Shown here: piece after piece, positions 1-64,000 of the stretch
How positions within the stretch are numbered: position 1 is the first letter of the stretch
Layout of the letters: the number at the start of each line of letters is the position of its first letter
The notes under the pieces: generated by a model
Told to the model about the DNA's origin: nothing
What the model saw: the letters and a program-made list of their open reading frames with translations, nothing else
Databases searched by the model: none
NCBI GenBank assembly: GCA_964242725.1
Contig: CAXTCV010000004.1
Coordinates: 721 to 64,720, forward strand
Direction: 5' to 3'
DNA from: an uncultured Methylobacterium sp.
GTDB lineage: Bacteria > Pseudomonadota > Alphaproteobacteria > Rhizobiales > Beijerinckiaceae
Length of the DNA: 64,000 nucleotides
Position numbers and translations under genes: made by a program

Positions 1-1
1 C

Positions 2-382
2 GACCATCAGGAAGGTCAGTGACCACGCGGCGATCAGACGGATCGCGCTCTTTGCGAAGGCACGGAAGGCGGAGATCCGATAGCCGCCGGCGGCCTGGAC
101 CAGCGCGACCGTGAGGATCGCGACGAGCCCGATCGCCCCGGCATAGGTCACCCCGAACGGGACCAACCCGCGCAGCATCAGCAGGTGCAGGAGCGCGCCG
201 AGGCCGAAGATCAGGGTGCATTCCGCCGCCCGCACCAGCCCAGCCACCACGACCGGCGACACCGCAGGCGCGCCCGATCGGGAGATCTCGGCAAGAGGCA
301 CCGGGCCATCGTCGTGGGGCGATGGCTGCGCCTGGAGAGGGCCGGCGGCTTCCAGGAGATCGCGGATGTCGAAGGCACTCAT
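2..382 (-). CDS. Undecaprenyl-phosphate glucose phosphotransferase (WcaJ/UppE-like), N-terminal part; runs off the window edge
   Basis: Manual translation: MSAFDIRDLLEAAGP...VVVAGLVRAAECTLIFGLG...YRISAFR, with TM segments typical of the WbaP/WcaJ N-terminus. GGAGG-like RBS upstream; lies downstream of a GT4 gene. Confidence 0.7.
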   Translation of the reverse strand, partial: MSAFDIRDLLEAAGPLQAQPSPHDDGPVPLAEISRSGAPAVSPVVVAGLVRAAECTLIFGLGALLHLLMLRGLVPFGVTYAGAIGLVAILTVALVQAAGGYRISAFRAFAKSAIRLIAAWSLTFLMV

Positions 383-563
383 CGCTCGGCTCCTCCCGCG
401 GCAGTCTGCGGCTTCTCCATCGCAGCGTCGCACGGGGCGTTGTCTGAAGACTTAAAGGCGATCCGCCCGCGACGATTTTCCCGTCGGATCCGGTCCTCCG
501 GTCGTCCCGGCGTCGCGCATCGCTCCGGCTCACGGTGACCGAGCGACACGCCGCCTCGGTGGA

Positions 564-1763
564 TCAGGCCGTCCGCGCGCCGGCGATCTCCCGGGCCTCG
601 ACGTTGCGGCGATCCGCGCGGGCCTGGAACGCCGCGGCGTAACCGGAGATGACCTCGCTGCCCATCCGCTCGAGGGAAAAGCGCTGCCGGATCGTGGCGC
701 TGAGCGCACGGACGCGGGCGTCGAGCACCTCGGGCGCGTCGTCGAGCACCCGCCGGATGCCGGCGGCGAGGGCCGCGGGATCCCGTGGCGGGACGAGGTC
801 GCCGGCGGCGCCACCGAAGATCTCGGGGATCCCACCGACCCGCGTGGCCACGAGCGGCTGCGCCGCGGCCGCAGCCTCCAGGACCACGTAGGGCAGGGAT
901 TCCGCGAGGGACGGGACGACCAGGATGCGTCCCCGCGCCAGCACGGAGCGGATCGCCTGCGGCGGTTCGAAGGAGACCGCGCTGGCCAGGCCGAGCCGAT
1001 CGACATTCTGGCGCAGGATCTCGGCATCCGGCCCGGAGCCGACCATCAACAGGCGCAGGGGCCGGCCCTCGGCCCGGAGCTGGACGAGGGCATCGAGCAG
1101 GTATGGAAGACCTTTCGCCTCGCGCAGTTCGCCGACATAGAGGAGATCGAAGGGCTCATCGACGCGCTCGATCGGAGCGAACTCCGCCTCCGCGATGCCG
1201 TTGTGGACGATGCGCGTCACCCGCTCGGGGCCACCGACGAAGGTCCGGTGCCGCCCGGCGACGTACTCGCTCTCGAACAGGAACGCGTCGGTTCGGCGGG
1301 CGAGAACCGCCTCGGCGCCCATGTAGAGCCGATGGAGTGGGGTGCCCGGCCGATAATTGTAGCTGCCGCCGTGCGGCGTGTAGGTCCGGATCGCCGAGCT
1401 TCCCGGGGCAAGCCTCGCGAAGGCGCCGCCCTTCGCCCCATGCCCATGGATCACCTCGGCGCCCACCGCGGCGGCCCGCCGAGCCACCGCCTTCAGGCAG
1501 GTCCAGTCGGACCGGTGCGGGTTACGCCGCATCGGGATCCGCACGAGGCCGAGTTCCAGGCTGGGCATCAGGTCGGCCAGGGCCCGCTCGCCGCGCGCGC
1601 CGCCGGTCGTGGAGTCGCAGACGATCCCCACGGCGTGTCCGGCCGCGGCTTGGAGGCGTGCGAGATCCAACACATGACGGAACAGGCCGCCGACCGGGGC
1701 TCGGAAGACGTGCAAAATCCGATAACGCTGGACGATACGATCGTCATTCGACTTGCCGACCAC
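564..1763 (-). CDS. Glycosyltransferase family 4 (UppD-like)
   Basis: APVGGLFRHV N-terminal motif and E-x7-E motif (ESLPYVVLEA), GT-B fold. Confidence 0.9.
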   Translation of the reverse strand: MVGKSNDDRIVQRYRILHVFRAPVGGLFRHVLDLARLQAAAGHAVGIVCDSTTGGARGERALADLMPSLELGLVRIPMRRNPHRSDWTCLKAVARRAAAVGAEVIHGHGAKGGAFARLAPGSSAIRTYTPHGGSYNYRPGTPLHRLYMGAEAVLARRTDAFLFESEYVAGRHRTFVGGPERVTRIVHNGIAEAEFAPIERVDEPFDLLYVGELREAKGLPYLLDALVQLRAEGRPLRLLMVGSGPDAEILRQNVDRLGLASAVSFEPPQAIRSVLARGRILVVPSLAESLPYVVLEAAAAAQPLVATRVGGIPEIFGGAAGDLVPPRDPAALAAGIRRVLDDAPEVLDARVRALSATIRQRFSLERMGSEVISGYAAAFQARADRRNVEAREIAGARTA

Positions 1764-1894
1764 GGCAATGCTCCCGGTAAAATCAGTCCCGGGATTTGTG
1801 CTGCACCGGTGGTCGCGAGGCTCTTAAAGCCGACCAGTTGGCCGCATGCTTTTCATCGAGAAGGTAAGCAGAGTTTTACATGGCCGAAAACAAG

Positions 1895-2578
1895 TCATGT
1901 CATCGGTAGGCCGTTGAGGCTGGCCCAGATGGTCCCGTAATGGCAGGCCGTGGCTGCCAGAACGAAGCCGTGCCAGATCGCGTTCTGGAACGGCAGCGTC
2001 CGCCAGATGTGGAACAGGACCCCGATCGAGTAGAGCGCTCCGCCGATGGCAAGCAGCCAAAGTGCGGTCGGCTGAAGGCTCGCGATCACCGATTCGTAGG
2101 CGAAGAGGCCGCTCCATCCGAGCATCAGATAGAGCGCGATGGAGAGCCGGTCGAAGCGTCCGGGCAGGAGCAGTTTGACGGCGATCCCGACCGAGGCCAC
2201 GGCCCAGATCAACGCCAGCAGCGCGTAGGCGCGCGGTCCGGACCCGACGAGGGCGACGAGCGGCGTGTAGGTGCCGGCGATCATCAGGTAGATCAGGGCG
2301 TGGTCGGCCCGGCGCAGCAGCCATTTCCGTGGGCTCACCGGGTACAGGTTGTAGAGTGCCGAGACACCCAGCATCAACACCAGGGCTGTCGCGTAGACGA
2401 CGACGGCGATCCGCTCGCCCATGCCGAGATGCGCCGTCAACGCTGTCGTGACCAAGGCTACGGCACCGGCCAAGCCGAGCACGACGCCAAGCCCGTGGAT
2501 CACGCCGTCCGCCACGATCTCCCTTGGCGTGTAATGCCACGTGAGGGAAACCGGCCGACCATCTTCCGCCAGAGACAT
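1895..2578 (-). CDS. Hemolysin III / PAQR family membrane protein
   Basis: SALYN, RRADHALIYLMIAGTYTP and AIWHGFV motifs; about 7 TM segments. Confidence 0.92.
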   Translation of the reverse strand: MSLAEDGRPVSLTWHYTPREIVADGVIHGLGVVLGLAGAVALVTTALTAHLGMGERIAVVVYATALVLMLGVSALYNLYPVSPRKWLLRRADHALIYLMIAGTYTPLVALVGSGPRAYALLALIWAVASVGIAVKLLLPGRFDRLSIALYLMLGWSGLFAYESVIASLQPTALWLLAIGGALYSIGVLFHIWRTLPFQNAIWHGFVLAATACHYGTIWASLNGLPMT

Positions 2579-2728
2579 CCGAGGGCCTCCCGCAACGCTT
2601 GCAGTCTAAAGCGTGAGACGTCTTGATCGTTCCCCGTGCAGAGTACCGACGTGGAGTTGTCCCAAGGAATTTGCGAAGTGGTTGTAGATATCGTGCAATG
2701 CGGTGCCGCTTCCGCACTGCACGAATGA

Positions 2729-3844
2729 CTAGATTCCGCGTCCGACAAGGCCCTCGAAACCGAGGGGCGTCTCAGCGGCCGCGGCCCGAGCCCGGCCGGC
2801 CCCGCGGCGCCATCCGCGGCTGAGCCGGGCGTGGACGGTCGCCATGGTCAGGACAGCCATGGCCATGACCTGATGGGCGAGCGCTGCCCAGAGCGGGACC
2901 GCGAGGAGCAGCGTGGCGATCCCCAGCATCGCCTGTGCCAAAGCCAGGGCGGTGACACCGGCGGCGCGTCCGAATGCGCCCGACGGCCCCGTGCGCCGCG
3001 CATCCACGGCGTGCAGGATCGCCACAAGGATCACGAGGTAGGCGGTCACCCGGTGGTCGAACTGAACCAGGGCGTGATTGTCCACGAAATTCTCGATCCA
3101 GGGGCGAATGGCAAAGAGGGCGTCCGCGGTCGGCACGAGGGCCCCATCCATGCTGGGCCAGGTGTTGTAGACGAGGCCCGCATGCGAGCCGGCGACGAGA
3201 CCGCCCAGGAAGATCTGAACGAGGATCAGGACCGGCAGGAGCATCGCGGTCGCGCGCAGTCGCGCCGGTGCCGGCTCCGGCATCGCCCCGCGCTCCCCCG
3301 CCGCCAGCCAGACGAGGCCGGCCAGGATCAGGCTGGCCGTAGTGAGGTGGAGGGCGAGCTTGAGCGGCGCCACCGCGGTCATTCCGGGCTGAAGGCCGGA
3401 GGCGACCATGATCCATCCGATCGCGCCCTGCAGCCCGCCGAGCACGCCGAGGACGAGGAGGCCGAACCCGAGGCGTCGGCTGATCCGGCCCTGCCACCAG
3501 AACACGATCAAGGGCAGAAAGAACACGAGGCCGATCAGCCGGCCGAGCAGGCGGTGCCCCCATTCCCAGCCATAGAGGACCTTGAACGCCGACAAGCCCA
3601 TCCCCTGGTTGAGGATGCTGTATTGCGGCGTATCCTTGTACTTGGCGAACTCGGTCGCCCAATCCGTCTCAGAGAGGGGCGGGATCGCCCCCGTGACCGG
3701 CCGCCACTCGGTGATCGACAGGCCCGAGCCCGTCAGCCGGGTCGCGCCGCCGACCGCCACCATGGCCACCACCAACGCGGCGATCACGTAAAGCCACGTG
3801 CGCACCGCGCCCGATCGCTGCCCGCCCCCGACTCTCATGACCAT
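2729..3844 (-). CDS. ctaA: Heme A synthase (COX15/CtaA)
   Basis: GGATRLTGSGLSITEWRP, EWGHRLLGR, LALHL and QFDHR motifs. Start trimmed to the ATG at 3844, which has a purine-rich RBS. Confidence 0.93.
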   Translation of the reverse strand: MVMRVGGGQRSGAVRTWLYVIAALVVAMVAVGGATRLTGSGLSITEWRPVTGAIPPLSETDWATEFAKYKDTPQYSILNQGMGLSAFKVLYGWEWGHRLLGRLIGLVFFLPLIVFWWQGRISRRLGFGLLVLGVLGGLQGAIGWIMVASGLQPGMTAVAPLKLALHLTTASLILAGLVWLAAGERGAMPEPAPARLRATAMLLPVLILVQIFLGGLVAGSHAGLVYNTWPSMDGALVPTADALFAIRPWIENFVDNHALVQFDHRVTAYLVILVAILHAVDARRTGPSGAFGRAAGVTALALAQAMLGIATLLLAVPLWAALAHQVMAMAVLTMATVHARLSRGWRRGAGRARAAAAETPLGFEGLVGRGI

Positions 3845-4019
3845 GCGGATCCCTTCCCCGGGCCAGGATACCCCGAACCCCGTGCCGGGGTTAGGATATG
3901 CGCGCCACGGCAGCAACGTCGGCGGCGCCGCAGGCCGCGGCAGAGCGTCCGTTGCCAAGCGCAGGCCGGATCGGTAGCCCTCGTGCATCAGGCCCGCCGA
4001 ACCAACCGCAAGAGACGCA

Positions 4020-4226
4020 ATGCGCCGTCGCACCCGCACCCTGATCGGCACCCTCGCGATCCTCGCCTTCGTCTGCCTCTATGGCCCCTTGGCGATGGCG
4101 CTGGCCGATAGCCGCATCGCGGAAACGCCGGCAGCGGTGCAGGCTGTGCTCTACTCGATCCTGGGCATCGCCTGGATCTTCCCGCTGATGCCGCTGATCC
4201 GGTGGATGGAGCGGCCCGACCGCTGA
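4020..4226 (+). CDS. DUF2842-like small membrane protein
   Basis: 68 aa, two TM helices, W-x-x-P-x-x-P-L-I-R-W-M ending; divergent from ctaA as is usual in Rhizobiales. Confidence 0.8.
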   Translation: MRRRTRTLIGTLAILAFVCLYGPLAMALADSRIAETPAAVQAVLYSILGIAWIFPLMPLIRWMERPDR

Positions 4227-4310
4227 GGCCAACCCTCGATTTCGCCGCACTCGGGGTTCACAAACCCGGGCGTCCGCATCCGAGACACCCGCGTCGTGCT
4301 CCTTCCCCTC

Positions 4311-4649
4311 ATGCGCCTAACGCCTCTGGCTGCCCTCATCGTGCTGCTCGCACCCCTGCCGGCCCTGGCCCAGGGAACGCCGCGGTCGATCGGCGAATGC
4401 GAGCGGTTGAAGAACGACCTCGCCTACAACCAATGCTTGGCGATGTTCGGGCCCGCGGCCAAGAACGTGGCCGGTGGCTACGCATCCGCCGATACCTCGC
4501 AGACACCGGCGGCCGCGATGGCCGAGGCGATCCCGCAGATCGAGGAGGCGGCCGATACCGGTTCGAGCGGCCGCCGCCGCTACCGGTCGCATCGCGGCCG
4601 GCAATACGCCTCGTTCTCGACGGGCTACCGGCACCGGCGGCGGCGGTAG
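4311..4649 (+). CDS. Secreted hypothetical protein
   Basis: Signal peptide (ALAQ), Cys pair in CERLKNDLAYNQCL, Arg-rich tail. Confidence 0.7.
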   Translation: MRLTPLAALIVLLAPLPALAQGTPRSIGECERLKNDLAYNQCLAMFGPAAKNVAGGYASADTSQTPAAAMAEAIPQIEEAADTGSSGRRRYRSHRGRQYASFSTGYRHRRRR

Positions 4650-4709
4650 AGCGGTTCCGGAACGCGCTTCGCAGACCCATCACCGGGCACGGTCGTCCGC
4701 ACTGGTTCC

Positions 4710-4818
4710 CATCCTGAGGCGTCCGCGGCTGCGGGCCTCGACGACGGTCGCCAGAACGACCCGCGATCCCAGGAGGCCGCCTTCGAGGCCTGCGCTTCGG
4801 CACGTGCGGGTGCGGAGG
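4710..4818. repeat. Degenerate dispersed palindromic (MITE/REP-like) repeat, copy 1
   Basis: Starts with CATCCTGAGG, has internal inverted GGCCTCGA/TCGAGGCC and a GCGATCCC core shared with 11331-11362 and 38707-38809; sits between convergent genes. Confidence 0.5.
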
Positions 4819-4902
4819 TTCGTGTGGGAGTCCGGCTCGATGCCGTGCGTCTATCCCTGCCTCCTCACAGGCGCAGCGCCTCGTCCCGACCTTGGAACCC
4901 CG

Positions 4903-5964
4903 TCAGGCGACGTTGAGGCGCCGGCCGCGATTCCAGGCAAGGAACGGCACGCCGGACAGGAGGCCGGCCAGAGCCGCCCGCGATTGGTGGCAGCCGTTCA
5001 CAGACACCCGGGGGAGGGCGTGCAGGTGGCCCGCATGACCGGCGAAGAGATGGCCGGGTCGGGTGGTCACCGCGGTGGCAAAGCCCAGGTCCTGCGCCAG
5101 CGCGAATTCCCGCGGCCCCGCCGAACCTGGATCGCCGACCGGATAGGAGACGTGCCGGACGGGCCGGCCCAGTTCCGCCTCGATCCGCGCGCGCCCCTCG
5201 GCCAATTCGCGGGCGGCGATCTCCGCCGGGTGCTTGGCGAGCATCGGATGGCTCACCGTGTGCGCGCCGATGGTGACCGCGCGATCGGCCGCCAGGGCGC
5301 GCAACTCCGCCCAGGACAGGCACACTTCGGACGCGATTTGCCCCGGTGCGAACCCGGCCTGGCAGCAGAGATCGGCGATCCGAGCGAGCATCTCTGCCTC
5401 GCCGCCGCCGCGCAGATCGCGATAGAGCGCATCAAAGGCGAGCGCCTTCTCCTGCGGGCTGCGGGCCGGAAGGTCGACGCTGCGCGATCCAAGGCCGACC
5501 CGCACGCGGTCGAGCCGCGCGATGGCGCGTTCCAGCTCGATCCACCACAGGCGGCCGGTCTGGTCGGCGAAGGCGCTGGTAACGAACAGCGTCCAGGGCG
5601 CGCTGTGGCACTCCAGCACCGGACGCGCATGCGTGACGTTATCCCGGTAGCCGTCGTCGAAGGTGAGCACCGCGAAGGGCGGACCGTAATCCGGCTCCGC
5701 CAGGCGTTCCGGCACGGCATCGAGGCCGATCACCTCGAAACCGCGGGCATCGAGCTCACGCAGGGTGAGATCGAGGAAGTCGGGGGTGATGGACAGGAGC
5801 CGGTTCGGGGCGAAGGCCTGGACCGGGTCCGGGCTGACATGGTGGAAGGTGAGGATGACGCCCAGCCCGCGCGAGGCCGGGGTCAACCAACGATCCGCCC
5901 CGACGGCCTGAATCGCGCGGAACCCGGTCGCGAAGACCCGATGTTTGGTGCGCGACGACAGCAT
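4903..5964 (-). CDS. Polysaccharide deacetylase (CE4)
   Basis: LTFDDGY, GAHTVSHP and SYPVG motifs. Confidence 0.92.
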   Translation of the reverse strand: MLSSRTKHRVFATGFRAIQAVGADRWLTPASRGLGVILTFHHVSPDPVQAFAPNRLLSITPDFLDLTLRELDARGFEVIGLDAVPERLAEPDYGPPFAVLTFDDGYRDNVTHARPVLECHSAPWTLFVTSAFADQTGRLWWIELERAIARLDRVRVGLGSRSVDLPARSPQEKALAFDALYRDLRGGGEAEMLARIADLCCQAGFAPGQIASEVCLSWAELRALAADRAVTIGAHTVSHPMLAKHPAEIAARELAEGRARIEAELGRPVRHVSYPVGDPGSAGPREFALAQDLGFATAVTTRPGHLFAGHAGHLHALPRVSVNGCHQSRAALAGLLSGVPFLAWNRGRRLNVA

Positions 5965-6212
5965 GGCCTCGAACCGAACGGGCCGATCGGCCCAAGACCG
6001 GCACCCTGCGTGCGGCGCGGTAAACAAACTGGAAAGCGTCGATGGCGCGTCGCAAGTCCAGGAAGTTTGTATTAGCCACGGTACCGGTTTGACCGTATCG
6101 GACGAACGCGATTTGCATCGCGAAGCGCTGAGGTCACCGCCTGTTCAGTGGATAGCGGCGAACATCTCTGCTCAACAGGCGACCGCACGTGGTCCAGCAG
6201 GGGTTTCGGACG

Positions 6213-7397
6213 ATGGCGCTCGGCGTCCAGGCGACGGGGACGGACATGATCGATGCTCCGTCGGGAGTGATGCTCACCGCGGAGATCATCCACGATCCGG
6301 CGGCGGCCGAGGCCGTCTGGCGCCGGATCGAGAGTGACCCCGCGAGCCTTCAGACCCCCTATCAGCGCTTCGACTGGACGATGGCCTATCTGCGGGCGCG
6401 CGGGCAGATGGACAGGGCCCGGATCGTGGTCCTGCGGGACAGAGATGGCCGCGCCCGCATCCTCCTGCCGCTGACCCTGCATCGGGAGTTCGGTCTACGC
6501 GTCGCCCGCACCGTGGGCGACACCCACGCCAATTATCACCTGCCGCTGTTCGCGAGCCGCGATGCCGCAGCGATATCGATCGGCGACATCACGGCGGCTC
6601 TGGTCGGCGCCGGTCGCTCCGCCGGCATCGATGTCTATGCCCTCCAGCATCAGCCCCGAACCTGGGAGGGTTCGGTCAATCCGTTCGCGGCGGGCGGCGA
6701 GCCCGAGGCGAGCGATGGCTACGGGTTGATGCTCGGACCCGATCCGGAGGCGACACTCCGCCGGGTCTTCAGCGCCGATGCCCGGAAGAAGCTCCGCTCC
6801 AAGGAGAAGCGTCTCGTGGAGGCGAGAGGTCCGGTCGCCTATCGCCGGGCCGAGACGCAAGGCGAGGCCGAGCAGTTCCTGGCGGCGTTCTATGCGCAGA
6901 AGGCGGCGCGGTTCGCTGGAATGGGCGTGGCCGACCCCTATGCCGATCCCGCGATCCGCGCTTTCCTGAGCAGCGCCGCCGCCGGCCCGGATCCGGCGCT
7001 GGAGATCCACGCCCTCTGCCTCGCCGAGAGCGGGCGGGTCCTGGCGACCTTCGGCGGCGCGGTGAGCGAGCGGCGGTACAGCGGCATGATGACCGCGTTC
7101 GACTCGGATCCCGAGATCGCCCGCTTCAGCCCCGGCGATCTTCTGCTGCAACACCTCGTTCGCGACCAGGCGGCACGGGGACGGCTCGGCTTCGACCTCG
7201 GGGTCGGCGAGGCCCGCTACAAGGCCAGCATCTGCGACGAGACGATCGGCCTCGTGGAGGCGATCGTGCCGGTCACCCTGGCGGGACGAACCTACGGGTT
7301 GGTCCGGCAGGGTCTGACCCGGGCCAAGCGACGGATCAAGCGGGACCCGCGCCTGTTTTCCGCCCTCCAGAGGCTGCGGCGGCTGCGCGGGGCCTGA
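6213..7397 (+). CDS. GNAT family CelD/BcsL-like acetyltransferase (UppA/HfsK-like)
   Basis: ARKKLRSKEKRL, SPGDLLL and FDLGVGEARYK motifs of Acetyltransf_6. Confidence 0.88.
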   Translation: MALGVQATGTDMIDAPSGVMLTAEIIHDPAAAEAVWRRIESDPASLQTPYQRFDWTMAYLRARGQMDRARIVVLRDRDGRARILLPLTLHREFGLRVARTVGDTHANYHLPLFASRDAAAISIGDITAALVGAGRSAGIDVYALQHQPRTWEGSVNPFAAGGEPEASDGYGLMLGPDPEATLRRVFSADARKKLRSKEKRLVEARGPVAYRRAETQGEAEQFLAAFYAQKAARFAGMGVADPYADPAIRAFLSSAAAGPDPALEIHALCLAESGRVLATFGGAVSERRYSGMMTAFDSDPEIARFSPGDLLLQHLVRDQAARGRLGFDLGVGEARYKASICDETIGLVEAIVPVTLAGRTYGLVRQGLTRAKRRIKRDPRLFSALQRLRRLRGA

Positions 7398-7488
7398 AGC
7401 TCCGTCCCGGTGATCGGGTCCTACTCTTGCGACACCGGTGGTCGCGTCATCGGCGCGTCGTCCGAGTTCGGCGACGACGCGCTAAGCG

Positions 7489-9696
7489 TCACGCCGCGTC
7501 GCGGTCGAGCATGGCGCCGCCCGCGTTGCGCGTGGCCGAGGCCGGCCGGTCCTGCGCCACCACGATCTGTCCGGCGCCCGCCCCTTGGGCGATGGCGTAG
7601 AGGTCGGCGAGTGCCGGGTCTTCCGCCGAGGCGTTCGAAGCGATCACCACCGCGTCCATGTAGCCGGCCGTCAGTTCGAGGAGATCGACGGCGCCTGGGG
7701 CGGCGCGAAGGCAGCAGACCACCCAGTCGTAAGCCTCCGCCATCGCCTCGAAGGTGAGCGTCAGCGCATCGGCCTCGTCGAACAGAACCGCGTTCGCGCG
7801 GCGTCCGGCTTCGATCCGGTGCAGGCCGCTGTCGCGCTCGGCCTGAATCACGTCGAGGAAGGCTGCCTCGCCGGCGACCAGATCGGTGAAGCCGAGGGTG
7901 TCGTCGGGACGTCCGGCGTTTAGCGCCACGGAGACGAGGGTCCCGGCCTCGCCCAGGGCGCGGATCAGGGCGGCGGACAGGCCCGGCACGCCGTTGGTCT
8001 CGTCGGTCTCCATGATCAGGATCCGACGGCCGGCGGCCGCACCCTCGGCCCGGGGGCCAGCGGTGAGCCGCGCGATCAGCGGAGCCAGATCGAAGTCTTC
8101 CGGGGCGGCCACGGCTGCCACCGCAGGCGGCGGCTGCAGGGCGGCTTCGGCTTCGGACGGCTGCGTCCAGCCGGCGGGCGGCATGGCCTCCGGGAAGGCG
8201 AAGAGCGGCCGCTCCAGGATTGGTTCGCGGCGCTGACGGTCCTGCGCCGGATCGAATGCACCGTCCCGGTTAGCCGCGGTCCGAGCCGACTCCGCCAGCA
8301 AGGCACGGGCGATGGCGGCGCCGGCCGTGAGCATTAGCGTCAGCAGCGTCGCGAAGGCCACGATCGGCAGCTTCTTCGGGAAGGACGGCACCTCCGGGGT
8401 GACGGCCCGGGACACGATCCGGGCGTCGGCCGGGGTGGCGGCCTCGCCGTCGCGGGCCGCGGCCTCGCGGTAGCGCGACAGGTAGGATTCGAGCTGCTCG
8501 CGCTGCGCCTTGGCCTCGCGCTCCAGGGCGCGCAGCTGGATCTCGCTGGAATTGCCGCGGACGACCACGTCCTGCTGGCCGTCGACGGCCACCTGGAGGC
8601 TCTCGACCCGGGCGCCGGCGATCTTGGCATCGTTCTCCATGGTGCGCACCACGCGCTCGGCGGAGGCCTTGATCTGCGCGTCGAGATCCTCGAGCTGGGC
8701 GTTGAGTTCCTTGATGCGGGGATGGGCCGGCAGGAGTGTCCGCGATTCGAGGGCGAGCTGCGCCCGCACGGCGATGCGGTTCTCGACGATGCGCCGGATC
8801 ACCTCGTTGTTGGCAACGTCCGGGATCTCGAAAGCCCGCCCGTCCTTGATCAGCTCCCGGATGGCCTTCACCTTGCCGGTCAGGTCCGCCTTCAGGATGC
8901 GGGCCGAGGAAAGCTGACTGGACAGCTCACCGAGCTGCTGTGCGTTGAGCGGGTGCCCGGTGGACCCGGCACTGCCGATCAAACCGTTCTTGGCGCGGAA
9001 GGCCTCGACCTTCCCCTCGGCTTCGGCGACGCGCTTGCGCAACCCGTCGATGTTGCCGCCGAGCCAGGTCGACGCGTAGCGCGCCGTGTCGACCTTGTCG
9101 GCTTCCAGGGACGAGATGTAGAGCCGCGCGATGGTGTTGGCGGCCTCGGCGGCCAGCACTGCATCCTTCGCGCGGAACTCGATCGTCAGAATGCGCGACT
9201 TGCCGGCTGGGTAGACCAGCAGATGGTCGAAATAGGCGTCGAGGACGCGATCCTCCGCCGGGCGGTCGAGGGGATTGGCCCCGATCCCGAGCATCATCAG
9301 CACGCGCTGTACGGGGCCGATGGTGGCCGCCCCGGGATCGAATTCGGGATTGCCCACGAGCTTGAGGCGGCGGATCGCCTCCCGGGCGAGATCGCGCGAC
9401 ATGACGACCTGCACTTGGCTCGCCACCGCCTGCTCGTCGATCGGCACGAGCTGGTCGCCCCGTTCCTGGGCCGTCCGGGCGAAGGCCGGATCCCGGCTCT
9501 CGAGGAGGAGCTTCGATTCACCGGTGTAGCGGGGGCTGACCACGTTGACGAAGACGGTCGCACCCAGGGCGACGACCAACGTCGGCCCGACGATCCAGCC
9601 CAGCGAGCGGCGCAGGATGCGCGGCACCTGGGCGAGGCCGAGGCCGTCCTGGGCGCTGGGCGGGGCTTCGATCGAGCGTTGACGGAGACGGGACAT
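7489..9696 (-). CDS. GumC/Wzc-like polysaccharide co-polymerase (UppB-like)
   Basis: N-terminal TM, PRYTGES, SQVQVVMSR, coiled coil, PSFPKK before a second TM, degenerate C-terminal kinase-like domain. Confidence 0.9.
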   Translation of the reverse strand: MSRLRQRSIEAPPSAQDGLGLAQVPRILRRSLGWIVGPTLVVALGATVFVNVVSPRYTGESKLLLESRDPAFARTAQERGDQLVPIDEQAVASQVQVVMSRDLAREAIRRLKLVGNPEFDPGAATIGPVQRVLMMLGIGANPLDRPAEDRVLDAYFDHLLVYPAGKSRILTIEFRAKDAVLAAEAANTIARLYISSLEADKVDTARYASTWLGGNIDGLRKRVAEAEGKVEAFRAKNGLIGSAGSTGHPLNAQQLGELSSQLSSARILKADLTGKVKAIRELIKDGRAFEIPDVANNEVIRRIVENRIAVRAQLALESRTLLPAHPRIKELNAQLEDLDAQIKASAERVVRTMENDAKIAGARVESLQVAVDGQQDVVVRGNSSEIQLRALEREAKAQREQLESYLSRYREAAARDGEAATPADARIVSRAVTPEVPSFPKKLPIVAFATLLTLMLTAGAAIARALLAESARTAANRDGAFDPAQDRQRREPILERPLFAFPEAMPPAGWTQPSEAEAALQPPPAVAAVAAPEDFDLAPLIARLTAGPRAEGAAAGRRILIMETDETNGVPGLSAALIRALGEAGTLVSVALNAGRPDDTLGFTDLVAGEAAFLDVIQAERDSGLHRIEAGRRANAVLFDEADALTLTFEAMAEAYDWVVCCLRAAPGAVDLLELTAGYMDAVVIASNASAEDPALADLYAIAQGAGAGQIVVAQDRPASATRNAGGAMLDRDAA

Positions 9697-9874
9697 GCGG
9701 ACGCTCTGAGCGCGGGGGCAGACCGGCAGCACGTAGAGCCGCCCGGCAGCTATTAGCGGATATTAAGGTTGCTCAAGAGTTAAGACGTTCGCGTCTCAAC
9801 AAACGCGCCGGACCCCGCGATGGTGATCAGATTTCGTTAACCTTAACCGCCTAGACCAACCGTCAACCGCATCC

Positions 9875-10462
9875 ATGACGGCGATGGTGATGAACCGGCG
9901 CGCTCTTCTCTTCTCCCTCGGCACGACTCTGGCGCTCGGCGGATGCCTGCGTCCGACCTTCCGAACCGACCAGCTCGATGCCACCGGCACCGGCTCGATC
10001 GCCGCCCGTTACACCCTCGCGGCGGGTGACAAGTTGCGGGTGATCGTCTTCGGCCAGGACAACCTGTCGAACATTTACGCGGTGGATGGGGCAGGGCGGA
10101 TCGCGATGCCGCTGATCGGCGTCGTCCAGGTCGGCGGCCAGACCACCGGGCAGGCCGCTCGCTCGATCGAGGCCAAGCTCGCCTCCGGCTTCGTCCGCGA
10201 GCCGCACGTCACGGTGGAGGTGGACGCCTACCGGCCGTTCTACATCCTCGGCGAGGTGACAACCTCCGGTCAGTACCCGTTCGTGAACGGCATGACGGTC
10301 GAAACGGCGGTGGCGATCGCGGCCGGCTTCGGCCCGCGCGCCGCCCGGGACTACGCCGTCCTCACCCGCGACACGGGCGGGAACCTGGTATCCGGCATCG
10401 TGCCGATGACCTATTCGGTCCGGCCGGGCGACACGATCGTGATCAAGGAGCGGTTCTTCTGA
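9875..10462 (+). CDS. Polysaccharide export outer-membrane lipoprotein (Wza/UppC-like)
   Basis: Lipobox LGGC, YTLAAGDKLRVIVFG, PLIG, GEV and PGDTI motifs. Confidence 0.92.
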   Translation: MTAMVMNRRALLFSLGTTLALGGCLRPTFRTDQLDATGTGSIAARYTLAAGDKLRVIVFGQDNLSNIYAVDGAGRIAMPLIGVVQVGGQTTGQAARSIEAKLASGFVREPHVTVEVDAYRPFYILGEVTTSGQYPFVNGMTVETAVAIAAGFGPRAARDYAVLTRDTGGNLVSGIVPMTYSVRPGDTIVIKERFF

Positions 10463-10474
10463 GTTCCGCTTGCG

Positions 10475-11101
10475 TCACTGCCCGCTCAGCCAGGGATTGA
10501 TGATCCGCATGGCGGTCCTCTGCGCGGGCATGGGCGTCGCGATGGGCGCCACGGCAGCGCTCGCGCGCGCCATCATACGATGCGCCTCCTGGGCTGGCCG
10601 CGAGCCGACTGGCGTGAAGAGGCCGGCAAGGACCTTGCGGGTGTTGCTGCTCACGAAGCGCGAGCCCTGCACCGGCGCGAAATCCCGCAATGCGTGGCGC
10701 GTGTCCGAACTGCCGGTGAAGACCCGCGCGCCGGAATTCAGCACGACGATGTCGCCCGGCCTCAGCGTCTCGTCCTGCAGGAGCGCCGAGGCGGCGCCGT
10801 CCTTCATGTCGAGCGGGGTCTGGCGGGGGCCGACCTCCGAGTCCTTCACACGGATCTTGACCGGGAGAGCCGCATAGCGCGTCTGAAGACGCCGGCGGGC
10901 CGCCCCGAGACGCGGCCGGTCACGGCGCCCGGCCGGGCTGTCGAGGGCGGGGGCTGGCGACGGCTGGACCTGCTGCGGCGCCGGCCGGGCGCCGAAGAGC
11001 ATCTCGAGGAAGCCGAGTTCGGCCGCTTCGGCGCGGGCACCGATCCCGATGACTAAACCCGCGGCGACGACAGCCGCGATGCCGCCCGTGCGAAGCCTCA
11101 T
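10475..11101 (-). CDS. Secreted hypothetical protein (resembles the C-terminal region of DUF2865-type proteins)
   Basis: Signal peptide (AEAAE), GFLEMLFG, DETLRPGDIVV...VFTG motif; GGAGG RBS. Confidence 0.7.
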   Translation of the reverse strand: MRLRTGGIAAVVAAGLVIGIGARAEAAELGFLEMLFGARPAPQQVQPSPAPALDSPAGRRDRPRLGAARRRLQTRYAALPVKIRVKDSEVGPRQTPLDMKDGAASALLQDETLRPGDIVVLNSGARVFTGSSDTRHALRDFAPVQGSRFVSSNTRKVLAGLFTPVGSRPAQEAHRMMARASAAVAPIATPMPAQRTAMRIINPWLSGQ

Positions 11102-11144
11102 AACGCCCTCCGGAACCGACGCCCGGAGCGAGCATCGGACCTTC

Positions 11145-11170
11145 AACCGCAAGCTGTGGGATTGGGTTCC
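11145..11170 (-). promoter_or_regulatory. Putative sigma-EcfG promoter
   Basis: GGAAC-N17-GGTT about 45 nt upstream of the ATG at 11101. Confidence 0.45.
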
Positions 11171-11330
11171 GAAATCGTGCCGCTGTGCAGTGCCGATTCG
11201 GATCTCCAACGAGATGTGCCTTATTCGCTGCGGAGCGGGAAGATTAGATTGCGCGAAACTGGTTCTGCCGAGGCCATACCCGAGGCTCGGCAAGGCTGGC
11301 ATCGGACGCGCGCGTCCATCGGGGGCGCAG

Positions 11331-11362
11331 CGGAGCCCCCGGAGGAGGGCTCCAGGGATCGC
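11331..11362. repeat. Degenerate dispersed palindromic repeat, copy 2
   Basis: GGAGCCC...GGGCTCC hairpin followed by CCAGGGATCGC, a string also present at about 38740. Confidence 0.4.
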
Positions 11363-11472
11363 AGTCTTTGCTGAGGGACTCGTTGGGGGCCCGCTGACAC
11401 GGGCGCCGCGGGATGGAGGGGGTCGGGTGAAGCCCCGGCGCCGGAACATCGCGCCGCGATCGCGGACCCTCG

Positions 11473-11721
11473 TCAGGCCGGCGCGGACTGCTCGCCCTCG
11501 CCGATGCAGTCGAGGGCGCGCTCGACCGCGCTCACCGCGTCGAGGAGGTGCTGCACCGTCTGCTCGACCTCGCGCGCCGGCCGACCCATCGCGGCGGCGC
11601 GCGCGCTCACATCCTCGAGCTGTTCCAGCAGGGTCAGGATGTCGCCGGCCACGGTCACGACTTCGCAGCGGGCGAGGCGTGGGACCGTCGGGCGCGGTCG
11701 GAAGGGCAAGACGTTGCTCAT
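11473..11721 (-). CDS. Hypothetical helical protein, 82 aa
   Basis: MSNVLPFRPRP start typical of alphaproteobacterial small proteins; amphipathic helices. Confidence 0.75.
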   Translation of the reverse strand: MSNVLPFRPRPTVPRLARCEVVTVAGDILTLLEQLEDVSARAAAMGRPAREVEQTVQHLLDAVSAVERALDCIGEGEQSAPA

Positions 11722-11990
11722 CGCCGATCGTTGTCGCCCGAAAGCTCCCGGATGCGCCAGGGGGTCTCGGCCGCGTTCAACACCATTGCCCGGGCCTATC
11801 CGCGGCAAACCGGGGGTGTGGTGGATTTTCCGTGGCGGCCATGCATCGGAGGCGGCGGAACGGCTTCACGCGGCGCGCATGCCCTTGACGGGACCTTCGC
11901 GGCTCTGACCATGTCTTGCCGATCGTTCGTTCGATCACCGACGGCCAAGACCCAGTCACCGGCCGGATTCGGTCTCCGCCAGGACATGTC

Positions 11991-12206
11991 ATGCGTTTCA
12001 CCCTCCTCGTCCTCTCCGCGCTGATGATCGGCGGCCTGGGCGCCTGCGCCACCGACGGTCCCGATTCCCGCAGCGGCCTCGCCGAGAGCTTCAACCTCGA
12101 CAATTACCGGGCCGCCGCCAACACCAACGGCACGCAATCGCGGCGGGACGTGAACCGCGCCTACACGCAGCCGACCCTGCCGACGATCGGCAATCGCGGG
12201 ATGTGA
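11991..12206 (+). CDS. Small lipoprotein
   Basis: Hydrophobic leader with lipobox LGAC; AGGA RBS. Confidence 0.8.
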   Translation: MRFTLLVLSALMIGGLGACATDGPDSRSGLAESFNLDNYRAAANTNGTQSRRDVNRAYTQPTLPTIGNRGM

Positions 12207-12216
12207 CGCAGCGCGC

Positions 12217-13281
12217 TCAGCGCTTCGTCAGGGCGTCCGCGAAGGTCGTGATCCGGTTCCGGGCATAGACCGGCAGGCCGGCGCTGATCGAGGTGCCGGT
12301 GTTGAAGCTCGAATTGCCCATCAGCACCTGCGCGGGCAGCAGGTTCTTCAGGACCGGGACCCGGGCGTACTCGGCCTTGCGGTCGAGGACATCGCCCTTG
12401 ATGGCCAGGGCCATGTAGGCGGTCACCACCGTCTTGCCCGGATCGTTCGGCATCGGCTGGAACACGGCCAGGAACTTGCCGAAGCGCAGGATCTGGTTGA
12501 CCCAGAAGATCGTCTGCTCGAGCCCGCCGACCACCGGCGTGTCGATCTTCGTCAGCGCCCCGAGCGGTGCCCCCTGGTCGGACCCGAGCACGCGCAGCTC
12601 GCTCTGGAACGACACGTACTCGGCGATCTTCTTCGACGAGCCGTCCTCCAGCTTGTTGGCGAGCTTGACGCCCAGCGGCAGCTTGCCTTCAAGGTCGTAG
12701 CGGGACTCGATGCAGGCACCCGCGCCCTCGCACCAGGGCCGGTCCGGCCGCTTCGCGAAGGCGGCCGCCGGATCCCTGTTGGGGGTCACGTCGGCGGCCG
12801 AGACCGCGCGATGCTTGATCGCCGGATCCATCGTCTGGACGAAGGCGAGGTTGGCGAAGGACGCGATGTCGATCGACTCGGCCGGACGCGGCACCAGGAA
12901 GCGTCCCTCGGCTACGTAGATCTTCAGGGTCTCGTGCCGGGGCTTGGACACGCCGTTCACCGTGACGGTGTAGTCCGGCTCCTTATAGCCCGGATAGGGC
13001 GCGAGCACCGCGGCCTCGGCCGGCCGCGCCTTCTGCCAGTCGAGATACGGGATCAGTCCGTTCTCCGGCGTCGCGGGCTTGTCGCGGTGGTCGGTGAACA
13101 GGATCTCGCCCGGCTTGATCGTGGCCGGATCGACGGCCGTGACCGACGGCACCTCCCGGATCCGCTCGGTCGCTTGTACCGGGGTGGTGTTGGCGGCGGG
13201 CGTCTGCGCGCCAACCGGGATCGCGGCCGTCAGCACGAGGGCGAGGGCGGCGGGAAGCTGCGTTCGCAACGGGTGTCTCAT
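12217..13281 (-). CDS. Secreted hypothetical protein, probably co-transcribed with PBP1A
   Basis: Signal peptide, strong GC3 codon bias, 16-bp gap after the PBP1A stop. Confidence 0.82.
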   Translation of the reverse strand: MRHPLRTQLPAALALVLTAAIPVGAQTPAANTTPVQATERIREVPSVTAVDPATIKPGEILFTDHRDKPATPENGLIPYLDWQKARPAEAAVLAPYPGYKEPDYTVTVNGVSKPRHETLKIYVAEGRFLVPRPAESIDIASFANLAFVQTMDPAIKHRAVSAADVTPNRDPAAAFAKRPDRPWCEGAGACIESRYDLEGKLPLGVKLANKLEDGSSKKIAEYVSFQSELRVLGSDQGAPLGALTKIDTPVVGGLEQTIFWVNQILRFGKFLAVFQPMPNDPGKTVVTAYMALAIKGDVLDRKAEYARVPVLKNLLPAQVLMGNSSFNTGTSISAGLPVYARNRITTFADALTKR

Positions 13282-13297
13282 CTCTCGGGGCGGGCGG

Positions 13298-16200
13298 TCA
13301 GAAGCCGGATTCTTCGCCGAACAGGTAGTCCGGATCGCGGCGGCGCGGCCGGCGCGCGCCGTCATCCCCGAACGGCGAGCGCGCGGATTGGCCCGGCCAG
13401 GGCCTGTAGGGGTCCTGGCCCGTCGGATCCAGGTCCCCCTGCGCACGGCGGCTGCGCGGTGGCGGGCGGTCGCCGAACGGATCCAGCGGATCGGCGCGGG
13501 GCCGTTCGCCGGTCATGTTCCCGTCGTAGTCCCCCGCGACGCTCGCGCCGTCGTCGGGTCCGGTGAGGTCGCCGTCCTGGGCGTCCGGCCGCATGGCGTA
13601 GAGGGTCTCGCGCGGGACGAGGCGATATTGGGTGTCGGCCATGCGGCCGTCGCCGCTGGTGCGGAAATGCTCGAGGAAGCCGCCGCCCGCGATGCGCACG
13701 CCGCTGTGCGGGTCGACCGGCAGGTCGGCGATGAACGGCCGCGCCTCGGGGGAGGGGCCGCGCAGCGGCGTCTTCGGCACGCCGTTGGCCCAGGCTGCCT
13801 GCAGGATCGCGGAGGCGATGGGGACCGAGACGTGGCCACCGGTCTGGCCGCGGCCGAGGGTCTTCCGGCTGCCATCGGCATTGTCGTAGCCGACCCACAC
13901 CACCACGGTGATCTCGTTGGTCAGGCCCGCGAACCACGCGTCGTTCTCGTTCTCCGAGGTGCCGGTCTTGCCGGCCACATAGGCCGAGACCTTCGCCAAA
14001 GCCGCTGCCGTGCCGTGCTGGGTCACACCCTGGAGCATGGTCTTGAGCTGGTAGAAGGCCACCCGGTCGGCCGAGCCGATCCGGACGGGTTCGCGGGGGG
14101 CGTGCATGTAGACCGGCTTGCCGTCCCGCTCCACCGATTCGAGCGCGTAGGGCGCCGGCCGCGCGCCCTCGTTGGCCACGGCCGCGTAGAACCCGGCGAG
14201 GTCGAGCATCCGCACCGGTTGGGCGCCGAGCACGAACGGATAATAGGGCTCGCATTCGGCGTAGATCTGCACTTCGAGGGCGATGTCGCAGACCCGCTTC
14301 AGGCTCGCGGGGGCCTTCGGCGCGATGCCGCCCTGGAGCAGGCGGGCGGTGACGAGGTTCTTCGAGAATTCGAGGCCGCGCCGCAGGGTCGTCGGCCCCG
14401 AGCCGCCGCCCTCGTAGTTCTTCGGCGACCAGGAATCGCCGGTCCCGCCGATCGGCGGCAGCGTGACGGGCGAATCGAGCACGAGGGTGTTCGGTTGCAG
14501 GCCGGCATTCAGGGCCGCGAGATAGGTGAGCGGCTTCAGGGTCGAGCCGGGCTGGCGCACCGTCTGGGTGACCCGGTTGAGCTGGCTCAAGGGATAGGAG
14601 AAGCCGCCGGTCATCGCGAGGATCCGGCCGGTCTGGTTCTCCACGACGAGGGCCGCGCCCTGCACGGTCGGGCGGACGCGGATCTGGGCGCGCGGGCCGC
14701 CCTTGCCGGCGGTGAGCTTCACCCGCACCACGTCGTAGGCCTGCAGCCGCCCGCGGGCGATGCCGGGATCGAGGAAGGCCGTGCGGCCGTCCGCCAGCCC
14801 GATCTTGATGCCGCCGCGCCCGGTCTCCAGAACCACGGCCATGGGCCAGCGCACGTCGTAGAGGACCGGCCGCACGCTCTCCAGCGCCAGGAGCCAGGCC
14901 GGCTTGCGCTGGGGTGTCGCCGCGCTGCCCGGCAGGGCCCGGACCGGCGGCTTCACGGCATCCGCCCGGGCCCCCGTGACGGACGGGGCCGCCTGCGGGG
15001 ATCCCTCCGGTGCCGGCGTCGCGGCCTGGATGCGGCGGACGCTGTCGGCGAGGTTGAGCTCGGCGCCCGAAAAGGTCTGGCGCCCGGTCGAACGCTCGTA
15101 GGCGGCGAGGCCGTCTTGCAGCGCCTCCTCGACCCCCCGCTGCAGGCCGGCATTGATCGTCGAGCGGACGGTGAGCGAGCCGGCGGTGAGCGAGTCCACC
15201 CCCGCGAAGGTGCGCGCCTCCCGGTTGAGGAAATCGACGACGTAGAAGCCGGAATCGCGCCGCGCCGCCTCGATCGGCTTCAGGCCGAGATCCGACTTGA
15301 TCGCCGTGGCCATCTCGGCCTCGGTGATCGTGCCTTCTTCCTTGAGGCGGGACAGCACGTAGGCCCGCCGCTCCCGTGCCCGGTCGGGATACTTGTCGGG
15401 GCTGTAGAAGTTCGGCCCCTTCGGCATGCCGGCGAGTAGCGCCGCCTCGGGCAGGGTCAGCTGAGCCACCGGCTTCCCGAAATAGCTCTCCGCCGCCATC
15501 TCGATGCCGTAGGCACCGCGGCCGAGATAGATTCCGTTGAGGTACAGGCCGAGGATCTGCGGCTTGGTGAGGATCCGCTCCAGCCGCGACGCGACGATCA
15601 TCTCGCGGATCTTGCGCTCGTAGGTGACGTCGTCACCCACCGAGAGATTCTTGACCACCTGCTGGGTGATGGTCGAGCCGCCGGCGGGCCGTCCCGGCGA
15701 GGCGAGGTTGCCGATGAAGGCGCGGATCACCCCGCGCTCGTCGATGCCGTGATGGCTCTCGAAGCGCTTGTCCTCGGCGGCGATGAAGGCCTTCTGCACG
15801 AGCGTCGGGACGGAGGTGACCGGGACGACGATACGGCGCCCGTTCGGCTCGGAGGCCTCGGCGAAGGGCTTGCCGGCGCCGTCGAGGATCCGGGTCATGC
15901 CGGGCAGCGCCTTGTCGCGCAGGGCCTCGGCGCTGGGCAGGTCCTTGGTGGCGTTGTCGTAGAACTCGATCACCGCCCGGGCGTCGAAGGGCGAGTTCGC
16001 CGGGTCCTCGCCCTTGCAGAACTGCTTGTAGCTGACGTTGAGCTCGTTGATGTCGAGCCCATGCAGGATCTTCGGCGCATCCGGACCGGCGACGGTCGAC
16101 GGGTCTTCCATGGCCGTGGAGATCAACTCGTCGAGGTTGATGTCCTCGATGTCGAACGACTTGCGCATGTGGGCGCAGCCGTCGCGCAGCAGCCGCACCA

Positions 16201-16312
16201 CCTCCGGACCGTCGGTCGCCGGATCGAATCGGGTCCGGACCGCCTCCGGCCGGGTCGTGACCTGGCTCAGGGTCAGGGCGGTCGCGAACAGCTTGATCAG
16301 GATGGCGTTCAT
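13298..16312 (-). CDS. Class A penicillin-binding protein (PBP1A family)
   Basis: GT51 motifs EDKRF..HHG, GGSTITQQVVKN and RKIRE; transpeptidase motifs STLK, SKN and KTG. Confidence 0.95.
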   Translation of the reverse strand: MNAILIKLFATALTLSQVTTRPEAVRTRFDPATDGPEVVRLLRDGCAHMRKSFDIEDINLDELISTAMEDPSTVAGPDAPKILHGLDINELNVSYKQFCKGEDPANSPFDARAVIEFYDNATKDLPSAEALRDKALPGMTRILDGAGKPFAEASEPNGRRIVVPVTSVPTLVQKAFIAAEDKRFESHHGIDERGVIRAFIGNLASPGRPAGGSTITQQVVKNLSVGDDVTYERKIREMIVASRLERILTKPQILGLYLNGIYLGRGAYGIEMAAESYFGKPVAQLTLPEAALLAGMPKGPNFYSPDKYPDRARERRAYVLSRLKEEGTITEAEMATAIKSDLGLKPIEAARRDSGFYVVDFLNREARTFAGVDSLTAGSLTVRSTINAGLQRGVEEALQDGLAAYERSTGRQTFSGAELNLADSVRRIQAATPAPEGSPQAAPSVTGARADAVKPPVRALPGSAATPQRKPAWLLALESVRPVLYDVRWPMAVVLETGRGGIKIGLADGRTAFLDPGIARGRLQAYDVVRVKLTAGKGGPRAQIRVRPTVQGAALVVENQTGRILAMTGGFSYPLSQLNRVTQTVRQPGSTLKPLTYLAALNAGLQPNTLVLDSPVTLPPIGGTGDSWSPKNYEGGGSGPTTLRRGLEFSKNLVTARLLQGGIAPKAPASLKRVCDIALEVQIYAECEPYYPFVLGAQPVRMLDLAGFYAAVANEGARPAPYALESVERDGKPVYMHAPREPVRIGSADRVAFYQLKTMLQGVTQHGTAAALAKVSAYVAGKTGTSENENDAWFAGLTNEITVVVWVGYDNADGSRKTLGRGQTGGHVSVPIASAILQAAWANGVPKTPLRGPSPEARPFIADLPVDPHSGVRIAGGGFLEHFRTSGDGRMADTQYRLVPRETLYAMRPDAQDGDLTGPDDGASVAGDYDGNMTGERPRADPLDPFGDRPPPRSRRAQGDLDPTGQDPYRPWPGQSARSPFGDDGARRPRRRDPDYLFGEESGF

Positions 16313-16413
16313 GCGGGCCGGGTTCGGGGGACTCGACTGGACGGGCCGGACCGTCCCGGCGCGCGCCCGAACAGGGCGTGCACAACGCGGCTGATTTAAG
16401 GACGGCGCCGACG

Positions 16414-16439
16414 GCAACGCTTTCGCCGGGTCTCACGTT
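16414..16439 (+). promoter_or_regulatory. Putative sigma-EcfG promoter of the TreS-like gene
   Basis: GCAAC-N17-CGTT ending about 30 nt before the ATG at 16469. Confidence 0.55.
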
Positions 16440-16468
16440 CGTGATGCGCGAGACCGCCGGGGGGCCGC

Positions 16469-18136
16469 ATGATCAACGACCTGTGGTACAAGAACGCGAT
16501 CATCTACTGCCTGTCGGTCGGCACCTTCATGGATGCAAACGGCGACGGCGTCGGGGACTTCGCCGGTCTCGAGCGCAGGCTCGACTACATCCAGGGCCTC
16601 GGCGCCACCGCGATCTGGCTGATGCCGTTCCAGCCCTCGCCCCAGAGGGACGGCGGTTACGATATCGCCGACTACTACGGCGTCGATCCCGCCTACGGGT
16701 CGCTGGGCGACTTCGTGGCCTTCACGCACGCGGCCAAGCAGCGGGGCCTGCGGGTGCTCATCGACCTCGTGGTCAACCACACCTCGGACCGGCATCCCTG
16801 GTTCCAGTCCGCCCGCTCCGACCCGAACTCGCCCTATCGCGACTGGTACGTGTGGTCGGAGGAGCGGCCCGCCACCGCCGAGGAGGGCATGGTCTTCCCG
16901 GGCGTCCAGGACACGACCTGGACCTACGACGCGAAGGCCAAGGCCTGGTACTTCCACCGATTCTTCGAGTTCCAGCCCGATCTCAACACCGCCAATCCCG
17001 AGGTGCTGGCCGAGATCCTGAAGATCATGGGCTTCTGGATCCAGCTCGGCGTCTCAGGATTCCGCATGGACGCGGTGCCGTTCGTGATCGCCGAGAAGGG
17101 GGCTGATGTCGGCGGCAAGCCGCGCGAACAGTTCGACATGCTGCGCGACTTCCGGGAGTTCCTGCAGTGGCGCCAGGGCGACGCGATCATCCTGGCCGAG
17201 GCCAACATCCTGCCCAAGCAGGATTTCGACTATTTCGGCGACGACGCCGACCGCATGCACATGATGTTCAACTTCCAGGTCAATCAGGCGACCTTCTACG
17301 CCCTGGCGGCGCATGACGCGCGGCCGCTGGTCAAAGCGATCGAGAAGACGAAGCCGCGCCCGCTCTCATGCCAATGGGGCATCTTCCTGCGCAACCACGA
17401 CGAGCTGGACCTCGGCCGCCTCACCGAGGCGCAGCGGCAGGCCGTGTTCGCGTCGTTCGGTCCAGAGGCGCGGATGCAGCTCTACGACCGGGGCATCCGG
17501 CGGCGCTTCGCCCCGATGCTGGCGGGGGATCCGCGGCGGATCCGGCTCGCCTACTCGCTGATGTTCACCCTGCCCGGGACGCCGGTGCTGCGCTACGGCG
17601 ACGAGATCGGCATGGGCGACGAGCTCACCCTCAAGGAGCGGGACTGCGCGCGCACGCCGATGCAATGGACCGGCGAGCACCAGGGCGGCTTCTCGAAGGC
17701 CGACACGACCGTGCTGCCGGTGATCGACCACGGGCCCTACGGCTACGCGCACGTCAACGTCGCCGATCAGCGGCACGAGAAGGAGTCCCTCCTCAACTGG
17801 ATGCAGAGCATCATCCGTCAGCGCAAGGAGACCCCCGAGATCGGCTGGGGCGACGTCGCCGCCGTGCCGACGGGCAGGCCCTCGGTCCTGGCCCTGCGCT
17901 ACGCGTGGCGCGGCAACACCGTGCTCTGCGTTCACAATCTCGCGGCGGAACCTGTCGAGATCGCCATCGCATCCGGCAGCCCCGATCCCGGGCACGACGT
18001 GATGATCGACGTGCTCACCGGTGTTCGCAGCGCGGTTCGCGACGACGGCACGCACTGCCTCTACCTGGAGGGCTATGGCTACCACTGGTTCCGGGTCGGC
18101 GGGCTCGACGCGCTGCTGAAGCGGCGTCCCGCCTGA
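16469..18136 (+). CDS. GH13 trehalose synthase-like alpha-amylase family protein
   Basis: WYKNAIIY, DGGYDI, DLVVNHTS, GFRMDAVP, LAEAN, FLRNHDEL and YGDEIGM motifs. Confidence 0.92.
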   Translation: MINDLWYKNAIIYCLSVGTFMDANGDGVGDFAGLERRLDYIQGLGATAIWLMPFQPSPQRDGGYDIADYYGVDPAYGSLGDFVAFTHAAKQRGLRVLIDLVVNHTSDRHPWFQSARSDPNSPYRDWYVWSEERPATAEEGMVFPGVQDTTWTYDAKAKAWYFHRFFEFQPDLNTANPEVLAEILKIMGFWIQLGVSGFRMDAVPFVIAEKGADVGGKPREQFDMLRDFREFLQWRQGDAIILAEANILPKQDFDYFGDDADRMHMMFNFQVNQATFYALAAHDARPLVKAIEKTKPRPLSCQWGIFLRNHDELDLGRLTEAQRQAVFASFGPEARMQLYDRGIRRRFAPMLAGDPRRIRLAYSLMFTLPGTPVLRYGDEIGMGDELTLKERDCARTPMQWTGEHQGGFSKADTTVLPVIDHGPYGYAHVNVADQRHEKESLLNWMQSIIRQRKETPEIGWGDVAAVPTGRPSVLALRYAWRGNTVLCVHNLAAEPVEIAIASGSPDPGHDVMIDVLTGVRSAVRDDGTHCLYLEGYGYHWFRVGGLDALLKRRPA

Positions 18137-18222
18137 CGCTCACCCGAGGGTGTGCGCGGTCGCCGATCGCGCTACTAGGAGCACGAACGCGCCCGCCGGG
18201 CGCCGTCAGGACAGGTCACGCG

Positions 18223-18867
18223 ATGCCAGGAACGCCCCGCGCCGGGATCATCCCCGTCACGCCCTTCCAGCAGAACTGCACCCTGATCTGGGACGATGCC
18301 ACCAAGGTCGGCGCGGTGGTCGATCCCGGCGGCGACCTCGACCGGATCGAGGCAGCGATCCGCGAGCACGGCGTGCAGGTGGAGAAGATCCTGCTCACCC
18401 ACGGCCATGTCGACCACGCCGCCGGCGCTGACGAGATGCGCGAGCGTCTGGGCGTGCCGATCGAGGGGCCGCACCGCGCCGACAAGTTCCTCCTCGACTC
18501 GCTCCCCGAGACGGCGGCCAATTACGGCCTCGGCGACGCCCGCGCCGTCACGCCGGACCGCTGGCTCGACGACGGCGACGCGGTGACGGTCGGCGGCCTC
18601 GAATTCGATATCCTCCACTGTCCGGGCCATTCCCCCGGCAGCGTGGTCTTCGTGAGTCGGGATGCGCGCTTCGCCCTGGTCGGCGACGTGGTGTTCAAGG
18701 GCTCGGTCGGCCGCACCGACCTGCCCGGGGGCAACCACGACCAGCTCATCCGGGCGATCATGGAGAAGGTGCTACCGCTCGGCGACGACGTGGCCTTCAT
18801 CCCCGGTCACGGACCGACCGGCACGCTCGGCGAGGAGCGCGTCTCCAACCCGTTCCTGCAGGGCTGA
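18223..18867 (+). CDS. MBL-fold metallo-hydrolase (GloC/YcbL-like)
   Basis: PVTPFQQNC, THGHVDHA, PGHSPG, GRTDLPGG and PGHG motifs. Confidence 0.93.
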   Translation: MPGTPRAGIIPVTPFQQNCTLIWDDATKVGAVVDPGGDLDRIEAAIREHGVQVEKILLTHGHVDHAAGADEMRERLGVPIEGPHRADKFLLDSLPETAANYGLGDARAVTPDRWLDDGDAVTVGGLEFDILHCPGHSPGSVVFVSRDARFALVGDVVFKGSVGRTDLPGGNHDQLIRAIMEKVLPLGDDVAFIPGHGPTGTLGEERVSNPFLQG

Positions 18868-18871
18868 TGTC

Positions 18872-19834
18872 ATGGACAAGCGCCGCATCGGCCGCTCCGA
18901 CCTCACGGTCGCGCCCTTCTGCCTCGGCGGCAACGTCTTCGGATGGACCGCCGACGAGACCGCCTCCTTCGCGATCCTCGACCGCTTCGTGGAGCGCGGC
19001 TTCGACTTCATCGACACCGCCGATGTCTACTCGCGCTGGGCGCCGGGCCATGTCGGCGGAGAATCCGAAGCGGTGATCGGGCGCTGGCTCGCCGCCCGCC
19101 CGGGCGTCCGCGACCGGATCGTACTCGCCACCAAGGTCGGGATGGATCTGGGCGAGGCCGGAAAGGGCCTCTCGGCGCTGCACATCGAGCGCGCCTGCGT
19201 GGCGTCGCTGCGGCGGCTCCGGACCGACCGCATCGACCTCTACCAGTCGCATCTCGACGACGGCGACGTGCCCCTCGACGAGACGCTGCGGGCCTACGAG
19301 CGCCTGATCGCCGGCGGGAAGGTCCGCGCCATCGGCGCCTCGAATTACGCCCCGCCGCGGCTCGCCGAGGCGCTGGCGCTCTCGGCCGCTGCGGGCCTGC
19401 CGCGCTACGAGTGCCTGCAGCCGGACTACAGCCTCGCCGCCCGCGGTTACGAGGCCGAACTGGAGCCGCTGTGCCGCGCCGAGCAGATCGGCGTCATCGG
19501 CTATTTCTCCCTCGCGGCGGGGTTCCTGACCGGCAAGTACCGATCCGCGGCGGATGCCGCCGGACGGGCGCGGGAGGACCGTGTCGCCAAGTACATCAAC
19601 CCGCGCGGCCTCGCCCTGCTCGACGCCCTCGACGCGGTCGCGGCGGCGCATGGGGCGAGCCCGGCCCAGGTGGCTTTGGCCTGGGTGATCGCCCGCCCCG
19701 GGATCACCGCCCCCATCGCCAGCGCGACCTCCGTGGCGCAGCTCGACGAATTGCTCGGCGCTGCCGGGCTGACCCTGTCGGCGGAGGCGATCGACCGGCT
19801 GGATACGGTAAGCGCTGGCGATATCGAGGGCTAA
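18872..19834 (+). CDS. Aldo/keto reductase
   Basis: LGGNVFG, DTADVY, ATKVG, IDLYQSH and IGASN motifs. Confidence 0.93.
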   Translation: MDKRRIGRSDLTVAPFCLGGNVFGWTADETASFAILDRFVERGFDFIDTADVYSRWAPGHVGGESEAVIGRWLAARPGVRDRIVLATKVGMDLGEAGKGLSALHIERACVASLRRLRTDRIDLYQSHLDDGDVPLDETLRAYERLIAGGKVRAIGASNYAPPRLAEALALSAAAGLPRYECLQPDYSLAARGYEAELEPLCRAEQIGVIGYFSLAAGFLTGKYRSAADAAGRAREDRVAKYINPRGLALLDALDAVAAAHGASPAQVALAWVIARPGITAPIASATSVAQLDELLGAAGLTLSAEAIDRLDTVSAGDIEG

Positions 19835-19989
19835 CGCCGCGTTAAGGCGAGAGCCTCAGAAAGGAGCGGATCGGGTCTGCCGCGACCGCGCAAAAATCGT
19901 GCAATCTCAAGGTGGAACCCTTATATCAGGCGGATTGAGTGAGAGTTCAGGCGTGGGCGCCTGACGGCGCGAGGCCCTCCGCCGCGTGA

Positions 19990-22458
<2,469 letters not shown>

Positions 22459-23366
22459 TCCGCCGGTAGTTCGGAAGAGCGATCGGCGCTCCGGGCATCG
22501 ACGGAGCGGCCAATGCGGCCTCCGCCATACCGGACACGCGGCTCGACCGACGCTGCGACCGCCCCGACCCGGAGGCCTGCGCGCCCGGGTGGCCGGATGG
22601 TCGTGTGCGGTCTCGCGGACTTTGTCCGACAGATGCGGCGGGATGACTGCCATCGGTGCCGCGACCAGCGCAGGGTCGCCTGACGCGGTATTCCGTTCTT
22701 CATCCCGCACGGCCCCCCGGCGTCTCAGACTATCCCGTACGGGATCACCGGACGCTGGCAGCGGACGCCGACCTCGCTCGACCGCGTCGCCGGTGGGCAG
22801 AGCTGCCGGCCGAAAACCATCGGCTTCGGCCTCGCCGCGCTTGTGTTCGCGCTGTGTGCAAACTTCGGCCTGCGAAGCCGCGCCGCGCCGCGCCGCCGTC
22901 GACAGCGATGGATCGCCGTGCTCGGCGTCGCCCGGCGCTGACGAGCCCTTCGACAACCGCGCGCCGTTCGGCTGGCTCGTCGGCGGCGCGCAGGAGCCGG
23001 CCGCCGTCGCGCTCGGCGCCGTCCACGGTACCTCCTCACGTCCCCCGCGGACCCATCGATCGCACGCGGATCGGTGCCGCCCTGAGGGCGAGCTCGCGCA
23101 CCGCCATGTCCATGCTGAGATCCGACAGCAATCCTTCGATCATCGTCGGGGAAACGATCCTCTGTCTCGCGGTCTGGCCCGAAACGCCAAGCTGAGATAA
23201 GATTTATTTGCCGAATCATCTTTCATAAAGCTTCGGCCGTCCGGCCAGAAGGCCGGATATATACATTAATCACGGCCTTAGTACTGATAATAATCCTAAA
23301 TATCTGGATCTATTACTATGAACAAAGGGCCGCGAAGAAGCCAATACCATCATTGGGGGGTCAACA

Positions 23367-24929
23367 ATGCAGAATGAGGTCGTCATCAGCAGCATCAGCG
23401 GTGCTGGCGCGGCTGCCGGACAAACCGGCAGGGCATATCCGGCGAGCAAGGCCCGGCGCTTGCGGCCCGGCGGCCGCCGGGCGCTGATGCTCGGCGTTCT
23501 CCTCGGGGCACAGGGTGTGCTCTGGGCCGAAGGCTCGCATGGGCAGGACGCGCCGCCCGTAACTGCCGCCACCGGCGGCGACGCGAGCGGTGCCACCGTG
23601 CGGCCGACGCGTGCGCGCCGTCGCCCCCCGGTCGCGGGACTCCCGCTTGCCCGCCCGGCCACGGCGACATCCCCGAATCTCGCCCCGGCCGGAAGTCTCG
23701 ACACCCGCGCAACAGCACCGCAATGGGGCCTCTTCGGCAATCTCGGCGGCGTGCGTGATGACCTCTTCCGGGCCGGCATCCGGGTCGATGCCAACGTGGA
23801 CTATCAGGGGGCGACCAACCTCCAGGGCGGTACGCGCGGACAGTTGGTCCGCGGCAGCGGACAGTTCGTCCTCAAGGCGACCGCCGATATGAACCAGTTG
23901 GCCGGTATCGAAGGTGGCACGCTGAACTTCATCTTTACCGACCGCTTCGGCCGCAGCCTGCCCATCGACGCGCATCTGCGCGTCCTGCAGCAGACGGAAG
24001 AGGTCTACGGCCGTGGCAACATCCCGCGGCTGACAACTCTGTCCTACGACCAGCAGGTCGGCCCGTATGTCGATCTCAAATTCGGCCGCATGCCGGTCGG
24101 CTCGGACTTCGCGGGTTTTGCTTGCGAGTTCCAGAACCTGACGTTCTGCGGCGCCCAGCCCGGCAACCTCGTCGGTGGCTATTGGTACAACTGGCCGGTC
24201 TCGCAATATGCCGCGCGCCTGCGCCTCGGCAACTTGACGACCGGATACCTTCAGGCCGGCGTCTATCAGGTCAATCGCCGCGACCTCGACGATGGGTTCA
24301 ACTTCGACCCGACGGGGGCGACCGGCGTCCTGGCGATCTTCGAAGGTGCCGTCTTCCCGACCTTCGGCCCGTTCAGTTACCGCGGCAGCTACACGGTGGG
24401 TGGCTGGTTCCAGACGGCAGGTGGCTCCGATCTTCTCTTCAACACAGTCGGCCTTCCGCTCAGCGTGTCCGGCGGATCGCCGTTGGGCCATCAGGACCGC
24501 AGCGGCGTCTACGGCGTGGCGGTCCAGGAACTCTTCCGGCCCGACCCGGACGAGCCCGGCCACAACCTGTCCGGCTTCCTCCGGATGACCTTCGCCGAGT
24601 CACGGACTTCGCCGATCGATGAGCAGGAGACGGTCGGCCTCGTCTACAAGGGGTTCTGGGGAGCGCGCCCGTTCGACTGGATCGGCGTCGCCATCGGCCA
24701 GTCCCACGCGAGTTCGTCCGCGGCGCGGGGCATCGCCCTGTCGAACGCCTTCGGTGGCACATACCAGCCGGTGCCGGGCTACGAGCGCGTGCTGGAGGTC
24801 TTCTACAGCCTCGCCGTGACGCCGGACGTGGTGATCCGCCCGAACATCCAGTTCGTGAACCGCCCCGGTGGCGTCGCGCGGCGCGAGGACGTGGTCGTCT
24901 TCGGTGTGAAGAGCGGCATCACCTTCTGA
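23367..24929 (+). CDS. OprB-family carbohydrate-selective porin
   Basis: EEVYGRG, CEFQNLTFCG, YNWPVSQ, RPNIQFV..PGG motifs; C-terminal Phe. Confidence 0.9.
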   Translation: MQNEVVISSISGAGAAAGQTGRAYPASKARRLRPGGRRALMLGVLLGAQGVLWAEGSHGQDAPPVTAATGGDASGATVRPTRARRRPPVAGLPLARPATATSPNLAPAGSLDTRATAPQWGLFGNLGGVRDDLFRAGIRVDANVDYQGATNLQGGTRGQLVRGSGQFVLKATADMNQLAGIEGGTLNFIFTDRFGRSLPIDAHLRVLQQTEEVYGRGNIPRLTTLSYDQQVGPYVDLKFGRMPVGSDFAGFACEFQNLTFCGAQPGNLVGGYWYNWPVSQYAARLRLGNLTTGYLQAGVYQVNRRDLDDGFNFDPTGATGVLAIFEGAVFPTFGPFSYRGSYTVGGWFQTAGGSDLLFNTVGLPLSVSGGSPLGHQDRSGVYGVAVQELFRPDPDEPGHNLSGFLRMTFAESRTSPIDEQETVGLVYKGFWGARPFDWIGVAIGQSHASSSAARGIALSNAFGGTYQPVPGYERVLEVFYSLAVTPDVVIRPNIQFVNRPGGVARREDVVVFGVKSGITF

Positions 24930-24938
24930 CGGACTCCC

Positions 24939-24972
24939 GCCCCGACGCCGCCGGGCAGGGCGGCGTCGGGGC
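24939..24972. terminator. GC-rich hairpin between convergent porin and psd genes
   Basis: GCCCCGACGCCGCC / GGCGGCGTCGGGGC 14-bp stem. Confidence 0.55.
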
Positions 24973-25053
24973 GGCCCGGCGGGAACATCCACCTTCTCTG
25001 GTACGGACCACCGGGCGCGTCGCCTGATCCACACCCCGTCATCATCGAATGAC

Positions 25054-25947
25054 TCACGGCGCCGGAAGGCGCATGAGGGGCTCGCCCATGCGCAGGTGGT
25101 CGCCCGCGCGCAGCGTCGGGCAGAGTGCGAAGCCCGGCGGCGCCAGCACCACAATGGTCGAGCCGTGCTCGAACCAGCCCATCTCGTCACCCTTGGCGAG
25201 CGTCGCGGAACACGGCAGCGTCCGCCCCCCCGTCCGGCGCAGGGCTGCACCCTCCGGAAGGAAGCCCAGGCGCAGACCTGCCACCAGGATCGCCGCCACC
25301 GGCACCAGCGTGACCGCGTGGCCGCCCTCCGCCAGCCGCAGGCGAAGCACGGCGCGCTCGTTGCGGCAGAACAGGGCCTCGACGCGCTTCAGGGCGATCG
25401 GATTGACGTTCCAGGTGTCGCCCCAGATGTGCCGCACCGACTCGACCCGCAGGTCATGCGGCGCGTGAAAGCGGTGATACATCCCCGCCGTCAGCCGCAG
25501 GGTCGCGTAGGCGCCGCCCTCGTGCGCGTGCGCGAGAGCCGCGTCGCCCCCCAACAGATCGGCGAGCCGATAGGACAGGCCCTTGATCTGAAACAGGCGC
25601 CCCGCCTCGATCCGGCCATGCGCCCCGAGGATCGCGTCGCTCGGGCTGGTGAGGAGCGCGGGATCGGCCTCGACCGGCCGGGCGCCGGGCCGGAGCTTCC
25701 GCACGAAGGCGGCGTGGAGACTCGGGAAGCGCGTCTCGCGCGCGTCGCTGAGGTCGACGTCGCAGAACAGGCGCCAAATCGCGATCGACAGATCGCGGAT
25801 CTGCGGCTGCTCGAGCCGGCTGAACCAGCCCATGAACCGGGTCGCGAGCCGGCGCGGCAGGCGGTTGGTCAGCAGGAAGTTGAGGTCTTCCTGAGCGCCG
25901 ACCCGTGCCAGGGCCCGTCGGAGGGACGTTCCGGAAATCGTCATCAT
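25054..25947 (-). CDS. psd: Phosphatidylserine decarboxylase family proenzyme
   Basis: SPSDA, FQIKG..Y, YHRFHAP, LFCRNER and the GST self-cleavage motif (HGSTIVV). Confidence 0.92.
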   Translation of the reverse strand: MMTISGTSLRRALARVGAQEDLNFLLTNRLPRRLATRFMGWFSRLEQPQIRDLSIAIWRLFCDVDLSDARETRFPSLHAAFVRKLRPGARPVEADPALLTSPSDAILGAHGRIEAGRLFQIKGLSYRLADLLGGDAALAHAHEGGAYATLRLTAGMYHRFHAPHDLRVESVRHIWGDTWNVNPIALKRVEALFCRNERAVLRLRLAEGGHAVTLVPVAAILVAGLRLGFLPEGAALRRTGGRTLPCSATLAKGDEMGWFEHGSTIVVLAPPGFALCPTLRAGDHLRMGEPLMRLPAP

Positions 25948-25979
25948 GCCGTGAAGTGCCTCCGATAGGACGTGGGACG

Positions 25980-27671
25980 ATGTCCGCACTCCTCGTCACC
26001 CTGTCCGCCACCGCCGCCGCCGCGGTCTTCGCTCTGCCGCGCGCCGCGCAGCGCCTGGACCTGTCCCGGGCGAAGCACCGCTCGCTCGCCGGCCACGCCC
26101 GGATGGCGCGGCGGGTCGCCGGGCTGATCCCGAACTACGCCTATTCCGAGCGCGCCTTCTTCCGGTCCGACGATCCGGACGAGGCGGTGGCGCTGCGGCG
26201 CGAGGCGGCCTTCGCGCGGCTCTCCGCGCTGTTTCAGGCCCGGTACGCCCGCACACGCGCCGCGACCGAGGCGGTGCGCGACGGCCTGTCGGACCTCCAA
26301 TTCACCGGGCTCTACCGGGTGCCGTTCCAGTACGCCCGGCACGTCCGCGCGCATCTCGGGACGGGCGCCTTCGCGGCAGGATCGGAGGGCGTCACCGTCA
26401 CGGACCTCGACGGCAACGTCGCCTACGATCTCGCCGGGTCCTACGGGGTGAACCTGTTCGGCGTGGATTTCTATCGGGCCTGCCTGGAGGAGGGCAGCGC
26501 GCGGGTCTCCGCCCTCGGCCCGGTGCTCGGCGCCCTTCACCCGGTGGTCGTCGGCAACGTGGCGCGGCTGAAGGCGCTCTCCGGCCTCGACGAGGTCTCG
26601 TTCCACATGTCCGGCACCGAAGCGGTGATGCAGGCGGTGCGCCTCGCCCGCTACCACACCGGACGCCGCCGGATCGTGCGCCTGTGCGGCGCCTATCACG
26701 GCTGGTGGGGCGAGGTGCAGCCCGGCATCGGCAACCCGGTGCCGACCCGCGACACGCTCACCCTGACCGACATGTCCGAGCGGACGCTGCGGGTCCTGTC
26801 GCGACGGAAGGACGTGGCCTGCGTGCTCGTCAACCCGCTCCAGGCCATGCACCCCAATGCCGGGGCGCCGGCCGATTCGGCCCTGGTCGACAGCGGCCGC
26901 AAGGCCGCCTTCGACCGCGCGGCCTACACGACATGGCTGCACGAGCTGCGGGCGGTGTGCAGCGCCCGGGGCGTCGTGCTGATCCTCGACGAGGTCTTCC
27001 TCGGCTTCCGCCTCGCCCGTGGCGGCGCGCAGGAGTATTTCGGCCTGCGGGCCGACATGGTCACCTACGGCAAGACGCTGGGCGGCGGCCTGCCGGTCGG
27101 CGTCCTGTGCGGTCGCGCCGACCTGATGCGGCGCTATCGGGACGACCGCCCCGTCGATATCTGCTTCGCCCGGGGGACGTTCAACGCCCATCCCTACGTG
27201 ATGGGCGCCATGAGCGCGTTCCTCGACCGGCTGGACACACCGGAGGTCGCCGCCCTCTACGCGAACCTGGACGCCACCTGGGACGGACGCGCGGCGCGGC
27301 TCAACGCCCTGCTCGAGCAGGCCGGCCTGCCCGTCCGGGTGGCCAGCATGTCCACGGTCTGGACGGTCCTGTACACCAAGCCGTCGCGCTACAATTGGAT
27401 GCTGCAATTCTACCTGCGTGCGGAGGGGCTGGCCCTGTCCTGGGTCGGGACCGGCCGCCTGATCTTCAGCCTCGCCTACGACGACGCGGCCTTCGAGACG
27501 GTCGCGACGCGGTTCGTCGCGGCGGCCGAGGCCATGCGGGCCGGTGGCTGGTGGGATGCGGCGGCGCCGAGCAACACGGCGATCCGCCGCGCGATCCTCC
27601 GGGAGGTCGCGGCGGTTCGCCTCGGCGCATTCGGCGCCCGGCTCGGCCTGCACGCGCCGGACCAGGCCTGA
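25980..27671 (+). CDS. Class III PLP aminotransferase (GSA-aminomutase-like) with N-terminal membrane anchor
   Basis: SGTEA, AYHG, LILDEVFLGFR, TYGKTLGGG (PLP Lys) and GTFN motifs; about 120 aa N-terminal extension beginning with a hydrophobic stretch. Confidence 0.9.
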   Translation: MSALLVTLSATAAAAVFALPRAAQRLDLSRAKHRSLAGHARMARRVAGLIPNYAYSERAFFRSDDPDEAVALRREAAFARLSALFQARYARTRAATEAVRDGLSDLQFTGLYRVPFQYARHVRAHLGTGAFAAGSEGVTVTDLDGNVAYDLAGSYGVNLFGVDFYRACLEEGSARVSALGPVLGALHPVVVGNVARLKALSGLDEVSFHMSGTEAVMQAVRLARYHTGRRRIVRLCGAYHGWWGEVQPGIGNPVPTRDTLTLTDMSERTLRVLSRRKDVACVLVNPLQAMHPNAGAPADSALVDSGRKAAFDRAAYTTWLHELRAVCSARGVVLILDEVFLGFRLARGGAQEYFGLRADMVTYGKTLGGGLPVGVLCGRADLMRRYRDDRPVDICFARGTFNAHPYVMGAMSAFLDRLDTPEVAALYANLDATWDGRAARLNALLEQAGLPVRVASMSTVWTVLYTKPSRYNWMLQFYLRAEGLALSWVGTGRLIFSLAYDDAAFETVATRFVAAAEAMRAGGWWDAAAPSNTAIRRAILREVAAVRLGAFGARLGLHAPDQA

Positions 27672-27719
27672 CCCGGAAGCAGGCGCCGGACGCGTCGCGG
27701 CCCGGCGCCCGCTTCGATC

Positions 27720-28331
27720 TCAGGCGCCGTGCTCGTGCGGCTCGTGCTCCTCGACCAACTCGCCGTGCAGCAGGGCGAGCGGGGCCTTGTGGTAGAGCTT
27801 GATGTCGTGGAACGGGTCCGTGAGGATCTTGGCGGCCCAGACGAAGCCGGTCTGGACATCGCGCTGGACGAACAGCTGCAGCATGCGGAACAGCAGCCCC
27901 GCCACTGCCAGCCACAGCCAGATCCAGCCGACGTTTCGGATCAGGTCCGCCGTCGTCTGATGCGGTGAGATCAGCCCGAACAGGCTCGGATCGAAGTAGA
28001 GCGGCAGCGGCGACAGGGCCCAGATCGCCAGGAGCACGAGCTTCCGCTGAAGGTTGTAGCCGACCTTGATCTCTTCCTTGTGCTCGTGGCTGGCGTCGTT
28101 GACGTGGTCATAGCCCTTCGGCTCGAAGAACAGGTGGCCGGCCTGCCGCGAGGTCATGGCGATCAGCCAGCCGATGAGCGCCGCCGTGGCCGGGTCCTTG
28201 AAGGCCAGGGCATAGGCCACCAGGAAGCTGATCGCACTGACGACGTGCAGGCTCTGATTGACGCGGTTGTGGTGGTAGTACCGGTGATCGTCCCAGCGCT
28301 GGACGCGCAGAGCTTCCAGAAAGCTCGCCAT
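27720..28331 (-). CDS. Membrane protein, Mpo1/DUF962-like
   Basis: HRYYHHNRVNQSLH and RQAGHLFFE His motifs between TM helices. Confidence 0.7.
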   Translation of the reverse strand: MASFLEALRVQRWDDHRYYHHNRVNQSLHVVSAISFLVAYALAFKDPATAALIGWLIAMTSRQAGHLFFEPKGYDHVNDASHEHKEEIKVGYNLQRKLVLLAIWALSPLPLYFDPSLFGLISPHQTTADLIRNVGWIWLWLAVAGLLFRMLQLFVQRDVQTGFVWAAKILTDPFHDIKLYHKAPLALLHGELVEEHEPHEHGA

Positions 28332-28380
28332 GATGTGCTTCCTCGTCGAAGGGCGGGTTTGAGAGAGACTGGGCGGGGGT

Positions 28381-29067
28381 TCAGGCGTCGTGCTTGCGCA
28401 GGCGGACGAGGGAGAAATGTCCGAGGGGCGGAAGCGCCCGGCGCTCGACGATCTCCACGGGGGCTCCGGCCGCCCAGGCGGTGTAGCGATTCCAGGCGAA
28501 CTCGGTCCGCCAGCCCAGCCGGCTCGTGATCGGCGCCAGGGCGTGCTCGACGGTGCGGCGCAGGCCGTCCTCGGCGCCGACCCGCGTGGTGATGACGATC
28601 TCGCCGCCGGGGCGAAGGACCCGGGCGAACTCGTCGAGCGCCGCCTCGGGATTCGGCACCGCGGTGACGACGTATTGCGCGACGATCACGTCGAAGGAGG
28701 CGTCGGGAAAGTCGAGGTGTTCCGCATCCATCACGGCGAGGCGCTCGACGTTGCGCAGGCCGAGCCGCGCCACGCGCCGACGCGCCTTCTCCAGCATCGG
28801 CGCCGAGATATCGATGCCCACGATGCTGCGGGCCCGGCGATAGGCCGGCAGGGACAACCCAGTCCCGACACCGACTTCGAGGATGCGACCGCCGATCCGC
28901 TCCGCGGCCGCCGCCGCCAGGGTGCGTCCCTGGGCGAAGACCGGCCCGAACACCAGATCGTAGACGGGCGCCCAGCGCCCGTAGGCCTTGGCGACGCCGT
29001 CGCGGTCGAGGTCGGGGCCGAGCGCGCCTGCGCGCGATGAGCCGGTGCCGTGCATTCCAAGGGCCAT
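28381..29067 (-). CDS. Class I SAM methyltransferase, PmtA-type phospholipid N-methyltransferase
   Basis: AYGRWAPVYDLVFG, ILEVGVGTG and QYVVTAVPNPE motifs. Confidence 0.88.
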   Translation of the reverse strand: MALGMHGTGSSRAGALGPDLDRDGVAKAYGRWAPVYDLVFGPVFAQGRTLAAAAAERIGGRILEVGVGTGLSLPAYRRARSIVGIDISAPMLEKARRRVARLGLRNVERLAVMDAEHLDFPDASFDVIVAQYVVTAVPNPEAALDEFARVLRPGGEIVITTRVGAEDGLRRTVEHALAPITSRLGWRTEFAWNRYTAWAAGAPVEIVERRALPPLGHFSLVRLRKHDA

Positions 29068-29893
29068 GGGTGTTCGGTCTCGCTCTGTGTCAGGTCGAAG
29101 ATTGGTGAGAGAAGGCGTCTCCGCGCGGTCACCGGCGTCGCCGACTCGATCCGGGCCGGACCTACCGGCGTGCGCGAAGGGACCACCGGCCGGGGAGCCC
29201 CCGAGACGCTGTGTCTGCGCCTGGCACGGTGCTGTTCGACCGACTCGGCTGCGCGCGAGCGGCGAAGGAAACCAGTTCAGCACGCGCGCCAGCGGCCAGG
29301 ATGGCCCGGCCGGCCGCCAATGCGATCAGCGACATCACCGGACGCCAAACGTGATCAAGCGACGCGGAACAGCTGAGGACGTCGAACCGCCCTGTACGTC
29401 ATGGGTCCCACACCGCTTCTCCGGAGATCTTTTTCCGCCGGCAAAGCTATGACCATCGTTTGACAACGTTGTGACGGCAGCAAGAAGCATTTCGAAGTTA
29501 TCGGTTCGTTGGCAAACCAATTTTCCGGCGTTGTTCACGGCATGCAGATACTGCTTAGCCGACGCATCAAGGTCGAATTGGTCTTCGCCTCAAAACGGAC
29601 CGACGGCCGTGGAAATTGTCCGGGCGCGGTGGGGGGCGTGCAGCGCCACGCCGCTCGCCCCGCGCCGATCCCGGATGCCACGGCGACGATCGATGGCGAT
29701 CGATCACCGGAGTGGCGAGCGCCAGGCCTGGCCTGGTCCGCCGACGATCGGCGAACGCGCGATGATGTGAAGACGCGAGACCGGGGTTCGCCTCTTCGAC
29801 ATCTTCTCGCCCTGATATCGACGAGATGTGGCGGGGTATCGCCAAGCGGATGAGGCGCGCGGACGCGCCGGAGGAGTGTTACGCGTGATCGAC

Positions 29894-30679
29894 ATGATGC
29901 GGCCCCAGACCCTCGCGGTGGTGGCACTCGCCGGGCTCGCCTTGAGCGCCGGCCAGGCCGGCGCCGCGCAGTGCGGTAACACCGCTGCCGGCTTCGAGAC
30001 GTGGAAGCACCAATTCGCCGAGGAAGCGCGCGGCCGGGCCAGTGCGGCGAGCCTCGCGGCCCTTGAGAGCACCACCTATTCGACCGCCACGATCTCGGCC
30101 GACCGGGGGCAGCACAGCTTCAAGTTGTCGCTGGATCAGTTCCTGGCGAAGCGCGGCGGCCCGGCGATCGTCTCGCGGGGACGGGCTCTCAAGCGCACCA
30201 ACGCCGCCCTGTTCGAAACGATCGAGCAGCGCTACGGGGTGCCGCCGGGTCCGCTTTTGGCAATCTGGGGCATGGAGACCGGGTTCGGTGCCGTCCGCGG
30301 CAACGTCAACACCCTTTCGGCCGTGGCCACGCTGGCCTACGATTGCCGGCGTTCCGAATATTTTACGGACCAGCTCTACGCGGCACTGACCCTGGTCGAT
30401 CGCGGCCTGCTCACCGCGAATACCCGCGGTGCCGCGCATGGCGAGGTCGGCCACACGCAGTTCCTGCCGAAGAACGTGCTGGCCTACGGCACCGGCGATC
30501 TCAACAACGTCGGTGCCGCGCTGTCGTCCACCGCCAACTTCCTCAAGGCGCATGGCTGGCGCGCCGGCGCGGGCTATCAGCCTGGCGAGCCGAACTTCGC
30601 CGCGATCCAGGGCTGGAACGCCGCGTCCGTCTACGAGCGGGCCATCGCTCAGCTCGGGCGCCAGATCGACAACGAATAG
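29894..30679 (+). CDS. Lytic murein transglycosylase (MltB/SLT_2 family)
   Basis: Signal peptide, AIWGMETGFG catalytic Glu, LAYDCRRS, GHTQFLP. Start could be the GTG at 29885. Confidence 0.92.
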   Translation: MMRPQTLAVVALAGLALSAGQAGAAQCGNTAAGFETWKHQFAEEARGRASAASLAALESTTYSTATISADRGQHSFKLSLDQFLAKRGGPAIVSRGRALKRTNAALFETIEQRYGVPPGPLLAIWGMETGFGAVRGNVNTLSAVATLAYDCRRSEYFTDQLYAALTLVDRGLLTANTRGAAHGEVGHTQFLPKNVLAYGTGDLNNVGAALSSTANFLKAHGWRAGAGYQPGEPNFAAIQGWNAASVYERAIAQLGRQIDNE

Positions 30680-30996
30680 GGCAAGCCCGGCCGCGGGGCG
30701 ACGCGTCCGCATCCGAGGCGGACGCGCAACAACATCGGTCCGGCATCGGCGCGCGTGGAAGCGTTGTGTGCCGGATCCACAGCTTTCGACAACCGCTCAA
30801 ATGCCGAAGACTTGAGGAATTGACCCCCCGGCGCCCGAAAATGGTCCCGATCGATCCAAGATTGACCATGGAGCTGCCCCAGAAAAGCCCGCCGGACCCC
30901 GCTGTCTCAGGATGAGCGGGGCAGATCGGTCCGTCGTGCGGAGACCAGATCACCGGTGGGTGACGTCGGACGCGCGCCCGCCCCGCGACGAGGAGC

Positions 30997-32136
30997 ATGG
31001 GCACCCGCATGGCGATCGATTCTACGCCGCTGCACCACAGCGAGATCGGGCGGGCGCGGCATTCCTGCCGGGCACCGCTGGCGGTGCTGACCGGGGCCGT
31101 GGCCATGGCGCTCCTCGGCAGCGGTGTCCTGACCCGCGATCGTCAGATCGTCAACCCGACCGGGTATTCCGCAGCGCGCAGCGCCGCGATGACGCCGCAA
31201 ATCGAGGAACGAACCGCGGATCCGGATGCCGAGGCCTCGGCCGCGGACCCTGCGTCTGCCGAGGCGCTGACGGGTGAGATCGCGCCGGGGGAATCCTGGC
31301 GCGCCATCCCCGGCGGCGTACCGTCGCGCTGGGCCTGGACCCAGATCGGGCCGCTCGACCTCGCACCGAACCCGGAGACGGCCCCCACGGTCGGAACCGC
31401 AGAGCCGCCGCGCGCGGCCATTACCGTTCCGTTGCCGATCCCGCGCCCGCCGGAGTTGCGAGGCCTCGGAGCGTCCGCGCTCGCCCGCCGGGTCGAGCGC
31501 CGCGTGGCGCGACGCGACCTCCCACCGGCCCAGCCGGCGGCGCCGCCGGCGGATGACCGGTCGTTCCTCGAAAAATTCTTCGGGATCGAGCGCGCGCCGG
31601 GGCTGGCTTACGCAGCCCTGGAGAGCAAGCCTGCCGACGTCGCGCCGCAACGGCGGATCTCGCCGCCGCTGGCGATGACGCGCGAGCCGAGCGCGACGAC
31701 GGGTATCGCCGTCTACAACATCGCCACCCGGACCGTGAGCCTGCCGAGCGGCGAGCGGCTGGAGGCGCATTCCGGCCTGGGCGAGGGCCTGGACGACCCG
31801 CGGCTCGTCAACGTGCGGATGCGGGGGCCAACGCCGCCCGGAACCTACGACCTGACCGAGCGCGAGCAGCTGTTCCACGGGGTGCGCGCGATCCGGCTCA
31901 CGCCCGTGGGGGGCAGCGATGCGGTCTACGGCCGTGTCGGGTTGCTGGCCCATACCTTCATGCTGGGACCGCGGGGCGATTCGAACGGCTGCGTGTCGTT
32001 CCGGGATTACGATCGATTCCTTCAGGCCTTCCTCCGCGGCGAGGTCCAGCGCCTCGTGGTTGTCTCCGGCACACAGGATTCGGTGCCGACGATGGCGGAT
32101 GGCGGGCGCACCCGCTTGGCACGCGCCGGCAACTGA
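30997..32136 (+). CDS. DUF2778 (Tlde1-like L,D-peptidase fold) protein
   Basis: EAHSGLG, GPTPPGTY and LAHTFMLGPRGDSNGCVSF motifs; N-terminal TM and Pro-rich linker. Confidence 0.85.
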   Translation: MGTRMAIDSTPLHHSEIGRARHSCRAPLAVLTGAVAMALLGSGVLTRDRQIVNPTGYSAARSAAMTPQIEERTADPDAEASAADPASAEALTGEIAPGESWRAIPGGVPSRWAWTQIGPLDLAPNPETAPTVGTAEPPRAAITVPLPIPRPPELRGLGASALARRVERRVARRDLPPAQPAAPPADDRSFLEKFFGIERAPGLAYAALESKPADVAPQRRISPPLAMTREPSATTGIAVYNIATRTVSLPSGERLEAHSGLGEGLDDPRLVNVRMRGPTPPGTYDLTEREQLFHGVRAIRLTPVGGSDAVYGRVGLLAHTFMLGPRGDSNGCVSFRDYDRFLQAFLRGEVQRLVVVSGTQDSVPTMADGGRTRLARAGN

Positions 32137-32793
32137 GCCTGCGACGCGTTGCCGGGCACGGGCGCTTCCGTTCGGATCCGCCCGCCGAACCGCCGGCCTG
32201 GCCGGACCTCGGCGTACCCATCGGTGGACGGCATGTGGGACGGGTCGTCGCCTTTTCCCCGCGCAGGCCGCTCCCATCCGAAGGACCCAGCATCCGAGCG
32301 CACCGATCCGGGCGCGGCGATCGCCTGGAGATCGACCTCACACAGGACCGGCCTTGACTGCCCCATTCCCGGGCGACCGGTGATTGTCCTGTCGCACCTA
32401 ATCCTCTATGGGTCGGCGTCGCGGAGCTGAGCCGTTTCGGTCAGCATCGCGATTCCCGCAATGGTCGCCAGTTATGGGGCGACCATTCGGATCCGATCCG
32501 ACGGCGTCTACGGCGCCCGGACTGTGGTCCGTCACGGGCAATAACAAAGCCATCCCATCCGACACGCGCCAAGAGCCATTCGATCCTTGCCCTGCTCTTG
32601 CGGCGGCAAGGATGAGCGCGTGGAGTCGTGTGACGCGCGGGCGATCCGGGCTTGGTCCTGGCGCCGCGGGACGGTCCCGGGGAAGCGATCCTGGAAGCCG
32701 GGGAGGGGGAATTCCCCTTCGTCCGACGGGTACGTCTTCAGACCGCGGAGGTGCTCGCCGGGCACGTCCGATCCGCAAATACGGGATCCGACC

Positions 32794-34521
32794 ATGCCAG
32801 CCGACGACGAGACCGCGCACCTCCACCACGGGCACCCCCAGGCCGCGCTGCCGCTGAGCCGGAGGCAGATCCTCGGGACTGCCGCGGTCGGTCTGGCGGC
32901 GGCTGCGCTGCCACCCTCCCTGGCGATGGCCGACGCTGCGGACAGCAAGGTCGACGTACTGCTGATCGGCGGCGGCATCATGAGCGCCACGCTGGGCGTG
33001 TGGCTGGACGCGCTCCAGCCCGACTGGTCGATCCAGATGCTGGAGCGCCTGGATCAGGTCGCGATGGAGAGCTCGAACGGCTGGAACAATGCCGGCACGG
33101 GCCACTCGGCCCTCGCGGAGCTGAATTACACCCCGGAGAAGAACGGCAAGGTCGAGATCGCCAAGGCGGTGGAGATCAACGAGGCGTTCCAGGTCACCCG
33201 GCAGTTCCTGGCCCATCAGGTCCGGACCGGCGTGATGAAGGATCCGCAGGCCTTCATCAACTACACGCCGCATATGAGCTTCGTCTGGGGTGACGACAAC
33301 ATCGCGTATCTGAAGCGGCGCTGGGAGGCGCTGAAGGCCAGCCCCCTCTTCGCCGGCATGGAGTATTCGGAGGATCCGGAACAGCTGCGCAGATGGGTGC
33401 CGCTGATGATGGACGGGCGCGATCCGAAGCAGAAGATCGCCGCCACGTGGTCGCCGCTCGGGACCGATTGCGAGTGGGGCGAGGTGACCCGGCAATACGT
33501 CGCCTATCTGCGGAACAAGCCGGGCTTCAAGCTGCGACTCTCCACCGAGGTCGAGGGCATCGCCAGGAACGCGGACGGCTCCTGGCGGGTGACCGCCAGG
33601 AACCTCAAGGACGGGTCCCGCCAGAGCGTCGACGCCAAGTTCGTCTTCATCGGGGCTGGCGGCGGCGCGCTGCACCTGCTGCAGAAGTCCGGCATCCCCG
33701 AAGGCGACGAGTATGGTGGCTTCCCCGTGGGCGGCTCGTTCCTGATCAACGACAACCCGGACGTCGCCACGCTGCACCTCGCCAAGGCCTACGGCAAGGC
33801 ATCGGTGGGGTCGCCGCCGATGTCCGTGCCGCACCTCGACACGCGTGTGCTCGGCGGCAAGCGGGTGATCCTGTTCGGGCCGTTCGCGACCTTCTCGACC
33901 AAGTTCCTGAAGGAGGGATCGTATCTCGACCTCCTCAGCTCCACCACGAGCAGCAATGTCTGGCCGATGGTCCGCGTCGGCATCGACGAGTTCCCGCTGG
34001 TGGAATACCTCGCCGGGCAGCTGATGCTGTCGGACGACGACCGGATCGCCGCACTGCGGGAGTATTTCCCGAAGGCGAGGAAGGACGAGTGGCGCCTCTG
34101 GCAGGCCGGGCAGCGCGTGCAGATCATCAAGCGTGACGCGGACAAGGGCGGCGTGCTGAAGCTCGGCACGGAGATCGTCAATTCGCGGGACGGGAGCATC
34201 GCGGCGCTGCTCGGCGCCTCGCCCGGCGCGTCCACGGCGGCGCCGATCATGCTTCAGGTACTGGAGAAGGTGTTCCCCAAGAACGTCGCGACACCGGAAT
34301 GGCAGGCCAAGATCCGCGAGATCGTCCCGAGCTACGGCACGAAGCTCAACGACGATCCCGAGCGCGTCGCGCAGGAATGGGCGGCCACCAGCGCCGCGCT
34401 TCAGCTTCCCACGCCGCCCCGGATCGACCGCTCCATGCTGAAGCCGGTCCCGGTCAGCGCCACCGTCCTGAACAGCAGCGCCACGCCGGTGAAGGAGCCC
34501 GTTCACGACCTCGCGCCGTGA
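32794..34521 (+). CDS. mqo: Malate:quinone oxidoreductase with twin-arginine leader
   Basis: [40 protein letters not shown] and LLGASPGAS motifs. Confidence 0.96.
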
Positions 34522-34570
34522 GCGACCGGCGGCGGCGCCAGCGCATCGTCCGGGATTCCGGGACGATGCG

Positions 34571-35305
34571 CTAGAGACCCACCCGTCCCAGAGCCGGCAG
34601 CTTGATCCCCGGGCGGCGCAGATCGAGACCGGCGACGCCGCCGAGCAGGTTCAGTTCGAGGCCCTCGACCCATCCAACGGTCAGCCCGGCATAGCCGCCC
34701 AGGTTGATCCGGATGCCGGTGCCGGACGGCGTCCAGCCGATCCAACGCCCGTCGTAGGGAAAATCCTTGCCGATCGCCGTGGTCGGCAGGCTGGCGCGGA
34801 TCTCGGGGACCGCGGCCATGATTGCGGCCACGAAGGTGTTCGAGTTCGGCCCAGGCCAGACGACGTAGTCGCCGGGGCGGGCGTAGCGGTACTCGGCCAC
34901 CGCCATCCGGATCCGCGGGAGTAGCGCCTCGGCCTCCGGACCGTCCGCCGCGAAGACGATTTCGGGGGCGTTTCCGAACCAGCGCCCATCCGGCACGAAG
35001 CGGTCGACCCAGATCGGCTGCCCCCAGGCCGTGTAGTCGAAGCGGCGGTAGGCGCCCGCGCCGCGGCCCTTGATGACGATCCAGCTGTGCGTCGCCACGA
35101 TGCCGCGCCAGCTCACCGTGCGGGCGGAGAAGATGCGCACGACCGCCCGTGGCTCGGCCTCGGCCGGGGGGAGCAACCCCGCGCTCGATCGGTCGGCGAG
35201 CCGCCAGTCGCCGCCGGCCCGCAGCCAGTAGAGCGTGGCGGAGATCGCGACGGGCACGAGGAAGAGGGCGGCGATCGCGAGAAGCGCGATCCTGATCAGC
35301 GTCAC
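34571..35305 (-). CDS. DUF3750 family protein
   Basis: SSAGLLP, WRGIVATHSW, WPGPNSNTF and AIGKDF motifs; GTG start inferred. Confidence 0.8.
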   Translation of the reverse strand: MTLIRIALLAIAALFLVPVAISATLYWLRAGGDWRLADRSSAGLLPPAEAEPRAVVRIFSARTVSWRGIVATHSWIVIKGRGAGAYRRFDYTAWGQPIWVDRFVPDGRWFGNAPEIVFAADGPEAEALLPRIRMAVAEYRYARPGDYVVWPGPNSNTFVAAIMAAVPEIRASLPTTAIGKDFPYDGRWIGWTPSGTGIRINLGGYAGLTVGWVEGLELNLLGGVAGLDLRRPGIKLPALGRVGL

Positions 35306-35330
35306 GGTGAAGCCGGGGCGTATGAGGCGA

Positions 35331-36263
35331 TCACCCGCATGTAGGGAGGGCTGGGCCGTGCGGGAGTGCGACCGGATCGGCCGGCCGCCCGAGGGCCGCG
35401 AGGGCATCGAGGAGGAGCGTTGCGGCCAGGAGATCGGCGCAGCCACCGGGACTGAGCCGTGCCGCCACGAAATCGTGGTGGATCCGGGTCGCCCGGTCGC
35501 GCCAACCGGCGGCCCCCACGCCGCCGGCCGCGAGGAAGGCCGCCGCGGTGGCGCGCGCCGCTGCCAGCCCGTCCGCGCCGCCGCGATGGAGCAGGTTCGT
35601 ATCGTCGAGCACGGCGAGGAGGGCAAAGAAACAGTCGACCCGGGCAGCCTCCGGATCGTCCGGTGCGCGGGTCCGACCAAGGCGCAGGGCCGGTAAACCG
35701 ACTTCGCGGATCGTCGGGAAGCCGGCCGCCGCCTCGGCTCCGGCGCCCCCGACGCCATATCGCCGCGCCGCGCGTCCCCCGTGGCTCAGCGGCGAAGCGG
35801 GTGCCTGGATGATCGCCTGACCCCACAGCTCGCCCACCGCCGCGGCATGGTCCTCGGCCGAGGCCGGTGCCGCATCGGACACACCCGCCGCCGCGCAGAT
35901 GAGACCCAGGGAGAAGATGGCGCCGCGATGCGCGTTGACGCCGCCGGTCGCCCGCATCATCGCCGCCTCGGCCCGGATCCCGATCGCGCGCAACTCCGCC
36001 ATCGCGGCGCCCCGGGCTCCGGCGGCGACCAGATCGGCGAAGTACGGCCGGATCGCCGCCGCGCTGCGGCGCAGAGTGTCGGCATCCATGTCGTCGTGGC
36101 TGCCGGCATCGATCACGCTCACGAGGCCGGGCTTGGGCCAGGTCTCCAGCTCGTCGATCAGCGCCGCGTGGGCGAGGGTCGCGACGCGCTCGGCCCAGCC
36201 CTCGGCACCGGCCGGCGACGGGACGCGGTGTTGATGCTGGCGCAGATCGAAGGCTCCCGGCAA
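35331..36263 (-). CDS. mdcB: Triphosphoribosyl-dephospho-CoA synthase (MdcB/CitG)
   Basis: PKPGLV, GSHDDM, TGGVNAHRGAIF, DTNLLHRGG and SPGGCADLLA motifs; start uncertain. Confidence 0.9.
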   Translation of the reverse strand: MPGAFDLRQHQHRVPSPAGAEGWAERVATLAHAALIDELETWPKPGLVSVIDAGSHDDMDADTLRRSAAAIRPYFADLVAAGARGAAMAELRAIGIRAEAAMMRATGGVNAHRGAIFSLGLICAAAGVSDAAPASAEDHAAAVGELWGQAIIQAPASPLSHGGRAARRYGVGGAGAEAAAGFPTIREVGLPALRLGRTRAPDDPEAARVDCFFALLAVLDDTNLLHRGGADGLAAARATAAAFLAAGGVGAAGWRDRATRIHHDFVAARLSPGGCADLLAATLLLDALAALGRPADPVALPHGPALPTCG

Positions 36264-36351
36264 AGCGCGTCGGCGCGGCCCGCGACCGGGCCGGTGTCGG
36301 GCGCTTATACCGAAAGACCGCTCCGCCGCATCCCGGCGCGCCGCGGGACCC

Positions 36352-38334
36352 TCACGCCGCCGAGGCCACCGCCGGTGAGATCCGTTTGCGCGCCTTCTTG
36401 TCCTCGGTGCTGCTGAGGAACGCCTGCGCTTCTTCCTTGCGCTCGAACACATGGGGGGCGACGCCGCGCCGGGTCAGCGCCTCCTCCATCTTCAGGCGCA
36501 GGAAGGCGCTCGTCGCGTAGCGGGTCGTGGTCGCGTAGTAATTCGCCTGGAGGTACTGCATGACCCCGGCGTAATCGTCGACCAGGTTCTCGTTGAGCCG
36601 GAAGCCGTCGTGGTTGATCACGGCGTTGACCCGCTGCCCGGCCTTGCGGCACGCCTCGACGATGGTCATGCGCAGCTCGTCCATGTCGCCCATCACCCGG
36701 CAATACCAGCCTTCCAGGTTGATGAAGAGGATGTTGCGCTCGCCGTCGTAGCTGACGCGCGATTTCAGATCGAGGTTGAGCAGGTCGGAGATCAGCTCCA
36801 TCGGATCGTCGCGGAAGATGCGCGGATCCATGGGCACCGGATTCCGCACCACGGGGGCGAAGTCCATATGGGCGAGGATGTCCCGCTCGATGTCGATCCC
36901 GGGCGCGACCTCCACCAGTTCCAGGCCGGCCGCGGTCAGCTGGAACACACAGCGCTCGGTCACGTAGAGGACCGGCTGCGCGCGCTCCACCGCGTAGGGC
37001 CCCGAGAAGGTGTTCTGCTGAACCTCGGTCACGAACTTTCGGGCCTTGCCCTCGCTCACGATCCGGACCTGGCCGTCCTGCACGGCGATCTCCAGGCCGC
37101 CCGCCGTGAAGGTTCCGGCGAACACCACCGTGCGGGCGTTCTGCGAGATGTTGATGAAGCCACCGCACCCATTGAGCTTGCCGCCGAACTTCGAGGTGTT
37201 GACGTTGCCGGCGGCGTCGCACTCGGCCATGCCGAGGCAGGTCATGTCGAGGCCGCCGCCGTCGTAGAAGTCGAACATCTGGTTCTGGTCGATGATGCAA
37301 TCGGCGTTGGTGGCGGCGCCGAAGCTCGATCCGGAGGCCAGGACCCCGCCCACGGCTCCGGCCTCGGTGGTCAGGGTGATGTAGGGGGTGATCTTCTCCT
37401 CGTTGGCCACCGACGCGATCCCCTCCGGCGCGCCGACCCCGAGATTGACCACGCCGTTCGGCGGCAGCTCGAAGGCGGCCCGGCGGGCGATGATCTTGCG
37501 CTCGTTGAGCGGCATCCGCTTGATGCCGGTGACCGGGACGCGGATCTCGCCGGCGAGCGCGGCGTCGTGCATCACGCCGTAGTTCATCCGGTGCATCTCC
37601 GGCTCGGCGACCACCACGCAGTCGACCAGGATGCCGGGCACGCGCACATCCTTGGGCAGGAGATAGCCGTCGTCGACGATGCGCTCGACCTGGGCGATGA
37701 CGATGCCCCCGTTGTTGCGGGCCGCCATGGCCTGGGCGAGGCAGTCGAGGGTCAGCGCTTCCTTCTCGTAGGAGAGGTTGCCCGACGGGTCGGCCGAGGT
37801 GGCGCGGATGAAGGCGACGTCGATCTTGGTGGCGGTGTAGAACAGCCACTCTTCCCCATCGACCTCGACCAGCTTGACGATGTCCTCCGTGGTCAGCTCG
37901 TTGACCTTCGCGCCCCCGTGGCGTGGGTCGACATAGGTCTTGAGCCCCACCTTCGAGAACAGGCCCGGCTGGCCGGCCGCGCAGGCCCGGTAAAGCTGCG
38001 AGATGACGCCCTGGGGCAGGTTGTAGCCGCGGATCAGGTTGTCCTGCGCCGCCTTGGCGACCTTCGGCATGCGGCCGAAATTGGCCGCGATCACGCGCGC
38101 GAGCAGGCCATGGTGATGAAGCCGCCCGGTGCCGAGCCCCTTGCTGTCGCCTGCGCCCGCCGTCATGATCAGGGTGAGTCCACGCGGCGAGCCGCTGTCG
38201 ACGAACCGCCGCTCCAGGGCGGCGTGGAGCGCCTCCGGAATACAGCTCTGGACGAACCCCGTGGTGGTCACCACGTCGTTCTCGCGGATCAGCGCGATGG
38301 CCTCATCCGCAGAGATGACCTTGTTCTTCCTCAT
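36352..38334 (-). CDS. Family I acyl-CoA:acetate/propionate CoA-transferase (YdiF/Pct-like) with C-terminal extension
   Basis: YNLPQG, VGLKTYVDPR, NLGVGAPE, TTEAG (catalytic Glu), GGFINISQNA and YVTERCVF motifs. Confidence 0.92.
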   Translation of the reverse strand: MRKNKVISADEAIALIRENDVVTTTGFVQSCIPEALHAALERRFVDSGSPRGLTLIMTAGAGDSKGLGTGRLHHHGLLARVIAANFGRMPKVAKAAQDNLIRGYNLPQGVISQLYRACAAGQPGLFSKVGLKTYVDPRHGGAKVNELTTEDIVKLVEVDGEEWLFYTATKIDVAFIRATSADPSGNLSYEKEALTLDCLAQAMAARNNGGIVIAQVERIVDDGYLLPKDVRVPGILVDCVVVAEPEMHRMNYGVMHDAALAGEIRVPVTGIKRMPLNERKIIARRAAFELPPNGVVNLGVGAPEGIASVANEEKITPYITLTTEAGAVGGVLASGSSFGAATNADCIIDQNQMFDFYDGGGLDMTCLGMAECDAAGNVNTSKFGGKLNGCGGFINISQNARTVVFAGTFTAGGLEIAVQDGQVRIVSEGKARKFVTEVQQNTFSGPYAVERAQPVLYVTERCVFQLTAAGLELVEVAPGIDIERDILAHMDFAPVVRNPVPMDPRIFRDDPMELISDLLNLDLKSRVSYDGERNILFINLEGWYCRVMGDMDELRMTIVEACRKAGQRVNAVINHDGFRLNENLVDDYAGVMQYLQANYYATTTRYATSAFLRLKMEEALTRRGVAPHVFERKEEAQAFLSSTEDKKARKRISPAVASAA

Positions 38335-38706
38335 GAAGCCCGTGAACCTCCCCGGATATCGCAAGCGCGGCCGGCCGCGACGCGGGCCGACTCGAAGACT
38401 GGTCTGCACCAACCGTGTGCGGCCGGATTGGATCTGAGCTCAGGACCAGTCGAGTTCGGCATACGGCCCCTATTGCACCGCATCAATATTTGCGGCATCG
38501 CACGATGCTGCGAACCTTTCCGAGCATAGTACTCCGGAAATGGAGTTGTGTGCCGCTGAAAAACTCTTCGCGCGATCAGCAGAAAAATTGCGCGGTCACC
38601 GCCCGGGCTCACGCGGATCCGGCGCTCGTGTTCAACGGGGTACGATGTGTGCGATTGCAGTCGCGTGACGGTGTTGCCTGACGCGTGTCCCGATCTTCTC
38701 CGCGTG

Positions 38707-38809
38707 CTGAGGTGCTGCGCAGCAGCCGTAAGCAGACCCCCAGGGATCGCGCGCCCGGCGGGAGTGCTCCGCCGCGGTGTCCGGTCCGCTAGGCCACCTC
38801 AGGATGAGG
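38707..38809. repeat. Degenerate dispersed palindromic repeat, copy 3
   Basis: Terminal inverted CTGAGGTG (38707) / CACCTCAG (38795), ends in CCTCAGGATGAGG, internal CCAGGGATCGC. Confidence 0.55.
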
Positions 38810-39315
38810 TCGAGACGGGCAAAAACCGATCTAACAGGGTTTCCGAAGGCCGCACAATTGGGTGTCATGGCAATGACGTAGCTTTACGAAAGTCTATCTT
38901 TCACAGAATTCTGGATCGCCGTACCGGATTTATTTTTTAATCGAAGCCTTTGATGGCATTGACGGTGTAAATCGTCTGCGATGCGCAGGGATCCTGACGG
39001 CGGGTGCATCGGCGGATAAAGCGCCGCCACTCAGCCGGGCCACTTGTGGATCGGGTCGACTCAGCGAACGGGCTTCCGGTGATCCATCGCATCGACATCG
39101 GCCCGGTTCATCATGATCGCCCTGGCGTCGGAGGGGACCGGAACGCAGTGCAGGGGGTTATCCGGGGACACGTTGTGGCACTGCGCATCGCGCGCGGTGC
39201 GCGGCAGGACGCTTTCCCGTTCGACGCCTCGCCTGAAAGCAGAAGAGCGAGCGGGCGAGACCGCCACCGCTCGGTGGCCCCGCCCGTCGGCCCATGGGGG
39301 CGACGCGCCGTCCGC

Positions 39316-40290
39316 CTAGAAGTCGTACAGCCGCTTGGGATTGTCGACGAGGATCCGGTCCCGCGTCGCGCGGTCCGGCACCCATTCGGCCAGCAGATCG
39401 AGCAGGCGGCCGTCATCGACATTCTGAGCCGGGGCGAGATCCGTCGGCTTGCGATCGGGCTTCGGCGTGCTGTCCGGGTGTGGCCAGTCGCTGCCCCAGA
39501 TGAGCCGGTCCGGGTTCGTCGCCGCGAGGGCGCGGGCCAGCGGCAGCACGTCGGGGTAATCCGGCGCCTTGTCGGAGGCGCGATAGGCACCCGACAGCTT
39601 CACCCAGGCCTTTCCGCTGCGCACGAGGTCGAGCACATCGCCGAAGCCGGGCTGATCGGGGCCGAGGGCGGCCTGCGCGCCGGCGAAGTGGTCGAAGACG
39701 ACCGGGACCGGCAGGGCCGACAGTTGCTGCTTCAGCGGGCCGATGACCGACAGGCGGGAGTAGACCTGCAGGTGCCACGGGCGTTGGCCGATCTGCTGGA
39801 CGGCACTGTCCAGCGCCTTGGCCGAGACGGCGGGATCGAACACGCCGGCCTGCTCCAGGTTAACCCGGATGCCGCGGATCCCGGCCTTCACCAGCGCATC
39901 GAGGTCGGCGGAGCTGGTCCCCGGCCCGATCACGGCAACGCCCCGAGCCCGCTGCGGCCCGAGCACGCGCAGGCCGTCGAGCGTCGCCGCGTTGTCGGTG
40001 CCATAGACGCTCGGCGTCACGATCACCACGCGGTCGAGCTTGAGCGCGTGCTGGAGGGCGAGCAGGGCCTCGGGCGGATCGACCGGTGGGGTGTAGGCGC
40101 GCCCACTCCAGAACGGGAACTTGGCGGGATCCGGGATGACGTGGACATGGCAGTCGCACGCGCCCGGCGGGACCTGGAACCTGACGGGGGTCTTCACGGT
40201 GGAGGCCTCGGCCGCAGCCCACCCCGGTTGGGTGGTGACGGCGAAGCCGCCGATTGCGGCGAAAGCGAGCGTCTGTCGACGTGACAGCAT
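39316..40290 (-). CDS. Amidohydrolase_2 family (LigI/PDC lactonase-like) with Tat leader
   Basis: DCHVH, PSVYGTDN, DHFA, WVKLSG and WGSDWPH motifs; SRRQTL leader. Confidence 0.92.
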   Translation of the reverse strand: MLSRRQTLAFAAIGGFAVTTQPGWAAAEASTVKTPVRFQVPPGACDCHVHVIPDPAKFPFWSGRAYTPPVDPPEALLALQHALKLDRVVIVTPSVYGTDNAATLDGLRVLGPQRARGVAVIGPGTSSADLDALVKAGIRGIRVNLEQAGVFDPAVSAKALDSAVQQIGQRPWHLQVYSRLSVIGPLKQQLSALPVPVVFDHFAGAQAALGPDQPGFGDVLDLVRSGKAWVKLSGAYRASDKAPDYPDVLPLARALAATNPDRLIWGSDWPHPDSTPKPDRKPTDLAPAQNVDDGRLLDLLAEWVPDRATRDRILVDNPKRLYDF

Positions 40291-40874
40291 GGGGGTCTCC
40301 TCCGGATGTCCTCGCGGCCTTCTGTGGGCGCGGCCCGGATCGGATCACTCGCGCACGCAAACCGCAAGTTGCCGTGGGATCGGTGCGGTCGCGCCTGTCG
40401 ATCCGCCGGATCCACGAGGCGGTGAGGGTCGGTCATCGGCGCGACGCCGCGGTGAACGAAGCTTTTACCAACTGGGCGCCCTCGCGCGGTCCGCCGCGAT
40501 CCCGCCGGGCGTCGCCGACGTTCGATCGGCAATCCCGCCGTCGATGTTCGGTCATGCTGATCCCCAGTCCGTTCACGGGACAGATCGTCGATATCTGTGT
40601 GCCGCGGCCCGGGCCGAAGGAGACATGATGCCGATGCGCGCATCGCAGTAATTCGATCCTGGATACGCGAACGTTGTCCCGTCATGACTTCGTTGCGCAG
40701 CCATCCGACAGTCGCGATGGATCTTTGTATACGCTGTGTCGCTGATGACAATTTAAGCACGCCGGGAACACGGATCGACGGCTCTCGGCCGGCCGAACGC
40801 CGCCGCAGTCTGAGGCCGAACTCGGCTGTCGTTGCCGCCTCGGTCACGCGCGGCGCAACGGCAATCGCCGAAGC

Positions 40875-40899
40875 GGAACCATTAGCTGAGCCGTTCGTT
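40875..40899 (+). promoter_or_regulatory. Sigma-EcfG promoter, probably giving a leaderless transcript
   Basis: Exact GGAAC-N16-CGTT, ending 8 nt before the ATG at 40908. Confidence 0.7.
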
Positions 40900-40907
40900 C
40901 AACGGCC

Positions 40908-41390
40908 ATGGAACACTATAAGTCCACCCTCGCGACGGCTGCGGTTGCTGCATTCGGCCTTCTGGCCGCTGCGCACCTCCTGCATCCCGGCAATTACGAG
41001 GATCAGCCGAGGCAGGTGCGCGTGCTCGGCGTGGGCAACGCTGAACCGTCCCGCATTGCGGCCTGGGTCGATCCGCCGGTACGACAGAGCGTGTCGACCG
41101 CGTTGTCCGGCGCTCTGATCACGTCGGCGCAGGCGGCTGAGCCCGCTTCGGCGCCAGCGGGCGGGCCACCGGTTCACGCCTCGTCGGAGCCGGTCCGGAA
41201 GTCGGACGCGTCCAGGCGGCGCAAGGTGACGCAGCGCAGGATCCGCACGCATCAGGCGGCACTCACCCGCAGCGCGCAGGGTGATCTGGCCATGGATCGA
41301 CCGGTCTCTGCGCCCGAGCAGGCACAGGCGACCACAGACCGCTTCGACCCGATCCGCGCTTTGATCCACGGCCTAGGCCTCGATAGCTGA
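40908..41390 (+). CDS. Hypothetical exported or membrane-anchored protein
   Basis: N-terminal hydrophobic segment, AAWVDPP motif, C-terminal FDPIRALIHGLG. Confidence 0.7.
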   Translation: MEHYKSTLATAAVAAFGLLAAAHLLHPGNYEDQPRQVRVLGVGNAEPSRIAAWVDPPVRQSVSTALSGALITSAQAAEPASAPAGGPPVHASSEPVRKSDASRRRKVTQRRIRTHQAALTRSAQGDLAMDRPVSAPEQAQATTDRFDPIRALIHGLGLDS

Positions 41391-42000
41391 GCGCCGATTC
41401 GCGCCGACGCGGAACAGCGGTTCGTCGAGATGCTTGACCACGCTGAGCGTGGGAGCACGCGATTCGCGTTCTTCAGGTGCGGCAAGGATCGGCGGGGACG
41501 ATCCTTTGGACCGGTTCAGCCGCAGACGCGATCGCCGCCGTCGACGCGCTGGCGCGTGAGGCCGGCTAGGACGACCACAGCGACATCCCCGAGCATCTGC
41601 GCGTCCGCGTCCTCCTGGCGGAGGAGGTCCGGGTCCGAGGCATGCGCACTGTCGGACAATGGGAGCGGGCGGGCGTGACTGTCTGGCCAGCGTCGCCGAG
41701 CGACGCATGCCGGTGTACCGACACGGTACAATCCGGGCAGCGACACCATAGGCCGTCAATCTGCCGGCTTCCGACACGGGCGATGCGCATTCCGATTGGC
41801 AAGCCAGACGGAACTTCTATCCGACTTTAGCGGTCTATACTTAAGATCTTGTTGCCAACATCATGCAAATGCATCTTTCTGCGGACAGCGCGCGCAAAGC
41901 GCCTGAAAATTCAGGCGGTAATTCCAATACATATTAAGACATATCGATCACGGCGATGCTACATCGATGGCTCGAGATCTGACTTACTCAGGTTGTATCC

Positions 42001-42360
42001 GTGGCAATATGCAATCGACACCGCCCGCTTCTCATCGGCGCACCGATCGCGATCGCGATGGCGTTCCTCGCATTCGGCCCGGCCCAGGCCAGCCTGTCGA
42101 GCGTGGTCCAGATCGTGCTGCAGAAGGGCCGACGCTACGATCCGACCGACCTTTTCCTGCACCGGGGTGACACCATCACCCTGGTCAACGGCGACGAAAA
42201 CGCCGTGCATCATGCCTTCATCGAGGCCGACCAGTTCTCGTTCGACGCCGGCGATGAAGAGCCCGGCAAGCAGGCCACGCTGACGCTGAGGGAGCCCGGT
42301 GACTTCGTCATCCAGTGTGGCATCCATCCGAAGATGAAACTCACGCTCCACGTGCAATAG
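42001..42360 (+). CDS. Cupredoxin / blue-copper protein (plastocyanin-amicyanin-like)
   Basis: Signal peptide (AQA), GDTITLVN, an upstream His and the C-x-x-H-x-x-M ligand loop CGIHPKM. Confidence 0.88.
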   Translation: MAICNRHRPLLIGAPIAIAMAFLAFGPAQASLSSVVQIVLQKGRRYDPTDLFLHRGDTITLVNGDENAVHHAFIEADQFSFDAGDEEPGKQATLTLREPGDFVIQCGIHPKMKLTLHVQ

Positions 42361-42402
42361 CCCGCCGGATCGCAGTCCGAGGCGGGCTCCGGACCCTTTC
42401 GC

Positions 42403-42437
42403 GATCCCCGCCGTCTCGGAATGAGACGGCGGGGATC
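42403..42437. terminator. Hairpin between convergent cupredoxin and katG genes
   Basis: Perfect 15-bp stem GATCCCCGCCGTCTC / GAGACGGCGGGGATC. Confidence 0.7.
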
Positions 42438-42485
42438 CTATTCCAACGCGCGCCGCCTGAAGCGGCGCACGCCAAGGTCGGACGA

Positions 42486-44807
42486 TCAGGCCGCCATCGG
42501 CGCGTAGCGCTTGTGGCCCTTCACGTCGAAGCGGTCGAGCATCATGACCTTGTCCCAGACCCGGACGAAATCCGCCACGAACCGCCGTTGACCGTCACTG
42601 CCGGCATACGCATCGGCAATGGACCGCAGCTGCGCGTTCGATCCAAAGACGAGGTCGCTGCGCGTGGCCTCGAAGCGTGCCTCCCCGCTCGCGCGGTCCT
42701 TGAGCACGAAGGTCATTGCCTCGGCGTCGGCCTTCTCCCAGACGAGGTCGGTGTCGGTCACATTTTTAAAGAAGTCCGTCGTGAGGGCGCCGACGCGATC
42801 GGTGAAGACGCCCCGCTTCGACCCGTCGTAGTTGGCGTTCAACGCCCGCAGGCCGCCCGTCAGGACCGCCCATTCCGGGGCGGTGAGGGTCATCAGGTTG
42901 GCCTTGTCGAGGAACAGTTCCTCCGGCGCCACACTGCGGGTCATCTGTCCGAACCCGTCATCAACGAAGTTCCGGAACCCGTCCGTCACCGGCTTCAGCC
43001 ACTCGAACATCTCGATGTCGGTCAGCTCCTGCGTGGTGTCGACGCGCCCGGGGGTGAACGGCACCGTGACGGCGACGCCGGCATCCTGCGCGGCCTTCTC
43101 CACGCCGACGCAGCCGCCGAGCACGATGAGATCCGCGAGGGAGACCTGCTTGCCGTCGCCGCGCCCGTCGTTGAAGCGCGCCATCACCCCGCGCAGGGCC
43201 TCGACCACCGGCGCGGCGCGCCGGTTGACGGTCCAGTCCTTCTGCGGCGCGAGGGCGAGACGGCCGCCATTGGCGCCGCCACGCTTGTCGCTGTCGCGGT
43301 AGGTCGAGGCCGCCGAGAAGGCCGCGAAGGCCAGATCGGAGACCGACAGGCCGGTGGCGGCAATGGCCTGCTTCAGCGCGGCGATCTCCGCGTCACCGAT
43401 CGGCGCGTAGGCCGCGTCGGGGAGCGGGTCCTGCCACAGAAGCCCATCCTCGATCGTGACCTCCGGGCCGAGATAGCGGTGCTTCGGACCCATGTCGCGG
43501 TGCGTGAGTTTGTACCACGCCTTGGAGAAGGCCTGGGTGAAGGCATCGAAGTCGCCCAAAAACTTCTCGCAGACCTTGCGGTACTCCGGATCGACCTTGA
43601 GGGCGATGTCGGAGGTCATCATCATCAGCGGATGCGTCTGGCCTTCGACATGGGCGTCGGGGGTCCTGGGCGCATTCGGGTCCTTCGGCGTCCACTGGAG
43701 CGCGCCGGCCGGGCTCTTGGTCTGCTCCCACTCGAACTTGAAGAGGTTCTCCAGATATTCGTTGTCCCACTTGGTCGGGTCTTGCGTCCAGCTGCCCTCG
43801 ATGCCGTTGGTCATGGTGTCCTTGCCGGAGCCGGCGCCCTTCGGATTGTGCCAGCCGAGGCCCATCGCCTCCATCGGAGCCATCTCGGGGGGCGGCCCGA
43901 TCTCCTTGGCGGGCACCATGCCGTGGCTCTTGCCGAAGGCGTGACCGCCGGCGATCAGCGCCACCGTCTCCTCGTTGTTCATCGCCATGCGGCTGAAGGT
44001 GATCCGGATGTCGCGCGCCGAGGCCATCGGGTCACCGCTGGCATAGGGTCCCTCGGGGTTCACGTAGATCAGTGCCTGATGGGAGGCCGCGAGCGGGTTC
44101 TCCAGGTCATAGTCGGCGTCGCCGTTCTGGCCGAGCCAGCGCTTGTCGCGGTTGACCATGTCGTCGAAGCTCGACACCGTGCCCATGTCGACGACCTCGG
44201 GACCCCAGTAGGTGGCGTTGTCCGCCTCCCAGGCGTCGAGCCGGCCGCCGCCGAAGCCGTAGGTCGGCAGACCCATGATCTCCAGGGCGCAATTGCCGGT
44301 CAGGACCATGAGGTCGGCCCAGGACAGGGCGTTACCGTACTTGTGCTTGATCGGCTGCAGGAGGCGGCGCGACTTGTCGGTGTTGCCGTTGTCCCACCAG
44401 CTGCTGATCGGCGCGAAGCGCTGCATGCCCGTGCCGGCGCCGCCGCGCCCATCCGCGATCCGATAGGTTCCGGCAGAGTGCCAGGCCATGCGGATCATCT
44501 GCGGACCGTAATTGCCGTAGTCGGACGGCCACCAAGCCACCGACGAGGTCAGGAACTGCTTGATGTCGCGCTTGAGCGCGTCGAGGTCGATCTTATTGAA
44601 CTCGGCCGCGTAGTCGAAGTCCGGCCCGAGGGGATCGGCCGACACCCCGTTCTGGTGGAGGAGCTCGACCCTGAGGCGGTGGGGATACCAGTTCTCCAGC
44701 GCCGGTCGGCCGCCGAAAGCGCCGCCGATCCGGTCGCCTCCGAACGGGCACTTCCCTTCCATCTCGAAAGTCGTGGTATCGGTTTTGTCAATCGTCATTT
44801 CGTTCAT
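42486..44807 (-). CDS. katG: Catalase-peroxidase
   Basis: [40 protein letters not shown] and KVMMLDRFD motifs. Confidence 0.98.
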
Positions 44808-45126
44808 CGAAATCTCACTTGCTATCGAATGACTGCGGTCGATTTGGCTGGCCTGACCCACATTGCGGTCTGCGACCTGCCCTCGCTGCAATCGCTCGAG
44901 CTGACCTTCGGTCCGACCCATGAAATATGGCTGCGGCACCCGAGGTCGAGGTCACGCCCGAAGATTTGTATCCGCGGCCGTCGTCGAGCGGGCCTGCCGT
45001 CAGCGGAGCCCGAGCGAAATCCGGACCCAGGCCTACGGATGGCCGGCCCGACTGCGGCCACTCCCCCGCCGGATCCGATCTCCGCGCCCTCAGAAGGACA
45101 GGTTGCGTACTCGGCGCGGAACCTGC

Positions 45127-46362
45127 TCAGCCCGGCTGACCAAGCGGCCTGCGCAAGCGCTGCGCCGAAAGGGCCGCCGTCAGCTCGGCCTCGAACTCGG
45201 ACAGCGCGCCGTATCGGCTGAGCTTGTGGCGGTACGCGAAGGACCATCGCCCGTCGTCGCCCCGCTCCATCGCGCCCCCGCGCAGTCCGTCGATGAAGGT
45301 GTTGAACCGCTCCCGCTCGGCCGTCACCAGCCGCAGCGTCGTGGCGCGCACGGAGTCCGGCGGCGGAGCCCGAGCCTTCATCGCCGCGACCCCGTCCTGA
45401 ACGGACCGCGGATCGTCATCGACCACCAGCGTCGTGTCGGGATGCGAGAAGTGATCCCGGCCGCCCTTGCTCCGCGTCGTGACCACGGGAAGTCCGGCCA
45501 GCAGGTACTCGATGCTGGCGTACATGGCCCCCTCGATCCGGGAGAGGCACAGGCCGACATGCGCCGAGGCCATGGCAGCGTTCACCGCCACATGGTCCAT
45601 GGGCACGACATCGTCCGGCGTCCGCGCATTGAGGATGACGTGCCCCCGCGGCAGGGACTGGACGAACCCGTCGAGCTGCGCCCGCTTCAGGCGGGGCGAC
45701 CATGTCTCGAACAGCTTCGCGACATAGGCGCAGCTGGGCACGGTCCGGGCCAGCGCGTGGCGTTTGATCGGCGCGATCTGCGCGTTGTAGATCGCGTCGA
45801 ACTGCCGGGGCCGACCGGGCATCGGGACGTACATCGACTCGTCGACGAACATGTTCTGCGGCGCGAGATGGACATCGACGCCGAGACTGCGCAGCAGCCG
45901 CTCCTCTCCCGGCGTGTTGGCGAGGACGATGAGCCGGGCACGGGGGTGCGCGATCCGGAAGCGGCGGTGCTGGACGGCCAGGGACACCGCGAAAGCCGCG
46001 CGTTCGAGGCTGTGCGTCAGCGGATGCAGGAAGATGAACGGAACGTCCGGGAATCGTGCCGCCATATGATGGGTGACCCCGAAGGGCTTGGGCCGCGGCT
46101 GACAGCAGAAGATCGGCGGATCGTGGCTGAGGAACAGGCCCGGCACGATCGTCTCGGGGGGCAGATCCTGCGGCGGGCGGACGAACAGGTCGACCAGTCC
46201 GGACAGGTCGCCGAGGACGGGGACATCGAACAGATAGGGGTTGCGCAGGGCGTCCCATCCGAACCGGCCGGACCGATCGGATGCGTCGCAGTCACCCTCT
46301 GACCCGCCGCGCCGTTGCACGAACGCGGGGTGGCGCAGAGCCGCAAGGGGCGGTTCGCTCAT
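45127..46362 (-). CDS. Putative glycosyltransferase (GT-B-like)
   Basis: KRH..A and GLCLSRIEGAMYASIEYLLAGLPVVTT (E-x7-E); start uncertain. Confidence 0.75.
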   Translation of the reverse strand: MSEPPLAALRHPAFVQRRGGSEGDCDASDRSGRFGWDALRNPYLFDVPVLGDLSGLVDLFVRPPQDLPPETIVPGLFLSHDPPIFCCQPRPKPFGVTHHMAARFPDVPFIFLHPLTHSLERAAFAVSLAVQHRRFRIAHPRARLIVLANTPGEERLLRSLGVDVHLAPQNMFVDESMYVPMPGRPRQFDAIYNAQIAPIKRHALARTVPSCAYVAKLFETWSPRLKRAQLDGFVQSLPRGHVILNARTPDDVVPMDHVAVNAAMASAHVGLCLSRIEGAMYASIEYLLAGLPVVTTRSKGGRDHFSHPDTTLVVDDDPRSVQDGVAAMKARAPPPDSVRATTLRLVTAERERFNTFIDGLRGGAMERGDDGRWSFAYRHKLSRYGALSEFEAELTAALSAQRLRRPLGQPG

Positions 46363-46575
46363 CTGTTGTGTGCCTGATGGAGGGGGCGTCAGGGCCGTCT
46401 ATCGGCGCGCACCGGCGGGTCGGACCGCCGGAACGGCAGGGCATCGAAGGGGTCGGTCCGGCCCCGCCGTCGAACACGCGTCATCGGATCGGATCCGTCG
46501 CTGCTGCGGCGGATCCTCGCCCTCAAGCTTACGCAGACCTTACGGCGTGCCGGTCAGGACGCGGCGAGAACAAGG

Positions 46576-46890
46576 TCATTTGAAGGCCAGGTTTCTGGCC
46601 AGCAATAATGGCGGCTCCGTCATGCGCTCTTGACTGAACCTCATGGTCGCGACCGCCCCGCCGTCCGGCGCGTTGCGCAGCTCCAGCCGCCCGCCATGCG
46701 CCGTCCTGACGTGGAGGCCGCCGAGCCGGGCCCGGTCGAGGATCTGCTCGACGAGGCGCTCCATGCCGCTCAGATCCTCCATGATCGGACGCGCGACCGC
46801 ACGGCCGGCCATGACCATCTGGGTCTTCATGACGGCGAGCGGCATGTGCAACTCGTGCGCGACGTCCCCGACGAATTGCTCCAGGACGAG
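46576..46890 (-). pseudogene. Sensor histidine kinase remnant
   Basis: H-box FVGDVAHELHMPLA and LVEQILDRARL joined directly to the terminal HGGRLELRNAPDGGA; the N, G1 and G2 boxes and the sensor part are missing. Confidence 0.8.
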
Positions 46891-47207
46891 GCAGCCCTGC
46901 TGCGCTTGCGCGGGTAGTCGTCGGCGCCGCCGTCGAGGGCGTCGATCAGCGCCTCGGTGCTGTCCCGCGCGGGCAGGACCAGGATCGGGCAGCCGGGCCG
47001 GCCTCCGCCCCTGCTGGGCAGGCGCGTCATGCCATCGCGATCCGGCAACCCGAGGTCCAGGATGACGGCATCGTAGGCCGCCGTCGCCAGCGCGGCTTCC
47101 GCATCCTCGCCGGTCCTGACCCAGTCGACGACGGAGCCGTAAACGCGCAGGGCATCGCCGATCAGCGCGCCCAGCCGGCGGTTATCCGCGAGCAAAAGAA
47201 TGCGCCC
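46891..47207 (-). pseudogene. OmpR-family response regulator remnant
   Basis: RILLLADN...YDAVILDLGLPDRDG...LDGGADDY; the expected start codon reads GGG and there is no winged-helix domain. Confidence 0.8.
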
Positions 47208-47381
47208 CTGCGTCTGCGGACCTCAGCACGGATTGCGGTCGGTGTTCGAACGCATCGGGGGAAGCGGTCTACCTCCGAACCTGCGGATTACGATTCAGAG
47301 CGCGCGCCGATAGTGGATACCACGCCGTGCGGGATTGCCGACTCAAAGGGTTTTCCAAGTCGGCACGGCACGTTGCGTCAA

Positions 47382-47684
47382 TCAGGCGCTCCCGATCAGA
47401 ATGCCGGTCGCGAGGATCAGCGCACCGCCGAACATCATCTTCGCAGCCGCCGAGAAGGGCGGCGTGTCCATGTACCGCCACTGGATATAGGCGATCGCCA
47501 GCAGTTCGAAGACCACGACGAGACCGGCCACGATGGTCGCCGTCAGGAAGTCGGGGATGAGATACGGGATCGTGTGACCGATGCCGCCCGCGATGGTCAT
47601 CAGCCCGCAGACCACGCCGCGCAGCAGCGGCGTGCCTCGCCCGGACAGCTTGCCGTCATCGGCCAAGGCCTCGGCGAAGCCCAT
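47382..47684 (-). pseudogene. mbfA: C-terminal fragment of the iron exporter MbfA (VIT1/CCC1 domain)
   Basis: MGFAEALADDGKLSGRG..GGIGHTIPYLIP..IQWRYMDTP..GILIGS; the ferritin-like domain and first TM segments are absent. Confidence 0.8.
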
Positions 47685-48237
47685 CCGGCAGCATGCGGCG
47701 CAGGATCGTGTCGTGCCACAGGTAATGGTGCACCAACGCCGCCGCGGCGTGGAACAGGGCCAGGGCCATCAGGATGTTGGCCGCCAAGCCGTGCCATTGC
47801 GTCAAAGGCCGGCGCCACGCGGGGTCGCCGAGCTGCGGCAGGGCAAGGGACCCGACGAGCGGGACACCCCGCACGACGGCGTTGGCGATGCCGAGGCCGA
47901 CGACGGCGAACAGCAGCACATAGAGGGCCACCTGCGTGGCCTTCGCCAGACGGTGAAGGGGACCCGGATCCGCGACCGGCAGGCTGCGGCCCCGCGTCCG
48001 TCGCCACACGACGAGCCCGACGATCAGGGCGGCAACGGCGAAGCCGACATCGAAATGCGCCGACCAGATGCTTGAGCGCAGGGTGCCCTTGGGGAGGAGA
48101 TCTTCGAGGAACGTGCCGATCAACCAGAGGATCAGCACGAGGACGGCGGTCAGCCAGTGAAGGGCGATCGTGCCACGGTCGTAGGTCGCGGCGCCCGGCG
48201 CGGCCCGCTGGACGGAGATCGTCGGGTTCGCGCTCAT
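47656..48237 (-). CDS. Cytochrome b561 (YceJ/YodB-like)
   Basis: IALHWLTA, AHFDVG, WHGLAA and FHAAAALVHHY...LRRMLP motifs; ATGA overlap with the upstream ORF. Confidence 0.9.
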   Translation of the reverse strand: MSANPTISVQRAAPGAATYDRGTIALHWLTAVLVLILWLIGTFLEDLLPKGTLRSSIWSAHFDVGFAVAALIVGLVVWRRTRGRSLPVADPGPLHRLAKATQVALYVLLFAVVGLGIANAVVRGVPLVGSLALPQLGDPAWRRPLTQWHGLAANILMALALFHAAAALVHHYLWHDTILRRMLPDGLRRGLGR

Positions 48238-48548
48238 CGCGGCATCTCCGCTGCGGCCGTCTCGGGGTGTGGCGGCACGGATCGAGCCTCCGCGCCACCG
48301 GCTGCGGACGGCTGGCGTGGCAGGATGCGGCGGCCCTTCGCGCTCAGGAACCACAGTCCCGGCACCTCGCGGCCGGTTCGACCGGGCAGTCTCGGCCTCA
48401 CGAGCCCGCGTTCGAGCAGGGAGCGCACGGTCCGCATCTCCCAGGGCCCGAGCGAATGTAGCGATCCCTCCGCACCCAGGCGCTGCAACATCGTCCGCTG
48501 TCCCGGGGTGAGGGCGCGCCAAGCTTGGGCTGCGACGTGGTCGGTCAT
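48234..48548 (-). CDS. Hypothetical protein, possible winged helix
   Basis: LTPGQR..L, SLLERGLV and LSAKGRRIL pattern; translationally coupled to cytochrome b561. Confidence 0.65.
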   Translation of the reverse strand: MTDHVAAQAWRALTPGQRTMLQRLGAEGSLHSLGPWEMRTVRSLLERGLVRPRLPGRTGREVPGLWFLSAKGRRILPRQPSAAGGAEARSVPPHPETAAAEMPR

Positions 48549-48553
48549 CTTAG

Positions 48554-48570
48554 ATTGGAATTAGTCTAAA
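48554..48570. promoter_or_regulatory. Iron control element (Irr box)
   Basis: ATTGGAATTAGTCTAAA matches the ICE consensus TTTRGAAYNRTTCYAAA at 15/17, 5 nt from the operon's first ATG. Confidence 0.75.
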
Positions 48571-48927
48571 GTTACCCGGGCGTGCAAGGGGGCGTCAGGC
48601 CGCGCGCTGGACGGTCGGCGCCGCGAACCCGCGTCATGGCCCGGATCGGCCGGAATTTCGGTCTCGGCCGCTTTTGGGAATTCGGGGCTGCGCTGCCTCT
48701 GGAGCGAGTATCATCTCTGCCGGCAAGGCTGCGTGGCGCTTGCCCTGAGCGATCCTCAGTCATTCGACGTGCAGCGAAGCAATCCGCAACCGAATGTCTA
48801 CCAGCCTCGGCTCAGCCCACGTCCACTAAATTCGGTTTCATTATTCGATCCCGTCAGTTTCTGCCGAACTGAGGGGCGGGGCGCCGGACATGTCGGGACA
48901 TTGACTTCTCCCGGGGGGGCCGCGGCC

Positions 48928-48953
48928 GGAACGCTCCGCTCCCGCTCGGTGTT
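48928..48953 (+). promoter_or_regulatory. Putative sigma-EcfG promoter of the His-rich gene
   Basis: GGAAC-N17-TGTT about 70 nt upstream of the ATG at 49023. Confidence 0.6.
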
Positions 48954-49022
48954 TCAGACCGCGTCACGGCCATCGACCCGGTCATGAGGGCCGCCGGCGC
49001 CGTTCCTGAAAGGATCCCGTCA

Positions 49023-49409
49023 ATGGACAAGACAGTCGCTGGCCTGATCGGAGCCGTCACGCTCCTGGCCGCCGTCGACCCGGCGCGCGCCGCCATGCCG
49101 GCCCCGACCGGCCTGAAGGCGGCCATGCAGGCCGAGAGCTACGCCGACCTGCTGAAGCCGATTCCCGACGCGGTGGCGCTCCTGAAGGAATCCGACGCGG
49201 CCGAGGCGAAGGCCGAGTTGTTAGCGCCCGCCACCGAGGGCGAGGCGACGGTCCAGGAGGCTCAGTACTACTACCATCACCACCATCATCATCATCACCG
49301 CTTCTACCGTCGCTTCTACCACCACCATCACCACCACCACCGGTTCTTCCGGCGGTTCCACCACCATCACCATCATCACCACGGCTACTTCCGCCCCTAC
49401 GGCTACTGA
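49023..49409 (+). CDS. Secreted poly-histidine precursor-like protein, 128 aa
   Basis: AAGGA RBS, signal peptide (PARA), acidic pro-region, then AQ-YYY-H8-RFYRRFY-H7-RFFRRF-H8-GYFRPYGY. Confidence 0.88.
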   Translation: MDKTVAGLIGAVTLLAAVDPARAAMPAPTGLKAAMQAESYADLLKPIPDAVALLKESDAAEAKAELLAPATEGEATVQEAQYYYHHHHHHHHRFYRRFYHHHHHHHRFFRRFHHHHHHHHGYFRPYGY

Positions 49410-49417
49410 GCAGCCGG

Positions 49418-49447
49418 CCGCGGGGAGGCGCGCGCGCCTCCTCGCGG
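49418..49447. terminator. GC-rich hairpin between convergent genes
   Basis: CCGCGGGGAGGCG...CGCCTCCTCGCGG stem. Confidence 0.5.
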
Positions 49448-49451
49448 TCCG

Positions 49452-50165
49452 TCACCGCGTGGTCTTCGCCGCGCCCAGGATGCGCCGGTAGGTCCCATCG
49501 AACACGGTGTTGGTCGCCGAAGTCCATTGCGAATCCGACGCCAGAGTCGACCGGCTGGCATAGATCCGCCGGGACTGCAGTTCGCGCTCGGCGGCCTCCT
49601 CCTCGGGCATGGGCACGAGTTCGAAATCCGCCTCCGCCGGCACCACGGTCACCTGCATGAACGGCTCGCCCGGCCGGAACACGTGGGTGCGCCCCTCGTC
49701 TGGCGACTTGAAGACCATGAAATACATCATCGGCCACCAGTTCCGCAGGAGCGCCGGCACCGCGACCGGAACGGTCCCGGTCCGGTCGGTGTAGAAGCGG
49801 GGATGGGTCTCGGTCTTGATCGCCCAGCCGTCCTCCACCTTCAGGTCGAGGAGGATCTGATAGGTGTAATAGGCATCGCCGAAGGTCCGGAACGGCGGCC
49901 ATTGCATGCCGGGCTCCGGCGGTTCGCCGAGATCGCCCTCGAAGACGAGCGCCCCGTCACGGGTGCTGACGCGCAATTCGGCATCGTAGGGGTAGAACAG
50001 CTCGATCCCCGCTTTGGCCGCTTCCGAGAACGGCAGGCAGTGCCATGCATATTCCTGCGACCCGTCGGTGCGGGGCTCCGGGTCGCCCGCCCAACCGGGG
50101 ATCTCGAGCCGCGTGCGCCGCGGGCGCAGGCCCGGCTCCACCAACCTGAACTTGACGTGTCGCAT
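49452..50165 (-). CDS. Hypothetical protein, DUF6065-like
   Basis: AWHCLPFSEA..GIEL and FRPGEPFMQV..VP motifs; strong coding bias. Family recalled, not searched. Confidence 0.65.
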   Translation of the reverse strand: MRHVKFRLVEPGLRPRRTRLEIPGWAGDPEPRTDGSQEYAWHCLPFSEAAKAGIELFYPYDAELRVSTRDGALVFEGDLGEPPEPGMQWPPFRTFGDAYYTYQILLDLKVEDGWAIKTETHPRFYTDRTGTVPVAVPALLRNWWPMMYFMVFKSPDEGRTHVFRPGEPFMQVTVVPAEADFELVPMPEEEAAERELQSRRIYASRSTLASDSQWTSATNTVFDGTYRRILGAAKTTR

Positions 50166-50376
50166 GCCAGCCGTCCCGACGAGTCCGGTCCCCGTAACGT
50201 CCTGCGGGTCGAGAGGGTTCAGCGTTCGGCTTGCGGCGGGCAGCGGCTCAGACCCCGGCCGTGATCACGGGGGTGCCGCCGATCACAGGGAGCGCTCCCG
50301 GCGCGGGCAACCTGACCACGGTCCCGGTGCCGACATCCGGCAGCGTGCGCCGGTTCGCGCGCGCGTTCGCCCGCGC

Positions 50377-50643
50377 TCAGGCCGCGTTCGGAGCGGAAGG
50401 CACGTCGCTCGCGTGCTGGGCCCATTCGCAGGGCGGGATGAGCCCATGATAGACCGCGATCTCCAGCTGAAGCATCCTGCGACACCCATCGGACAGGTCG
50501 GGAAGAATGTCGCAGCCCTCCTGATCGATCGCCGTCCTGATGAATATGAAAGGACGGGCCTCTTCGTACGAGACCAGTACTTCGCGCTCCGCATACGGAT
50601 TTAGCGGATCAATACAGTAATGAGCCGGCATCAGAGCATCCAT
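50377..50643 (-). CDS. Small hypothetical protein
   Basis: 88 aa with globular composition and 4 Cys; lower GC than its neighbours. Confidence 0.6.
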   Translation of the reverse strand: MDALMPAHYCIDPLNPYAEREVLVSYEEARPFIFIRTAIDQEGCDILPDLSDGCRRMLQLEIAVYHGLIPPCEWAQHASDVPSAPNAA

Positions 50644-50759
50644 ACGCACGCGACGCACCCTGAATAGATTGAAATCGCCGCAGGAGCAGCCCGATGGAAA
50701 GTGCGGATCGGTCCGGAGGGCGCTTGCTTTATGGTCCGGTTGGACGTGTGCGCGGCGCC

Positions 50760-51017
50760 TCAGAGATCGACGGATACGTCAGTGCGCGTGGTGGGCATGA
50801 CCGCGTAAGCCGTCGGGAATTCGGCGCGCAGGGCCCACAGGGCCGAGCGGATCGCGCCCCGCACCTGAGCCGATGCGCCCTGCGCCTCGGCTTGGGCGCG
50901 GAGGTCCTGCAGCGCGCGCAGGAGCTCTGTCCTCTCCGGGGCGCCCGGCAAGCCGTGATCGGTCGTAAGCAGGGTCAGCAGGGCCCGGCCAAGCGGATCC
51001 GCGAACAGCGTCGACAT
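50760..51017 (-). CDS. Small hypothetical helical protein
   Basis: AGGAAGG RBS before MSTLFADPLG. Confidence 0.65.
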   Translation of the reverse strand: MSTLFADPLGRALLTLLTTDHGLPGAPERTELLRALQDLRAQAEAQGASAQVRGAIRSALWALRAEFPTAYAVMPTTRTDVSVDL

Positions 51018-51259
51018 GTCGGCCTTCCTGGTCAGTCTGTCGCGCTGCATGGGCGTCCAATACACTCGGGACGCCGTAAAGCGACCGCTGGCGGACGTAT
51101 AGAGCGTAGCCGTTACGGAGTCTGAGCCAGCCGCCGTTGCGCGGAGGCCGGCACGACCGGCCTGCGTCCGGGCCGGGAACGCCGGCTGCGCGCATGGTCG
51201 GTTGCCGGAATGCTCATGCCGTCGGGCCTCACGGCCGCGGTGCATCCACAGGCCGATCA

Positions 51260-51284
51260 GGAACCCGTCGACCCGGTTCGTGTT
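51260..51284 (+). promoter_or_regulatory. Putative sigma-EcfG promoter
   Basis: GGAAC-N16-TGTT about 32 nt upstream of the ATG at 51317. Confidence 0.6.
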
Positions 51285-51316
51285 GGACCCACAACGCAAA
51301 AGCGAAGGGTTGATCG

Positions 51317-51586
51317 ATGCGTAAGCTGGTACTCATCTCCGCCGTGGCGCTGAGCCTCGGGACCGCCGGCGCAAGCGGCGCTCAGGCGCAGGGTTATGGC
51401 TATGGCGGCCACCGCGACGGGTACGGCCACGGCTACGGCCGGAACCGGGATTACGGCGACCGCCGCCACCGCGGCCTCTCAACGGGTGCCGCAGTCGGCC
51501 TCGGGATTGCCGGCGCCGCGGCCGGTGCCGCGGCTGCGGGGGCCTTCGACCGCGGCAGTCCGGGCTATTACGGCCGCGGCTACTGA
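51317..51586 (+). CDS. Secreted Gly/Tyr/Arg-rich small protein
   Basis: Signal peptide (AQAQ), GYG repeats, glycine-zipper-like GAAVGLGIAGAAAG. Confidence 0.85.
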   Translation: MRKLVLISAVALSLGTAGASGAQAQGYGYGGHRDGYGHGYGRNRDYGDRRHRGLSTGAAVGLGIAGAAAGAAAAGAFDRGSPGYYGRGY

Positions 51587-51609
51587 GACCTGCCTCCTGT
51601 AACGACCGC

Positions 51610-51643
51610 AAGCCCTGCCGCACCCGCGCGGCAGGGCTTCTTC
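51610..51643 (+). terminator. Rho-independent terminator
   Basis: 12-bp stem AAGCCCTGCCGC / GCGGCAGGGCTT followed by CTTC. Confidence 0.7.
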
Positions 51644-51731
51644 ATGGGCGGTAGACCGGCGGTCCGAAACGGCTTCGCCCTGGCGGCGCCGGCCGCAATC
51701 CTTCGGGGCGCGGCTGGGGTCGCGCGCCTAC

Positions 51732-52688
51732 CTACCGGAACTGCCGCCCGATCCATTGGCGCAGGGTCGGCCGGACCGCGCGCCGCGCGCGCCGCTCCGC
51801 GAACGCGTCGATGCGGATCCGATCGGTCGGAACTTGGCGCAGGAAGCGTTCGGCGATCTCGAAGATCACCACGTCGGGCCGGGTCGCCTCGATATAGGCC
51901 CAGTCGAGATTGGCCGACCAGATCGCGTGGACCTCGCCGAACGTCTCGGCCAGCATGGCGGTGAGGCGCGCCCCCGGGCTGTAGATGTACGAATCGCCGA
52001 ACAGCACCACCCGGCGCGGATCCGGAGCAGCGGGGTTCTTCATCACGACGCGCGACCCCACGAACAGGCCGCGCCGTCGGATCACCTGTCCGGTCTCGCG
52101 CGCCTGGACGAGCGCGTTCGCGTCGACCCGTTCGGCGCGGCGCGGGAAGTCGTAGGCGACGTAGGCTTCATCGATGGGGGGCTGGAGCTTCTCGCCGAGA
52201 TCGAAGGTGAAGCGCTCGCATGTCTGCGTGCCCGCGAAGACATGATCGGCCACCGGCGCGTCCAGGGCCTTGCACAGGGCGCGGTAGGCCGTGAGATACC
52301 CGCGATACGTCCAGTGCGTGTCCGTCCGCAGATAGACCGGCTCGTCGACCCGCGCCGCCCGTAGGGGCGCGAGCAAGTCGACCATCGGGGCGCGGCCGTC
52401 CTCCGCCAGAAGGCGCGCGAGGCGCATGCCGGGTGGGTCGTCGAGACCCGGAAAGGCGCGGCCGAGCGCGGCGGGATAGACGGCCAGCTTGTCGGGTACG
52501 ACAGCGTGGACGTGCCGGATCCCGAGCCCGTCCAGGCGGCGGGCCCGCCGGTTGATCAGCCGCGCCCACCGTCGGAGGATCCGGCGCGACAGGGCGGTGT
52601 CACCGTAGAATTTTTCGACCTCCCCGGCCCGCCCGACCCAATAGAGCCAGCCGTCCCGCCCCACGGCCACCCCATTGCCGCTCGTCAT
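51732..52688 (-). CDS. AlgJ/AlgX-like SGNH O-acetyltransferase domain protein
   Basis: GRDGWLY, VPDK, RTDTHWT, FGDSY and EIAERFL motifs. Confidence 0.85.
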   Translation of the reverse strand: MTSGNGVAVGRDGWLYWVGRAGEVEKFYGDTALSRRILRRWARLINRRARRLDGLGIRHVHAVVPDKLAVYPAALGRAFPGLDDPPGMRLARLLAEDGRAPMVDLLAPLRAARVDEPVYLRTDTHWTYRGYLTAYRALCKALDAPVADHVFAGTQTCERFTFDLGEKLQPPIDEAYVAYDFPRRAERVDANALVQARETGQVIRRRGLFVGSRVVMKNPAAPDPRRVVLFGDSYIYSPGARLTAMLAETFGEVHAIWSANLDWAYIEATRPDVVIFEIAERFLRQVPTDRIRIDAFAERRARRAVRPTLRQWIGRQFR

Positions 52689-52899
52689 GACCTATCCGTG
52701 CCTGCGTCGCGCCGCCGGCCATCCTCGCTGGCGCGGCTCCCCCCGGGCCTCGACGGATCCAGGCCGGATTGCAAGTCCGCGATTCCACCCGACCGCGTTT
52801 CCGGCGAGACGATCGCCGCTCAATCCACCGGGCTTGCCGATGCGGGGGCTCGCTGCGCAGGCGGCCTTCGCGTCTGTGCCGACGGTGTGTCGCGCCGTA

Positions 52900-53190
52900 T
52901 CATTCCCCGTCGAGGCAGAACAGCACGCCGGCGGTCCGCTCCTTCCGCCAGACGACCGTGACCGCATAACGCACCTTGGCGTCGGTCAGCACCAGTTCGA
53001 ACGCGTTCTCCAGCATCGTCACGTGCGAGCCGAGGAACTCCAGCATCGCGCCGCGGTCGGAGATGTTCCTGATCTGACAGGGGAACCGCGCACCGTCCGG
53101 ATGCAGGGCGAAGGCCAGCAGCGCCGTGGGCTTTCGCGCGGTGAGGCGCCTTTCCACATTGCCGCCGCCGGGCGTGGCATTGCGAGACAT
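52900..53190 (-). CDS. Stand-alone PilZ domain protein
   Basis: RxxxR (RLTAR), NISDRGA and VVWR...GVLF. Confidence 0.88.
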   Translation of the reverse strand: MSRNATPGGGNVERRLTARKPTALLAFALHPDGARFPCQIRNISDRGAMLEFLGSHVTMLENAFELVLTDAKVRYAVTVVWRKERTAGVLFCLDGE

Positions 53191-53319
53191 GGCCGATCTT
53201 CCTGCCCATGTCGGCCAACATGGCGCGAGTTCAGTAAAAATGCGGTCGATTTACTAATATGTAATTGACGACATCACCTCGCGCGCGCCCGCACAGCCGA
53301 CGCGACCGAGGCCTACGCC

Positions 53320-53439
53320 CTAGGGGCGGTCGCCGCCGCGGGCGGGCGGGCCCTTGCCGGCCTTCATGATCTTGCCCACGAGCAGGCCCAGCGGGACGGA
53401 CATCAGGAACCAGGCTCTCAGAAATCGCAGCACCTTCAT
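53320..53439 (-). CDS. 39-aa single-pass membrane peptide
   Basis: GGGAG RBS; MKVLRFLRAWFLMSVPLGLLVGKIMK. Confidence 0.55.
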   Translation of the reverse strand: MKVLRFLRAWFLMSVPLGLLVGKIMKAGKGPPARGGDRP

Positions 53440-53638
53440 CGTGATCCGCTCCCTGCTTCCGACACCCATCGATATCAGACCCCGGCGCACGCCCGGCATC
53501 CATGCCCGGGGGCCTCGTGGCCCCGGAGCGACGGTGCCGTCGTTCCCCGGACATCTCGGCCTATCTGATCGTCTGTAAAATTCCTCACCTCGGTGTCCGC
53601 TCGGGGGGGCACCGCCGGAGGGCCATCGGGAAACCACC

Positions 53639-54670
53639 ATGCGTCTGCAAACCGGCCTCGCGCTGCTGCCGAGCCTTCTCGCTCTATCCGGAGGATTGTC
53701 CTCCCCCACGTCGGCCGAAGCGCCGGGGCCGCCGCCAAGGGTCACGGCAGCTCTCCCCTGGCCGCCGAACTTCTCCCAGAACGTCCAGGGCACCGGCGTG
53801 CCGGGACTCGATGGCGGACACGTCTTCCTGTGGAACCGGCCCGGAGGGTTCGATCCGGTCTCGACCCTCCGGGTCGACCGGCACGTGCCGGAGGGGTCGG
53901 GGGAGGCCACCCATACCTACAAGGCGCTCTGGGTGCTCGGATCCTCCGGGCCCCACAATGCCGGCTACGAGTGGACGATCACGGGCGAACAGCACAACCG
54001 CACCCTTGCCAGCACCGGCGCCCAGAACGTCGCGGTCAACGGGACGATCTTTAAGGAGCCCAACGGCCTCGGGCCGGTCGGGCCGTCCTGGGCCGGGAAC
54101 TTCAACTGCGTGGACATGACCAGCGAGGCCGACCCGGTCGCCTCCTGCATCGGCGCCGAGATCGACGTCTCGGCGCAATCGCCGACGACGGATCGCAACC
54201 GCCAGCGGGTCGGCCTGCAGGTCTCGACCGGCGGGGTCCCGGGCGCCCATACCGCATACGGCATCCTGATGGGCAATCTCGCCGGATCCGTCACCGACCG
54301 CGGATTCTCGTTCCAGGGCGAAGGCACCTACGGCATCGGGATCGACGCCGCCGCGGCCCGCTTCACCGGCGTGCCGATCCTGCTCGGGCCAGGGCAGCTG
54401 ATCGGCCTCGATGGCACGCGCGAGGGCGGCTTCACCCGGAGCCTCGGCTTCGACGGGCGCGACTTGGTCTACGGGATCGGCGGCGCGCCGGTGTTCCGCG
54501 TGAGCAATGCCGGCCGGGTCGAGGCCGCCGCCATCCGGGAGACGCTGCCACGCCCGCCCCGGAGCAGCGGCGACGCCTGCGTCCCGGGTGACCACGCCTG
54601 GGACGAGGCCTACGAGTACCGCTGCGTGGCGCAGAACCGCTGGAAGCGCGCGGCGCTGGCCGACTGGTGA
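53639..54670 (+). CDS. Secreted protein with phage tail-fibre-like C-terminal motif
   Basis: Signal-like N-terminus, Gly/Asn-rich beta-type body, ends PRSSGDACVPGDHAWDEAYEYRCVAQNRWKRAALADW. Confidence 0.75.
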   Translation: MRLQTGLALLPSLLALSGGLSSPTSAEAPGPPPRVTAALPWPPNFSQNVQGTGVPGLDGGHVFLWNRPGGFDPVSTLRVDRHVPEGSGEATHTYKALWVLGSSGPHNAGYEWTITGEQHNRTLASTGAQNVAVNGTIFKEPNGLGPVGPSWAGNFNCVDMTSEADPVASCIGAEIDVSAQSPTTDRNRQRVGLQVSTGGVPGAHTAYGILMGNLAGSVTDRGFSFQGEGTYGIGIDAAAARFTGVPILLGPGQLIGLDGTREGGFTRSLGFDGRDLVYGIGGAPVFRVSNAGRVEAAAIRETLPRPPRSSGDACVPGDHAWDEAYEYRCVAQNRWKRAALADW

Positions 54671-54688
54671 GCGCTGGGGCGCCGGTCG

Positions 54689-55030
54689 TCAGCGGTCGAG
54701 GATGCGCACCACCGCGCGGGTGGCGGGATCGACCACCACGATCTTGTCGCCCGGCGCCACGAAGTAGCCGAAGCGGCGCAGGCGCGGGTTCGGCGCTTCC
54801 GTGAAGGGCGCGAGCCTCACGTCCTCGGGCACGATGCTGCCGGGCCGGAGCGGGATCGAACCGACGATGGGGCCGGGCCCGACCGGACGGCGCACGATGT
54901 AGTCCCGCACGATGACATCGTCGTCGGGGCCGAACTCGTCGGGCTCCACGATGACGGCCTGCGCGAAGGCGGATCCGGTGAACAGGGCGGCGAACCCGAG
55001 GGCGGCCGCGAGGCTTGCGCGTTTCGACAT
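54689..55030 (-). CDS. DUF1236-like secreted protein
   Basis: Signal peptide (AFAQ), GSIVPEDVRLAP and YF...IVVVDPATRAVVRIL. Confidence 0.82.
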   Translation of the reverse strand: MSKRASLAAALGFAALFTGSAFAQAVIVEPDEFGPDDDVIVRDYIVRRPVGPGPIVGSIPLRPGSIVPEDVRLAPFTEAPNPRLRRFGYFVAPGDKIVVVDPATRAVVRILDR

Positions 55031-55061
55031 GTCGGGCTCCGAGATCACCAGGGCAGCCGGA

Positions 55062-55087
55062 AACACCGCCGATCCAGGATCGGTTCC
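55062..55087 (-). promoter_or_regulatory. Putative sigma-EcfG promoter
   Basis: GGAAC-N17-TGTT about 31 nt upstream of the ATG at 55030. Confidence 0.6.
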
Positions 55088-55100
55088 CGCCGCGCTCCGT

Positions 55101-55964
55101 TCAGCGCCCGATCTGGGCGGCCTCGGTCATTGGGAGCGGCGACCACCGGGTGATCTGAACGTATCCGTCCAGGGCCGCGACCACGATATGGCGGCGGTGC
55201 CGATGCACCACTGCGCCGGCCACGTGCGTGTGCCGTTCCTGCCAGCCGTGGGCCTCGGCGACGAACACCCGAGTCTCGCCCAGGCGGGCGATCGTCTCGA
55301 CGGTCCCGAAGGCCCGCACCCGCCGCAGGATCGTGGTCACGTCCTGCCGGAAATCGAGCGTCCGGTCGGAATCGCTGGCGCGGGGCCAATAGGAGCCGTC
55401 CCCCTGCGGCTCGGCGAAGCGCCAGCGGCCGGGCAGGTCGCGGCCGAGGGGGCCCGCGACGAGGCGCCGGGCGGCCATCTGGCATTTGGCCAGCAGGGTC
55501 TCGTGGTTCTCCTGCGGGCTCAGCGGAAACATGTCCTGGGCGAGGATGTCGCCGGTGTCGAAGCCGTCGGCGAGCACATGGGCGGTCACGCCCCAGGTCT
55601 CGTAGCGGTCGAGCACGGCGCGGAACAGCGGATAGGGGCCGCGCCCGATCGGGAGCGGCGACGGATGGATGTTGAACCCGTAGGCGACGCGGCCGCGCCA
55701 GCCGCGCACCAGCCACGGATAGCCCGCCACCACGAGCGCCCAGTCCTTGCCGTGCTCGGCCTGGATCGCCTCGATGTCGCGCTCCCGGATCCGCGAGAGC
55801 TGAATCGGGAGGCGCAGCGTCCGCGCGCGGGCGACGATCACGTCGTTGTGGTCGTAGATCCCGTCGCAGGGGCGGGTGAACAGTTTGATCGGCGTCCAGC
55901 CGGCATCCAGGAGCCCCTCGAACACGCCGCCGAGGAAATCGATGCCGGCGAACGCGAACTTCAT
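55101..55964 (-). CDS. Formyltransferase family protein (Fmt-like paralog)
   Basis: FNIHPSPLP..RGP and FDTGDIL motifs. Confidence 0.88.
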   Translation of the reverse strand: MKFAFAGIDFLGGVFEGLLDAGWTPIKLFTRPCDGIYDHNDVIVARARTLRLPIQLSRIRERDIEAIQAEHGKDWALVVAGYPWLVRGWRGRVAYGFNIHPSPLPIGRGPYPLFRAVLDRYETWGVTAHVLADGFDTGDILAQDMFPLSPQENHETLLAKCQMAARRLVAGPLGRDLPGRWRFAEPQGDGSYWPRASDSDRTLDFRQDVTTILRRVRAFGTVETIARLGETRVFVAEAHGWQERHTHVAGAVVHRHRRHIVVAALDGYVQITRWSPLPMTEAAQIGR

Positions 55965-56075
55965 GCTTCCCGCCTGCGACCTTAGTGCACGTGGACGGCG
56001 CAGGCCTATCGCCTGCCCGACACCGCCACGGGCCTTACCTTGATCCCATCGGATTGGGTAGCGCGGGGGTTCCAC

Positions 56076-56810
56076 GTGGGACGGGTGATCATCTACGGCG
56101 GGACCGGTGGGATCGGCTTGGCGACCGCCGCCGCCCTGCGCGCCCGCGGCTATGCCCTGCATCTCGCCGCCAGGGACGCCGCTCGGCTGTCCGAGGCCGC
56201 CGACCGGCTGGGCGAGACCACCTTCAGCGCGGGCGACATCGCCGATCCCGCCTTCTTCCCCGCCGCGACGGAGGCCGCGGGCCCGGACCTCGCGGGGCTC
56301 GTCTACGCGGTCGGCACGATCAACCTGCGTCCCCTGGGTCGGCTGACGCGCGCGGATGTGGAGACCGATTTCCGGATCAACGCCCTCGGCGCCTTCTCGG
56401 CGGTACAGGCGGCTGCGGCTGCGCTGAAGCGCGGCGGTCGCGAGGCGGGTGCCGGGATCGTGCTGTTCTCGACGGTCGCGGTCGCCCAGGGCTTCGCGGC
56501 GCACGCCTCCGTGGCCATGGCCAAGGGAGCGGTCGAGGGGCTGGCGCTGTCGCTGGCGGCCGAGCTCGCTCCGCAGATCCGCGTCAACGTGGTGGCGCCG
56601 TCGCTGACCCGGACGCCGCTCGCTGCCGCGATCACCGGCAACGACACCCTCGCCCAGGGCATCTCCGCGATGCACGCCATCCCGCGGCTCGGCCGGCCGG
56701 AGGATGTCGGCGCGCTGGCCGCCTTCCTGGTCTCGGACGAGGCGGCCTGGATCACCGGTCAGGTGATCGGCGTCGACGGCGGCCGCTCGAACCTGCGGAC
56801 GAAGGGCTGA
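56076..56810 (+). CDS. Atypical SDR oxidoreductase
   Basis: GGTGGIG, AMAKGAVEG (catalytic Tyr replaced), RVNVVAP and ITGQVIGVDGG. Confidence 0.9.
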   Translation: MGRVIIYGGTGGIGLATAAALRARGYALHLAARDAARLSEAADRLGETTFSAGDIADPAFFPAATEAAGPDLAGLVYAVGTINLRPLGRLTRADVETDFRINALGAFSAVQAAAAALKRGGREAGAGIVLFSTVAVAQGFAAHASVAMAKGAVEGLALSLAAELAPQIRVNVVAPSLTRTPLAAAITGNDTLAQGISAMHAIPRLGRPEDVGALAAFLVSDEAAWITGQVIGVDGGRSNLRTKG

Positions 56811-56814
56811 GGCG

Positions 56815-58413
56815 ATGCCGGCAAAGCGCCCCGCTGCATCCTGTGGAACGTTGCGCTTCGTCCTCGGGGACCAGCTCACCCGCCGCGTCTCGAGCCTGAT
56901 CGACCTCGATCCGGAGCGCGACGTCGTGCTCATGGTCGAGGTGCGCGACGAGGCGACCTATGTCCGCCACCACAAGCAGAAGATCGCCTTCCTGTTCGCC
57001 GCCATGCGCCACGCCGCGGCCGACCTCGCGGCCGAGGGCGTGACCGTCGACTACGTGCGCCTGACCGACCCGGGCAATACCGGCAGCTTCACCGGCGAAC
57101 TGGAGCGGGCGGTCGCCCGCCACCGTCCCGAGCGCGTGGTCGTCACGGAGCCCGGGGAATGGCGGGTCTGGGCGATGATGCAGGACTGGCGCGCGACGCT
57201 CGCCGTGCCGGTGGAGATCCGCGACGACAACCGTTTCCTCTGCCCGCGCGCGGATTTCGCCAACTGGGCCGAGGACCGGCACCATCTGCGGATGGAAACC
57301 TTCTATCGCGGCATGCGCCGCCGCACCGGGCTGCTCATGGAGAACGGCGAGCCGGTCGGCGGACGCTGGAACTTCGACGCCGAGAACCGCAAGCGCCTGC
57401 CGCGGGGCCATCGGGTACCCGATCGGATCGGATTCCAGCCGGACGCGGTCACCCGGGAGGTGATCGCCCTGGTGGAGCGCGAGTTCGGCGGGCATTTCGG
57501 CGATCTCGCCACGTTCTCCTGGCCGGTCACGCGGGGCGATGCCCTCGCCGCGCTCCGGGATTTCATCGCCACGTGCCTGCCGACCTTCGGCGACTACCAG
57601 GACGCCATGAAGACCGGCGCGCCGTACCTCTATCACGCGCTGATCTCGCCGGCCCTCAACGCCGGCCTGCTGACCGCCGAAGAGGTCTGTCGGGCCGCCG
57701 AGCGGGCCTATCGCGAGGGCGCGGCCCCCCTGCACTGCGTCGAAGGGTTCATCCGGCAGATCCTCGGCTGGCGGGAATACGTCCGGGGAATCTACTGGGC
57801 GCGGATGCCGGCGTATCGCGCGACGAACGCCCTCGAAGCGGGACGGGCGCTGCCGTGGTTCTACTGGTCGGGCCAGACAAAGCTCAACTGCATCGCCCAG
57901 GTGGTCTCGGACACGCGCGCCCATGCCTACGCCCACCACATCCAGCGCCTGATGGTCACGGGCAACTTCGCCCTGATCGCCGGCCTCGATCCGGCGCAGG
58001 TCGAGGAATGGTATCTGATCGTCTTCGCCGATGCCTACGAATGGGTGGAGCTGCCCAACGTGCACGGGATGGTGCTCTGGGCCGATGGCGGCGTCATGGG
58101 CTCGAAGCCCTATGCCGCATCGGGGGCCTATATCGACCGGATGTCGGATTACTGCGGGTCCTGCACGTATGACGTGAAGGTCAAGTCCGGAGCCGCGGCC
58201 TGCCCGTTCAACTACCTGTACTGGAATTTCCTGATCGAGAACGAGGATCGGCTGGCCCAGAATCCCCGCATGGCCATGCCGTACCGGACGTTGCGCGGCA
58301 TGACGGAGACGCGGCGCGCCGAGATCCGCCGCGATGCCGCCGCGTTCCTGGAGTCCCTGAGTAGCCGGCCCGATGCCGCTCACCAGGGCGACCAGACCGC
58401 GAGCGCCACATAG
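56815..58413 (+). CDS. cryB: FeS bacterial cryptochrome / (6-4) photolyase (CryB/PhrB type)
   Basis: VLGDQL, HHKQKI, QILGWREY and HHIQRLM; four FeS Cys (LNC, YCGSC, ACPF). Confidence 0.95.
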   Translation: MPAKRPAASCGTLRFVLGDQLTRRVSSLIDLDPERDVVLMVEVRDEATYVRHHKQKIAFLFAAMRHAAADLAAEGVTVDYVRLTDPGNTGSFTGELERAVARHRPERVVVTEPGEWRVWAMMQDWRATLAVPVEIRDDNRFLCPRADFANWAEDRHHLRMETFYRGMRRRTGLLMENGEPVGGRWNFDAENRKRLPRGHRVPDRIGFQPDAVTREVIALVEREFGGHFGDLATFSWPVTRGDALAALRDFIATCLPTFGDYQDAMKTGAPYLYHALISPALNAGLLTAEEVCRAAERAYREGAAPLHCVEGFIRQILGWREYVRGIYWARMPAYRATNALEAGRALPWFYWSGQTKLNCIAQVVSDTRAHAYAHHIQRLMVTGNFALIAGLDPAQVEEWYLIVFADAYEWVELPNVHGMVLWADGGVMGSKPYAASGAYIDRMSDYCGSCTYDVKVKSGAAACPFNYLYWNFLIENEDRLAQNPRMAMPYRTLRGMTETRRAEIRRDAAAFLESLSSRPDAAHQGDQTASAT

Positions 58414-59105
58414 GGACCGGTCGTCCGCCGACCCGTCTCGGTCTGGACGCCGGCGGAGACGCGGACATTGGACCGACCGACGGCGAAATCCGTGGCGTGC
58501 ACGCCGAAGTTCCACTTTCGATAGCCGGTGGCATCCGTGTACAGGCTGAGCTCCGGACCGAGATAGGCCCCCCAGAGGCGGTAACCCCAGGCTGCGCGAG
58601 CCCAGAGGCTATCGCGCGCGGAGCCCGCGATCACGGTCATCTGGAGCAACGTCGCCTCGGTCGGACGCGCCCAGATTTCGCCGTGGAGGCGCAGGCCGTA
58701 ACGGACGGGCAGAAGGGCCGGGCCCCGGCTGCCCACGAGCATCTCCCGCGTGATCTCGGGCCCCGCAAAGGCTGCAACCACGCCCCAGTCGAAAACCCAT
58801 TGGTAGCCGGCAACCAGGGTGAAGGCGGCCGAGTAGCGCCGGCGGGCACCGGCCGATCCGCGCTCGTCCCGCCATCCGCCACCGAGACTCGCCAGCGCGA
58901 CGGCACCGCCCCGATCGAGCGCCGGCACGCCGATTTTCACTCCGGTCGTCACGTAGGTCGGGGCCCCCGCGTCGAGGCTGCCGAACAGAAGCGTGTCGAT
59001 CTCCCCAGCCCGGGCTGCGGCCGGCAACATCGCGCAGCGGAGAAGGTCCATGGCCGCGCAGACGGAAATGCCGCTCTGCCTCGATAAAACACGCACGAGT
59101 CGCAC
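58380..59105 (-). CDS. Cellulose biosynthesis protein BcsS-like beta-barrel
   Basis: AGYQW, FAGPE, GEIWARPT and YLGPE motifs; start uncertain; 34-bp convergent overlap with the photolyase. Confidence 0.75.
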   Translation of the reverse strand: MRLVRVLSRQSGISVCAAMDLLRCAMLPAAARAGEIDTLLFGSLDAGAPTYVTTGVKIGVPALDRGGAVALASLGGGWRDERGSAGARRRYSAAFTLVAGYQWVFDWGVVAAFAGPEITREMLVGSRGPALLPVRYGLRLHGEIWARPTEATLLQMTVIAGSARDSLWARAAWGYRLWGAYLGPELSLYTDATGYRKWNFGVHATDFAVGRSNVRVSAGVQTETGRRTTGPYVALAVWSPW

Positions 59106-59397
59106 CGATCGGCCCTGACGCAGGGACGATGTCTGACGGCACCGAACAAAACGAGACGCGCGCTCGACGTATCAACGTCAAAAAATCTTCGGTGCCGGTG
59201 CCCCCGCATCATGACGGGCAGGCGGATCCGTTGAAAAGTCTTGCGGACACATCGCCGTTGCTCGGTCTGCGGCGAGCCTCTTCTGATCGCATCCGTCTGC
59301 CGTCGGATCGATGCCGCCCTGTCGCAAAGCTGCCATGCTTGGCCTGCCACAGGATCTCGGCTAGAGCGCCCGCGGGACAGCGAAGGTTGGCGGATCC

Positions 59398-60003
59398 TTG
59401 ACCTCCGGTGCACGAACGTCGGACGTCCTCACGGTACTGGCGAGCCAGGAGGGCGAGCGCCTCACCGTGGGCGACATCGTCGCGGTCCTGCGGGATCGCG
59501 CCTTCGCGCTGCTCGTCGTGCTGCTCGGCTTGCCGAACTGCCTGCCGATGCCGCCGCCGATCCCGCTGATCTGCGGCCTGCTGCTGCTGCTCGTGGCCAT
59601 CCAGATCGCCGTCGGCATGTCGGCGCCCTGGCTGCCGCGGATGCTGCTCGGCCGTTCCATAGCCCTGGTCGACGTGCGGCGCGCCGTGACCCGGGCGGTG
59701 CCGGTGCTGCGGCGCCTCGAGCGCTGGTCGCGCCCGCGCATGAGCGTGTTCGAGACCGCTCTGGGCATGCGCGGCATGGGCGTCGCCCTTCTGGCCCTGG
59801 CGCTCGCCCTGATCGTGGCCGCGCCCATCGTCGGGCAGATCCCTCTCGGGCTTGCCGTCTGCCTCGTGGGCCTCGGCCTCGTCGAGCGGGACGGCATCGT
59901 GGTGATCTGCGGCCTGGTCATCGGCGTGTTCGGCGTCGCCATCAACGCCGGCTTCGCCTACGCGGTCATCGCCGGGATCCTGGGTCTCCTGAACCTCTGG
60001 TAG
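59398..60003 (+). CDS. exoD: ExoD family exopolysaccharide synthesis protein
   Basis: LRDRAFA, LPNCLP, PWLP, LERWSRPR and GLVERDG motifs; TTG start. Confidence 0.9.
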   Translation: MTSGARTSDVLTVLASQEGERLTVGDIVAVLRDRAFALLVVLLGLPNCLPMPPPIPLICGLLLLLVAIQIAVGMSAPWLPRMLLGRSIALVDVRRAVTRAVPVLRRLERWSRPRMSVFETALGMRGMGVALLALALALIVAAPIVGQIPLGLAVCLVGLGLVERDGIVVICGLVIGVFGVAINAGFAYAVIAGILGLLNLW

Positions 60004-60009
60004 GGCACG

Positions 60010-60522
60010 TCAGAGGCGATAGCGGATCTGGTCGGTCCAGAACCGCTCCAGACGGCCGAGCGCCAGGTTGAGCCGGTTGAAGTCCTCGTCGGAGATGCCG
60101 CCGATCGGCGCGATCGTGCGGGCGTGCTTGTCGTAGAGACCCTGGATGATCTCGTGCACCTGCCGGCCCTTGTCGGTCAGGCTGATCCGGACCGAGCGGC
60201 GGTCGGTCTTCGAACGGGCGTGATGCAGGTAGCCCGATTCGACGAGCTTCTTGACGTTGTAGGAGACGTTGGAGCCGAGATAGTAGCCCTTCGTGCGCAG
60301 CTCGCTCGCGGTGAGCTCCTTGTCGCCGATGTTGTACAGGAGCAGGGCCTGGACGCTGTTGACGTCCTCGCGGCCGCGGCGCTCGAATTCGTCCTTGATC
60401 ACGTCGAGGAGCCGGCGGTGCAGCCGTTCCACCAGGTGGAGAGCCTCCAGATAGGAGCCTTTCCCGGCCAGCGCCTCGTCGGCGGTCTCGATCTGCGTGA
60501 CCCGGGCGCCCTGCGTCTTCAT
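60010..60522 (-). CDS. ldtR: MarR-family regulator LdtR
   Basis: VERLHRRLLDVIKDEF, YYLGSNVSYN and ERFWTDQIRYRL; conserved position near hemB. Confidence 0.9.
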   Translation of the reverse strand: MKTQGARVTQIETADEALAGKGSYLEALHLVERLHRRLLDVIKDEFERRGREDVNSVQALLLYNIGDKELTASELRTKGYYLGSNVSYNVKKLVESGYLHHARSKTDRRSVRISLTDKGRQVHEIIQGLYDKHARTIAPIGGISDEDFNRLNLALGRLERFWTDQIRYRL

Positions 60523-60683
60523 CTCTGCCTCGCCATCCAATGCTGCGGTGTCCGTTCGATCCGGTGCCGCTGATGATGGATAAGCTATCGCTCGGGAATG
60601 AAAGGCGATTTAAGCGACAGGATGAATTCCCGATTTACGCTTCGCGGTAAAGACAAACTGAAGCGAAGATCAGAACGGTTCGT

Positions 60684-61142
60684 TCACCGTGCTTCCTGCG
60701 CCGCCAGCCAGGACAGCAGGAAGTACAGGGTCACCACACAGCCCCCGAATACGAGCAGCGCGAGCGGCATCGGCAGGAGTTGCGGTGTCAGGACCGCGAG
60801 CGTCATGGCGGATGTCACGGCCAGCAACCAGATCACGCCGCCCCAGGCACTGGTCAGCCACAGGCCGATCGCCGCCGCAGCGTCCACCACAGCGAAGGCA
60901 ACGATCGCCGCCTGCCGGCCGAACGGCTCGGTCTCGAACGGCCGCGTTCCAGGGATCACGTCGAGGATGGTGGCCCAGGACGCGATGCTCTTGAGCAGCC
61001 AGAGCAGCGCCGTGAGCCGCATGAACCAGATCAGCACCGTATCCCACGTGCCGGAGGCCGGGCCCTGGGCGCGCTCGATCCGGTCTATCGGCATCTCGCC
61101 GGGCCGGGGGGCCTTGCGCCGAATCGGGAGGTAGCCGGACAC
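60684..61142 (-). CDS. DUF6163-like membrane protein
   Basis: AAIGLWLTSAWGGVIW, 4 TM segments, located between ldtR and hemB. Confidence 0.8.
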   Translation of the reverse strand: MSGYLPIRRKAPRPGEMPIDRIERAQGPASGTWDTVLIWFMRLTALLWLLKSIASWATILDVIPGTRPFETEPFGRQAAIVAFAVVDAAAAIGLWLTSAWGGVIWLLAVTSAMTLAVLTPQLLPMPLALLVFGGCVVTLYFLLSWLAAQEAR

Positions 61143-61343
61143 TACGGCGTGCTCGCGGAGGGGAGGGGCCGGTGCATGATGAGGGCCGGGATCCTGATCG
61201 GTCGATGCGGGGATGCCGGGTTGAAGCGGTTCCGCGACTCTGCGTCAACGGTCGGGTTTCGCCGCCTCGGCCCGGTGTGCTAGTTCGGTGCCTCCGGCGC
61301 GTCTGCGCCGTGCGATCCGCGGCGCCGGCCGCGCGAACGGTAG

Positions 61344-62764
<1,421 letters not shown>

Positions 62765-62857
62765 TCGGCCCGGGGGTCTCCGCGCGACCGCCCCTTGCGA
62801 CCCCCGCGCCTCGCACCCACTTCATCGTCCGCAGCCTCGTTTGCAGGACGCGACATC

Positions 62858-63346
62858 ATGCAGAATACGCAATCTGGTTACGCCCCGCGTTTCGATACGA
62901 CCGGTTACGCGGCATCGCTTCCCGTCCCGTTCGTCCGCGCGAGCCTTGGCGGCCGCACCGTGGCCTACCTCCTCGACATCCTGTTCATCATGGGCTTCAC
63001 CGCGCTGCTGACGCTGCTGATCACGGTGGTGGGCGTCGTGACGTTCGGGTTGGGCTGGACCCTGTTCGCCGTCCTGCCGGCGAGCGGGATCATCTACAGC
63101 GCGATCACGGTCGGCGGTGCGCGGCAGAGCACGATCGGGCAGAGGCTGATGGGTCTTCGGGTCGTGGCGCCCGAGAGCGGTGCCCGGGTCGATATCATCA
63201 CGGCCGCCGTCCACGCCCTGCTGTTCTATGTTGCGGTCTCGACCTTCCTCCTGTGGTGCGTGGATGTCGCCTTCGGTGTCGTCCGGTCGGACCGGCGTCT
63301 CGGCCACGACGTTCTGCTCGGCCTCGCCGTGGTCCACGCACGCTGA
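62858..63346 (+). CDS. RDD family membrane protein
   Basis: RTVAYLLD, TIGQRLMGLRV and RRLGHD motifs. Confidence 0.9.
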   Translation: MQNTQSGYAPRFDTTGYAASLPVPFVRASLGGRTVAYLLDILFIMGFTALLTLLITVVGVVTFGLGWTLFAVLPASGIIYSAITVGGARQSTIGQRLMGLRVVAPESGARVDIITAAVHALLFYVAVSTFLLWCVDVAFGVVRSDRRLGHDVLLGLAVVHAR

Positions 63347-63470
63347 GGCCTCTGTGCCGCGGTGAAAATCTCGCCCGGCGGCGGTCGGGGGCATTGAGCC
63401 CGGCGGCCGCGGCTGTACATTGGCACGCCGGCGCCGAGAGGACATACCCGGTGCAGGGTCAAGACCGAGC

Positions 63471-64000
63471 GTGACCAGTCATCCGCGCGACACACCGCAA
63501 TTCTACCTCACCGCGCCCTCGCCGTGCCCCTACCTGCCGGGTCAGGAGGAGCGGAAGGTGTTCACCCATCTTGTTGGACGGCGCGCGCGCGACCTCAACG
63601 AGATACTGACGCAGGGCGGATTCCGCCGTTCGCAGACCATCGCGTACCGGCCGGCCTGCGAGACGTGCCGGGCGTGCATCTCCGTGCGCGTGGTGGTGAA
63701 TGAGTTCGAGCCGAGCGCGAGTCAAAGGCGCATCCTGGCCCGCAACGCGGATTGGGTCGGCACGCCGGAGCCCAATCGGCCGGCCTCGGAGCAATACGCC
63801 CTGTTCCGCCGCTATCTAGACGCCCGCCACGGCGATGGCGGCATGGTCGACATGACGGTGCTCGACTACGCCATGATGGTCGAGGACAGCCACGTGGACA
63901 CGCATCTCGTGTCCTATCGGAGGCACGGGCCGGACACGGCGATCACCGGGCGCGGTTCGGGGCCGCCGCTCGCGTTCTGCCTGACGGATGTCCTCGCCGA
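63471..64000 (+). CDS. bpt: Arginyltransferase / Asp-Glu leucyltransferase (Bpt/ATE), truncated by the window end
   Basis: Manual translation from GTG 63471: [39 protein letters not shown]. Confidence 0.92.

Follow-up and report, generated by a model that had tools for sequence, protein, structure and literature searches.

Do a predicted secreted, histidine-rich peptide precursor and the DUF6065-like gene that converges on it act together and, if so, in what way? The question is raised by a two-gene cassette in a Methylobacterium-like genome, located within a window of 64,000 nucleotides (the whole stretch of DNA that was analysed), which is held together across several alphaproteobacterial families. 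The initial annotation had described the arrangement of precursor and partner and put forward a candidate functional pairing. On recounting the open reading frames, tail, codons, promoter and gap, this arrangement was confirmed, including the 42 bp between the two stop codons. The best reading of our results is that the cassette constitutes a minimal RiPP-like system, bufferin-like in its working but built of unrelated parts, with an exported metal-binding peptide as its predicted product. Literature searches covering titles and abstract openings returned no paper on DUF6065, on the precursor/partner pair or on a combination of His-rich, RiPP and dUTPase-like proteins. The features of the locus are listed in Table 1.

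Table 1. Features of the precursor/partner locus, with positions in the window
Feature	Position	Strand	Basis or remark
EcfG-type motif GGAAC-N17-TGTT (= GGAAC-N18-GTT), 95 bp before precursor start	48928..48953	+	Sequence
Precursor gene, His-rich, 128 aa	49023..49409	+	Open reading frame; ribosome-binding site AAGGA (49010-49014)
Predicted Sec signal peptide, residues 1-23, A-R-A at end	49023..49091	+	Inspection of sequence
Motif S39-L54 (SYADLLKPIPDAVALL) of the pro-region, predicted helix-turn-helix; candidate partner-recognition site	49137..49184	+	Family-defining, 78 homologues
V-x-x-[A/V]-Q boundary (VQEAQ), putative second cleavage site	49251..49265	+	Gln in 74/78, Val in 76 %
His/Tyr/Arg/Phe core, 47 aa, three His runs	49266..49406	+	After Gln81
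GC-rich hairpin in the gap between stop codons; possible shared terminator, no U-tract	49410..49451	.	-33.1 and -30.2 kcal/mol, one value per strand
Gene of the 237-aa partner, which lacks a signal peptide; dUTPase-like fold predicted, with additional C-terminal helices; divergent DUF6065 subfamily	49452..50165	-	Profile and model
W41-H42-C43-x-P45-F46 motif of partner	50028..50045	-	Cys43 invariant across the wider family
EcfG-type motif TGAAC-N17-CGTT, 56 bp before partner start	50196..50221	-	Overlooked in the initial annotation

The presence and absence of precursor and partner agree in four genome samples. In the genus sample an identical set of 20 out of 101 genomes carries both genes, which are adjacent and convergent in all 20, and one genome holds the pair twice through a joint duplication. 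Among 181 genomes of another family, the 13 with a strong precursor match are the same 13 that encode a full-length partner; the genes are adjacent in 12 of them (7 convergent, 3 tandem and 2 divergent) and lie 390 kb apart in the remaining one. Both genes are also present, and adjacent each time, in 2/300 genomes of the order sample and 1/300 of the class sample. Two rows, G187 (E 2.7e-4, no pro-region match) and G501 (E 6e-5), were left out before counting, as were short partner fragments in G284, G437, G482 and G538. When the search was started from the partner, 76 of the 80 closest loci showed an adjacent precursor and the other four genomes all encode a precursor elsewhere. A partner accompanies 33 of the 45 precursor loci found in metagenomes; four such loci with about 0.8-1.5 kb of downstream sequence have no partner there, and extra precursor copies away from the partner occur in G072, G416 and G515.

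The distribution of the pair is patchy, with some copies on plasmids. It is found in culturable Methylobacterium, Methylocystis, Methylocella and Bradyrhizobium, and is retained in Polymorphobacter with a partner identity of 55 %. Pro-region and partner distances are correlated (Mantel r 0.48, 78 pairs), a value to which shared ancestry contributes. Co-pseudogenisation in four genomes was cut to a single event, because over 3,258 bp the four broken pairs do not differ. Amongst 100 neighbour ORFs scanned, no third gene family recurs widely, and no recurring metal-sensor gene, exporter, membrane immunity gene or toxin cassette was seen among the neighbours. The genomic evidence strongly supports the inheritance of precursor and partner as one cassette, and it is very probable that the two genes are functionally coupled. 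Co-occurrence of the pro-region family with the partner had been proposed beforehand as a check on the pairing, and its outcome favoured it: the same 20 and the same 13 genomes carry both, adjacency persists through rearrangements and one joint duplication is present. A dedicated and genetically linked partner gene, as expected of a RiPP system, is thus present in terms of linkage, its tailoring role being putative.

No Pfam or NCBIfam family was matched by the precursor in family scans, and its matches to RecG, NicO, ZrgA, DmeF and ZnuA were discarded as composition-driven or weak. An alternative upstream ATG (48984) was ruled out as the start, as the homologues begin at MDK and the ribosome-binding site fits 49023, the start Met common to all 78 aligned homologues. 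The prepropeptide layout that had been proposed for the product is conserved in 78 precursors. On inspection, its N-terminus displays the Lys, hydrophobic stretch and A-x-A of a Sec signal, conserved over the 78 homologues, with K3, G7, G10, A11, L15 and A23 retained in at least 90 % of them. The 58-residue pro-region carries the near-invariant consensus S-x-x-x-LL-x-PIP-x-A (S39 99 %, L43 100 %, L44 99 %, P46 100 %, I47 100 %, P48 96 %, A50 99 % and L54 99 %; n=78), and predicted helices at residues 40-44 and 50-64 form the best-confidence part of a low-confidence precursor model. This genome also encodes an unrelated secreted peptide with a boundary like VQEAQ.

The composition of the tail (H23 Y8 R7 F6 G2 P1, with His runs of 8, 7 and 8 and the spacers RFYRRFY and RFFRRF) agreed on recounting with its first description. 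Across the family (n=78) the tails measure 20-63 residues, consist of 47 % His, 17 % Tyr and 10 % Arg, are free of Cys and, in 53 cases, terminate in Tyr; the median charge (K+R-D-E) is +4 for the core and -3.5 for the pro-region. The leader is conserved and the core variable across the 78 precursors, as in RiPP precursors. The His codons of the tail are mixed (CAC 14, CAT 9; CAT 39 % vs 28.5 % genome-wide), and in 11 Methylobacterium orthologues 96 of the differences at these codons are synonymous (CAC/CAT) and just 3 replace His, in counts that depend on the alignment. To judge from these codons, the variable His/Tyr/Arg tail is maintained by purifying selection, as the initial annotation had argued from their mixture, and slippage as the origin of the His runs was ruled out by the mixed codons together with this signal of selection.

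The partner passes the DUF6065 profile (PF19541) marginally, with 27.0 bits against a gathering cut-off of 26.6, and since many close homologues carry no Pfam label it is regarded as a divergent subfamily. The motif first reported as a conserved 'HCLP' holds as a motif; its Leu varies, and the true conserved form is W-H-C-x-P-F. Cys43, Glu55 and His121 are invariant and, along with Arg194, are retained even in phage and TPR-fused homologues with no His client. Structural comparison by VIA-align of the partner model (pLDDT 73.8) with Aquifex dUTPase gave Z 8.9 (rmsd 3.2, 119 aligned); the top 12 rows were all dUTPases, and the first clearly unrelated fold appeared at Z 4.8. Foldseek with the same model returned nothing at E <= 0.001 (best 5e-3), and PF00692 was unmatched at E <= 0.05. 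The partner thus resembles the trimeric dUTPase / dCTP deaminase superfamily in its predicted fold and in a motif IV region GEPFxQ; a weak profile alignment with 26 dUTPases (E 0.006, probability 6 %) adds the acid and Arg positions of motifs I and V, and in it Glu55, His121, Gln171 and Arg194 map to motifs I, II, IV and V.

Unlike dUTPases, the partner lacks the GxIDxDY motif III and the Gly-rich motif V, and has extra Cys/His residues and C-terminal helices. Motif III, which carries the catalytic Asp of dUTPases, is present in the 26 aligned; in the weak alignment its GLIDSDY falls on ALLRNWW, and no DxDY exists in the partner sequence. At motif V (RGxGGFGSTG) R194 alone aligns in the same weak alignment, where the model places a long helix (188-208). 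An ordinary dUTPase is encoded elsewhere in the genome. When solved structures were searched by sequence with the wide partner alignment, matches came solely through the TPR domains that fused members carry. In one close homologue the protein is joined to a methyltransferase domain. No His peptide lies near the canonical DUF6065 protein of Niveispirillum (26 % identity). Distant homologues occupy 80 phage loci, within tail-gene modules and with no His precursor, so the fold does not need a His peptide. Annotated phages gave no partner match, none of 44 candidate stretches on viral contigs was confirmed in the close-family scan, and in PHROGs the window partner was unmatched and distant members matched two unnamed families only. 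Members of DUF6065 also occur beside repeat-rich virion proteins in phages. As the literature searched gives no DUF6065 protein a known activity, we infer rather than observe that the partner is an enzyme.

The EcfG promoter motif has been reported as GGAAC-N17-20-GTT (PMC6599016), and the motif noted previously ahead of the precursor was confirmed. GGAAC-N16-18-GTT lies upstream of the precursor in 63/101 loci (1.4 in shuffles) and of the partner in 23/98 (1.0 in shuffles), and a GAAC variant precedes the partner in 40/98 (4.0 in shuffles), so that motifs of the sigma-EcfG regulon are both present in the window and enriched at both genes. No enrichment of an RpoN motif was seen upstream of the pair. 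A search of RNA data found one freshwater metatranscriptome with 4 % of words, whose alignment to the window consisted of six 151-base contigs (depth 2-5), of which five were less than 90 % alike.

The adjoining 'Irr-boxed iron operon' of the earlier description stood in part. An Irr-like box is present at 48554-48570 (15/17 to the consensus), 469 bp from the precursor start and beside leftward genes; the operon is a decayed remnant, its mbfA reduced to the C-terminal ~100-120 codons. Adjacent mbfA was seen in 16/80 partner loci, and metal-related neighbours are lineage-specific. Membership of the pair in an iron/Irr operon was rejected, no Irr-like box (at most 2 mismatches) occurring within 350 bp of 101 precursors. 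Near-perfect Irr-like boxes were seen upstream of 19/98 partners, for the most part where members of the Bradyrhizobium clade and Lichenifustis carry mbfA in divergent orientation. For the pair, the iron-operon setting has only partial relevance.

For the complex, the other half of the structural check suggested at the outset, prediction gave a score of 0.47 against 0.00 for the best of 3 controls, with at least 41 % of contacts shared between runs and a partner pLDDT of at least 52; it was folded with three copies, and scoring covered the precursor only. The mark used was reached by 116/157 solved pairs and 2/215 mismatched pairs; since only 18/157 solved pairs and both mismatches reached it at scores of 0.60 or less, the value lends weak support, and binding of precursor residues 1-92 by the partner is weakly suggested by the model. 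Taking all evidence together, physical recognition of the precursor by the partner appears likely.

A plausible course of events can be outlined. Sigma-EcfG would turn on both genes from their separate promoters, and the cytoplasmic partner would bind the conserved pro-region and probably tailor the tail before export, through a site presumably rebuilt at the dUTPase triphosphate site, where Cys43 would have been gained and the catalytic Asp and Gly-rich loop lost. Following predicted Sec export, signal peptidase may cut after Ala23 and a general extracytoplasmic protease after Gln81, and the freed His/Tyr/Arg peptide would probably act as an extracytoplasmic buffer for transition metals when the general stress response is switched on. 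This explanation as a whole, from cassette through recognition and likely tailoring to export and stress metal buffering, is offered tentatively, at somewhat short of an even chance. Amongst its parts, metal buffering as the in-vivo role is mildly favoured, and covalent tailoring is evenly balanced with escort. Apart from the His runs, the tails of 78 precursors hold no fixed residue pattern that would suit a site-specific enzyme, which counts against tailoring. A bolder version, in which the pair founds a new RiPP class whose dUTPase-derived enzyme, its nucleotide site turned into a Cys/His/Glu centre, reads the pro-helix and repeatedly modifies His (or Tyr) of the poly-His tail to yield an exported, stress-induced metallophore, is doubtful.

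Bufferins offer a close parallel: Caulobacter buf1/buf2 are reported to encode Cys peptides converted to thiooxazoles by an MNIO and a DUF2063 protein under SigF (PMC11626156). Like the bufferins of that report, the cassette combines a small precursor bearing a predicted Sec signal with a cytoplasmic partner dedicated to it; control by an ECF sigma factor is likewise predicted, and the proposed role is again extracytoplasmic binding of excess metal. Unlike them, it has no core Cys (0 in 78 tails), a 58-residue pro-region, a single partner of predicted dUTPase-like fold and an EcfG-type promoter; neither MNIO (DUF692) nor DUF2063 was found among the 100 neighbour ORFs scanned or the window neighbours. 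Helicobacter Hpn and Hpn-2 are small and very His-rich, and Hpn is described as sequestering and controlling intracellular nickel (PMC4671568). The likeness to Hpn is one of His-rich composition and implies no homology. The precursor differs from it in its predicted signal peptide, its conserved pro-region and the partner gene dedicated to it; with the first two conserved, it does not fit an intracellular nickel store.

Several other explanations compete with tailoring followed by metal buffering. The partner may be a dedicated escort and no enzyme, binding the pro-region, shielding the poly-His stretch from cytoplasmic Zn/Ni/Cu and from aggregation and keeping the precursor competent for Sec, so that the peptide stays unmodified. 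This would explain the strict pairing and the loss of dUTPase catalytic motifs, it fits the freely varying tail and the weak binding prediction, and unmodified His runs bind metals regardless, as described for Hpn (PMC4671568). Nevertheless, the four residues kept in homologues with no His client look more like a catalytic site, and no such partner gene was found beside C16, a His/Arg-rich secreted peptide of the same genome without the motif; a pure escort is regarded as rather unlikely. The released peptide could instead be antimicrobial, or a self-assembling matrix or coacervate peptide, which the partner matures or from which it protects the producer. A cationic aromatic core behind an acidic pro-region, as found here, is seen in prepro antimicrobial peptides, and the His-rich histatins are said to be antimicrobial; however, the neighbourhood holds no recurring exporter, immunity gene or toxin cassette, some tails are almost pure His with few Arg, and EcfG-type control suggests self-protection under stress, which together make this reading improbable.

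Gln-specific cysteine proteases exist, and with its invariant Cys, His and Glu the partner might likewise be a peptidase or transpeptidase acting on the precursor, for instance by cutting after Gln81, in line with the Gln boundary of 74/78 precursors. Since the partner has no signal peptide, such a cut would be cytoplasmic and would part the core from its export signal, and a secreted peptide that lacks such a partner has a comparable V-x-x-A-[Q/R] boundary; the proposal is quite improbable. That the genes are independent stress genes, together only via common EcfG regulation and hitch-hiking on mobile DNA, would agree with convergent genes under separate promoters, the patchy distribution, the plasmid copies and the phage homologues without a peptide. 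It is highly improbable given the agreement of presence and absence in four samples, an adjacency that outlasts three layouts, the genome that retains both genes 390 kb apart, and the fact that none of the other EcfG-motif genes of the window recurs as a neighbour.

A dUTPase-fold protein with a conserved Cys was flagged in 2010 in a phage peptide-modification gene array (PMC2938197), where this Syn9 protein stands among ten dioxygenases and two halogenases, with no substrate defined in that account. Our partner shares the dUTPase-like fold, as predicted, and the conserved Cys, a likeness of description and not of compared DUF6065 membership. Whereas such arrays comprise many enzymes and no clear substrate, the present locus pairs a single protein with a single obvious client. 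Because this client is naturally His-tagged, one experiment of co-expression with mass spectrometry could assign a function to DUF6065. If the tail proves to be modified, a repurposed dUTPase fold would carry out new peptide chemistry; if not, natural poly-His peptides would have an export escort of their own. With either outcome the general stress response of alphaproteobacteria would gain a concrete output, and the new RiPP class, if true, would provide the first activity for the DUF6065 family.

The precursors also resemble other secreted prepropeptide-like proteins of Rhizobiales (NF047412 GCG_CRPN; PF28279 BRANT) in having a signal peptide, a spacer, a V-x-x-A-type boundary and a low-complexity aromatic/basic tail. 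None of the 78 matches NF047412 or any specific family, and BRANT is a lead only (Atlas score 0.76), with no match in local Pfam/NCBIfam copies, which may lack the model. Unlike either, the precursor family has a long conserved pro-motif and a partner gene peculiar to it. A GCG_CRPN member is present in this same genome.

The His-rich precursor and its convergent neighbour are a real two-gene system. The initial annotation had read a prepropeptide-like ORF with a His-run tail, a GGAAC-N17-TGTT promoter motif before it and a convergent DUF6065-like partner, and each of these was recovered, the partner scoring 27.0 bits for DUF6065 (cut-off 26.6). The link between the genes had been called unproven; their linkage is now borne out by matching presence in four genome samples, which overlap slightly and contain kin that are not independent, and by adjacency in closely related loci. 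Among 101 genomes of the genus, including the window's own, the precursor was found in 20 and the partner in the same 20, adjacent and convergent in all. One genus genome holds the pair twice, one an extra lone precursor and four a broken pair (G021, G035, G093 and G095; loci L021-L024); L022, L023 and L024 are identical over all 3,258 bp, with L021 matching them throughout the 500 bp examined, so the four were counted as one event; the identity points to recent spread on a mobile element or to genomes that are very closely related. Both genes occur, adjacent, in 2 of 300 genomes of the order, where a third precursor match was rejected as weak and His-only, and in 1 of 300 genomes of the class. 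For the 181 genomes of the family of genome G255, a strong precursor match was obtained in 13 and a full-length partner in the same 13, a count that leaves out one weak precursor match and three genomes whose partner matches were short fragments; in 12 of them the genes sit side by side (7 convergent, 3 tandem, 2 divergent), and in one they are 390 kb apart. As only 9-45 candidates were scored per genome, some copies may have been missed.

When species genomes were scanned, at least 544 partner relatives were confirmed among at least 599 stretches, and in the best 80 of these the precursor is adjacent in 76 (74 convergent, 2 tandem); of the other four loci three stop at a contig edge, and a precursor is encoded in each of the four genomes. 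Named hosts among the relatives listed include Methylobacterium, Lichenifustis, Methylocystis, Methylocella, Roseiarcus, Bradyrhizobium, Afipia and Rhodopila, the nearest named homologues all being Methylobacterium; a Polymorphobacter plasmid carries a partner at 55% identity, then a His precursor, then a sigma-factor gene. Viewed in reverse, the partner is present at 33 of 45 metagenome precursor loci, and of the 12 lacking it about 8 are truncated or broken and 4 have 0.8-1.5 kb downstream with no partner. Distances of pro-region and partner correlate (r 0.48; 0.49 without Methylobacterium), which shared ancestry alone could produce. No conserved third gene was found beside the pair at the 80 loci or among 100 of 124 flanking ORFs from 36 diverse loci, which are mostly unrelated housekeeping genes; the commonest neighbour family is mbfA (16/80). 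Precursor and partner are each single-copy in the window's genome, which is 83% complete.

Features of the cassette, its surroundings and related loci (window positions unless a locus is named)
Feature	Coordinates	Strand	Remark
EcfG-type motif GGAAC-N17-TGTT	48928-48953	+	upstream of precursor
Precursor ORF, 128 aa	49023-49409	+	AAGGA ribosome-binding site 8 bases upstream
Partner ORF, 237 aa	49452-50165	-	convergent; stop codons 42 bp apart
Irr-like box	48554-48570
Decayed iron/stress region	46576-48570	-
Catalase-peroxidase-type gene	42486-44939	-	Pfam peroxidase, two stretches; ~4 kb from cassette
EcfG-type motif	51260
EcfG-type motif	55087	-
EcfG-type motif	40875
EcfG-type motif	11170	-
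Small secreted Gly/Tyr/Arg-rich ORF	51317-51586	+	no family match; preceded by one of these four motifs
DUF1236 gene	54689-55066	-	preceded by one of these four motifs
His/Arg/Trp-rich secreted peptide gene, 102 aa	L310:1242-1547	-	contig C16 of the window's genome (G000)
Hybrid precursor	L106:7605-7778	-
Niveispirillum DUF6065 gene	L188:4914-5648

The 47 residues past Gln81 (H23 Y8 R7 F6 G2 P1) hold His runs of 8, 7 and 8, encoded by 14 CAC and 9 CAT codons. Aligned with 11 Methylobacterium orthologues, the window's His codons differ 96 times by a synonymous change and 3 times by a change away from His, and CAT is over-used (39% in the tail versus 28.5% genome-wide), an excess not expected of a slipped CAC repeat. 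Judged by its codons, the tail is under selection, as the initial annotation had argued from the mixed His codons. The layout is constant across 78 precursors, all from loci with a full partner and with duplicates and partial loci excluded: a signal peptide ending near Ala23, a near-invariant motif (S39 99%, L43 100%, L44 99%, P46 100%, I47 100%, P48 96%, A50 99%, L54 99%), an acidic variable spacer, a V-x-x-[A/V]-Q boundary (Gln in 74/78) and a tail of 20-63 aa (47% His, 17% Tyr, 10% Arg) that is Tyr-terminal in 53/78 and contains no Cys in any of the 78. None of the 78 matches a specific Pfam or NCBIfam family, the window's precursor giving no Pfam match and only weak RecG models in NCBIfam; an Atlas query with homologue P0005 returned unnamed clusters only, with BRANT as a lead at 0.76. 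The AlphaFold2 model is of low confidence (pLDDT 60.8), its best part being two helices over the conserved motif, with the tail unstructured.

A rough search through 485 small ORFs with a signal peptide in the window's genome picked out 6 whose boundary and tail composition are similar; one of them is another secreted peptide rich in His and Arg that lacks the motif, and one is a GCG_CRPN protein. The Gln boundary thus appears to be a general trait of such secreted peptides, and by these comparisons the S39-L54 motif is specific to the precursor family. The secreted peptide gene on contig C16 has a VQLAR boundary and an upstream EcfG-type motif, without the conserved pro-motif or an NCBIfam match. 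Hybrid precursors (L106, L287, P0040) share the pro-motif and a His run and then finish in a different tail with a two-Cys C...RVRVC-type segment, which suggests tail swapping with another secreted peptide family.

The partner lacks a signal peptide, and its AlphaFold2 model (pLDDT 73.8, pTM 0.64) consists of a beta domain (1-179) plus helices. All Foldseek matches listed were dUTPases or dCTP deaminases (best E 5e-3), none reaching E <= 0.001; VIA-align placed dUTPases in its first 12 rows (Aquifex dUTPase: Z 8.9, rmsd 3.2 over 119 residues), with no clearly unrelated fold scoring above Z 4.8, and one distant homologue matched the dUTPase Pfam at E 1.2e-3. A dUTPase-like fold is thus predicted. 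When 41 family members were aligned by profile to 26 dUTPases, the match was weak (E 0.006, probability 6%) yet collinear, placing the motif I Asp at Glu55, the motif II Arg at His121, the motif IV Gln at Gln171 and the motif V Arg at Arg194; the catalytic Asp of motif III falls on a variable position (Arg141) and the Gly-rich loop is absent, so by motif the partner is not a dUTPase. An ordinary dUTPase is encoded elsewhere in the genome. Cys43, Glu55, His121, Pro155, Arg194 and Tyr226 are invariant across the wide family, which comprises 480 representatives at E <= 0.001 and includes tandem duplicated domains, many C-terminal TPR fusions and phage proteins (fusions: P0311; P0166, P0167, P0173; P0200, P0223, P0225, P0265, P0300); the one class I methyltransferase fusion, a single metagenome sequence, is 59% identical to the partner. 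A canonical Niveispirillum DUF6065 protein (CLPLNIAN motif), with no His peptide, adjoins a long gene that by eye looks like lptD.

Viral homologues were confirmed in 203 stretches, and at the 80 retained no His precursor was found. These distant homologues (L192-L271) lie on the opposite strand within the tail/neck module of large uncultured phages, among genes for tail sheath stabiliser (78/80), sheath (70) and tube (50). At 15 of 46 distinct anchored viral loci (7 without an anchor match and duplicates excluded) the homologue converges on a small ORF of low complexity that is rich in Pro, Ala and Gln and begins MKSF-x-[E/Q]-F, a possible analogue of a leader-plus-repeat client.

GGAAC-N16-18-GTT occurs within 350 bp upstream of 63/101 precursors (shuffles: mean 1.4, max 4) and 23/98 partners (mean 1.0, max 3), and a GAAC variant upstream of 40/98 partners (mean 4.0); in the window, TGAAC-N17-CGTT stands 56 bp ahead of the partner. 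The motifs before both genes match that of EcfG, GGAAC-N17-20-GTT, as given in PMC6599016. With twin promoters the convergent genes could be co-induced.

It may be proposed that EcfG induces both genes, that in the cytoplasm the S39-L54 motif is bound by the partner, whose rebuilt Cys/His/Glu site acts on the tail, and that Sec would export the precursor, cuts after Ala23 and Gln81 freeing a peptide that would bind transition metals outside the cytoplasm. Taken whole, this chain is tentative, falling somewhat short of an even chance; anatomy, selection, linkage and promoter motifs are its observed basis, and fold and weak binding its predicted one. Mere co-regulation of precursor and partner, which the twin promoters would allow, is very improbable beside so consistent a linkage. 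When three partner copies were modelled with precursor residues 1-92, the complex scored 0.47 (best of three controls 0.00), the runs having at least 41% of their contacts in common and the partner a pLDDT of at least 52, compared with 26 alongside an unrelated protein. The calibration mark was reached by 116/157 solved complexes and 2/215 mismatches in a set-up unlike the present one, only 18 solved complexes, plus both mismatches, lying at 0.60 or under; the model lends weak support to binding, and counts only because the genomic prior is already high.

Against tailoring stand a tail without a fixed target pattern apart from its His runs, phage homologues without such a client, and some precursor copies found alone. 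The predicted binding would also suit a partner that escorts the precursor, a reading that is unlikely while deserving serious weight; a peptidase role, for which the invariant Cys, His and Glu might equally serve, appears improbable. That the product is an antimicrobial or structural peptide is rather unlikely. Tailoring followed by export of a metal-binding peptide is the reading we prefer.

Such a cassette would work like the bufferins, which according to PMC11626156 combine a Sec-exported precursor, dedicated cytoplasmic modifiers, ECF control and periplasmic copper binding; it does not belong to them, having no Cys, no MNIO and no DUF2063. The likeness of the precursor to Hpn, as described in PMC4671568, is in composition only. 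The searched literature, outside which lie subscription papers and supplements including EcfG regulon tables, contained no mention of DUF6065 and nothing on the pair. We regard the pair as undescribed, a variation, built from unrelated parts, on the theme of an exported RiPP-like metallophore.

An Irr-boxed iron operon had been noted next door. Near-perfect Irr-like boxes lie upstream of 19/98 partners, mostly with divergent mbfA, and none was found before precursors; from this distribution the iron link is real in some lineages and is not part of the cassette. The window's own box fits 15 of 17 positions of what we take to be the consensus and adjoins an ORF of 104 aa that reads leftward, a gene for cytochrome b561 and what is left of mbfA, its C-terminal part. 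The operon survives in decayed form, and beyond it come broken pieces of genes for a response regulator and, probably, a sensor kinase. Contig C86 carries another partial match to mbfA. Four further EcfG-type motifs and a catalase-peroxidase-type gene occur in the window, the latter in keeping with a stress-gene region.
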